From contig NZ_WUUQ01000001.1 in assembly GCF_009831105.1 (NCBI RefSeq), forward strand, positions 780,001 to 812,000: a DNA stretch of 32,000 nucleotides, written 5' to 3'. Below the pieces are notes generated by a model, which searched no databases, was not told where the DNA came from, and saw only the letters and a program-made list of their open reading frames with translations. Positions within the stretch are counted from its first letter, which is position 1; every line of letters starts with the position of its first letter. Made by a program: the position numbers and the translations under genes. Of this stretch, positions 1-32,000 are shown piece by piece. The DNA comes from Copranaerobaculum intestinale (lineage in GTDB: Bacteria > Bacillota_I > Bacilli_A > Erysipelotrichales > Erysipelotrichaceae).

Positions 1-436
1 TGCACAGCTGGCGGCGGAGCTGGCATCAGCAGTAAATGGAGATCTGCATGAAATACTTCCAAAGGAGCCGTATACACCGGCAGATCTGGATTGGACGAAT
101 GAGCTGAGCAGATCTAGTAAGGAAATGAAGAATAAGACCTATCGACCGGCAATAGCGAATACGGTAACGGATATGGAATCCTACGATGTAATCTACATAG
201 GCTTTCCAATTTGGTGGTATGTCGCTCCGACCATTATCAATACGTTTTTAGAAGGTTACGATCTGGTTGGCAAAACGATCATACCGTTTGCGACATCCGG
301 CGGCAGCAAAATGGATAATGTGAATCATGAGCTTGTCGGTTCTGTAAAAGGAGCAGATCTGAAGATCGGCAGACGATTTGAAGCAAGGGTGAGTGAGAAA
401 GAACTGCAGGCTTGGGCCAAGTCGGCAGAAGTATAA
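1..436 (+). CDS. flavodoxin-like protein (Flavodoxin_4 type), 5' end outside window
   Basis: Frame 2 is open from base 2 (AQLAAELASAVNGDLHEILPKEPYTPADLDW...) into listed ORF 125..436. FPIWWYVAPTIINTFLE...IIPFATSGGS is paralogous to the N-terminal domain of the 2305..3291 product (YPIWMGDAPKIIHTFLE...IIPFCTSGSS). Confidence 0.75.
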   Translation, partial: AQLAAELASAVNGDLHEILPKEPYTPADLDWTNELSRSSKEMKNKTYRPAIANTVTDMESYDVIYIGFPIWWYVAPTIINTFLEGYDLVGKTIIPFATSGGSKMDNVNHELVGSVKGADLKIGRRFEARVSEKELQAWAKSAEV

Positions 437-452
437 AGAGAGGGTGTTTAAT

Positions 453-992
453 ATGAATAAAAATGTCTTGGTTATATCATCCAGCCTGCGGAAAAACAGC
501 AATTCAGAATGTTTAGCAGATGCCTGTATCCGTGGTGCAAAAGAAGCAGGTAATATTGTGGAAAAGGTGGTACTCACCGATAAATCTATTCAGTTTTGCC
601 AAGGCTGTCTTGCCTGTCTGAAAACCAAACAGTGCATAATTGATGATGACAGCAGAGCAATTACTGAAAAAATGAAGAATGCCGATGTGATCGTATTCGC
701 ATCTCCGGTTTATTATTTCAGTATCAGCGGACAATTGAAAACACTGCTGGATCGGGCAAATTCTCTGTATGCTTCTGAATATCAGTTCCGTGATATTTAT
801 TTTCTTTCATCAGCAGCGGAAGATGGTATTCATACGGTGGAAGGGTCGATAAAAACGATTGAGGGATGGGTCGACTGCTTTGATAAAGCTGTGCTGAAAA
901 AGACTGTTTTTGCCGGTGGTGTTGATGGTGCCGGGGATATTCTTGATCATCCGGCCTTGTTGGAAGCATATGAATTAGGGAAACAAATATAA
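453..992 (+). CDS. NAD(P)H-dependent FMN reductase / iron-sulfur flavoprotein (Isf)-like
   Basis: Internal ATG at 453, about 8 nt after AGAGAGGG. N-terminus MNKNVLVISSSLRKNSNS and ADVIVFASPVYYFSISGQLK are typical of the FMN_red family. Compact Cys motif C-QG-C-LA-C-LKTKQ-C at 597..635. Confidence 0.8.
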   Translation: MNKNVLVISSSLRKNSNSECLADACIRGAKEAGNIVEKVVLTDKSIQFCQGCLACLKTKQCIIDDDSRAITEKMKNADVIVFASPVYYFSISGQLKTLLDRANSLYASEYQFRDIYFLSSAAEDGIHTVEGSIKTIEGWVDCFDKAVLKKTVFAGGVDGAGDILDHPALLEAYELGKQI

Positions 993-1007
993 AAAGGAGA
1001 GTTAGCT

Positions 1008-2180
1008 ATGAATGATTTCATGTATCATAATCCCGATAAGGTGTATTTTGGCAAAGCGCAGATACAGCACTTACCGGCTGAGCTTCGGCAGTTTGGAAAA
1101 AATGTTCTGCTGGTATACGGAGGCGGATCAATCAAGAAAAACGGTATCTATGATACGGTACTTTCTTGCTTGGTGAAGGAAGGATTCATCTTGACTGAAT
1201 TGTCCGGTGTGGAACCCAATCCTCGTCATACAACTGTTAATCGAGGAGCTGCTATCTGTAAGCAGGCAGATATTGATGTAGTCTTAGCAGTCGGTGGAGG
1301 GAGTACCATTGACTGCGCCAAGGGGATTGCCGCAGCTGCGGAAACTGCGGATGGCAATGTATGGCCGCTGGTTGAACAAAAAATTTGGATCACAAAAGCA
1401 TTGCCGGTCGTTGCCGTTTTGACCAATGCCGCAACGGGATCGGAAATGGATGCATGGGCAGTTATATCCAATATGGATACCAATGAAAAAATCGGCTTGG
1501 GAGGGAGTGCATTGATACCCCGGGCAGCTTTTGAAAATCCGGAATACAGCTATTCCCTTCCCATTTATCAGACAGCCTGCGGCAGCTTTGATATATTTAA
1601 TCATGTTTTGGACAATTACTATTTTTCCCAAGATGCTGCATTTGATATGATTTTGGAATTTCAAGAAGCAGTAATGCGAGCGGTTGTAAAATGGGCACCG
1701 ATTGCAATGAAAGAACCGCAGAATTATGAAGCGAGAGCGAATCTGATGTGGGCATCTTCCTTGGCACTCAACGGTATACTTGATGCGGGAATGATGCATG
1801 ATTGTGCCTGTCATGCCATGGAGCATGAGTTGTCTGCTTATTATGATATAACCCATGGTCATGGATTGGCAATCCTGACACCGCGCTGGCTGACCTATCT
1901 ATTAGATGAAGAAACGGCGCCGGCAATTCATCGTCTTGGGACCGCGGTATTCGGTATAGAAAAAGCCATACGCCCGATGATTGGTGCGAAACAAACGATC
2001 GAAGCAGTATCTGATTTTTGTTTTCAGACCTTAGGCTTGACAGCTACTTTATCCGAACTGGGTATTACTGACGAGCATTTCGCTGAAATGGCAAAACATG
2101 CCTGCGGAGGCAGATCACTATCTGGTATAAAAACCTTATCATCTGCTGATATTGAGAAAATTTATCGCATGTGTCTGTAA
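1008..2180 (+). CDS. iron-containing (group III) alcohol dehydrogenase, butanol dehydrogenase/YqhD-like
   Basis: 390 aa. GGGSIKK and AVGGGSTIDCAKGIA nucleotide-binding motifs and a His-rich metal site (HAMEHELSAYYDITHGHGLA). AAGGAGAG RBS upstream. Confidence 0.9.
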   Translation: MNDFMYHNPDKVYFGKAQIQHLPAELRQFGKNVLLVYGGGSIKKNGIYDTVLSCLVKEGFILTELSGVEPNPRHTTVNRGAAICKQADIDVVLAVGGGSTIDCAKGIAAAAETADGNVWPLVEQKIWITKALPVVAVLTNAATGSEMDAWAVISNMDTNEKIGLGGSALIPRAAFENPEYSYSLPIYQTACGSFDIFNHVLDNYYFSQDAAFDMILEFQEAVMRAVVKWAPIAMKEPQNYEARANLMWASSLALNGILDAGMMHDCACHAMEHELSAYYDITHGHGLAILTPRWLTYLLDEETAPAIHRLGTAVFGIEKAIRPMIGAKQTIEAVSDFCFQTLGLTATLSELGITDEHFAEMAKHACGGRSLSGIKTLSSADIEKIYRMCL

Positions 2181-2304
2181 AAGCATTTTGTAGATATTGA
2201 TTGCATACAACTGCTCGATTATTTGCGGATCAATACTGTCGAACATCAGCACATTATACGGTATTGAACTCATGAGGCCGCGCACTAGATACGGAGGTGA
2301 AAGA

Positions 2305-3291
2305 ATGAAACGTATATGTATGTTAGCAGTTATCACGCTGCTGATAAGCGGGTTTACCGGATGTACTCAAACCGATAAGAAACCTAAGGATGAACATAAA
2401 GAACAATTAACTGAAAAGCAAACCGACACAAATGTTTTGGTAGCTTATTTCTCCAACACCGGAACGACTGAGGGTATCGCCGAAATGATTGCAGATGAAA
2501 CCCAAGGTACTCTGTATGAAATACAACCGGAAAATTCATATACCGAGGAAGACCTAAATTATCAGGATACAGACAGCAGATCAAGCCGTGAGCAGGCTGA
2601 TTCATCAATCCGTCCGAAAATTTTGAAGTCAATCGATCACATGGAAGCATTTGATGTGATATTTCTCGGCTATCCGATCTGGATGGGAGACGCACCAAAG
2701 ATTATTCATACCTTCCTCGAAAGCTATGATTTTTCACAGAAACAAATCATTCCGTTTTGTACGTCGGGAAGCAGTGATATCACCTCCAGTGCCGAGGTAT
2801 TAAAGGCCCTTGTGCCGAATACAAAATGGCTCAGCGGCAGACGATTCTCAAAGGAATCCAGCCCGCAAGATGTGCAGAAATGGATTTCCGCTCTAACATC
2901 AACACATTCTGAGGATAAAACGAAAGCCAAAGCAAAGCTTTATTTAAAAATCAATAATCATGTTCTGGAAACAGATCTTATTGATCACGCAAGCACCCAA
3001 GCTTTGCTGGCCTTGCTTAAAGAACACGATCTGACGATTTCGATGCGAGATTTTAACGGCTTTGAGAAAGTCGGTGAGATTGGTACAACGCTTCCAAGAA
3101 CGGATGAATCCCTTACAACCAAAGCAGGTGATCTGATTTTATATGAAGGCAATCAATTTATTATTTATTACGATGTCAATACATGGAAGCTTACAAAACT
3201 AGGAGAAATCAAAAATTGTTCAGAAAATGAGCTGAAATCAATTCTTGGAAAAGGCGAAGTGAATGTAACATTATCACTATCAAAGAACTAA
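2305..3291 (+). CDS. lipoprotein: Flavodoxin_4-like domain fused to a cyclophilin-like domain
   Basis: GGAGGTGAAAGA RBS before ATG 2305. Signal peptide plus lipobox MKRICMLAVITLLISGFTGC. Flavodoxin motifs VLVAYFSNTGTTE and IIPFCTSGSS. C-terminal LYLKINNHVLETDLIDHASTQ...DLILYEGNQFIIYYD resembles the cyclophilin-like fold often fused to these flavodoxins. The 2197 upstream extension lacks an RBS. Confidence 0.75.
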   Translation: MKRICMLAVITLLISGFTGCTQTDKKPKDEHKEQLTEKQTDTNVLVAYFSNTGTTEGIAEMIADETQGTLYEIQPENSYTEEDLNYQDTDSRSSREQADSSIRPKILKSIDHMEAFDVIFLGYPIWMGDAPKIIHTFLESYDFSQKQIIPFCTSGSSDITSSAEVLKALVPNTKWLSGRRFSKESSPQDVQKWISALTSTHSEDKTKAKAKLYLKINNHVLETDLIDHASTQALLALLKEHDLTISMRDFNGFEKVGEIGTTLPRTDESLTTKAGDLILYEGNQFIIYYDVNTWKLTKLGEIKNCSENELKSILGKGEVNVTLSLSKN

Positions 3292-3480
3292 GCAGTATAC
3301 TTGATTAGATATAGAGATGTAAACCCATTTATTAAATTTTTGCGACCTTTCGATTTTCAAGTTTATAATAACTGCTTTTTGTTATTCCAGACACTGTCTT
3401 TCATGAAAATCAAGCCTGTTTAACATTATGTTTTTCAAAGGATATCTGCTTTAAAATTTTAAATTTTTTCAAATTTCACT

Positions 3481-3509
3481 TTGAATTTTTTCTTGAAATC
3501 CGATATACT
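3481..3509 (+). promoter_or_regulatory. sigma-A-type promoter for the MATE leader (TTGAAT-17 nt-TATACT)
   Basis: -35 TTGAAT at 3481-3486, 17-nt spacer, -10 TATACT at 3504-3509. AT-rich phased A/T tracts upstream. An overlapping alternative is TTGAAA 3493-3498 / TATAAC 3516-3521. Confidence 0.4.
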
Positions 3510-3518
3510 ATAACATAT

Positions 3519-3575
3519 AACGTGTAGCGATCATGCGTAATTCCAGTTGTGCATGGGCTGCGCGTTTTCTTTTTG
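3519..3575 (+). ncRNA. structured leader RNA element, copy 1 (riboswitch/attenuator candidate with terminator-like U tract)
   Basis: 10-bp outer stem AACGUGUAGC (3519-3528) / GCUGCGCGUU (3557-3566). Inner stem CAUGC/GCAUG. Apical loop GUAAUUCCAGUUGU. Followed by the U tract UUUUCUUUUU. Shares CGUGUAGC...CGUAAWUCCAG with copy 2. Confidence 0.5.
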
Positions 3576-3664
3576 AAAAAGTCCTGGAAGTAAGGTGATT
3601 TTTATTCATAAATAACGATATATCGCTTCGATAAAATATATAAGCAGATGATAAGAAAAGACAT

Positions 3665-3717
3665 AAGCGTGTAGCCAACGGCGTAAATCCAGCACCGTTA
3701 AACTATGCGCTTTTTTA
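3665..3717 (+). ncRNA. structured leader RNA element, copy 2 (riboswitch/attenuator candidate with terminator-like U tract)
   Basis: 10-bp outer stem AAGCGUGUAG (3665-3674) / CUAUGCGCUU (3703-3712). Inner stem AACGG/CCGUU. Apical loop CGUAAAUCCAGCA. U tract UUUUUUAUU runs into the AGGAGGA RBS of the MATE gene. Confidence 0.5.
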
Positions 3718-3733
3718 TTAGGAGGAAATCAAT

Positions 3734-5149
3734 ATGGAAACAGCGAATCAATATTTAGGAACCGAGCATATCGGTAAATTAATGAAGAAGTATGCCGTGC
3801 CATGTATTATATCCTTATTGGTAGGTGCGCTTTATAATATAGTCGATCAGATTTATATTGCGAATGCGAGTTATCTCGGTTCTTATGGAAATGCCGCAAA
3901 TACAGTAGTTTTCCCGCTGACTGTGGTTGCCTTGGCAATTGCGGTCATGATTGGAGATGGCTGCTGCGCGTTTGTCAGTATCAGTATGGGCAAGCGGAAA
4001 GTAGAAGCGGCGAAGCAAAGTGTTGGCAACGCAGTACTCATGAGTATTGTTTGCAGTTTATTGTTGACCTTTGTATTTTTGATATTTCAAAAACAGATTA
4101 TCACGTTATTCGGCGGTACTGTAAATATGGAAACTTTCCGATACGCGAAAGAGTATTTTTTCTATATCAGCCTTGGTATTCCGTTTTATATGTTTGGACA
4201 GGCGATGAATCCCATAATCCGCGCTGATGGCAGTCCAAAATTTGCGATGCTTTCAACCCTTGCCGGAGCAGCGATCAACTGTATCCTTGATCCGATCTTT
4301 ATCTTTGGTTTTCGTTGGGGAATGATGGGCGCAGCCACAGCTACCGTAATTGGACAGATTGTTACCGCAGCCTTTGCGGTATGGTATCTTCAGCATATGA
4401 AAGTGATCAAGCCATCCATAAAAAACTTTCATATTGACTATTCAATTTTGGGTCGAACCTTACTGCTGGGAATCACCAGCTTTCTGTCGCAGATTTCCTT
4501 AGTGATCGCGATGGCCGCAATCAATAATATGATTCAGAAATACGGGGCACTCGATGCTGTGTTCAAACAGCCGCAGTATGCACAGATTCCCATGGCAGTC
4601 GTTGGTATCGTAATGAAGTTCTTTCAAATCGTTATATCGATTGTTGTAGGCATGGCTGCTGGGTGTATTCCGATTGTCGGATACAATATGGGAGCGCAGA
4701 ATCGCACACGGGTAAAAAAGCTTTTTACTAAGTTATTGCTCGCAGAAGCAAGCGTTGGGATTGCTGCCTTCTTATTAGTCGAGCTGTTTCCACGTTCAAT
4801 TATCTCAATCTTTGGAGCAGCCCAAGAAAGCAGCTACTATACCATGTTTGCAGTTAGAGCCTTCCGCATATATTTATGCATGATTATTTTTGCCTGTATC
4901 AATAAAGCTTGCTTTATCTTTCTGCAGGCAATGGGTAAGGCATTGGCATCGACGGTTCTTTCGATGTTCCGTGAAATTGTATTTGGTGTCGGATTTGCGT
5001 TGCTCTTGCCTCTGTTTTATGGCTTAGACGGGGTTCTGTATTCCATGCCTGTTTCTGATCTATGCACTTTTATCGCAGCTGTCTATCTGATTCTGCGCAC
5101 ATATAAAGAGCTTGATGATCAGCAATTAACTTTATCGCATGCGGATTAA
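3734..5149 (+). CDS. MATE family efflux transporter (MepA/NorM-like)
   Basis: 471 aa with about 12 predicted TM helices. N-terminal LMKKYAVPCIISLLVGALYNIVDQIYI is a typical MATE signature. AGGAGGA RBS 7 nt upstream. Confidence 0.9.
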   Translation: METANQYLGTEHIGKLMKKYAVPCIISLLVGALYNIVDQIYIANASYLGSYGNAANTVVFPLTVVALAIAVMIGDGCCAFVSISMGKRKVEAAKQSVGNAVLMSIVCSLLLTFVFLIFQKQIITLFGGTVNMETFRYAKEYFFYISLGIPFYMFGQAMNPIIRADGSPKFAMLSTLAGAAINCILDPIFIFGFRWGMMGAATATVIGQIVTAAFAVWYLQHMKVIKPSIKNFHIDYSILGRTLLLGITSFLSQISLVIAMAAINNMIQKYGALDAVFKQPQYAQIPMAVVGIVMKFFQIVISIVVGMAAGCIPIVGYNMGAQNRTRVKKLFTKLLLAEASVGIAAFLLVELFPRSIISIFGAAQESSYYTMFAVRAFRIYLCMIIFACINKACFIFLQAMGKALASTVLSMFREIVFGVGFALLLPLFYGLDGVLYSMPVSDLCTFIAAVYLILRTYKELDDQQLTLSHAD

Positions 5150-5192
5150 CATAGAAGAATAACAGGCTGTCACAGCTAAAGATTTAAAAAAG

Positions 5193-5230
5193 GAATCTCT
5201 TCATTTATGGAATTGAAGAGGTTTTTTTCT
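5193..5230 (+). terminator. intrinsic terminator after the MATE gene
   Basis: Stem AAUCUCUUCA / UGAAGAGGUU around a UUUAUGGAAU loop, followed by UUUUUUU. Confidence 0.7.
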
Positions 5231-5552
5231 ATGTCAATAAAAATGAAAAAAATGATATTTTAATAATAGCACCGCTTGTGTGTAATTGAGCGGAATGATG
5301 CAAAGCGGTGTGCCTTTGTAAATGCTATCATTTATGATCCATGTAATATGAATATATTGCTTCTAAATTTGTATTGAAGATGTTATTTCCGACAGCTTGG
5401 TTAATCATGACGTATTGACTAGGTTTCGCTCACAATCTGACATGGTTGATCATGGTTTGACTGATAAGCAAGAAATTGATTACCAAGGCTTTACATAAAA
5501 TTTGAGAATGCGTTTCTTCAAGCATATAGGGAGCGTGCTTTATAATACATAT

Positions 5553-5581
5553 TTGTCAAATAATGAACGATAAGGTAGAAT
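5553..5581 (+). promoter_or_regulatory. promoter TTGTCA-17 nt-TAGAAT
   Basis: -35 at 5553-5558 and -10 at 5576-5581. It places the transcription start site (TSS) near 5588, downstream of the ORF-track ATG 5582, which supports the 5615 start. Confidence 0.5.
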
Positions 5582-5614
5582 ATGCATAACTGGAAAGCAG
5601 GAGGGACAGTGTAT

Positions 5615-6289
5615 ATGAATTTGATTCGGATGAACAGAGTTTATTCTTCCCTCTGCGGTACTTATCTGGTAAAGAGTCGTTCAAAACGTACCGTTGATAT
5701 GATGGAAAAGGTATTGTTTTTAATGCAGGCTGAATCACTTCAAAAACAGATTCCGCTTTTTCATTGTAAAATATTTCTGGATGGCAGCCACATCCGGATA
5801 CCTTATATCAGCAATTTATTGGCAGTTGATCAAAAAGCGTTCTTTCTGCCTGAATCGCGATATTTCTTATTTCACCAGGGATTTGATGAGTACACAAAAA
5901 TGTTGAATCGCCTGCGCCGGCTCGATCAAGAGCAAATAAATGAGCGCGTCATGAAAATTCTTCAACATCATAAATTAGATGCTGATTATTTTGTGTATGC
6001 CCCTTATCACCATACATGGATGCGAAGGCTGGCAAGATTAAAAATCGAGGCTGCAAGGCATTGGATGATGAATGATATCCGAATGATTTTATTTGTACCG
6101 CTGCCCGCTGTTTTGATAGCCCTTATCAAAGCAAATTCAACAGCTGGGGAGGTGCATGTGCTGATACACTATCAGCGAAAGTGGGCATTGATCCTTATAG
6201 GCGCAGTTACCTTCGTTTCAGCGTTGGTATGGACGTTTCATTGGATGAGAGCTACTGCTTATGAAAGGCGTCATACTGACTGTATTTGA
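5615..6289 (+). CDS. hypothetical protein with two C-terminal TM helices
   Basis: AGGAGGG (5599-5605) lies 9 nt before ATG 5615. TM segments are ILFVPLPAVLIALI and WALILIGAVTFVSALVW. I recognise no family motif. Confidence 0.55.
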   Translation: MNLIRMNRVYSSLCGTYLVKSRSKRTVDMMEKVLFLMQAESLQKQIPLFHCKIFLDGSHIRIPYISNLLAVDQKAFFLPESRYFLFHQGFDEYTKMLNRLRRLDQEQINERVMKILQHHKLDADYFVYAPYHHTWMRRLARLKIEAARHWMMNDIRMILFVPLPAVLIALIKANSTAGEVHVLIHYQRKWALILIGAVTFVSALVWTFHWMRATAYERRHTDCI

Positions 6290-6319
6290 AAAATTGCCGT
6301 GTGATAATCAGAAAGGAAT

Positions 6320-6661
6320 ATGATTGATATGATACTTGATTTTAATTCAATAAAAGAAGTTGAGCGAATGAATTTTCAAGGAGGTAAGGGAGTGTTCCAT
6401 GTTCATATGTATCAGGATGAACATGTGAAGATCATGAAGGGAATGCTGGAACCGGGCGCTTTCATCGGTTTTCATGCTCATGTGAAAAACAGTGAAATTA
6501 TTTTTATTACCGAAGGGCACGGAAAAGTTCGATATGATGATACAGAAGAAGCTGTAACGGCGGGCAGCTGTCATTATTGTCCTAAAGGTCATGCGCACAG
6601 CTTGATCAACAGCGGCAATCAGAATCTGCATTTCTATGCGGTGGTGCCCGAGCATGAATAA
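6320..6661 (+). CDS. cupin domain protein
   Basis: GFHAHVKNSEIIFITEGHGKV...CPKGHAHSLIN matches the two-motif cupin metal site (H-x-H...E...H). The start may be ATG 6329, which is better spaced from GAAAGGA. Confidence 0.75.
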   Translation: MIDMILDFNSIKEVERMNFQGGKGVFHVHMYQDEHVKIMKGMLEPGAFIGFHAHVKNSEIIFITEGHGKVRYDDTEEAVTAGSCHYCPKGHAHSLINSGNQNLHFYAVVPEHE

Positions 6662-7487
6662 GACCTTATATGTAACTGATTTAGACGGTACGCTGTTGAA
6701 TACAGATATCTGTATCAGTGAAACAAGCCTTAAGATTATAAACGATTTAATCGCCTCCGGCATGCACTTTACCTTTGCGACTGCCCGTTCTTTGGTTTCT
6801 GCTCGCAAGGTTACCAAAGGACTGCTGGCCAACATACCGGTCATTGTATACAATGGTGCTTTTATTATGAATCATGAAGACGGAGAAATATTGTATTCCC
6901 GTAAATTTACGAGCGATGAACGTGGGGATATTGTATCTCTGCTGCGAAAACACCATATGCATCCGCTGGTGTATTCCTTTATAGAGCAGCAGGAGAAGCT
7001 CTCCTGGAATCAAAACCATGAAAACGAAGGTATAAAGCATTACATCAATCAGCGGCTTGACGATCCCCGGCTACGGCCTTTGAGCGATGATCGGAATCTG
7101 TATGACGGAGATATGTTTTATCTTACCTGCATTGGGGAACCGAAAGAGCTTGAAATTGTCTATCAGATCATGCAAGGTGATGAACGATTTCGCTGCACAC
7201 TTCAGCAGGAGCTGTATCGGACGGAGTACTGGCTGGAGATTATGCCGCGCAAAGCTACTAAAGCGGAAGCGATCCAGCATTTAAAAACTATGGGAAGCTG
7301 TGATCGTATTGTCGCATTTGGGGATGCGATCAATGATCTTCCGATGTTTGAAATAGCAGATGAAGCATATGCGGTCGCGAATGCGGTACCAGCATTAAAA
7401 GCCGCGGCGACAGCGGTAATCGCAGATAATGATCAAGACGGTGTCGCAAAAAAATTATGGGAGCTTTATCAAGGGACGGCAAATTAA
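6654..7487 (+). CDS. Cof-type HAD-IIB family phosphatase
   Basis: MNKTLYVTDLDGTLLN (DxDGT motif I), FATARS, and C-terminal FGDAINDLPMF...AVANA. The start overlaps the cupin stop by 8 nt (ATGAATAA). Confidence 0.9.
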   Translation: MNKTLYVTDLDGTLLNTDICISETSLKIINDLIASGMHFTFATARSLVSARKVTKGLLANIPVIVYNGAFIMNHEDGEILYSRKFTSDERGDIVSLLRKHHMHPLVYSFIEQQEKLSWNQNHENEGIKHYINQRLDDPRLRPLSDDRNLYDGDMFYLTCIGEPKELEIVYQIMQGDERFRCTLQQELYRTEYWLEIMPRKATKAEAIQHLKTMGSCDRIVAFGDAINDLPMFEIADEAYAVANAVPALKAAATAVIADNDQDGVAKKLWELYQGTAN

Positions 7488-7503
7488 CAGCAGTCCTTTT
7501 TCT
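7474..7503 (+). terminator. possible intrinsic terminator overlapping the HAD gene stop
   Basis: GGACGGC / GCAGUCC imperfect stem followed by UUUUUCUC. Confidence 0.4.
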
Positions 7504-7629
7504 CATAATTTCATATGATCATACTGCCCTATATGTTAAAGCCATTTAAAACAGCTTTTTCCCAAGCAATGACTGCAGACACAGACAGAAATAATAATAC
7601 TGTTTTCAAATTGCGTGTATCTTATTTAT

Positions 7630-7658
7630 TTGACAATCAAAATAATATTTGATAAAAT
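7630..7658 (+). promoter_or_regulatory. near-consensus promoter TTGACA-17 nt-TAAAAT
   Basis: -35 at 7630-7635 and -10 at 7653-7658, about 25 nt upstream of the hydrolase start. Confidence 0.6.
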
Positions 7659-7683
7659 ACTTCAGTTTGAGAGAGGTAAATAT

Positions 7684-8634
7684 ATGTTGAAGAAAAAGAA
7701 ATTCTGGCTGATTATAGCTGCGGTTGTGGTACTGCTGTTTGTTGGCGGATTGGGTTTTGCGGGTAATTATTTGGTGGATTATGCCTTGGCTGTAGATGAT
7801 CAGGGACGAATCGGTTCAATGGGTGATGGTGTCTATACCGGAAAGCAGGATACACAGGCACAGCAGGAATATGATGCATGGGTAAAAACTGCGGAAACAA
7901 AGGAGCTGCATATTCAGAGCGATGATGGGCTGAAGCTGTGGGCGAAGTACTATCACGGAGCCAAGGATTCACATCGTTATGTACTGGCGGTTCATGGATA
8001 TACCGTGGATAATCGGGATATCGCCCCGGCAATCGTTCCCTTTGTAAAGGCAGGATATCATGTCATTACTCCAGATCAGCGGGGACGCGGTCAAAGTGAA
8101 GGAACCTATCTTGGTATGGGATGGCTGGAAAAGGACGATGTTGTGAACTGGGTTGAAAAGATCGTTCATATGGATAAACAGGCTGAAATTGTATTGTATG
8201 GAGAATCTATGGGAGCCGCCACGGTAATGATGGCAAGCGGAGAGAAGCTGCCTGCCAATGTAAAAGCAGTGGTCGAGGACTGTGGATATACATCTGCATC
8301 AGCGATGTTTAAAAATCAGCTGAAAGAACGGTTTGGGCTGCCGGATATTCCATTCCTTCCGGCTGCAGCGGTGGTATCGCAGCTTCGTGCAGGCTATAAT
8401 TTCTATGATGCCAGTGCGATTGATCAAATTGCGAAAAGCAACCTTCCGATTCTGTTTATTCATGGCGGTGCTGACGACTATGTACCGACCTCTATGGGAA
8501 GAGAACTGTATAAGAGCTACCATGGAGAAAAGGAACTGCTGATTGTAGCGAAAGCCGGTCACGGTCAAAGCGCTGATGTTGATCCTGAAACGTATTATCA
8601 TACTGTATTTCAATTTTTAGCGAAATATTTATAA
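7684..8634 (+). CDS. membrane-anchored alpha/beta hydrolase
   Basis: GAGAGAGG RBS before ATG 7684. N-terminal anchor KKKKFWLIIAAVVVLLFVGG. Nucleophile elbow GESMG. Late HGGADDYV and GHG motifs. Confidence 0.85.
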   Translation: MLKKKKFWLIIAAVVVLLFVGGLGFAGNYLVDYALAVDDQGRIGSMGDGVYTGKQDTQAQQEYDAWVKTAETKELHIQSDDGLKLWAKYYHGAKDSHRYVLAVHGYTVDNRDIAPAIVPFVKAGYHVITPDQRGRGQSEGTYLGMGWLEKDDVVNWVEKIVHMDKQAEIVLYGESMGAATVMMASGEKLPANVKAVVEDCGYTSASAMFKNQLKERFGLPDIPFLPAAAVVSQLRAGYNFYDASAIDQIAKSNLPILFIHGGADDYVPTSMGRELYKSYHGEKELLIVAKAGHGQSADVDPETYYHTVFQFLAKYL

Positions 8635-8654
8635 ACATTAAGATGATACAAGCG

Positions 8655-8681
8655 AGAGCACAGAAATGTGCTTTTTCTTTT
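8655..8681 (+). terminator. intrinsic terminator after the hydrolase gene
   Basis: AGCACA-GAAA-UGUGCU followed by UUUUUCUUUU. It lies inside the 5' extension of ORF 8643, which argues against that start. Confidence 0.7.
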
Positions 8682-8798
8682 GCTTATAAAAAGATTGCAG
8701 AAAAAGAGTTGCTTTTTCATACATTCTCCTATACAATAAAAATATACTTACATCAAGAGTTGACGAAAGGCTGTGATCATGTGTATCAATCAAAGGGC

Positions 8799-9755
8799 AT
8801 GAAGCATGTCAGTATTCAGAAAGTAAAAGATTTTCTGATTCTGAATAAGATTGCGACCAAGAGCGAAATCGTGTCAGCGACCAAGCTATCCGCAGCGACC
8901 ATTACCAATATCTTAAAAGAATTAATGGACAGCCGCTACATAGAGCGGGTGGAGGATTGTGAATCTACGGGAGGAAGAAAGGCCAAGCGCTACCGTATAC
9001 GCGGCTGCTATATGTATTTTGGTCTGATCCATATGCAAATGTTCAATCATCACACGAGGATCGGATTTCGGATAATCGATCTCGACTACAAGATCGTTGG
9101 GAATGAAGAACGAAGCTTTGATTCTTTTGTCTTTTCGGATATGCTGGATTTTATTCGGGATATGCGGGACTGCTTTCCCTTCGAATATGTGGCAGTTTCA
9201 GTTCCCGGTGTTGTCGATCACGGACAGATCAGCGAGTGTGACATTGATTCGCTAAATGGGATGAATATCGAAACGGCTATTCAAAGTGTTATCCCGATCC
9301 ATGTAACAGCAGAGAATGATATGAATACAGCTGTTCTCGGATATGCGCATTTTCATACGATCAATGAAAAAAATCTAGCTTTTATTTATATGCCGGACAA
9401 TCACCAGACCGGCTGTGGTCTCTACCTAAATGATGCGATCGTTTATGGATCAACGCATTTTGCCGGAGAGCTGGGATTTCTTCCCATCGGTACTGCCGCA
9501 CAGCAGGAACAGCTTCGCGATCATGATCCGATGAAGCTATTGGTACAGCAGGCAGTCAGTATCATCGCAATTGTCAATCCTGATTGTATCGTGCTGTATA
9601 CACCGCGCTTGAAGGAGGATGGTTTTCAAGAGGCTGTCGAAGCATATATTCCGAAGCAGCATCTGCCGGAATTTATCTTTGTTGATAATATGGATGAATT
9701 CATTTTCAAAGGACTTATCACCCTGAGCATAGAGAGCTCACGATTTAAAATATAG
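8799..9755 (+). CDS. ROK family transcriptional regulator
   Basis: N-terminal winged HTH (KSEIVSATKLSAATITNILKELMDSRYIE...GGRKAKRY) followed by a ROK sugar-kinase-like fold (HFAGELGFLPIG). Alternative GTG start at 8781. Confidence 0.75.
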   Translation: MKHVSIQKVKDFLILNKIATKSEIVSATKLSAATITNILKELMDSRYIERVEDCESTGGRKAKRYRIRGCYMYFGLIHMQMFNHHTRIGFRIIDLDYKIVGNEERSFDSFVFSDMLDFIRDMRDCFPFEYVAVSVPGVVDHGQISECDIDSLNGMNIETAIQSVIPIHVTAENDMNTAVLGYAHFHTINEKNLAFIYMPDNHQTGCGLYLNDAIVYGSTHFAGELGFLPIGTAAQQEQLRDHDPMKLLVQQAVSIIAIVNPDCIVLYTPRLKEDGFQEAVEAYIPKQHLPEFIFVDNMDEFIFKGLITLSIESSRFKI

Positions 9756-9777
9756 TTGCGAAAAGGGAGGCTTTTAT

Positions 9778-10668
9778 ATGAAAAACTATATCGATCTGCA
9801 CATGCATTCCGGTTATTCTGATGATGGAGAATATACCGCCGAGGAGCTGGTCATCAAATGTCATCAAAGCGGTATTCGGATCATGGCAATTACCGATCAT
9901 AATACTGTTTCGGTTATTGATGAAGAGCTTGCGCTATGCCGTGAAATGGGAATCATCGCTATTCCCGGCGTAGAAATCGACTGCACATGGAAGGGCATTG
10001 ATTTGCATGTGGTTGGATATGGCATAGATCATCATCAGCGAGACTTTCAGAAAATTGAAGAGGATATCACCGCGCAGGAAATCATAAATTCACGGAAACG
10101 TGTTTGGCTGACAAATCAAATGGGTTTTCAGCTCAGTGAACAGGATATGGAAGAATCCAGTTTGAGTGATGTATGGCCGGGTGAGCTTTTCGCAGAGGTG
10201 CTGTTAGGTCGGCCGGAATATGCCGATCATGAACTTTTGAAGCCTTATCGCCCTGGCGGAAGCCGCAGTGATAATCCTTTGGTAAATTTTTATTGGGACT
10301 TCTATTCGCAGGGGAAGCCGTGTTATACGGAAACCCGTTTTCCGGATCTGGAAACAGTGATTGATTTGGTTCATGCGCACGGCGGAGTACTGGTATTGGC
10401 GCATCCTGGTGTAAATTTGAAAGAACATTTTGAGAAATTCGATGAATTGGCTGCGTTGGGCATTGATGGGGTAGAAGCATTCAGCAGCTATCACGATACT
10501 GTGACCTGCGAGTATTTCTATGAGAAGGCAAAGCAGTATGATCTGTTGGTTACCTGTGGCAGTGACTATCATGGTAAAACAAAGCCAGCCATTTCATTGG
10601 GCGGTTCCGGCTGTTCAGTTAATCAGCAGCAGATTGAAGCCCAGCTTCGCCAGTATGGGCTGATCTAG
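9778..10668 (+). CDS. PHP domain phosphoesterase
   Basis: IDLHMHSGYSDDG, AITDHNT, AHPG and GSDYHG metal-ligand motifs. AAGGGAGG RBS. Confidence 0.85.
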   Translation: MKNYIDLHMHSGYSDDGEYTAEELVIKCHQSGIRIMAITDHNTVSVIDEELALCREMGIIAIPGVEIDCTWKGIDLHVVGYGIDHHQRDFQKIEEDITAQEIINSRKRVWLTNQMGFQLSEQDMEESSLSDVWPGELFAEVLLGRPEYADHELLKPYRPGGSRSDNPLVNFYWDFYSQGKPCYTETRFPDLETVIDLVHAHGGVLVLAHPGVNLKEHFEKFDELAALGIDGVEAFSSYHDTVTCEYFYEKAKQYDLLVTCGSDYHGKTKPAISLGGSGCSVNQQQIEAQLRQYGLI

Positions 10669-10751
10669 GGAAAAGATGGTGTTACTTTCCTTTGAACTTT
10701 GTTATAATTTATAAAGAAGCATAGCTAACAATGCGTACAAAGGAGAGTTTT

Positions 10752-11726
10752 ATGAGCCAGTCATTTACCTATAAAGATGTAGAAGCTGCTTATCAGCGTA
10801 TCAAACCGTATATTTACGAAACGCCGCTTGAACATTCCATGTATTTAAGTGATGAAAAAACGAGCTATTACTTTAAGTTGGAATGTCTGCAAAGCGCAAA
10901 AAGCTTCAAAATTAGAGGCTGTCTGAACAAGATGCTCTCTTTGAATGCAGAAGAAAAAGCACGGGGAGTTTCAACGGTATCCAGCGGCAATCATGGAATT
11001 TGTGTTGCTTATGGGGCGAAGCTGCTGGGCATTGAAAAAGCGGTCATCATCGTTCCGAAAACGACACCGCAAAGTAAAATTGATAAGATCAAATATTTTG
11101 GCGGCAGGGTTTTGTTGATGGGAGAAAACTATGACGGGGCACATATAGAAGGAATGAAGTATATCCGTACTCACGATATGACCTTTATTGACTCCTATTA
11201 TGAAGATGCGATGGTATATGCCGGACAGGGAACGATGGCAATTGAAATATTGAAACAGAATCCGGAAATTGATACCATTTTGACGCCGATCGGCGGGGGC
11301 GGTATGCTGACCGGGGTTGCGGTAGCGGCGAAGGCATTGAAGCCTTCGATTCGTGTGATCGGTGTCCATACCGCAGCGTGTCCGGCACTGATTAAATCGT
11401 ATCAGGAAAACGTGTTTTATGAAGAATGTGAGAGTGAGCCGTCGATCTGTGACGCATTGATCGGAGGAATCGGTAGGCTGTGCTATGAAATGGCTAAGGA
11501 TTATGTCGATGATTTAATTCAGGTACAGGAAGCTACGATTGAAAAAGCAGTGGTGCATATGCTGACGAAAGAAAAGTTTGTGGTGGAACCGGCGGCGGCA
11601 GTTTGTACCGCGGCGATCATGGAACAGCGGGAACGGATCGGCGGAAAGCAAGTGGCACTAGTCATGTCCGGCGGAAATATTGACGCGATGCTGATGAAGC
11701 GTCTGTTAAATGAAAGTGAACAGTAG
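10752..11726 (+). CDS. PLP-dependent threonine/serine dehydratase
   Basis: AAGGAGAG RBS before ATG 10752. PLP-lysine motif SFKIRG, plus SSGNHG and the glycine loop PIGGGGMLTG. Confidence 0.85.
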   Translation: MSQSFTYKDVEAAYQRIKPYIYETPLEHSMYLSDEKTSYYFKLECLQSAKSFKIRGCLNKMLSLNAEEKARGVSTVSSGNHGICVAYGAKLLGIEKAVIIVPKTTPQSKIDKIKYFGGRVLLMGENYDGAHIEGMKYIRTHDMTFIDSYYEDAMVYAGQGTMAIEILKQNPEIDTILTPIGGGGMLTGVAVAAKALKPSIRVIGVHTAACPALIKSYQENVFYEECESEPSICDALIGGIGRLCYEMAKDYVDDLIQVQEATIEKAVVHMLTKEKFVVEPAAAVCTAAIMEQRERIGGKQVALVMSGGNIDAMLMKRLLNESEQ

Positions 11727-11741
11727 AAAGAAGTGAATTCT

Positions 11742-12245
11742 ATGAGTTATGAAATTGTCTATAAAAGCGCGACGGGTAATACATTGCTGCTGGCTGAAGA
11801 ATTAAGAAAGATCTGGGGATCAGCAGATTGTATATACTTTGGAGAACCAAAAGCTTCACAGAATCTTGCAAGTCGCATAGCCATTGGATTCTGGACAGAT
11901 AAAGGAACTTGTTCAAACGATTTACAGGAGTATTTGAAGCAGCTTCACCAAAAGCAGATATTCTTGTTCGGAACTGCCGGATTTGGCGGATCTTCTGATT
12001 ATTTTGACCGCATTTTAAAAAATGTGGAAGCATGGATTTCCAAAGACAATACGATTATCGGTACATTTATGTGTCAGGGAAGAATGCCTCAGGGGATTCG
12101 GGAGCGTTACCAAAAGGCTTTGGAGGATGATCCCCAAAATCAGAAAATGAGGGATATGATAGACAATTTTGATTTGGCTTCCACCCATCCGGATGAAACA
12201 GATTTGAATCATTTACGAGAGATTTTACAGACAATCGAACCCTAA
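11742..12245 (+). CDS. flavodoxin family protein
   Basis: IVYKSATGNTLLLAE phosphate-binding loop and FLFGTAGFG. GTG 11733 is an alternative start. Confidence 0.7.
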   Translation: MSYEIVYKSATGNTLLLAEELRKIWGSADCIYFGEPKASQNLASRIAIGFWTDKGTCSNDLQEYLKQLHQKQIFLFGTAGFGGSSDYFDRILKNVEAWISKDNTIIGTFMCQGRMPQGIRERYQKALEDDPQNQKMRDMIDNFDLASTHPDETDLNHLREILQTIEP

Positions 12246-12268
12246 AGCAGCGAAGGCTGCTTTTTATT
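12245..12268 (+). terminator. intrinsic terminator
   Basis: AAGCAGC-GAAG-GCUGCUU followed by UUUUAUUU. Confidence 0.75.
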
Positions 12269-12384
12269 TATATCGTATTGGCATTATGAACGCAAAATCC
12301 ATAATAGATTTTTATTTATAAGTATAGTAAAATATGAAGGAAGTGTTATAAGAATGTTTTATTATAAATGAAAGAGGGATATGT

Positions 12385-13470
12385 ATGAGATTTAAGGAGT
12401 TAAACAAGAAGCAGAAACGTAAATTTCTAGTTTCACTCTGGCTGATTATCGTGATTGCGGTCATGTATATCGGATATGCCATAACTACGCTGTACCGGGA
12501 TCGCTGTGCGGAAAATGATTACTGGACCGAGTATTTGGAAACACCGAAAAGCATTGAAAAGGTTGTATTGGAAAAAGGCCGAAACGCTACGAAAGTGCAT
12601 GTCGGTACATATATTGAAAATTTGAAGGAAATTAACATCAAAGGCTCCAATTTCCGCGCTTCCTACAATATATGGTTCAAGTGGGAGGGAGATCCAGAGC
12701 TGGACATGAAAAATCATTTTCAGATTTATAAGGGTACTGTGAATAAAATGGAAGTAATTAAGGAATATCATGACGATCAAATTCATTACCAAAAGGTAAG
12801 GGTAGATGTAACGGTTACGAAAAATTTCTGGACCAAACGGTTTCCTTTGGAATCTCATCAGCTGCGAATGTATGTCATGTCCAATTATCCGGTTGAGCGA
12901 GTTTCGTTCATCGGCGATATTGCCGAGAGCGGCAGTAATCCTAACCTCAGCATCACTGGTTATGACCTGACCAGATTCGGTTCCAGCGTTACCGGTGTAA
13001 CCTTGAAAGGCACTGGTGATCCGACCATTGACGGCGATATTACGATGTCCGAATACATGACGGCGATTGAAATTAACCGTGCTAATTGGGGACTTTATGT
13101 GAAATGCTTTATTGCTTTGGTGGGCACGGTTACTTGGGTCATGATCGCTCTGTTTATCTGCAGCTATCATCATGTCGATCCGCTTGGCATGATTCCCGCA
13201 GCACTGTTTGGTACGGTTACCAATATTATGGTTGGAGCGAATCTGCTTCCGGATGCCATGGATCTGGGTCTTTTAGAATATGTGAACTTCTTTGGTATTA
13301 TGATTATTTTATCGGTAGCACTTGTGGTTATCAATACCAACCGCATCCGCACGAAGGATAATGATACACCGTTTGCCAGCTATTACGGCCGTCGCCTGTT
13401 CTATGTAATCTTATTCTTTATTATTCTAGGTAACGTGCTGATGCCGCTTGCTGCTTATATGTTTCAATAG
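12385..13470 (+). CDS. pentameric ligand-gated ion channel (Cys-loop/Pro-loop receptor) homolog
   Basis: The extracellular beta-sandwich pattern VHVGTYIENLKEINIKGSNFRASYNIWFKWEGDPEL is like GLIC/ELIC. The Pro-loop equivalent is RFPLESHQLRMYVMS (12841-12864). Four TM helices include an M2-M3 region, NIMVGANLLPDAMDLGLLEY, resembling GLIC NILVETNLPKTPYMTY. AAAGAGGGA RBS. Confidence 0.75.
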   Translation: MRFKELNKKQKRKFLVSLWLIIVIAVMYIGYAITTLYRDRCAENDYWTEYLETPKSIEKVVLEKGRNATKVHVGTYIENLKEINIKGSNFRASYNIWFKWEGDPELDMKNHFQIYKGTVNKMEVIKEYHDDQIHYQKVRVDVTVTKNFWTKRFPLESHQLRMYVMSNYPVERVSFIGDIAESGSNPNLSITGYDLTRFGSSVTGVTLKGTGDPTIDGDITMSEYMTAIEINRANWGLYVKCFIALVGTVTWVMIALFICSYHHVDPLGMIPAALFGTVTNIMVGANLLPDAMDLGLLEYVNFFGIMIILSVALVVINTNRIRTKDNDTPFASYYGRRLFYVILFFIILGNVLMPLAAYMFQ

Positions 13471-13475
13471 GTAAC

Positions 13476-14225
13476 ATGATGAGAAAACATATTTATGTCC
13501 TGATTGAAAAGGCTCAGGAGCACGATAAACTCAGTAAAATATATGATTGGTACATCATGGGTATCGCATTTGTCAGTATCGTACCGCTGATGTTTCGTGA
13601 GATGAATCCTTATTTGAGTACCCTGGAAACAGTAACTGTCTATTTATTATTTTTGGATTATGTTTTGCGGTGGATGACGCATGATTATCGAGTGAAGAAG
13701 CATTCTCCATGGGCATTTATCCTGTATCCTTTTACCCCCTATGCAATCATGGATATTTTATCCATTCTGCCATCCATCGGTCTGCTTCCTAAGAGCTTCA
13801 TGATCCTGCGTTTGCTGCGGTTAACCAAGATCATTCATTATTCACGAAGCTTTCAGCAGGTTGTCAATGTCTTTAAAAATGAACGTAAGACCTTGTTGTC
13901 GGTATTGCTGATCGCGGTATTCTATATCCTGGTTTCAGCTTTGATCATGTTCGTTTATGAGCCGAAGTCTACCTTCGATAATTTCTTTGATGCATTATAC
14001 TGGGCGACAACGGCATTGACGACGGTTGGTTATGGTGATGTATATCCGCATACGGATGTCGGAAAGTTCATCAGTATGATTTCTTCGCTGTTCGGGGTAG
14101 CTGTGATTGCGATGCCAGCCGGTATTGTGACCGGCGGCTTCTTGGATGAAGTACATCGTGATATTGCCCGTCGGGAGGAGCAGCATCTGAAAGAACGTCA
14201 GGAGCGTGAATCTCATGAGAAATAG
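13476..14225 (+). CDS. 6TM voltage-sensor-containing potassium channel (Kv/KvAP-like)
   Basis: Selectivity filter TVGYGD (14022-14039). S4 ILRLLRLTKIIHYSR has a basic residue every third position. Acidic residues in S2 and S3. Starts 5 nt after the upstream stop. Confidence 0.85.
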   Translation: MMRKHIYVLIEKAQEHDKLSKIYDWYIMGIAFVSIVPLMFREMNPYLSTLETVTVYLLFLDYVLRWMTHDYRVKKHSPWAFILYPFTPYAIMDILSILPSIGLLPKSFMILRLLRLTKIIHYSRSFQQVVNVFKNERKTLLSVLLIAVFYILVSALIMFVYEPKSTFDNFFDALYWATTALTTVGYGDVYPHTDVGKFISMISSLFGVAVIAMPAGIVTGGFLDEVHRDIARREEQHLKERQERESHEK

Positions 14226-14832
14226 CATGGTTAAGCGATATGCGATCGTGATGCTGATCGGAGTTGCTTTGAATCTAGGCCTGTACCAGATAGCGCACAT
14301 CTTTCATCTGCCGGCGTGGATTGATAATATCGGAACCGCATATGCAGCTTTGATACTTGAGCCTTCTGCCGGACTGCTGGTCGCTTTCGCGACCAATTTC
14401 TATCAGGCTGCATTTGTTTATAACAGCAGCTCGATCGTCTATTATGCAGTCAGTGCCAGTGCGGCGCTCAGCATCGGTATTCTAATGCGAAAGCAGGGAA
14501 AAGTCGCATGGACAAGACTGTTTTTGTCATTGCTTTGCTATTTGGCAGTGAGCTCATTGCTTTCGACCATACTGACGCTGTGGCGTACGGCTGGCGTACC
14601 GGACAGTGCATGGGAGCATCACTTCTATGATTTGGCGCTGACCGCCGGTCTGCCAAATTGGCTTTCCTGTTTATTTGGAATTGCGGTATTAAAATTCAGT
14701 GATAGTGTGGTGATGGGAGTTTTATTACCAATTCTTTTCCGCTTAACTCCTAAATTACTGAAAAATGAGCAAATCGAACAAATTGTGTCTTGGAAAAATC
14801 CATATTTCCATAAGCGAGAGGAGCTGCCATAA
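14215..14832 (+). CDS. polytopic membrane protein of unknown function (about 5-6 TM)
   Basis: AGGAG at 14199-14203. ATG 14215 overlaps the K+ channel stop (14225). Hydrophobic throughout, with no motif I recognise. Confidence 0.6.
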   Translation: MRNSMVKRYAIVMLIGVALNLGLYQIAHIFHLPAWIDNIGTAYAALILEPSAGLLVAFATNFYQAAFVYNSSSIVYYAVSASAALSIGILMRKQGKVAWTRLFLSLLCYLAVSSLLSTILTLWRTAGVPDSAWEHHFYDLALTAGLPNWLSCLFGIAVLKFSDSVVMGVLLPILFRLTPKLLKNEQIEQIVSWKNPYFHKREELP

Positions 14833-14846
14833 GGGCAGCTTTTTAA
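14822..14846 (+). terminator. intrinsic terminator ending the channel operon
   Basis: AGCUGCC-AUAAG-GGCAGCU followed by UUUU, overlapping the stop codon. Confidence 0.7.
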
Positions 14847-14877
14847 TATCATCTTAACACGCGCCGATTCGCTTCAA

Positions 14878-14886
14878 TGCTATAAT
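14878..14886 (+). promoter_or_regulatory. extended -10 promoter element TGcTATAAT
   Basis: TG at 14878-14879 and TATAAT at 14881-14886. No good -35. Confidence 0.4.
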
Positions 14887-14908
14887 GGGGGATAAAGAGG
14901 GGATGAAC

Positions 14909-16411
14909 ATGAAAAAATCAGTAATTTCAGGACTATTCGCCGTGATATTAATAGCAGGGGCATCACTGCTGGGATATATATTTAAGGCAGCTGGCTTTCA
15001 GGATGCTAACATTGTGGTATTATACATCCTGGCGGTGCTTTTGACAGCGCGTTTTACTGACGGCTATTGGATCGGGCTGATCGCTTCCCTCGCCGCAGCC
15101 TTTGCCTTTAATTACTTTTTCACCAGTCCGTATTATACATTTGCGGTTGATAATCCCAATTATATAATTACTCTGATATTTATGACCATCACTTCACTGA
15201 TCACCAGCGCGATCACTTCACTGGCGAAGCGAAATGAAGAGCAGGCACGGTTACAGGAGGCACAGGCTCGCTCTCTATACAGTCTTAATAATCAGGTCAG
15301 CCAAGCGCATGATATGCATGAAATTGCGGCTTCGGCTGTTTCCGTTATCAGTCAGATTTTAGGCTGCAGCACTGCTTGTTTACTGATACATGAAGATGAT
15401 TGCTGGGAGGAGGAATATGTACAGCAGTTGGACGGTGATCATCTGGTATATCGCAGTTTGACGGCGCGGGAGCGGCAAATGCTGAACCGCTGCAAAGATC
15501 AGTTGGCACATACCTTTGTGCGGGGGGAAGAATTTTATGAATGGCCGATCCAAGGACAGGATACGTTGCTTGGAATTTTGCGGATACCCTACATTCGCGC
15601 TAAGCATTTTAATGAGGAAGAAGCAAGTCTTATTCACTCCATGAGCGAGAGTATAGCGTTAGCCATAGATCGTATTCAATCTACTCAAAAACGCTTGGAA
15701 ACACAGGAACAAGTAGAACAGGAGCGCTATCGAAGCAATCTGCTCAGGGCGATTTCTCACGATTTGAGAACGCCGCTGACCGGGATTATGGGAACGGCGG
15801 AAATGGTCATGGATATGAGTGATCAAAAGGATGAGCGCTTTGATTTGGCCCAGGGAATCTATAACAGCTCCCAGTGGCTACACACTTTAGTAGAAAATAT
15901 TTTGAGTCTTACTCGTATTCAAGAGGGAAAACTGGAAATGCACAAGGAGCTTGAGGCAGTTGAGGAAGTAGTGGCCGGTGCTGTAGAAGCACTTCGGCAG
16001 CGGACAGAAGCCTGTCCGATCCAAGTATTCATTCCCAGTGCCGTGGTGATGGTGCCTATGGATGCTAGATTGATTCGTCAGGTATTGATCAATCTTTTGG
16101 ATAATGCCTTAAAATACGCACCCCAAGGAAGCATAGAATTACATGCTGAAGTAAAAAAACCGAATATTTGTTTTACTGTGGCAGATCATGGTGACGGCAT
16201 CCGTGATGCGGATCGATCACGCTTATTTGATATGTTTTATACAAAGGAATATCAGCATCCGGATGCGGTTAAGGGGGTCGGGCTAGGTTTAACAATATGT
16301 AAATCAATCGTTGAGGCACATGGCGGGAGTATCTGGGCAGAAAATAAAAAAGAAGGAAAGGGTGCGATTTTTGGCTTTACTCTTCCGATGGAGGTTTCTG
16401 ATGGAATATGA
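14909..16411 (+). CDS. KdpD-like sensor histidine kinase lacking the N-terminal KdpD/Usp module (DUF4118-GAF-HisKA-HATPase)
   Basis: It starts directly in the KdpD-type 4-TM region (NIVVLYILAVLLTARF...FAFNYFFTSPYYTFAVDNPNY). H-box LLRAISHDLRTPLTGI, N-box LINLLDNALKYA, G-boxes DHGDGI and GVGLGLTICKSIV. AAAGAGGGG RBS. ATG 14903 or 14885 are alternative starts. Confidence 0.88.
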   Translation: MKKSVISGLFAVILIAGASLLGYIFKAAGFQDANIVVLYILAVLLTARFTDGYWIGLIASLAAAFAFNYFFTSPYYTFAVDNPNYIITLIFMTITSLITSAITSLAKRNEEQARLQEAQARSLYSLNNQVSQAHDMHEIAASAVSVISQILGCSTACLLIHEDDCWEEEYVQQLDGDHLVYRSLTARERQMLNRCKDQLAHTFVRGEEFYEWPIQGQDTLLGILRIPYIRAKHFNEEEASLIHSMSESIALAIDRIQSTQKRLETQEQVEQERYRSNLLRAISHDLRTPLTGIMGTAEMVMDMSDQKDERFDLAQGIYNSSQWLHTLVENILSLTRIQEGKLEMHKELEAVEEVVAGAVEALRQRTEACPIQVFIPSAVVMVPMDARLIRQVLINLLDNALKYAPQGSIELHAEVKKPNICFTVADHGDGIRDADRSRLFDMFYTKEYQHPDAVKGVGLGLTICKSIVEAHGGSIWAENKKEGKGAIFGFTLPMEVSDGI

Positions 16412-17096
16412 AAAAGTAAGAATATTGGTAGTTGAGGATGATCCGCAGATTCGTAACTTTATGATGTATTGCCTGCATAATGAAGATTTTCCATGTGAAT
16501 GCGCTGCGTGCGGGAAACAAGCGTTGAGCATGCTGATCAGTGAGCCAATCGATCTCATGCTGTTAGATCTGGGTCTGCCGGATATGGATGGAATGGACAT
16601 GATCCGGCATGTCCGTGAATGGTCCCAACTGCCGATCATTGTTGTATCAGCGCGCGATCAGGATAAAGAAAAGGCGGCTGCTTTAGATGGCGGGGCGGAT
16701 GATTATATCACAAAACCCTTTTCCGCAATGGAGCTGATGGCAAGAATCCGAGCGGCGCTTCGTCATCGGAAGCAGGATACCGGTACCAAAAAAATGAGCT
16801 TTGAAGTTCGCGGTTTGAAGATCGACTATGTGAAACGGATCGTATCTCTTAACGGTCAGGCTATACATGTCACACCGATGGAATACAGTATGCTGGTGCT
16901 GCTTTCTCAAAATGCCGGTAAGGTTTTGACAACCCAGATGCTGTTGAAAACAATCTGGGGCAGCAGCTATGGAACGGATACGCAGGCGCTGCGTGCTTTG
17001 ATGGCGGGATTGCGGCGGAAAATTGAAACCAGTCCTGCTGATCCGTCTTATATTTTCACCGAAATCGGAGTTGGTTATCGGATGGCTGATGAATAA
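16401..17096 (+). CDS. OmpR/PhoB-family response regulator, KdpE-like
   Basis: ILVVEDDPQIRNF...LMLLDLGLPDMDG receiver domain. Winged-helix tail LTPMEYSMLVLLSQNAGKVLTTQMLLKTIWG...TEIGVGYR. Overlaps the kinase stop by 11 nt. Confidence 0.9.
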   Translation: MEYEKVRILVVEDDPQIRNFMMYCLHNEDFPCECAACGKQALSMLISEPIDLMLLDLGLPDMDGMDMIRHVREWSQLPIIVVSARDQDKEKAAALDGGADDYITKPFSAMELMARIRAALRHRKQDTGTKKMSFEVRGLKIDYVKRIVSLNGQAIHVTPMEYSMLVLLSQNAGKVLTTQMLLKTIWGSSYGTDTQALRALMAGLRRKIETSPADPSYIFTEIGVGYRMADE

Positions 17097-17161
17097 TCTC
17101 ACAGGATTCTCACACGGAAATCGGTTCTCTCACACCCTTCTCACAGCTTATTTGTTAAGAT
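17097..17161 (+). promoter_or_regulatory. four phased TCTCACA direct repeats plus an extended -10 (candidate response-regulator operator/promoter)
   Basis: TCTCACA at 17097, 17108, 17128 and 17139 (spacings 11, 20, 11 bp). TGtTAAGAT extended -10 at 17153-17161. No -35 hexamer where one is expected (17133-17138). Confidence 0.5.
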
Positions 17162-17185
17162 AGGATTGTCAAAGGAGATGCTGGT

Positions 17186-17590
17186 ATGAAACAGGAATTT
17201 AAAATGCAGAAGCTGGATGACAGCAGTGAAGAAATTCGTGAAATGATCCGAGTAGGAAATTATCAGGAAAGTGAGACAAGGGTGCGGGAGCTTATGATGC
17301 TGTATCCTGACTGTGCGGCTCCGCACAATTTATACGGCATTATTATGGAGCTGCAGGGTGATCGGGTATGCGCAATGAAGCACTATCGGGTAGCCTGGGC
17401 GCTGGACAATACCTATATGCCGGCTCGTCATAATATGGAACGGCTGGCCGGCTTAGAAAAGTCTTGGAAGATTGCTTTTAATGCTCAGGACTGTATTTCT
17501 TCCAAACCAAAGAAACATATGGAAATCCAATATGATGAACACGGTGTCGGACACATTGTAAAATGTGCGATGCTGGGCTGTTCGCACTAA
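17186..17590 (+). CDS. small TPR-like protein with a Cys/His-rich tail
   Basis: AAGGAG lies 8 nt upstream. Helical-repeat-like NYQESETRVRELMMLYPDCAAPHNLYGIIMELQGDRVCAMKHYRVAWALD. C-terminal HGVGHIVKCAMLGCSH. Confidence 0.55.
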   Translation: MKQEFKMQKLDDSSEEIREMIRVGNYQESETRVRELMMLYPDCAAPHNLYGIIMELQGDRVCAMKHYRVAWALDNTYMPARHNMERLAGLEKSWKIAFNAQDCISSKPKKHMEIQYDEHGVGHIVKCAMLGCSH

Positions 17591-17614
17591 AAACACCAAA
17601 TTGGTGTTTTTTTC
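17590..17614 (+). terminator. intrinsic terminator
   Basis: AAACACC-AAAUU-GGUGUUU followed by UUUU. Confidence 0.75.
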
Positions 17615-17671
17615 TAGGTATGCGGAGAGGTAAGGTTTATACTATATATAGAGAAAAGGGAGGATTTGACA

Positions 17672-18340
17672 ATGTTAATAGAAGTAATTGCATCTACGCT
17701 TGATGAAGCACTGGAGCTGGAGCGGCTGGGCGCCGATCGCATCGAACTGGTGACGGCGGTCAGCGAGGGAGGACTTACACCATCGCATGCGATGATCAAT
17801 CAGGTATGTGAGCAGGTGCGGATTCCGGTTAACGTTATGCTGAAAACGCGCGGAGATTATCAGTTCAGCGACAATGATATGAAAATTATGCTGGAGGATC
17901 TTTCCTACATCCGTGCCAGCAAAGCGAACGGAATTGTATTTGGAGCGCTTAAAGGGGATACTCTTAATTTGAATTATATACAGCAGGTGATTGCGAATAA
18001 GGGACATTTACAGATGACTTTAAACCGCAGCTTTGACCGCACTGCTGATTTGGAAGAGGCATTGCTGGCAGTTGAGACTTTGCCGATCGATCGGATGCTT
18101 ACCTCGGGGCATGAGCAAAGTGTCATCACCGGAGCTTCTACTTATCGGATGATCCAGCAGCGGATGGCAGGTAAAATGATTGTGATGGCCGGAGCCGGTT
18201 TGAATTTAAAGAATGTCGATGCCTTTGTGAAAGAAAATCATCCGGCGGAAATCCATTTCGGCAGCGGTACTCACATCGATGGGAAATGGGGAAATCCGAT
18301 TAGTGAAGCAGCTTTAAAACAGTTGGTTAAGCTGAAATAA
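17672..18340 (+). CDS. cutC: copper homeostasis protein CutC family
   Basis: AAAGGGAGGA RBS 7 nt before ATG 17672. MLIEVIASTLDEALELERLGADRIELV...GGLTPS is the typical CutC N-terminus. Confidence 0.8.
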   Translation: MLIEVIASTLDEALELERLGADRIELVTAVSEGGLTPSHAMINQVCEQVRIPVNVMLKTRGDYQFSDNDMKIMLEDLSYIRASKANGIVFGALKGDTLNLNYIQQVIANKGHLQMTLNRSFDRTADLEEALLAVETLPIDRMLTSGHEQSVITGASTYRMIQQRMAGKMIVMAGAGLNLKNVDAFVKENHPAEIHFGSGTHIDGKWGNPISEAALKQLVKLK

Positions 18341-18391
18341 TCAGCCGCCGATAGGAAAAAATTGTCAGCTATACATATTTCATTGAATTGC

Positions 18392-18420
18392 TTGACTTTC
18401 CAAGTTTAGGGTGATATTCT
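18392..18420 (+). promoter_or_regulatory. promoter TTGACT-17 nt-TATTCT (TG-extended) for the cold-shock gene
   Basis: -35 at 18392-18397 and -10 at 18415-18420, preceded by TGa. Leaves a 5'UTR of about 115 nt. Confidence 0.5.
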
Positions 18421-18540
18421 TAACATGTATTTAAGCTGTATCAGAATTTTCACATAGCGAAAATTGTGTTAAACAGTTTTCTATGCAATGTGAAAATTTT
18501 TTTACGAAGCTGGGAATGCACATAATGGAGGTACCTATTA

Positions 18541-18741
18541 ATGAACACAGGTAAAGTAAAATGGTTTAATGCAGAAAAAGGATTTGGATTTATTACTACA
18601 GAAGATGGTAAAGATGTATTCGTACATTACTCAGCAATCCAGGGTTCAGGTTACAAATCTTTAGAAGAAGGCGAAACTGTAAGCTTCGAAATCACTGAAA
18701 GTGATCGTGGCCCACAGGCAGCTAACGTAACTCGCGCCTAA
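18541..18741 (+). CDS. cspA: cold-shock protein (CspA family)
   Basis: 66 aa. RNP1 KGFGFI and RNP2 VFVHY motifs. GGAGG RBS. Confidence 0.95.
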
Positions 18742-18761
18742 TTACAATTTGCAGATAACTA

Positions 18762-18789
18762 AAAAAGACTGTCACACAGCAGTCTTTTT
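18762..18789. terminator. bidirectional intrinsic terminator between csp and gltX
   Basis: AAAAAGACUG...CAGUCUUUUU, with A/U tracts on both sides. Confidence 0.75.
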
Positions 18790-18799
18790 CGTTGCTTCT

Positions 18800-20260
18800 T
18801 TATTCTGCTTTTAATTTTTCAATACCTATTTTCACACGGCGGATGCTTTCTTCCTTGCCCAGCAGATAGGATAATTCTATCGCACCTCCCGGAGTAAATG
18901 CTTTTCCCGATAAAGCGGTGCGGATCGGCCATAAAATTTGACCATTCTTCATTTCCTGCGCTTTGGCAATTCCTAACAGCTTCGTATGAATTTCTTCTTC
19001 ATTGTTCCAGTCTTCAATCGTATCCATGACCGGCAATGTCAGCTCTAAGGCCTTCAAAGCTATTTCCGGGGTAGTTTTCATTTTCTTATGGATGTATAGC
19101 TCACAGTTATATTCCGGCAGCTCATCGATGAAATCAACGGCTTCTTTGATTTCCCCGAATGTATTGACCCGTGGCTGAATCACCCGGCTTACCTCTTTTA
19201 AATTGACATTGCTGTGTATTGCATCTGAATAATAAGGCAACGCGTGGGCATGGAAATCATCCAGCGACATATTGCGGATATACGTTGCGTTAACCCATTT
19301 TAGTTTTTCAACATCAAATACCGATGGTGATTTGGACAAGCGGTGCTCATCGAACATTTCAATCAGCTGTTCCTTGCTGAAGATTTCCTCTTCTCCCTCA
19401 GGAGACCAGCCCAGCAGGGCCATGAAGTTGAACATTGCCTCCGGGAGATACCCGTTTTCTTTATACTGGGATATGTACTGCATGATAGAATGATCACGCT
19501 TTGATAATTTTTTGTGATTTTCATTAACGATCAGCGTCATATGCGCAAAGGTCGGAGCTTCCCAACCCAGCATGTCATAAATCATCAGCTGCTTCGGCGT
19601 ATTGGAAATGTGCTCTTCACCGCGGAATACGTGGCTGATATTCATCATGTGATCATCGATGACAACTGCGAAATTATATGTTGGGATGCCATTGCTTTTT
19701 ACAATCACCCAATCTCCGATATCCTTGGATTCAAAAGATATTGTGCCGCGGATCATATCATCGAATGTATATGTCTTGCCCTCTGGTACCTTTACGCGGA
19801 TTACATACGGCAGTCCGGCCGCTTCCTTCGCAGCAATTTCCTCATTGCTCAGATTTGCGCAATGGCGGTTATACATCGGTGCCAGACCAGCAGCTTCCTG
19901 GGCTTCCTTGACCTCGGCCAATTCTTCCGGCGTACAGAAACATTTATAAGCCAATCCCTTTTCCAGCATTTCATCAACGATGCGCTTATAGATATCAAGA
20001 CGTTCCATCTGACGATAAGGACCGCAGTCTCCCGGTTTCTGTGCGGATTCATCGGGTTCGATACCGAGCCAGCTCAAATATTCCAGTTGGGATTGCTCCC
20101 CGCCATCCACATTTCTCTCAATATCCGTATCTTCGATACGTAATACAAAATCTCCTTGATAGTGTTTTGCGAATAAATAATTAAACATTGCCGTTCTCGC
20201 GTTTCCAATGTGCAGAAAGCCCGTTGGACTAGGCGCATAACGTACTCTTACTTTTTTCAT
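18800..20260 (-). CDS. gltX: glutamate--tRNA ligase
   Basis: MKKVRVRYAPSPTGFLHIGNARTA (HIGH motif) and KLSKR (KMSKS motif). GAAAGGA RBS 9 nt before ATG 20260. The longer ORF-track start 20413 runs through the promoter region. Confidence 0.95.
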   Translation of the reverse strand: MKKVRVRYAPSPTGFLHIGNARTAMFNYLFAKHYQGDFVLRIEDTDIERNVDGGEQSQLEYLSWLGIEPDESAQKPGDCGPYRQMERLDIYKRIVDEMLEKGLAYKCFCTPEELAEVKEAQEAAGLAPMYNRHCANLSNEEIAAKEAAGLPYVIRVKVPEGKTYTFDDMIRGTISFESKDIGDWVIVKSNGIPTYNFAVVIDDHMMNISHVFRGEEHISNTPKQLMIYDMLGWEAPTFAHMTLIVNENHKKLSKRDHSIMQYISQYKENGYLPEAMFNFMALLGWSPEGEEEIFSKEQLIEMFDEHRLSKSPSVFDVEKLKWVNATYIRNMSLDDFHAHALPYYSDAIHSNVNLKEVSRVIQPRVNTFGEIKEAVDFIDELPEYNCELYIHKKMKTTPEIALKALELTLPVMDTIEDWNNEEEIHTKLLGIAKAQEMKNGQILWPIRTALSGKAFTPGGAIELSYLLGKEESIRRVKIGIEKLKAE

Positions 20261-20287
20261 ATAGGTCATCCTTTCGTCCAATTTCAT

Positions 20288-20316
20288 ATTATATAATAAT
20301 AAAAAGCGATATTCAA
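20288..20316 (-). promoter_or_regulatory. gltX promoter TTGAAT-17 nt-TATAAT
   Basis: Read on the minus strand: -35 at 20316-20311 and -10 at 20293-20288. The leader is short, so there is no room for a T-box. Confidence 0.6.
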
Positions 20317-20391
20317 CAAAACCACTGAAAAAGAAAGCGGATTTCTCATTTGGAAAAATTTCATAAAACCGAAAAAAAGGTATTTTTCTTG

Positions 20392-20420
20392 TTGACAAAT
20401 GCATGTATACCAATTAAAAT
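20392..20420 (+). promoter_or_regulatory. consensus promoter TTGACA-17 nt-TAAAAT for tRNA-Gln
   Basis: -35 at 20392-20397 and -10 at 20415-20420, about 18 nt before the tRNA 5' end. Confidence 0.6.
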
Positions 20421-20438
20421 TATGTGTGTTATCGACAT

Positions 20439-20514
20439 TGGGGTATAGCCAAGCGGTAAGGCACCAGACTCTGAATCTGGCATTTCCTTGGTTCGAATCC
20501 AAGTACCCCAGCCA
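20439..20514 (+). tRNA. tRNA-Gln (anticodon CUG)
   Basis: Cloverleaf: acceptor UGGGGUA/UACCCCA, anticodon stem CCAGA/UCUGG with loop CUCUGAA, T arm CUUGG-UUCGAAU-CCAAG, and encoded GCCA 3' end. Confidence 0.9.
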
Positions 20515-20526
20515 TAAGTAAAATAA

Positions 20527-20552
20527 AGTCGCAGAAAATGCGGCTTTTTTTA
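20527..20552 (+). terminator. intrinsic terminator after tRNA-Gln
   Basis: AGUCGCA-GAAAA-UGCGGCU followed by UUUUUUU. Confidence 0.75.
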
Positions 20553-20654
20553 TCTTTTCAAATTCTTGTACTAACGCCCCAGGAGGGTGAGCTTTCCTTT
20601 TTTCACAAGCCTCTGAAAGGCTGTTTTACCGCTTTATATAAGGCTTTATATACA

Positions 20655-20683
20655 TTGTATTCAAAGAATAGATATGATACAAT
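20655..20683 (+). promoter_or_regulatory. promoter TTGTAT-17 nt-TACAAT (TG-extended)
   Basis: -35 at 20655-20660 and TGaTACAAT at 20675-20683, upstream of the binding-protein gene. Confidence 0.5.
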
Positions 20684-20800
20684 TTGATATATAGAAAACG
20701 ATTTCATGCCTTTTTGTAATTATAAAAATATTGTGATTTCCAAAAATCAATAAGATATATAAATCATGAATGATAGAGCTGGCGGTAAAAGGAGCACGAT

Positions 20801-22099
20801 ATGAGGATAGGAAAGAATACATGGATGATCTGCTTGACAGCAGCTGCGCTATTGATCGTCAGCGGCTGCAGCGCTTGGACATCATCATTTTATGAACCGG
20901 AAAACACGCAGGATCAAACAGCCGAAAAGAGACTCACTTTTTTCGGGTTTAAATATGAAGCACTGAATGTGCAGGCCATTGAGAAGGCATTACACGGCTA
21001 TATGGAAAAGCACACGGATACGAATATCATGTATGAGGGAATCAAGGGGATCGACTATTATGATATTTTGGAAAAACGGATAAAAACCGGCCATGCTGAC
21101 GATATCTTTATGGTTGACCAAGCATCGGTTTTGGAATTGGCGAAAAACGGAAAGCTGGCTGATCTTTCAGATCTTTCTACCCTTGATAATTTCAGTGATC
21201 TGGTTAAGAGTCAGATGCTTGTAAATGGGAAGGTGAATTATGTGCCGACGACCATTTCTGCTTTTGGTCTCTACTGCAATGAAGATCTGCTGAAAAAATA
21301 TAAGCAGCGCATTCCGAACAACTTAGAGGAGTTTATGAAGGTTTGTGATTTCTTCGTGAAAAAGGGAATTACACCGATCATTGCCAATAATGATATATCC
21401 TTAAAGACGATTGCGATCGGCAGGGGAATGTATTCCGTTTATCAGCAAAAAGATATCGCAAAGCAGATGGAACAGTTTAATCGCGGTGAAGCAGATCTTG
21501 CGGACACGCTGCAGCCCGGTTTTGATTTGGTAGAAACCATGCTGAAACGCGGTTACGTCAATGTGGAACAAACGCTGAAGACTGAAAAGACCAAAGATGA
21601 TCTGGTTGATTTTGCCAAAGGTGAAAATCCTTTTATGCTGACAGGGGCATGGGCAGCTCCCCGGCTTCGCGATCTGAATTTGAAGTTCAGTTTTTCAATT
21701 CATCCTTATCCAATTTTGGCCGATGGCAGTGTCATGGTCATGAATATTGATACCCGCGTTGCGGTAAATACGGATAGTACGCATGTAGAAGAGGCAAAAC
21801 AGTTTGTAGAATATCTGACTCAAAAGGATGTTATGTGGGAATTTGTCAACAGTTTAAGCTCGTTCAGTCCGCTGGAAGAGAAACGGAATTCCGAGGATCC
21901 GGCTATTTCGCCTATGAGCCCTTATATGGAAAACGGCAGGAGTGTTCTGGGATCCGATGATAATCTGGACTATCCGATTTGGAATTTGACGCGGACTTGT
22001 GTAGAAATGCTGTTAAAGGGAGCTAACAGTGCTGAGGTGACTAGTCAGCTGCGTGAGCAGCTGAAGCAGCTCCGGGAGGACAACGGTCATGCGAACTAA
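20801..22099 (+). CDS. ABC-type extracellular solute-binding lipoprotein (family 1, carbohydrate-type), orphan
   Basis: Signal peptide and lipobox LLIVSGC. Size and pattern (FFGFKYEA..., PIIANNDISLKT, MLTGAWAAP) are typical of sugar-binding proteins. AAAGGAG RBS. No permease genes follow. Confidence 0.8.
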   Translation: MRIGKNTWMICLTAAALLIVSGCSAWTSSFYEPENTQDQTAEKRLTFFGFKYEALNVQAIEKALHGYMEKHTDTNIMYEGIKGIDYYDILEKRIKTGHADDIFMVDQASVLELAKNGKLADLSDLSTLDNFSDLVKSQMLVNGKVNYVPTTISAFGLYCNEDLLKKYKQRIPNNLEEFMKVCDFFVKKGITPIIANNDISLKTIAIGRGMYSVYQQKDIAKQMEQFNRGEADLADTLQPGFDLVETMLKRGYVNVEQTLKTEKTKDDLVDFAKGENPFMLTGAWAAPRLRDLNLKFSFSIHPYPILADGSVMVMNIDTRVAVNTDSTHVEEAKQFVEYLTQKDVMWEFVNSLSSFSPLEEKRNSEDPAISPMSPYMENGRSVLGSDDNLDYPIWNLTRTCVEMLLKGANSAEVTSQLREQLKQLREDNGHAN

Positions 22100-24311
22100 A
22101 TTCAGATTGATCATGGCGGTTGTTTCGATTGTTTCCGCTTTATGTATTGTGATAACTTCTTTCTATTTTATCAGGAATGTTCAGACTCAGTTATGGAAGA
22201 AAACCGTTACTGATATTTTGGAGGTCACTACCCAGGGACGTCATGCTTTGGATACGTATATTGAGAAAGACTATGATACGCTTTCTTTATTTGTCAATGA
22301 GATCAGCCGGCTGAAATCAAACGATACGGATCATATTAAAAAAATCATTGAACTGTTCGATGAAGATGTTACGTCTTTTTACTGCAGTAATCTGATGAAC
22401 AGCAATACGTACTCAGATCAGTCAGACGGTGTGTATACATTGTCCGAAGAACAGCGGCTTCAATATTTATCCATGAGTGACAGCGGCATACAGGAACCGT
22501 ATTATGACTCATTCACCGGGGTTAAAACAATATCGGTGTATGAGCGATTTACCTTTGCGGATGGCGCTCAGGCGATCGCCCTGAAATCCCGCACCGTGCA
22601 GACAGTTGTGGATAGCTTCGCTCTTTCCTTTTTTGATAATACCGGCTTTTCCTATATTGTAAATGACCGGGGTGATGTCCTGATTCGTTCTTTGCACCGC
22701 AATAGTAACCGTACTTTTCAAAATTTGTTTGATATCATTGATTTAGAGGGAAATGATGAAGAGAAGATCAACATTTTTCAATCAAAATTAAAGTATCGGT
22801 CTTCCGGTTCTGTCCAGTTTCACTACCAGGATAAAGAGTACATCTATTGTTATGTACCGATGGAATCCGTCGATGGCTGGTATCTGATCTCCATTATTCC
22901 AAGTGATATCGTAATGAGTCAGGCAAATACTATTATTTATAATGCGATTGGCTTGTGTGTATTGATTATGCTGTGTCTGGCAATGGTTGGTTACGTTTTC
23001 TATCGCAGTAATAAAAAGCATCATCAGGAAGTGGAAGACCTGGCCTTTTATGATAATCTCACAAAGCTTTACCGTTATGAAAAATTCCTCATGGAGGGCG
23101 ATCGTATCCTCCGCAGTTCTAAGGATGCCTTTGTTTTATACATCGACATTATCGGTTTTAAGCTTTTGAATGATATGGAAGGCTATGATTATGGTGATCG
23201 AGTCTTAAAGTTTATGGCGGATATGCTGAGACAGGTTTCACAGCCGGAAGATATCACCTGCCGTATATCTGGGGATGATTTTATTCTCATGGGATGCTGT
23301 GAATCCAAGGATGAAATATTAGAGCTTGCTTCCCGCATCCAAGATCTGGCAGCGAAAGGCCTTGATGAAAATCGCTCCATCAATACGCGGATCGGTATTT
23401 GTATGCAGAAGGATACCGGTCAAACGTCCGGAATTGAAATCAGCAGTATGATCGATTGGGCACGCATGGCTCAAAAGAGTGTAGATGAACGCTCGGAGAA
23501 AAATTGCCGTTTTTATAATCATCAGCTGCGCAGTACGCTCATAAAGGATGCCGAATTGGAGAAAGATATGAACCGGGCTTTACAGAAGGGGGAATTTCTG
23601 TATCTGATTCAGCCGAAGTTCACACTGGACGGTAAGCATATCGTCGGCGGGGAAGCACTGGTCAGATGGCTGAGAAACGGAGTCTTTGTTGGACCGGGAG
23701 AATTTATACCTCTGTTTGAGCGAAACGGCTTTATCCGCAGGCTGGATGAGTATGTGTTTGAAAAGGTCTGTCAGGATATTCAGGATCGAATACAAAGACA
23801 GCTTCCCATCGTACCGATTTCCGTGAATGTTTCGCGAGCGCACCTTTATTGGGATAACTTCGCGGATACCTATATCGCGATCAAAGAGAAATATCAGATA
23901 CCGGATGGCATTCTGGAGCTGGAATTGACCGAAAATATTTTGATTCGAAATGTGCAGGAGGTTCTGCCGATCATGAAGAAGCTGGCAGATAACGGATTCT
24001 CATGTTCGATTGATGATTTCGGATCCGGTTATTCTTCCTTGAATACCTTAAAGGATCTTCCGGTCGATGTTGTTAAAATGGATAAAGTATTCTTCGATCA
24101 AAATGATCATATGGAGCGTAATCAGATTGTATTACGCAATATGATCATGATGGCCAAGCAGTTGTCTATGAAGGTTGTGGCTGAGGGAATTGAAAATGAA
24201 GCACAGCTCGCAATGATTAAGGATACAGAATGTGATATGGTACAAGGCTTCCTATATGCACGGCCAATAGATAAACAAGAATTTTATAAGGAATTGGATC
24301 CAAATGAATAA
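22089..24311 (+). CDS. membrane c-di-GMP signalling protein: TM-Cache-like sensor-TM-degenerate GGDEF (SGDDF)-EAL
   Basis: Two TM helices flank an extracytoplasmic domain of about 250 aa ending YCYVPMESVDGWYLISIIP (Cache-like). The GGDEF motif position reads RISGDDF (23268-23282). The EAL domain is intact: GGEALVRW (23652-23660), ELTE, DDFGSGYSSL, KMDK, AEGIENE and QGFLYARP. The start overlaps the upstream stop by 11 nt. Confidence 0.88.
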   Translation: MRTKFRLIMAVVSIVSALCIVITSFYFIRNVQTQLWKKTVTDILEVTTQGRHALDTYIEKDYDTLSLFVNEISRLKSNDTDHIKKIIELFDEDVTSFYCSNLMNSNTYSDQSDGVYTLSEEQRLQYLSMSDSGIQEPYYDSFTGVKTISVYERFTFADGAQAIALKSRTVQTVVDSFALSFFDNTGFSYIVNDRGDVLIRSLHRNSNRTFQNLFDIIDLEGNDEEKINIFQSKLKYRSSGSVQFHYQDKEYIYCYVPMESVDGWYLISIIPSDIVMSQANTIIYNAIGLCVLIMLCLAMVGYVFYRSNKKHHQEVEDLAFYDNLTKLYRYEKFLMEGDRILRSSKDAFVLYIDIIGFKLLNDMEGYDYGDRVLKFMADMLRQVSQPEDITCRISGDDFILMGCCESKDEILELASRIQDLAAKGLDENRSINTRIGICMQKDTGQTSGIEISSMIDWARMAQKSVDERSEKNCRFYNHQLRSTLIKDAELEKDMNRALQKGEFLYLIQPKFTLDGKHIVGGEALVRWLRNGVFVGPGEFIPLFERNGFIRRLDEYVFEKVCQDIQDRIQRQLPIVPISVNVSRAHLYWDNFADTYIAIKEKYQIPDGILELELTENILIRNVQEVLPIMKKLADNGFSCSIDDFGSGYSSLNTLKDLPVDVVKMDKVFFDQNDHMERNQIVLRNMIMMAKQLSMKVVAEGIENEAQLAMIKDTECDMVQGFLYARPIDKQEFYKELDPNE

Positions 24312-24347
24312 GACCAGAAGTGAGAATCATTCATTTCTGGTTTTTTT
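24312..24347 (+). terminator. intrinsic terminator
   Basis: ACCAGAA...UUCUGGU stem followed by UUUUUUU. Confidence 0.7.
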
Positions 24348-24426
24348 ACGGAGAAAGCAAGGATGTGAGTATCAATTTTTTTCAACATGGAGTAAAATAG
24401 AAGCATTGAATAAAGGAGGTAGATTC

Positions 24427-26208
24427 ATGATTCAAGAAAGACTTGTAAAATTTCGTTCACTTATGAAAGAAAAAGGAATTCATGCGTATATGGTTCCTAC
24501 ATCGGATTTTCATGAAACAGAATATGTTGGCGATCATTTCAAGGCCCGTACGTATATGTCCGGTTTTACCGGTTCTTCCGGTACCTTGATCATCGCTCTA
24601 GAGGATGCGGCATTATGGACGGATGGCCGTTATTTCATACAGGCAGCGGCACAGCTGGAAGGCAGCGGAATTACGCTGATGAAAATGGGCGAACCGGATA
24701 CTCCAACCATGGTTCAGTATTTACTGAATCAAATTCCGGACAACGGTGTGTTGGGCTTTGACGGAAGGGTCATGAACAGCCGTTTGGGCAATCAATTAAA
24801 AGAGACCCTAGGCAAGCACGGAATCACAATTCATGCGGATGAGGACTTAGTCGATATGATTTGGAATGATCGTCCGGGGCTGCCGGATGGACCGGCGTTC
24901 CTGTTAGATTCTGCGTATACAGGCAAAGCTGCATCCGAAAAACTCGCAGATGTTCGCAAAATTATGAATGACCGCGGATGTGATGCGCATATCATCACAA
25001 GCTTGGATGATATTGCTTGGCTGTTTAATCTGCGCGGCAGTGATATCGAGTGTTATCCGGTCGTGCTCGCATATGCTCTGATCACCGCTGACAGCGCCAA
25101 GCTATATTTAGACGGCAATAAGCTGAATGCGGACATCCGTTCCCAGTTTGCGGATATGGGAGTGAAAATATGTGATTATTCAGCTATTTATGAAGATGTG
25201 AAATCAGTCTCCGGCAAAATTATGCTGGATGGCGCCAGTGTGAATTATGCTATTTATCAAAATTTGAACCCAGATCAGATTCTGGACTGCGCCAATCCTA
25301 CGCAGCTGATGAAGGCTGTCAAAAATGAAACTGAATTGAATAATACGATCGATGCACATATTAAAGACGGTGTTGCTTTTACAAAATTCATGTACTGGCT
25401 GAAAACGAATATCAATCATATGGAAATCAGTGAAATCAGTGCCAGCGACTATCTGGAAGCCTGCCGCAGACAACAGGAAGGTTTCTTAGATCTGAGCTTC
25501 AACACGATCTCTGCTTATAAGGAACATGCGGCAATGATGCATTACAGTGCGAATGAAGAAAGCAATGCGATGCTGAAGCCGGAAGGAATGCTGTTAGTGG
25601 ACAGCGGCGGACAGTATTTCCAAGGGACTACCGATATCACGCGTACGATGGCATTGGGACCGCTCAGTAATGAGCTGAAAACTCATTTCACAGCAGTGCT
25701 GCGCAGTATGATCAATCTCGCGAAGGCGCGTTTTCTGTATGGCTGCCGCGGTGTGAATCTGGATATCTTGGCACGCGGCCCGATCTGGGATCTAAACATT
25801 GATTACCGCTGCGGAACCGGACACGGTGTTGGTCATGTGCTGAACGTGCATGAATCACCGAATGGTTTCCGCTGGAAGATCGTACCGGAGCGCAATGACA
25901 GCTGTGTTCTGGAAGAAGGAATGATCACTACGGATGAACCGGGTATTTACGTAGAGGGAAGTCACGGTATCCGTATTGAGAATGAGCTGATCACCCGCAA
26001 GGGCGAAGCCAATGAATATGGTCAGTTCATGTATTTTCAGACAATAACAGTTGCCCCGATTGATTTGGATGCGATCGATGCAGGTCAGCTGAATGCTGAT
26101 GAAAAGAAATGGCTCAATGATTATCATAAACATGTCTATGATACTCTCGCTCCATATCTTGATGAGGATATTCAGGCGTGGCTGAAAGAGTATACAAGAG
26201 CAATCTAA
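24427..26208 (+). CDS. Xaa-Pro aminopeptidase (M24B, aminopeptidase P family)
   Basis: AAAGGAGG RBS before ATG 24427. Creatinase-like N-domains. Pita-bread metal ligands in VDSGGQY..GTTDITRT, HGVGHVLNVHE and EPGIY...GIRIEN. Confidence 0.9.
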   Translation: MIQERLVKFRSLMKEKGIHAYMVPTSDFHETEYVGDHFKARTYMSGFTGSSGTLIIALEDAALWTDGRYFIQAAAQLEGSGITLMKMGEPDTPTMVQYLLNQIPDNGVLGFDGRVMNSRLGNQLKETLGKHGITIHADEDLVDMIWNDRPGLPDGPAFLLDSAYTGKAASEKLADVRKIMNDRGCDAHIITSLDDIAWLFNLRGSDIECYPVVLAYALITADSAKLYLDGNKLNADIRSQFADMGVKICDYSAIYEDVKSVSGKIMLDGASVNYAIYQNLNPDQILDCANPTQLMKAVKNETELNNTIDAHIKDGVAFTKFMYWLKTNINHMEISEISASDYLEACRRQQEGFLDLSFNTISAYKEHAAMMHYSANEESNAMLKPEGMLLVDSGGQYFQGTTDITRTMALGPLSNELKTHFTAVLRSMINLAKARFLYGCRGVNLDILARGPIWDLNIDYRCGTGHGVGHVLNVHESPNGFRWKIVPERNDSCVLEEGMITTDEPGIYVEGSHGIRIENELITRKGEANEYGQFMYFQTITVAPIDLDAIDAGQLNADEKKWLNDYHKHVYDTLAPYLDEDIQAWLKEYTRAI

Positions 26209-26231
26209 AAACACCCGCAGGGGTGTTTTTT
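26207..26231 (+). terminator. intrinsic terminator
   Basis: ACACCC-GCAG-GGGUGU followed by UUUUU. Confidence 0.8.
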
Positions 26232-26435
26232 ATAGCAGCTGTTTTTGCGATCAAAATATCGCTTAAAGGCTGCTTAGTCGATTAGGACTATCTGCTCAGA
26301 ATATGAGTCTGTCAGTAAGTACAGACAATGTGATTGAACCAGTCACATCTAAATTGAAATAGGTTCGCTTTTGCAGGCTGTAAAAGAATGCTTAAGAAAT
26401 GTCGTAAACTATTATTTTTCTGGTATAATAAAACG

Positions 26436-27050
26436 ATGAAAACGATACTTGTACCGGTTTCCTGTCCGAATTGCGGTCATGAGGCATATGTCAAAAGTGA
26501 ACAATTTATCATACCCGAATTTCATCAGAAGCACCGTGAGGCAATTCTGGACGGGAGTTTTTTTCAGTACCGCTGTCCGGTTTGCCGAACCGCGATAGAA
26601 TGTATTCATGACTGTGTGTATCATGACCATGCCCGTCATCTTTTGCTTATTTTAAAGCGGCAGGGAAATGAAAAAGAAATAGTCGTGGAAACCGTTGAGC
26701 CGATTCAACGGCTGGTACGTACACCGCTTCAACTGCGAGAAACAATCCGTATCTTTGAAGATCACTTTCATGATGTGCCGATGTCTGATTTGAAAGCCCG
26801 TTTATTAGCCCAGTTTAAAAGCCGGGGATGCCGGCTCTTATCTATCAGTTATCATGACTTTGACGAGCCGAATAAACTATTGTGGTTTGAGGTGATGAAC
26901 GATCATCAACAGATTGATTATCGCGCGGTATCCTTGAAATATTATGAAGCTGCCCGGCAACGCACATCGAGTATCATAGACGATACAGTGCTTCAGGAAG
27001 TAACCATTACAAATGTTATGAAAAGGGTAAATCTTATCAAAAATGATTGA
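26436..27050 (+). CDS. CpXC domain protein
   Basis: CPNCG and CPVCR pairs near the N-terminus. ATG 26436 sits 7 nt after the extended -10 TGgTATAAT (26421-26429) and has no RBS, so it may be leaderless. Confidence 0.65.
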   Translation: MKTILVPVSCPNCGHEAYVKSEQFIIPEFHQKHREAILDGSFFQYRCPVCRTAIECIHDCVYHDHARHLLLILKRQGNEKEIVVETVEPIQRLVRTPLQLRETIRIFEDHFHDVPMSDLKARLLAQFKSRGCRLLSISYHDFDEPNKLLWFEVMNDHQQIDYRAVSLKYYEAARQRTSSIIDDTVLQEVTITNVMKRVNLIKND

Positions 27051-27104
27051 GCCGGCCGGATAAAAAAGTTATAATTAAAAACGTGTTTACTGGAGGGATG
27101 TCAT

Positions 27105-27899
27105 GTGAGCCAATTTCCCAAAAATCTGGAGATGACGTATCAGTTATCGCTGGATCATTTTCTGGCTGAACAGCAGGAATTGGAATTTGATACGGTGGAT
27201 GAATATCAGGCTGCTCTTACGAAACTGGAAGGAATCAAACGAGTTCGCAGCTGTACGCACCGTTACGAGATAGCCCGCTCGGTAGTGGATCAATGTCCTC
27301 ATTGTGTCGAAGCGCAGTTAGCTGTCGGTCTTTATTCCACACAGCTTGATGAGCGGCTGCATGCACTTTTACAGGCATCACAGCTGGCAGCCATTCGTCT
27401 GGGACAGGATTATTTCACCAAGGATATGCAGGACTACTATTTGAATAAAGAAACACACCTATTCTTTCGCAGTAAAACGGCTTATGCGGTTGCTTTATTT
27501 GATGCCGGATTCATGAGAAAGGCGCGGCCGCATCTGGAAACAATCAAACGGCTGAATCCCGGTGATATTTTTAAAGTGAGTCATTATTTGCTGAGCATTT
27601 ATTTGGTTCTGGAAGATAAGGAAAGCGGATACCGCTTGCTTCAGGAGCTGGATGAGCACGATGCCTTTACCTGCTATACCAAAGTTCTGTATGCCTATAA
27701 GGATATGGAGTTCGAGGAGGCAAGGCACTGGCTGAAAGCAGCCAGAGAGGTTGACGGAAGCATTTATCAGCTGTTATGCAAAGAACCGCTGCCGTATACC
27801 AATGATTATGATTCTTCTTTAGCTGCTCATTTTCTGGCAATCTACGGGAAAGCACTGCGCGGCTGGAAAGATTTTTCCGGCTTTGTGAAGTCCATATAA
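27105..27899 (+). CDS. hypothetical helical-repeat (TPR-like) protein
   Basis: GTG start 6 nt after GGAGGGA. Predicted all-helical. I recognise no catalytic motif. Confidence 0.55.
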   Translation: MSQFPKNLEMTYQLSLDHFLAEQQELEFDTVDEYQAALTKLEGIKRVRSCTHRYEIARSVVDQCPHCVEAQLAVGLYSTQLDERLHALLQASQLAAIRLGQDYFTKDMQDYYLNKETHLFFRSKTAYAVALFDAGFMRKARPHLETIKRLNPGDIFKVSHYLLSIYLVLEDKESGYRLLQELDEHDAFTCYTKVLYAYKDMEFEEARHWLKAAREVDGSIYQLLCKEPLPYTNDYDSSLAAHFLAIYGKALRGWKDFSGFVKSI

Positions 27900-27900
27900 A

Positions 27901-27930
27901 AACACACTCATGCGAGTGTGCTATTTTTTT
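27901..27930. terminator. bidirectional intrinsic terminator
   Basis: CACACUC-AUGC-GAGUGUG with A run upstream and T run downstream. The T run overlaps the 3' end of the convergent minus-strand gene. Confidence 0.65.
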
Positions 27931-28430
27931 ACGAGAACCTTTGTGATTTCACCGATATACATGCGGTGATAATCGTGCTTTGGATAATTTTTTAAAATAT
28001 CATCGCTCAGAAAGTGATTTGGATCCATATCCTGCCAATAGAGCTTTTTACAAATCAGCACCAGTCTAGCTTGGTTAAAATAAGGGGTGTTCTCATCATA
28101 TTGAAGCGTCAGACCGCATTTTGCGATCTTATCCTCATCCTTTCCGCTGTGAGAACCGCAATAGGCAAGTATCTCATGCTTGTCAGGAGTGAAAAAGGTA
28201 AGTGAAAAAGTATCCTGTTTCTCCAGAAATTGATAGGTGTAGCGTTGTGGTCTTACGTAGATTGTTGCGACGGCCTTATTCCAAAGAATACCCATACCTC
28301 CCCAACTGGCAGTCATGGTATTTGCCTGTTTATCATCTCCAGCCGTGATCAAGGTCCAGTCGTTATTCAGCAGGGTAAAGATATTTTCTTGAAAATCTTC
28401 GATTTTTAATTCTTCAAACATGTTGTTCAT
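27921..28430 (-). CDS. flavin reductase family protein (flavin reductase-like FMN-binding domain)
   Basis: LITAGDDKQANTMTASWGGMGILWNKAVATIYVRPQRYT is typical of the family. ATG 28421 is better spaced from the AAAGGAAG RBS than ATG 28430. Confidence 0.75.
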   Translation of the reverse strand: MNNMFEELKIEDFQENIFTLLNNDWTLITAGDDKQANTMTASWGGMGILWNKAVATIYVRPQRYTYQFLEKQDTFSLTFFTPDKHEILAYCGSHSGKDEDKIAKCGLTLQYDENTPYFNQARLVLICKKLYWQDMDPNHFLSDDILKNYPKHDYHRMYIGEITKVLVKK

Positions 28431-28444
28431 CTTCCTTTCTTCTT

Positions 28445-28963
28445 TCAGTATACGCCTTTTCGCAGGGCAAATTTCGTAATTGTGAAGGTTTTTGATGTCT
28501 GGATGATCGAAAATGAATGGACTTCTTTTACCATTTTGAGAACATCAGCGATTTCTGCCTCACTGATATGCAGCATCAGCACTTTCCGCCTGATGCGAAA
28601 AAACAGGAATTGATTACTGATAACCGCCTGATCAACAGGATAACAGTTCCCATCAACAAATAGTCCTTCAGCTTTGAGAATGACGGAAGCGTGCTTGCGA
28701 ATTTTCATTTCTAAAAGGCGCTTGGTGATTGTTTTCGATAAAAGGAAATTTGCGATCAGCAGAACTACTACGATCCAGGTAATCATGAAATCAGTGAATT
28801 TCTTGTGCATTTTAGTTATGTCAAACAGTATGGTGATGAAAAACAGAATAGCGATGATTAACAGGATCCAGTCGATCCAGCGATTCTTCGGCAGGTAGTG
28901 CTTGATGAAATACTGTTTATCTTCCTCACTCCAAGTGTTCTCAAAACAAACTTCCATTTCCAT
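28445..28963 (-). CDS. two-TM membrane protein with a C-terminal bacterial PH-like/YcxB-like domain (tentative)
   Basis: TM helices WILLIIAILFFITILF and ITWIVVVLLIANFLL, followed by a soluble domain of about 90 aa. GGAG RBS upstream. Confidence 0.5.
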   Translation of the reverse strand: MEMEVCFENTWSEEDKQYFIKHYLPKNRWIDWILLIIAILFFITILFDITKMHKKFTDFMITWIVVVLLIANFLLSKTITKRLLEMKIRKHASVILKAEGLFVDGNCYPVDQAVISNQFLFFRIRRKVLMLHISEAEIADVLKMVKEVHSFSIIQTSKTFTITKFALRKGVY

Positions 28964-29025
28964 AAAATCTCCTTTTTTTGTTAAGAAAAGTATAACATAG
29001 ATGTGCGGAAACAGAGTGAACTACT

Positions 29026-29053
29026 TTGCGTTTTTATGAATCCATATTATAAT
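29026..29053 (+). promoter_or_regulatory. promoter TTGCGT-16 nt-TATAAT
   Basis: -35 at 29026-29031 and -10 at 29048-29053. Confidence 0.5.
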
Positions 29054-29073
29054 ATTTCTAAATGAGGTAGATT

Positions 29074-30096
29074 ATGAGCAGATTGGAATTAAGACATATT
29101 GAAATGCAGTATCCCGGTTTCAAAGGAGTACTGCACGATATCCAGATGCAAAGTGATCATCGTGAATTTTTAGTGATCGCAGGACCTAGTGGGTGTGGAA
29201 AGAGTACGCTGCTCCAGATCATTGCCGGACTGCTTGAACCAACCGGCGGTGAGGTCTTTATGGATGGCAGAAATATGAAACAGGTATCGGCTGATCGCCG
29301 CAGAGTGGCGATGGTATTCCAGGATGCGGCGCTGTTTGATCATCTAAAAGTACGTGAGAACATATTATACGGTTTGGATCCAAATGGTGAAGAGCTTCAA
29401 AAAGCACTGCATGTAATCAGTGAGAAACTGCATATTCAAAAATTACTGGATAAGCGTGCCTATGCATTGTCGGGAGGACAAAAGCAGCGGGTATCAATCG
29501 CACGGGCATTGATTCGCAAGCCGCGTATTTTTTTGATGGATGAGCCGCTTCAGTCACTCGATGAACAGCTGAAAAGCGATTTGCGATTAATGCTTGCTGA
29601 TCTCTATCAAAAAAGTGATGCGACCTTTTTATATGTGACACACGATCAGAAAGAGGCGATGACGCTTGGAGATAGAATGATACTCATGAAGGAAGGAAGG
29701 ATCGTGCAGACCGGAACACCGCAGGAGTTGTATAAGAATCCTGAAACTTTATTTGCAGCGACATTTATGGATAAGTACCGACTGAATATATTCGGCGGAC
29801 GCATGATCGATAAAAGCTTTATTTTAGAGGGTGATGGGCCAATCTTAGGAGCTGTTCGCAGTGAGCATATCCATGTCAATCATGGGTCTGAAGCATGTGA
29901 TATTTTTATGAAAGGGACGATCCGGCTGGTAGAAGAACTGGGCAGCGGGGCAATGCTTCATGTGGAATCGCAAGGACGTACGATTGTTCTTCATGGCGAA
30001 ACGGAACGTTTTCAAAGGGGTGAAGAAATAACCTTTGGTTTTCAGCAAAGTCACATCATGTGTTTTGATCAGAACGGGAACCGGCTTTATCGATAA
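29074..30096 (+). CDS. ABC transporter ATP-binding protein, MalK/MsmX/UgpC-like with C-terminal regulatory (TOBE-like) domain, orphan
   Basis: Walker A GPSGCGKST, Q-loop, signature LSGGQKQR, Walker B IFLMDEP and H-loop THD. No adjacent permease or binding protein. Confidence 0.9.
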   Translation: MSRLELRHIEMQYPGFKGVLHDIQMQSDHREFLVIAGPSGCGKSTLLQIIAGLLEPTGGEVFMDGRNMKQVSADRRRVAMVFQDAALFDHLKVRENILYGLDPNGEELQKALHVISEKLHIQKLLDKRAYALSGGQKQRVSIARALIRKPRIFLMDEPLQSLDEQLKSDLRLMLADLYQKSDATFLYVTHDQKEAMTLGDRMILMKEGRIVQTGTPQELYKNPETLFAATFMDKYRLNIFGGRMIDKSFILEGDGPILGAVRSEHIHVNHGSEACDIFMKGTIRLVEELGSGAMLHVESQGRTIVLHGETERFQRGEEITFGFQQSHIMCFDQNGNRLYR

Positions 30097-30233
30097 AACG
30101 GCTTTTTCATTCCCTCATAAACAATGTTTCTGCTTTTGAATCACGATAAGGATGTATTAGCTTAGTCTGTATCATCAACAGTATTTTTGTAATAGAAATT
30201 GCTTATATTCATAATGAAAATATGTCAGTATTC

Positions 30234-30266
30234 AAAAAACGGCGATAGTTTATCTCGCCGCTTTTC
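30234..30266 (-). terminator. intrinsic terminator after the MFS gene (may also serve the + strand)
   Basis: On the minus strand: GCGGCGAGA...CGCCG stem followed by UUUUUUGAA. Confidence 0.6.
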
Positions 30267-30296
30267 TATATTTATTGAGGTATATCTGCGCTCATG

Positions 30297-31625
30297 TTAC
30301 TGATTTGATGATGAAATAATGTGTTCATCATTGCTTTCTAATCGCCAAATATATTTATCTTTTCGGAAAAGCAAACAAACGCATACACCTCCGATTCCGA
30401 TCATAAAGAATAAGAAGGCAGCGCCGCTGCCCTTGCCAAGGCCAAACAGCTGGTGCAGAAAATGATCAGTAGGGAGAGATTTCATCAATGGTTCGACTAC
30501 ATGATCGACCAAGAATCCACCGGTCAGATAACCGATCGGTATGGTGAAAAATTGCAGGGAATTGCGGATTGCGTAAACTCGTCCTTGAATCGTAATCGGG
30601 ATTCTCGTACGAAACAGCACATCCATATTCGCGTTCATGATCGGTACGAATAACCAACCTAAAACCGCGCCCACGCACCATATCGGTACGCTTTTGCCAA
30701 ATGCCAAAAAGAAATTTTCAGTGCTCATGGATACTAGCAGAGCATTGCAGATCACGCGTACCCGGCTTTTGGGAGACGGAAGCAGCGATATCAGAATACT
30801 GCCGATTAAAGCAGCGAAACCGGCACACATATTGATAATGCCTAATGCGGCCGCATTCCCATGTATTTTCGAGAGCACCATGGCGGGCAGCACTGCATCA
30901 TAAATGGATGCGATCAAATTGATCGAAGCCAGAAATAACATTAAATCAAGGATGCCGCGATGCTTTTTTAAATACTGCAGTCCGGCTTTGCTCGCCTGTA
31001 AAATTCCCTCTGCGGTTTCCTGATGATCCTTTGATACATCCGGTATCATAATAAAGTAATAAAGGGTCAAAAAGGCGAGCAGGAAGGTAAACAGATCGAA
31101 TGCAATTACCGCGTCCATGCCTAACAGTGTGAACAGAGCGGTGGCAAGCATTGGTGTCAGCACGGTAATCAGTGAGTTGGAGAAAGACCGCATACCGCTG
31201 ACTTTCTGATAATATGCTTTCGGTGTGAGAATGCTGATTGCCACATCTGAAGCCGGACCTTGTATGGTATCCATAAGTCCGTTGCAGGTATTTAGGATAT
31301 ACAGATGCCAAATTTCTAAATGACCGCTTTTCAGCAGGATAAAGATGAGAATGGTACATACTGCCGCAAAACTGTCACTGATCAGCATCGTAACGCGCTT
31401 ATTCCAACGGTCACTTAACGCTCCGGCAAAAATACTGCATAAGACATATGGCGCATAGGAACAAACCGTCAGAAGTGCTGTGCTCATCGCTGATCCGGTT
31501 TTCTGATACAGCCATATCACCAGGGCAAAATTTGTCATAGAACTGCCGAGCTGAGATAATGACTGAGTACTCCACAACAGCAGAAAGGCGTGAAGATCGT
31601 GATACATTATTTTATAGTTTTTCAT
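30297..31625 (-). CDS. MFS transporter, DHA3/Mef-like efflux family
   Basis: 442 aa, about 12 TM. N-terminal WSTQSLSQLGSSMTNFALVIWLYQKTGSAMSTALL...GALSDRWNKR parallels the Mef(A)-type N-terminus (TGSAM, DR..RK). AAGGAG RBS. Confidence 0.88.
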   Translation of the reverse strand: MKNYKIMYHDLHAFLLLWSTQSLSQLGSSMTNFALVIWLYQKTGSAMSTALLTVCSYAPYVLCSIFAGALSDRWNKRVTMLISDSFAAVCTILIFILLKSGHLEIWHLYILNTCNGLMDTIQGPASDVAISILTPKAYYQKVSGMRSFSNSLITVLTPMLATALFTLLGMDAVIAFDLFTFLLAFLTLYYFIMIPDVSKDHQETAEGILQASKAGLQYLKKHRGILDLMLFLASINLIASIYDAVLPAMVLSKIHGNAAALGIINMCAGFAALIGSILISLLPSPKSRVRVICNALLVSMSTENFFLAFGKSVPIWCVGAVLGWLFVPIMNANMDVLFRTRIPITIQGRVYAIRNSLQFFTIPIGYLTGGFLVDHVVEPLMKSLPTDHFLHQLFGLGKGSGAAFLFFMIGIGGVCVCLLFRKDKYIWRLESNDEHIISSSNQ

Positions 31626-31665
31626 AAGACTTTACTCCTTTAATGTTTGTTTAAACAATGAAATC

Positions 31666-31727
31666 GCAAAGTCTATCGGACGAATAAGAATTTCTCCATG
31701 CATGGATCGTCCAAATCTAGACTTTGC
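31666..31727 (-). promoter_or_regulatory. extended leader hairpin (attenuator candidate) upstream of the MFS gene
   Basis: On the mRNA: GCAAAGUCUA...GGACGA...UCCAUGCAUGGA...UCGUCC...UAGACUUUGC (10 bp + 6 bp + apical palindrome). The 5' arm is the end of the leader ORF. Confidence 0.5.
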
Positions 31728-31752
31728 ATGGAGTATAAGCAATGCATAACAT
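31717..31752 (-). CDS. candidate 11-codon leader peptide MLCIAYTPCKV
   Basis: GAGGAGG RBS 11 nt upstream of ATG 31752. The stop TAG (31719-31717) is embedded in the 5' arm of the hairpin. Confidence 0.4.
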   Translation of the reverse strand: MLCIAYTPCKV

Positions 31753-31780
31753 AATAAAGAATTCCTCCTCAAATATATTT

Positions 31781-31809
31781 ATTATGACATTGAAATCAAA
31801 ACCTGACAA
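31781..31809 (-). promoter_or_regulatory. promoter TTGTCA-17 nt-CATAAT for the leader/MFS transcript
   Basis: Minus strand: -35 at 31809-31804 and -10 at 31786-31781, immediately after the tRNA-Ala terminator. Confidence 0.45.
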
Positions 31810-31835
31810 TAAAAAAAGAACTGCTGAGCAGTTCC
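31810..31835 (-). terminator. intrinsic terminator after tRNA-Ala
   Basis: Minus strand: GAACUGC-UCA-GCAGUUC followed by UUUUUUU. Confidence 0.7.
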
Positions 31836-31846
31836 TGATAGATAAA

Positions 31847-31922
31847 TGGTGGAGCTTATCGGGATCGAACCGATGACCTCCTGCGTGCAAAGCAGGCGCT
31901 CTCCCAACTGAGCTAAAACCCC
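31847..31922 (-). tRNA. tRNA-Ala (anticodon UGC)
   Basis: The reverse complement reads GGGGTTTTAGCTCAGTTGGGAGAGCGCCTGCTTTGCACGCAGGAGGTCATCGGTTCGATCCCGATAAGCTCCACCA. It has the G3:U70 identity pair, anticodon loop UUUGCAC and an encoded CCA. Confidence 0.95.
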
Positions 31923-31963
31923 ATGTATGTGAAATTCGATAGGAAACTATCGAATGCCTATTA

Positions 31964-31992
31964 AATATACCACTCATAAAGATTTTCGTCAA
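31964..31992 (-). promoter_or_regulatory. promoter TTGACG-17 nt-TATATT (TG-extended) for tRNA-Ala
   Basis: Minus strand: -35 at 31992-31987 and -10 at 31969-31964, preceded by TGg. Confidence 0.55.
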
Positions 31993-32000
31993 TCCCCATA

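What the first reader, a model, noticed from the sequence alone, without database searches (positions are those of the whole stretch)
3519..3717. Two tandem, covarying stem-loop elements in the 220-nt leader of a MATE exporter (riboswitch-like; possibly the mepA/guanidine-IV class)
Seen in sequence:
- Two elements of about 50 nt (3519-3566 and 3665-3712) share CGUGUAGC, a 6-7 nt gap, then CGUAA(U/A)UCCAG.
- Both fold the same way. The outer stem is 10 bp: AACGUGUAGC/GCUGCGCGUU in copy 1 and AAGCGUGUAG/CUAUGCGCUU in copy 2. The 3' arms differ, but pairing is kept through G-U/U-G versus G-C/U-A changes. That only works on the + strand RNA.
- The 5-bp inner stem has an unrelated sequence in each copy, CAUGC/GCAUG versus AACGG/CCGUU. 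I read that as covariation.
- A conserved apical loop of 13-14 nt follows. Each element runs straight into a U tract, so each can act as an intrinsic terminator.
- The copy 1 loop UUCCAG has an exact complement, CUGGAA, at 3584-3589 in the loop of a weak downstream hairpin. This suggests a loop-loop or pseudoknot contact.
- The copy 2 U tract abuts the AGGAGGA RBS.

Established knowledge:
- The mepA motif (guanidine-IV riboswitch) controls MATE-type exporters by a kissing-loop mechanism coupled to a terminator.
- Tandem riboswitches give sharper dose responses.

Inference:
- This is a tandem ligand- or protein-responsive attenuator.
- I cannot recall the guanidine-IV consensus well enough to confirm membership, so it may be that class or a new one.
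Basis: partly seen in the sequence, partly recalled or inferred. Interest (0 to 1): 0.7.

Follow-up and report, generated by a model that had tools for sequence, protein, structure and literature searches.

The report
Tandem undescribed attenuator RNAs before MATE exporter
The two look-alike hairpins ahead of this drug-exporter gene are real copies of a widespread leader RNA of gut Clostridia that matches no Rfam family and is not the guanidine-IV riboswitch; it probably switches between a small sensor fold and a transcription terminator in response to an unknown signal.

Summary
The hairpins at 3519-3566 and 3665-3712 share CGUGUAGC..GCGUAAWUCCAG, and each ends in a U tract.

They belong to a large family. 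About 112 are gut or rumen Bacillota.

The family sits in front of MATE exporters of two subfamilies. It also precedes CarD-like proteins, small DUF2798-like membrane proteins, a 79-aa hypothetical protein, Cytidylate_kin2 and an ABC exporter.

No Rfam 15 family matches. Published guanidine-IV and Gd4v examples have a different architecture and different conserved bases, so that membership is rejected.

New here: covariation defines a roughly 34-nt sensor fold. It has a closing helix P1, a nearly invariant 5 x 9 nt internal loop, and a short hairpin P2. This fold excludes the terminator. The terminator's 3' arm pairs with the sensor's 5' half in 94 cases and with its 3' half in at least 13.

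The promoter-proximal "A" copy followed by an RBS-proximal "B" copy recurs in 41 of 98 loci.

Most likely this is a double ON-attenuator, either a riboswitch or a protein-dependent element, whose ligand is unknown. It appears undescribed, within the limits of my searches.

The parts
3466..3486 (+). Conserved promoter-upstream element overlapping the -35 region (TTTTCAAATTTCACTTTGAAT). The family consensus is TTTGTGCAAAA-N3-4-CCTTTGAMA.
   Evidence: Consensus derived from 76 anchored promoters upstream of A-type copies (also seen). Its function was not tested.
3481..3509 (+). Sigma-70-type promoter: TTGAAT (3481-3486), 17 nt spacer, TATACT (3504-3509). The predicted start is about 3515-3517, so copy 1 begins at the 5' end of the transcript.
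   Evidence: Promoter scan. In about 60 loci the -10 box ends 9-13 nt before GUGUAGC.
3517..3550 (+). Copy 1 ('A-type') sensor core. P1 is 3518-3521 paired with 3546-3549. The 5' internal loop is GUGUA (3522-3526). P2 is 3527-3529 paired with 3534-3536, with loop AUCA. The 3' internal loop is GUAAUUCCA (3537-3545).
   Evidence: Covariance-model hit of 39.5 bits, E 9e-6. Covariation of P1 and P2. The centroid fold of the isolated segment shows P1 plus P2.
3519..3574 (+). Copy 1 terminator. The stem is 3519-3528 paired with 3557-3566, with an inner stem; the U tract UUUUCUUUUU runs 3565-3574. Its 5' arm consumes the P1 5' strand, the 5' loop and the P2 5' strand of the sensor.
   Evidence: MFE -23.3 kcal/mol, z -4.1. 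Terminator scan. Outer-stem covariation across 92 homologues.
3575..3663 (+). Spacer between the copies. It holds no gene and no promoter-like site on the + strand. In other genomes this position holds the 79-aa gene.
   Evidence: Similarity of the spacer to orf79 loci is no better than shuffles.
3664..3696 (+). Copy 2 ('B-type') sensor core. P1 is 3667-3668 paired with 3692-3693. The 5' loop is GUGUA (3669-3673). P2 is 3674-3676 paired with 3680-3682, with loop AAC. The 3' loop is GUAAAUCCA (3683-3691).
   Evidence: Covariance-model hit of 44.6 bits, E 7e-7. Covariation.
3665..3716 (+). Copy 2 terminator. The stem is 3665-3674 paired with 3703-3712, the inner stem is AACGG/CCGUU, and the U tract runs 3711-3716.
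   Evidence: MFE -18.7 kcal/mol, z -3.8. Covariation across homologues.
3720..5149 (+). RBS AGGAGGA (3720-3726) and the regulated MATE-family exporter gene (3734-5149, 471 aa).
   Evidence: Pfam MatE, E 6e-31. NCBIfam MATE. Orthologues at 63-90% identity carry the same leader.

Best explanation
Architecture. The 220-nt leader of the MATE gene carries two copies of one cis-acting RNA family that has no match in Rfam 15. Each copy can adopt two mutually exclusive folds.
It is an intrinsic terminator and is by far the more stable fold, so it is the default OFF state.
- Fold 2 is a roughly 34-nt sensor. A 2-4 bp closing helix P1 and a 2-3 bp hairpin P2 enclose a nearly invariant asymmetric internal loop: 5'-GWGUR on one side and GUAADUCCR-3' on the other.

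Mechanism (inferred). An effector binds the nascent sensor before the terminator's 3' arm is transcribed. This holds the 5' arm away from the 3' arm, and RNA polymerase reads through (ON). I consider a small toxic molecule or ion that the exporter removes the most likely effector, which would make this a true riboswitch. The two copies lie in series behind a single promoter. Both must be read through, which should sharpen the response.

Shown versus inferred.
- Shown: the family, both folds by covariation, their overlap, the gene associations and the tandem architecture.
- Inferred: the ON logic, the kinetic mechanism and the nature of the effector.
For: Family:
About 112 are Bacillota leaders with a U tract.
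- All five distinct MATE-orthologue leaders chosen by protein alone carry the motif.

Terminator fold:
- On 92 sequences, 92.2% of cells pair. Compensatory pairs are GC46/AU35 and CG62/UA18. None of 500 shuffles reaches the observed values.
- Variants change U to A, and A to G, with compensation in the partner strand.

Sensor fold:
- Pair 4/33 reads GC43 AU37 UA10 GU7 UG1, with only 1 of 99 unpaired.
- Pair 5/32 pairs in 100% of sequences.
- Pair 13/20 shows six pair types.
- Overall 85% of cells pair, and the covariation score is 0.393 against 0.165 for shuffles (0 of 500 reach it). All slid registers pair below 50%.
- Apart from G32, the P1 columns and columns 13 and 20 of P2 were not fixed by the search pattern.

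Two partners for one column:
- Column 4 covaries with column 33 in the sensor and with the 3' arm in the terminator.

Modular expression platform:
- 94 type I terminators use the sensor's 5' half. At least 13 type II terminators use its 3' half.

Regulon:
- Non-homologous genes lie downstream, and exporters dominate.

Energetics:
- The sensor is weak on its own (-1.4 kcal/mol) compared with the terminators (-23.3 and -18.7 kcal/mol).

Tandem order:
- The A-then-B/C order is found in 41 of 98 locus-strands.
Against: - No ligand is known, and none can be inferred from the gene set.
- The sensor is very small and has few Watson-Crick pairs. That fits a protein-binding site just as well.
- The alignment comes mainly from a pattern that fixed 18 bases, so conservation of the two blocks is partly by construction. 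Only 38 model-found variants and a handful of protein-selected loci are free of this bias.
- The main pair types follow three or four sequence subtypes, so the number of independent compensatory events is smaller than the cell counts suggest.
- There are no transcript data (TSS or termination sites) for any carrier organism.
- A conserved DNA element at the promoters hints at an additional, protein-based layer of control.
Confidence: 0.55

Rival explanations
1. The two-fold attenuator is the same, but the effector is a protein or another trans-acting macromolecule that binds the conserved internal loop. This would resemble LicT/SacY on RAT, HutP or PyrR. One candidate is the conserved 79-aa protein encoded between the A and B copies in many genomes. 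Another is a factor encoded elsewhere.
For: - The sensor is small and rod-like, with about 14 conserved unpaired bases. This resembles RAT-type protein sites.
- ARUCCAG is shared with the start of the PyrR-binding consensus. This rests on my own knowledge and was not tested.
- orf79 sits immediately after an A copy in about 20 loci and before the B copy, which is a HutP-like gene order.
- orf79 is highly conserved, has no Pfam domain, and has more than 3300 homologues.
- The conserved promoter element suggests a protein-controlled regulon.
Against: - Many motif-bearing loci, including this window, have no orf79 nearby.
- The AlphaFold model of orf79 (pLDDT 89.7) has no significant match to any solved RNA-binding fold.
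- The leader travels with the MATE gene into a Spirochaete genome bin (L071), which is easier for a self-contained RNA.
- No PRD/CAT, PyrR or HutP genes were seen nearby, and Rfam PyrR does not match.
Confidence: 0.3
2. It is a guanidine-IV (mepA motif) riboswitch or its Gd4v variant.
For: - The gene context is the same: MATE exporters in Firmicutes.
- It has a terminator with a conserved loop.
- ON logic is expected in both cases (bioRxiv 10.1101/2020.10.21.349134; PMC7736828; PMC9788692).
Against: - No Rfam match at E<=10.
- The transcript starts 2-6 nt before the motif, so there is no room for the 5' P1 hairpin.
- The loop has no complementary partner.
- The published constructs carry ACCGGG in the P1 loop and GUAGGU in the terminator loop. 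Neither is present here.
Confidence: 0.02
3. The hairpins are constitutive terminators, or an OFF-type element in which the conserved loop is recognised in the hairpin form to strengthen termination. In this reading the small sensor fold is an artefact of subtype structure in the alignment.
For: - The terminator fold is far more stable than the sensor.
- In type I the best-conserved block lies in the hairpin loop.
- The pair types of P1 largely follow subtypes A, B, C and II.
Against: - In type II the same block forms the terminator stem instead of its loop, so there is no common hairpin-form epitope.
- P1 pair 4/33 pairs in 98 of 99 sequences with five pair types, including within-subtype G-U variants and L059.
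- A constitutive double terminator between a strong promoter and an exporter gene would have no purpose.
Confidence: 0.1

Closest known systems
Guanidine-IV riboswitch (mepA motif; GGAM-1) and its Gd4v variant
   Same: - It sits in the 5' leader of MATE-type exporters in Firmicutes.
- Conserved nucleotides lie inside an intrinsic terminator hairpin.
- An ON switch is expected.
- It is enriched in gut organisms, as Gd4v is.
   Different: - The guanidine-IV aptamer is split between a separate 5' P1 hairpin and the terminator loop, joined by a pseudoknot or kissing loop. Here there is no upstream hairpin and no loop partner.
- The conserved bases are unrelated: ACCGGG/GUAGGU there, GWGUR/GUAADUCCR here.
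- The sensor here is one contiguous 34-nt hairpin that competes classically with the terminator.
HMP-PP riboswitch (thiS motif)
   Same: It is a very small aptamer embedded in, and overlapping, an intrinsic terminator. Such elements are easily mistaken for plain terminators, as discussed in bioRxiv 10.1101/2020.10.21.349134.
   Different: - The sequence and gene context differ (thiamin biosynthesis).
- Rfam models give no hit here.
RAT / LicT-SacY (BglG family) protein-mediated antitermination
   Same: An irregular hairpin of about 30 nt with conserved internal loops overlaps the 5' arm of a terminator. Binding stabilises it and allows read-through.
   Different: - The RAT consensus is absent.
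- There are no PTS sugar genes and no CAT-PRD regulator nearby.
- The effector here is unknown.
Tandem riboswitches of one class in series (for example tandem TPP or other same-ligand pairs; PMC9481103)
   Same: Two complete sensor-plus-terminator units lie in series in one leader, which should give a steeper response.
   Different: - The two units here are distinct, conserved subtypes (A and B/C).
- In many genomes they flank a small gene. The gene-less tandem therefore seems to arise by loss of that gene.

Membership tests
Guanidine-IV riboswitch (mepA motif) | A 5' P1 hairpin with a conserved loop (ACCGGG-type) upstream of the terminator | tested here: not met
   The promoter -10 box ends 9-13 nt before the motif, which leaves no room for a hairpin. 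No such hairpin or sequence lies before copy 2. Reference constructs.
Guanidine-IV riboswitch (mepA motif) | A pseudoknot or kissing interaction between the P1 loop and the terminator loop | tested here: not met
   Complements of the loop block are not enriched within 100 nt upstream or 160 nt downstream in 129 members. The window's CUGGAA is absent in L001 and L002.
Guanidine-IV riboswitch (mepA motif) | Conserved terminator-loop nucleotides (GUAGGU...) of the family | tested here: not met
   The loop here is GCGUAADUCCRG. The published 95 Lla and 95 Csp sequences differ.
Guanidine-IV riboswitch (mepA motif) | A match to a curated covariance model | tested here: inconclusive
   No Rfam 15 family matches at E<=10 in the window leader or at E<=1 in 8 other loci. 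I could not verify that a guanidine-IV model is in that release.
Guanidine-IV riboswitch (mepA motif) | Association with MATE/mepA, EmrE/SugE and other guanidine-related genes | tested here: inconclusive
   The MATE association is met. No SugE/EmrE, urea carboxylase or other guanidine-linked genes were seen among the downstream genes.
Intrinsic (Rho-independent) terminator | A GC-rich hairpin immediately followed by a U tract on the transcribed strand | tested here: met
   117 of 123 distinct pattern-hit sequences across the loci have a U tract.
Riboswitch (generic definition) | A conserved sensor structure supported by covariation, upstream of several non-homologous gene families, with alternative expression-platform arrangements | tested here: met
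Riboswitch (generic definition) | Direct, protein-free binding of a small ligand that changes the fold | not testable with these tools
   This needs in-line probing or termination assays.
PyrR-binding attenuator | The ARUCCAGAGAGGYU loop, the Rfam PyrR model, and pyr genes downstream | tested here: not met
   Only ARUCCAG is shared. There is no Rfam hit and no pyr genes downstream.

The most novel reading that the evidence does not exclude
This is a new riboswitch class, absent from Rfam 15. It has an unusually small aptamer of about 34 nt: a helix, a 5x9 internal loop and a helix. It senses a gut-relevant toxic metabolite, xenobiotic or ion. In Clostridia and relatives it controls a previously unrecognised regulon: two MATE subfamilies, an ABC exporter, a CarD-like RNA-polymerase-binding protein, a P-loop kinase-like protein, DUF2798-like membrane proteins and a conserved 79-aa protein. 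It is often deployed as two specialised copies in series. A still more novel variant is that the 79-aa beta-alpha-beta-beta protein is a new kind of RNA-binding antiterminator for this motif.
Probability: 0.45. Interest if true: 0.8.

Novelty: new member of a known kind. Interest (0 to 1): 0.68.

Why it matters
- If confirmed, it adds an orphan regulatory RNA class that is abundant in human and animal gut Clostridia. It is present in cultured species such as Ruminococcus flavefaciens, R. albus, Eubacterium ramulus, Blautia and Dorea.
- It links several uncharacterised gene families to one signal, which gives a handle on what these very highly conserved MATE exporters expel.
- Its small size and clean two-state design make it easy to test and possibly useful as a sensor part.
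- It also shows that a "terminator with a conserved loop" can hide a contiguous aptamer that only comparison between alternative terminator arrangements reveals.

Tried and rejected
RNA families and alternative folds:
- Rfam at gathering thresholds and at permissive E-values found nothing at the motif.
- Alternative local hairpins around the conserved loop were tested and are not supported. Closing pair C22-G32 with its neighbours gave 67% paired, below the shuffles. The ACUG/CAGU register gave 63% paired, about equal to the shuffles.

orf79:
- The idea that the window spacer is a relic of orf79 is not supported. Alignment scores fall within the shuffle range. Relics do exist in L057 and L129.
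- Pfam finds nothing significant for orf79.
- Foldseek against the PDB gives nothing below E 0.06.

Other checks:
- No CarD-like, DUF2798-like or Cytidylate_kin2 genes occur in the window.
- An 8-codon ORF (ATG 3648 to UAG 3672-3674) ends inside copy 2. The equivalent stretch of L001 and L002 shows no corresponding ATG by eye, so I treat it as chance.
- The metagenome scan was lost to a tool error.

Literature:
- Searches used the exact block sequences, gene-named motifs, and MATE/CarD/DUF2798 combined with riboswitch. The 2017, 2021, 2022 and 2024 motif-discovery papers were also checked. No description of this motif was found.

Full report
**1. The observation**

- Copy 1: 5' arm AACGUGUAGC at 3519-3528, 3' arm GCUGCGCGUU at 3557-3566, then UUUUCUUUUU.
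- Copy 2: 5' arm AAGCGUGUAG at 3665-3674, 3' arm CUAUGCGCUU at 3703-3712, then U6. The RBS AGGAGGA follows at 3720-3726 and the ATG at 3734.
- The shared pattern occurs twice in 32 kb, against zero in 100 shuffles.
- Both copies fold well on the + strand: -23.3 kcal/mol (z -4.1) and -18.7 kcal/mol (z -3.8). Copy 1 loses half its energy on the - strand.
- A sigma-70-type promoter (TTGAAT, 17 nt, TATACT; 3481-3509) lies immediately upstream of copy 1.
- The downstream gene is a MatE-family transporter. The upstream gene is a flavodoxin/cyclophilin-like protein that ends 228 nt before copy 1.

**2. It matches no Rfam family**

Rfam 15 gives only two tRNAs in the window at gathering thresholds. 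At E<=10 it gives nothing relevant across 3290-3760. It also gives nothing at the motif in eight further loci at E<=1.

**3. It is a large family**

- The MATE protein is 100% identical to proteins of a 'Clostridiaceae bacterium DONG20-135' and an Erysipelotrichaceae genome bin.
- Leaders of MATE orthologues at 90% and 86% identity keep both copies. An 80% orthologue in a different neighbourhood has one copy.
- About 112 of these are gut or rumen Bacillota: Lachnospiraceae, Oscillospiraceae, Ruminococcus, Christensenellaceae, Erysipelotrichaceae, Peptococcaceae, Emergencia and a 'Bacilli' genome bin. One is a Spirochaete bin.
- The family includes cultured strains (R. flavefaciens FD-1, R. albus, E. 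ramulus ATCC 29099, Blautia, Dorea, Angelakisella).
- Seven hits in GC-rich non-Firmicutes lack a U tract and look like chance.
- MATE-orthologue loci fetched by protein alone (L125-L130) all carry the motif.

**4. Genes controlled**

- Of 130 instances, 72 are followed by a MATE gene. These fall into two subfamilies, one at least 63% and one about 25% identical to the window protein.
- Other downstream genes are CarD-like proteins (PF02559 + PF21095), small DUF2798-like membrane proteins, Cytidylate_kin2 (PF13189) and an ABC exporter.
- A conserved 79-aa hypothetical protein, 'orf79', is also controlled. It has no Pfam domain and more than 3300 homologues.

**5. The terminator fold is real**

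- On 92 full-length type I sequences the 11-bp outer stem is 92.2% paired. Compensatory changes include GC46/AU35 and CG62/UA18. None of 500 shuffles reaches the observed values.
- Copies found with a covariance model rather than the pattern change block 1 (GAGUAGC, GUGUGGC and others) with compensation in the 3' arm.
- Block 2 (GCGUAA-D-UCC-R-G) stays almost invariant in these copies.

**6. The hairpin is only half of the element**

- In 94 cases the terminator's 3' arm pairs with block 1 (type I, as in the window). In at least 13 cases it pairs with block 2 instead (type II). An example is L088: GCGUAAGUCC-AGAAAAA-GGACUUACG-U tract.
- The blocks are therefore not conserved for the sake of the hairpin.
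- On a 99-sequence core alignment (A1) I found two helices that the pattern did not impose.
  - P2 joins the GC of block 1 to the GC of block 2, plus a third pair with six pair types (79 of 99 paired; 0 of 500 shuffles reach the covariation).
  - P1 joins the 2-4 nt before block 1 to G32 and the 3 nt after it. Pair 4/33 reads GC43 AU37 UA10 GU7 UG1, with one exception. Pair 5/32 reads CG84 UG15.
- The whole structure is 85% paired, with a covariation score of 0.393 against 0.165 for shuffles (0 of 500). All slid registers pair below 50%.
- The result holds on the 143-hit model alignment. Other candidate local hairpins fail.
- The sensor is thus P1, an internal loop (5'-GWGUR opposite GUAADUCCR-3') and P2 with a variable loop, which is often GNRA in type II.
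- Column 4 covaries both with column 33 (sensor) and with the 3' arm (terminator). This is the signature of alternative pairing.
- By nearest-neighbour energies the sensor is marginal: the centroid showing P1 plus P2 is -1.4 kcal/mol for copy 1. It would need tertiary contacts or an effector to compete.

**7. Position and tandem architecture**

- In about 60 loci a strong promoter's -10 box ends 9-13 nt before GUGUAGC. The 'A-type' copy therefore starts at the 5' end of the RNA.
- 41 of 98 locus-strands carry two copies. The upstream copy is always A-type (..ACU-GCGUAA.UCCAGUU). The downstream copy, next to the RBS, is B-type or C-type (GCC...GGCGUAAAUCCAGC, or AGUGUGUAGCY..UCAGCGUAAGUCCAGCUUA). 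The window is a typical A + B pair with starts 147 nt apart.
- In many Lachnospiraceae and Oscillospiraceae the order is promoter, A, orf79, B, MATE, Cytidylate_kin2.
- L057 and L129 retain only fragments of orf79. This suggests that the gene-less tandem arises by deletion.
- For the window itself this origin is not supported statistically.

**8. Mechanism**

Shown:
- Two mutually exclusive folds.
- A terminator as the stable default.
- A series arrangement behind one promoter. No + strand promoter was detected between the copies.

Inferred:
- An effector captures the nascent sensor and prevents terminator formation (ON). This suits exporters.
- Two locks in series should steepen the response.

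I cannot decide whether the effector is a small molecule or a protein.
- For a riboswitch: the breadth of distribution, the modular platforms, the exporter regulon, and transfer of the leader together with the gene into a Spirochaete bin.
- For a protein: the tiny, poorly paired sensor, the HutP-like placement of orf79, and a conserved promoter element (TTTGTGCAAAA-N-CCTTTGAMA).
- The orf79 model (pLDDT 89.7, beta-alpha-beta-beta) has no informative structural neighbour.

**9. Comparison with known systems**

- Guanidine-IV and Gd4v share the gene context and the idea of conserved bases inside a terminator. They are defined, however, by a separate P1 hairpin, a loop-loop pseudoknot and different conserved bases. 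These features were tested here and are not met.
- The logic resembles classic ON riboswitches and RAT-type antitermination.
- The embedding in a terminator recalls the HMP-PP class.

**10. Novelty and caveats**

I found no description of this motif in Rfam 15 or in the searchable literature. Subscription-only papers and unpublished repositories were not covered.

Most of the alignment derives from an exact pattern, so conservation of the 18 fixed bases is partly circular. The helices reported rest on unconstrained columns. The subtype structure reduces the number of independent events.

**Verdict:** this is a real, ordinary-in-kind but apparently undescribed and widespread attenuator/riboswitch candidate. 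It is not guanidine-IV.

Noticed in passing
window 3466-3486; also 76 promoters in loci L003-L102: A conserved element lies just upstream of and overlapping the -35 box of promoters driving A-type copies. Its consensus is TTTGTGCAAAA-N3-4-CCTTTGAMA, which is partly palindromic (TGCAAA..TTTGCA). It may be a transcription-factor site or an UP-like element shared by the regulon. A similar CCTTTGAAA-17-TATAAT promoter drives the divergent CarD-like gene in L125, which has no RNA motif.
   Followed up: partly
L125 375-614 (also L014, L023, L039, L050, L065, L080, L082, L087, L099, L104, L106, L108, L112, L122, L127, L130): A highly conserved 79-aa hypothetical protein (MKRVKAACICQTLHFMLKED...VIKQYNxSPVGDYLx) is encoded between the A and B copies. 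It has no Pfam domain and more than 3300 homologues. The AlphaFold model is confident (pLDDT 89.7) with a beta-alpha-beta-beta fold, and it has no significant PDB neighbour.
   Followed up: partly
L012, L026, L043, L061, L062, L068, L082, L109, L112, L114; L125 1-142 (- strand): CarD-like proteins (CarD_TRCF_RID + CarD_C, about 165-178 aa) are direct targets of the motif. In L125 and L126 one is encoded divergently from the motif-MATE operon. This is an unexpected link between an RNA-polymerase-binding factor and exporters.
   Followed up: partly
L027, L031, L032, L037, L046, L047, L048, L056, L067, L073, L077, L088, L095, L103: These are the 'type II' members. The terminator's 5' arm is the second conserved block (GCGUAARUCC) rather than the first, and the P2 loop is often a GNRA tetraloop (GAAA, GGAA).
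   Followed up: yes
L071 (Candidatus Ornithospirochaeta genome bin) and L034 (end of a 'Muribaculum' bin contig): The motif, and in L071 also a MATE orthologue at 71% identity, occurs in genome bins outside Bacillota. This reflects either horizontal transfer of gene plus leader or mis-binning.
   Followed up: no
window 3648-3674: An 8-codon ORF (AUG AUA AGA AAA GAC AUA AGC GUG UAG) ends at the UAG inside GUGUAGC of copy 2. The equivalent stretch of L001 and L002 shows no corresponding AUG by eye, so it is probably chance.
   Followed up: partly
The match is not above shuffle expectation.
   Followed up: yes
window 20439-20511 (+) and 31850-31922 (-): Two tRNA genes. These are the only Rfam gathering-threshold matches in the window.
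   Followed up: no
L129 620-680: A degenerate B copy (GCGUACGGCC..GGCGUAGAUCCAGC) escaped the covariance model. The family therefore tolerates more variation in both blocks than the pattern-based set shows.
   Followed up: no

What the first reader, a model, noticed from the sequence alone, without database searches (positions are those of the whole stretch)
12385..14832. One operon pairs a pentameric ligand-gated channel homolog with a voltage-sensor K+ channel and an unknown membrane protein
Seen in sequence:
- Three genes are bracketed by terminators (12245-12268 and 14822-14846).
- Gene 1 has the pLGIC layout: an N-terminal anchor, a beta-rich ectodomain with the WxxD-like FKWEGDPEL stretch and a Pro-loop-like FPLESHQLRMYV, then four TM helices whose M2-M3 region resembles GLIC.
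- Gene 2 starts 5 nt later. It is a full 6TM channel with S4 (R/K/H every third residue in ILRLLRLTKIIHYSR) and a canonical TVGYGD filter.
- Gene 3 overlaps the stop of gene 2 and is a 5-6 TM protein with no motif I recognise.

Established knowledge:
- Prokaryotic pLGICs (GLIC, ELIC and relatives) are structurally famous but physiologically orphan.
- K+ channels can drive electrical signalling in Bacillus biofilms (YugO).

Inference:
- A ligand-gated conductance co-translated with a voltage-gated K+ conductance is the minimal parts list for a depolarise/repolarise excitability module.
- The third protein could be an accessory subunit or ligand handler.
- I am not aware of such a pairing being described, but I cannot search for it.
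Basis: partly seen in the sequence, partly recalled or inferred. Interest (0 to 1): 0.8.

Follow-up and report, generated by a model that had tools for sequence, protein, structure and literature searches.

The report
Two ion channels in one operon
A gut Firmicute and dozens of its relatives keep three genes together: a neurotransmitter-receptor-type channel, a voltage-gated potassium channel, and a small sensor-like membrane protein that is fused to the potassium channel in some species, which gives a concrete way to ask what these 'neuronal' channels do in bacteria.

Summary
Three co-oriented ORFs (12385-13470, 13476-14225, 14215-14832) are separated by a 5-nt gap and an 11-nt overlap. A promoter-like site and two strong terminator hairpins bracket them.

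- **Gene 1** misses every Pfam and NCBIfam model. Its AlphaFold model matches GLIC (Foldseek E~1e-16, TM 0.66/0.77). It keeps the Pro-loop F-P-x-E, the pre-M1 Arg, an acidic -1' ring and a 9' Phe. Its distant relatives hit Neur_chan_LBD.
- **Gene 2** is a Kv-type 6TM channel with a conserved S4 and TVGYGD filter.
It is fused in frame to the Kv channel in 10 of 79 loci, spread over at least 4 clades.

The trio is colinear in 56 of 77 evaluable genomes from two classes of Bacillota, while the flanking genes differ. All 18 evaluable loci found through gene 3 carry genes 1 and 2. An AqpZ-like aquaporin sits directly upstream in about a quarter of loci.

No paper in the searchable library describes this pairing. 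The parts list and the linkage are supported. The 'excitability' function remains an inference, and an osmotic or K+ role is a serious alternative.

The parts
12244..12271 (+). Terminator hairpin plus T-run that ends the upstream flavodoxin gene. It forms the 5' boundary of the unit.
   Evidence: One search lists it with 8 pairs. folds it at -11.7 kcal/mol, z = -3.3.
12278..12305 (+). Sigma-70-like promoter candidate, TTGGCA-16-CATAAT.
   Evidence: scores it 10 of 12 matches. This is a consensus match only and has not been tested.
12385..13470 (+). g1: a divergent pLGIC (Pro-loop receptor) homologue of 361 aa. It has an extra N-terminal TM helix, a beta-sandwich ectodomain and four TM helices (M1-M4).
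   Evidence: AF2 model has pLDDT 82.6. Foldseek top 50 hits are all GLIC or sTeLIC, E~1e-16, TM 0.66/0.77. PDB sequence hits are GLIC only. 19 of 37 distant relatives hit Neur_chan_LBD.
12424..12495 (+). g1 residues 14-37: an extra N-terminal TM helix (TM0), preceded by a K/R-rich stretch that should place the N-terminus inside the cell.
   Evidence: The sequence is. AF2 predicts a continuous helix over residues 8-51. Many distant relatives lack this helix.
12838..12861 (+). g1 residues 152-159, RFPLESHQ: the Pro-loop signature. P154 is equivalent to GLIC P120 and E156 to GLIC D122.
   Evidence: Alignments. F153 and P154 are 100% conserved in 81 sequences.
13174..13251 (+). g1 residues 264-289: the M2 pore helix. 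By alignment it carries D265 (-1'), G268 (2'), A272 (6'), F275 (9'), T279 (13'), M282 (16') and N286 (20').
   Evidence: Register from an alignment with 40 intermediates plus GLIC. D265 is 98-100% and F275 100% conserved. The model is less confident here, pLDDT 55-70.
13476..14225 (+). g2: a Kv-type 6TM K+ channel of 249 aa with no RCK or other cytoplasmic domain. Gene callers start it at the second ATG, 13479.
   Evidence: Pfam Ion_trans 5.6e-26 and Ion_trans_2 3.2e-16. PDB hits are Kv2.1 at 2e-20, KCNQ2, Kv1.2 and KvAP at 1.6e-14.
13791..13850 (+). g2 residues 106-125: S4, with K106, R112, R115, K118, H121 and R124 at three-residue spacing.
   Evidence: The family consensus is FRILRMLRIFKILHYSKSF.
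14022..14039 (+). g2 residues 183-188: the TVGYGD K+ selectivity filter.
   Evidence: At least 95% conserved at each position across 54 family members.
14215..14832 (+). g3: an S-component-fold membrane protein of 205 aa (alternative GTG start at 14206). It is the partner of the Kv channel.
   Evidence: AF2 model has pLDDT 90.1. Foldseek top 15 hits are ThiT, RibU, BioY, FolT and PanT. No AxxxA motif in helix 1. Fused in frame to g2 in 10 of 79 loci.
14818..14852 (+). Terminator hairpin plus U-run that ends the unit. The g3 stop codon lies in its loop.
   Evidence: -16.3 kcal/mol, z = -4.95.

Best explanation
The three genes form one operon that encodes two ion channels working as a pair.

**The parts.**
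- g1 is a homopentameric receptor channel of the pLGIC type. Its ectodomain faces the outside of the cell. Its pore has an acidic ring at -1' and a Phe ring at 9', which suggests it is cation-permeable with a hydrophobic gate.
- g2 is a tetrameric voltage-gated K+ channel.
- g3 is the K+ channel's auxiliary membrane subunit. It is an S-component-fold protein that has lost the ECF-docking motif. It probably acts as a small-molecule-sensing or regulatory module attached to the channel's cytoplasmic C-terminus.

**Proposed working.**
1. An external chemical or ionic cue opens g1.
2. Cation entry depolarises the cell.
3. The voltage change gates g2.
4. The resulting K+ flux resets the membrane potential and changes cell K+. 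Where the aquaporin is present, cell water changes too.
5. g3 tunes g2.

**Shown here:** the identities and folds of the three proteins, the tight gene packing, the conserved linkage and the g2-g3 fusions.

**Inferred:** co-transcription, pentamer and tetramer assembly, ion selectivity, the direction of gating, coupling through voltage, and the physiological output.
For: **Gene packing and boundaries.**

**g1.**
- pLGIC fold.
- Pro-loop F-P-x-E and pre-M1 R232 are conserved.
- D265 at -1' and F275 at 9' are 98-100% conserved in 81 sequences.
- Relatives hit Neur_chan_LBD and Neur_chan_memb.

**g2.** Kv-type channel with a conserved S4 and filter.

**g3.**
- S-component fold.
- No AxxxA motif. 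This criterion comes from PMC11109136.
- In-frame g2-g3 fusions in 10 of 79 loci from at least 4 clades, including isolate genomes. The linker topology is compatible with both domains.

**Linkage.**
- The trio is colinear in 56 of 77 evaluable genomes, with a median g1-g2 gap of about 12 nt, across Erysipelotrichia and several orders of Clostridia.
- No other neighbour gene family is shared by more than 18 loci.
- Sampling from the g3 side gives 19 of 19 loci with g2 and 18 of 18 evaluable loci with g1.

**Coupling without contact.** Only one position in g1 is specific to the trio-associated group. This fits coupling through voltage or ions better than a dedicated contact surface on g1.
Against: - No experiment of any kind supports the model.
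- g1 itself fails Pfam and NCBIfam. Its M2 to M2-M3 region is the least confident part of the model, pLDDT 55-70. Only the parts of that sequence that appear were checked.
- 21 of 77 evaluable loci carry g1 without g2 or g3. One lineage keeps g2-g3 with g1 decayed. The partners can therefore exist apart.
- The ligand and the polarity of Kv gating are unknown.
- The recurrent aquaporin neighbour suggests the output may be osmotic rather than 'electrical'.
Confidence: 0.45

Rival explanations
1. The set is a turgor or volume-control valve. It moves K+, and water through AqpZ where present, in response to osmotic or ionic conditions. g1 senses an osmolyte or ion. There is no signalling or 'excitability' role.
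For: - An AqpZ-like MIP sits immediately upstream of g1 in 18 of 77 genome loci. It is on the same strand in 16 of them, with gaps of 16-290 nt. These loci come from several families and include two that have g1 only. It also appears in 6 of 19 metagenome loci.
- K+ is the main bacterial osmolyte (general knowledge).
Against: - The aquaporin is absent from about three quarters of loci, including this window.
- No mechanosensitive or osmoprotectant genes are linked.
- This reading does not explain why a voltage sensor and an S-fold sensor would be needed.
Confidence: 0.2
2. The three proteins form one heteromeric complex. g1 is a non-conducting receptor subunit that controls the Kv/S-fold channel by direct contact.
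For: - The three genes are strictly co-inherited when sampled from the g3 side.
- g1 has an unusual extra TM helix and a well conserved M4.
- Some g1 relatives carry cytoplasmic N-terminal extensions, such as an HTH-like segment. This hints at transducer roles in the wider family.
Against: - The 5-fold and 4-fold symmetries do not match.
- The pore-type residues are conserved equally in g1 copies that have no g2 or g3. Only one position is specific to trio-associated g1.
- g1 occurs alone in 21 evaluable loci.
Confidence: 0.1
3. g3 is an ordinary ECF S component that imports a micronutrient through a shared EcfAA'T module. The channels are unrelated passengers or only compensate charge.
For: - The fold matches ThiT and RibU.
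- There are weak hits to ECF_trnsprt and to the CD3073 S-component family.
- A UniRef name and a weak PF07155 hit in homologues point the same way.
Against: - All hits are far below the curated cut-offs: 15 bits against 30.7, and 35 against 180.
- No AxxxA motif: at most 2 of 45 sequences have A...A at any position of helix 1.
- No riboswitch in the window leader or in 11 related loci.
- g3 is fused to the Kv channel in at least 4 clades.
- g3 was never found away from g2.
Confidence: 0.07
4. The gene order is inherited synteny with no functional coupling.
For: All the evidence is comparative. Nothing here shows co-expression.
Against: - The linkage survives across two classes and several orders while the flanks turn over completely.
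- The gaps are a few nucleotides or overlaps.
- Repeated g2-g3 fusions occur.
Confidence: 0.05

Closest known systems
Prokaryotic pLGICs / Pro-loop receptors (GLIC, ELIC, sTeLIC, DeCLIC)
   Same: - Same fold: a beta-sandwich ectodomain plus M1-M4.
- Pro-loop F/Y-P-x-D/E without flanking cysteines.
- A pre-M1 Arg.
- A hydrophobic 9' residue and an acidic ring at the cytoplasmic pore mouth.
   Different: - About 14-15% identity to GLIC, and below all Pfam and NCBIfam thresholds.
- An extra N-terminal TM helix.
- Phe instead of Leu/Ile at 9', and no M1 proline.
- Found in Firmicutes, which neither of the two pLGIC inventories read here mentions (PMC549065, PMC4795631).
- Embedded in a conserved operon with a Kv channel.
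Prokaryotic Kv channels (KvAP; eukaryotic Kv2.1, KCNQ and Kv1.2 by sequence)
   Same: S1-S6 architecture, a periodic basic S4, S2/S3 acidic residues and a TVGYGD filter.
   Different: It has a dedicated S-fold membrane partner, encoded next door or fused to its C-terminus. In this window the first S4 Arg of the family consensus is Met.
ECF-transporter S components (ThiT, RibU, BioY, FolT) and S-fold receptors (5TMR-LYT sensor kinases; PMC11109136)
   Same: Same six-helix S-component fold. Like the S-fold sensor kinases, it lacks the AxxxA motif needed to dock on EcfT.
   Different: It is attached to an ion channel rather than to an ABC module, a kinase, an MCP, a phosphatase or NRAMP. That paper contains neither the word 'channel' nor 'potassium'.
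YugO-based K+ electrical signalling in Bacillus subtilis biofilms (from my own knowledge: Prindle et al. 2015)
   Same: A bacterial K+ channel whose opening changes membrane potential in response to a chemical state.
   Different: YugO is a 2TM-type channel gated by a cytoplasmic TrkA/RCK domain. g2 has a voltage sensor and no RCK domain. No ligand-gated partner channel is known for YugO.

Membership tests
pLGIC / Pro-loop receptor superfamily (g1) | Extracellular beta-sandwich domain followed by a four-helix TM bundle | tested here: met
   AF2 model with pLDDT 82.6. Foldseek against GLIC gives E 1e-16, TM 0.66/0.77 over about 311 columns, and all 50 top hits are pLGICs.
pLGIC / Pro-loop receptor superfamily (g1) | Pro-loop F/Y-P-x-D/E motif, plus a basic residue just before M1 | tested here: met
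   RFPLESHQ aligns to GLIC RYPFDSQT, and R232 aligns to GLIC R192. F153, P154 and R232 are 100% conserved. Both features are called universal in PMC549065.
pLGIC / Pro-loop receptor superfamily (g1) | Passes the curated Pfam models Neur_chan_LBD and Neur_chan_memb | tested here: not met
   The query has no Pfam or NCBIfam hit at E <= 0.1. Only distant relatives found with its profile hit Neur_chan_LBD (19 of 37, best 1.5e-7) and Neur_chan_memb (2 of 37).
pLGIC / Pro-loop receptor superfamily (g1) | M2 pore helix with a hydrophobic 9' gate and a charged ring at the cytoplasmic mouth | tested here: inconclusive
   By alignment F275 is 9' and D265 is -1', and both are nearly invariant. The register is alignment-based and the model is weakest here.
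pLGIC / Pro-loop receptor superfamily (g1) | Pentameric assembly and agonist-gated ion conduction | not testable with these tools
   No multimer prediction or functional assay is available.
Voltage-gated K+ channel (g2) | Ion_trans domain above the Pfam threshold, S4 with basic residues every third position, and a T-V-G-Y-G-D filter | tested here: met
   Ion_trans scores 91.7 bits against a cut-off of 25. S4 and the filter are conserved in 54 sequences. Kv2.1 and KvAP are the best PDB matches.
Voltage-gated K+ channel (g2) | Voltage-dependent gating and its polarity | not testable with these tools
   The best NCBIfam hit is the hyperpolarisation-activated archaeal model, at 48 bits against a cut-off of 300. 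This is uninformative.
ECF transporter S component (g3) | S-component fold | tested here: met
   AF2 model with pLDDT 90.1. The top 15 Foldseek hits are all S components, probability 0.90-1.00, TM 0.41-0.57/0.44-0.67, best E 7.5e-3.
ECF transporter S component (g3) | AxxxA motif in helix 1 that docks on EcfT | tested here: not met
   No i/i+4 Ala pair occurs in more than 2 of 45 family sequences. The criterion is from PMC11109136.
ECF transporter S component (g3) | Passes curated S-component models | tested here: not met
   ECF_trnsprt scores 15 bits against 30.7. The CD3073 family model scores 35 bits against 180. The family profile finds nothing in the PDB.
ECF transporter S component (g3) | Works with an EcfAA'T module | tested here: inconclusive
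   No ECF module is present in the window or conserved near the trio. However, shared (group II) modules are normally encoded elsewhere in the genome.
YugO-type K+ signalling channel | Cytoplasmic TrkA/RCK gating domain | tested here: not met
   g2 has only Ion_trans and Ion_trans_2 plus a tail of about 25 charged residues.
Anti-phage defence system | Match to known defence protein models, or a defence-island context | tested here: not met
   No PADLOC hit for any of the three proteins. The flanking genes are housekeeping or metabolic.

The most novel reading that the evidence does not exclude
The operon is a bacterial chemo-electrical excitability unit. A ligand-gated depolarising pLGIC is paired with a voltage-gated K+ channel. 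That K+ channel carries its own S-fold ligand sensor, which is a previously undescribed class of auxiliary subunit or domain for Kv channels. If so, gut Firmicutes would convert extracellular chemical cues into shaped membrane-potential and K+ transients. This would be the first physiological setting for a prokaryotic pLGIC.
Probability: 0.25. Interest if true: 0.9.

Novelty: new variant of a known kind. Interest (0 to 1): 0.72.

Why it matters
**An open question becomes testable.** Prokaryotic pLGICs such as GLIC and ELIC are the structural workhorses of the neurotransmitter-receptor field, yet their roles in unicellular organisms remain unstudied. PMC4795631 says that studying domain architectures could give much insight into those roles. 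Here a whole clade of them is genetically locked to a Kv channel. Some of the organisms can be grown and manipulated, including Christensenella minuta and Eubacterium limosum/callanderi. The question of physiological role becomes directly testable.

**A new channel architecture.** The natural Kv-S-fold fusions define a new channel architecture. They also extend the recently proposed idea that the S-component fold serves as a sensor (PMC11109136) to ion channels.

**A physiological clue.** The recurrent aquaporin neighbour gives a concrete hypothesis, K+/water control, to set against the signalling reading.

Tried and rejected
**Searches that found nothing or little.**
- Pfam and NCBIfam on g1: no hit.
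- hhalign of the g1 family against a single GLIC sequence: only the ectodomain aligned, probability 17.5%, E 0.0014. This is too weak on its own.
- g3 family profile against PDB sequences: nothing.
- PADLOC on all three proteins: nothing, so a defence-system reading was dropped.
- Rfam on the whole window, on the g1 leader at a permissive threshold, and on 11 related loci: no riboswitch. This removed a hoped-for clue to the ligand.
- A search for other voltage-sensor fusions among 149 family representatives: only P0207.
- Seven literature searches found no description of the pairing or of the fusions.

**Ideas rejected.**
- A link to the KdpD/KdpE-like pair just downstream. It is not conserved next to the trio in other genomes.
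- A conserved regulator. LytTR-type two-component genes occur upstream in only 6 loci.
- Physical-interface positions on g1 specific to trio genomes. Only one position differs.

Full report
**1. The observation**

The window carries three co-oriented ORFs:
- g1 at 12385-13470 (361 aa).
- g2 at 13476-14225 (249 aa).
- g3 from GTG 14206 or, more likely, ATG 14215 (AGGAG 10 nt upstream) to 14832.

g1 and g2 are 5 nt apart. g3 overlaps the end of g2.

The unit is bracketed on both sides:
- Upstream, the flavodoxin gene ends in a hairpin plus T-run at 12244-12263. It folds at -11.7 kcal/mol, z = -3.3.
- A sigma-70-like site lies at 12278-12305.
- After g3 there is a strong hairpin plus U-run at 14818-14844. 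It folds at -16.3 kcal/mol, z = -4.95.

The rest of the window is ordinary chromosomal context. An identical g3 protein is recorded from an Erysipelotrichaceae MAG.

**2. Gene 1 is a divergent pLGIC**

It hits no Pfam or NCBIfam model. Four lines of evidence still place it in the pLGIC superfamily.

- *Sequence matches to solved structures.* Every one of the 60 PDB sequence matches listed is GLIC or a GLIC mutant or chimera, with E around 0.04. A family profile hits a GLIC chimera at E 0.002 over the Pro-loop region.
- *Fold.* An AlphaFold model built on 51 homologues has pLDDT 82.6. It shows an N-terminal helix, a beta-sandwich and four TM helices. Foldseek returns only pLGICs in the top 50. 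GLIC scores E~1e-16 with TM 0.66/0.77 over about 311 columns.
- *Transitive links.* The family profile finds 1521 cluster representatives. Of 37 distant relatives at 17-29% identity, 19 hit Neur_chan_LBD and 2 hit Neur_chan_memb.
- *Signature residues.* An alignment through 40 intermediates puts W100 on GLIC W47, P154/E156 on the Pro-loop P120/D122, and R232 on the pre-M1 R192. In M2 it puts D265 at -1', G268 at 2', A272 at 6', F275 at 9', T279 at 13' and M282 at 16'. F275 and D265 are 98-100% conserved in 81 sequences.

An acidic -1' ring and a hydrophobic 9' ring are what a cation-selective, gated pLGIC pore would show. That is an inference, not a test.

Three caveats apply:
Only the stretches printed were checked.
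- The M2 to M2-M3 region is the weakest part of the model, with pLDDT 55-70.
- The query fails the curated models.

g1 differs from known prokaryotic pLGICs in three ways: the extra N-terminal TM helix, Phe at 9', and its occurrence in Firmicutes. Neither of the two pLGIC inventories I read mentions Firmicutes.

**3. Gene 2 is a Kv-type channel**

- Ion_trans scores 5.6e-26 and Ion_trans_2 scores 3.2e-16.
- The best PDB matches are Kv2.1 (2e-20), KCNQ2, Kv1.2 and KvAP (1.6e-14).
- In 54 family members the filter TTVGYGD is at least 95% conserved at every position. S4 keeps R/K/H at every third position, with consensus FRILRMLRIFKILHYSKSF.
- There is no RCK domain.

**4. Gene 3 is an S-component-fold partner of the Kv channel**

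- *Fold.* The AlphaFold model has pLDDT 90.1. The 15 best Foldseek hits are all ECF S components: ThiT, RibU, BioY, FolT and PanT.
- *It does not qualify as a working ECF subunit.* It scores far below the curated cut-offs. Its helix 1 has no AxxxA motif: at most 2 of 45 sequences show A...A at any position. According to PMC11109136, that motif is needed to dock on EcfT, and S-fold proteins that became sensors lack it.
- *Fusions to g2.* g2 homologues of 424-435 aa are in-frame g2-g3 fusions that keep the motifs of both halves. At the DNA level, 10 of 79 loci have the fused ORF. They sit in at least four separate clades of the g1 tree and include the isolate Ohessyouella blattaphilus.
- *Topology.* The Kv C-terminus is cytoplasmic, and so is the S-fold N-terminus. 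The fusion is therefore topologically sound.
- *Paralogue.* A second, distant S-fold paralogue sits between g1 and g2 in 7 loci.

PMC11109136 lists kinase, MCP, phosphatase and NRAMP partners for the fold. It never mentions channels or potassium.

**5. The linkage is conserved**

- A scan of one genome per species returned 80 g1 loci.
- In 56 of the 77 with enough downstream sequence, g1, g2 and g3 are colinear on one strand. The median g1-g2 gap is about 12 nt, and g2-g3 often overlap.
- These loci come from Erysipelotrichia and from several orders of Clostridia.
- The flanks are not conserved. No other gene family is shared by more than 18 loci.
- Sampling independently through g3 in metagenomes gave 19 loci. 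All have g2 directly upstream. All 18 that extend far enough have g1.
- In the tree, the basal g1-only clades (Enterococcus, Listeria, Eggerthellaceae, Anaerofustis) are separate from a large, mostly trio-associated clade with scattered losses.
- One lineage keeps g2-g3 with g1 reduced to a 155-aa remnant.

**6. A physiological clue**

The most frequent extra neighbour is an AqpZ-like aquaporin.
- Pfam MIP scores about 1e-55. The NCBIfam aquaporin Z model scores 205-239 bits, just under its cut-off of 256.
- It lies immediately upstream of g1 in 18 genome loci, 16 of them on the same strand. Two of these loci have g1 only.
- It also appears in 6 of 19 metagenome loci.

This window has no aquaporin. 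Instead it has a short KdpD-like kinase and a KdpE-like regulator just downstream. That pair is not conserved elsewhere.

**7. Mechanism**

The best-supported reading is two channels coupled through membrane voltage and ions:
1. A cation-permeable receptor channel (g1) opens on an external cue.
2. The resulting depolarisation gates a Kv channel (g2).
3. A dedicated S-fold subunit or domain (g3) tunes the Kv channel.

Only one g1 position is specific to trio genomes. That argues against a dedicated contact surface on g1 and for indirect coupling.

Whether the output is signalling ('excitability') or K+/water (turgor) control cannot be decided here. The aquaporin association makes the second a serious rival. 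The other rivals are a supercomplex with a non-conducting g1, a genuine ECF nutrient importer, and mere synteny. Each has specific evidence against it, listed in the rival section.

**8. Novelty**

- The two pLGIC inventories (PMC549065, PMC4795631) report PBP, Cache, MCP-N and Na+/H+ symporter contexts. They report no K+ channel and no Firmicutes.
- Seven searches of the library found no description of the pairing, the Kv-S-fold fusion or the aquaporin link.
- The library lacks most subscription journals, so absence is not proof.

The parts are known kinds. The conserved combination and the fusion architecture appear to be new. I rate it a new variant of a known kind, with interest 0.72.

Noticed in passing
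L104 473-1894 (protein P0207, Logan ERR12076098): A 473-aa protein joins an S1-S4 voltage-sensor domain to a pLGIC-type ectodomain and TM domain of the g1 superfamily through one extra TM helix. The voltage sensor scores Pfam Ion_trans 4.5e-15 over profile positions 4-114 of 241. The pLGIC part scores 1.1e-42 against the g1 family profile. No paper found describes this voltage-sensor-pLGIC fusion. There is only one example, on a 3.4-kb contig.
   Followed up: partly
18 genome loci, e.g. L005 2291-3049, L024 5221-5925, L062 3412-4131: An AqpZ-like aquaporin gene lies directly upstream of the pLGIC gene in about a quarter of loci. These include two loci that have the pLGIC gene but no Kv or S-fold genes.
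   Followed up: partly
L019, L026, L027, L028, L033, L037, L038, L045, L079, L096; proteins P0345, P0351, P0355, P0406: These are natural in-frame fusions of the Kv channel with the S-fold protein, found in at least four separate clades.
   Followed up: yes
L021 1215-2006, L023 7112-7834, L037 7061-7843, L040 7068-7823, L043, L034, L044: A second, distant S-fold paralogue of about 250 aa with a charged C-terminal tail is inserted between the pLGIC and Kv genes in one clade.
   Followed up: partly
L029 1848-2927 and 3005-4081: Two tandem pLGIC paralogues (44% and 51% identical to g1) precede the Kv and S-fold genes in a Coprobacillus MAG. Heteropentamers are possible.
   Followed up: no
L107 3537-4004: A 155-aa ORF is a deletion remnant. 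It joins the first 91 residues of the pLGIC to the C-terminus of the second S-fold paralogue. The Kv and S-fold genes next to it are intact.
   Followed up: yes
window 14885-16411 and 16311-17096: A short KdpD-like histidine kinase (DUF4118, GAF, HisKA and HATPase domains, no N-terminal KdpD/Usp part) and a KdpE-like response regulator follow the trio. There is no kdpABC in the window. The pair is not conserved next to the trio in other genomes.
   Followed up: partly
proteins P0224 (578 aa) and P0291 (683 aa): These distant g1 relatives have long cytoplasmic N-terminal extensions that look like an XRE-type HTH domain. The Pfam HTH_3 hit for P0291 is only E 0.0022, and P0224 had no Pfam hit. 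This would suggest a membrane-tethered regulator built on a pLGIC scaffold.
   Followed up: no
L003 3492-5560 (and L004, L005, L019, L028, L080): A GHKL histidine kinase and a LytTR response regulator sit divergently upstream of the trio in six loci. They could be a lineage-specific regulator.
   Followed up: no
window 12335-12381: The AT-rich g1 leader contains two mini-ORFs, ATGAAGGAAGTGTTATAA and ATGTTTTATTATAAATGA. They are probably chance in AT-rich sequence.
   Followed up: no
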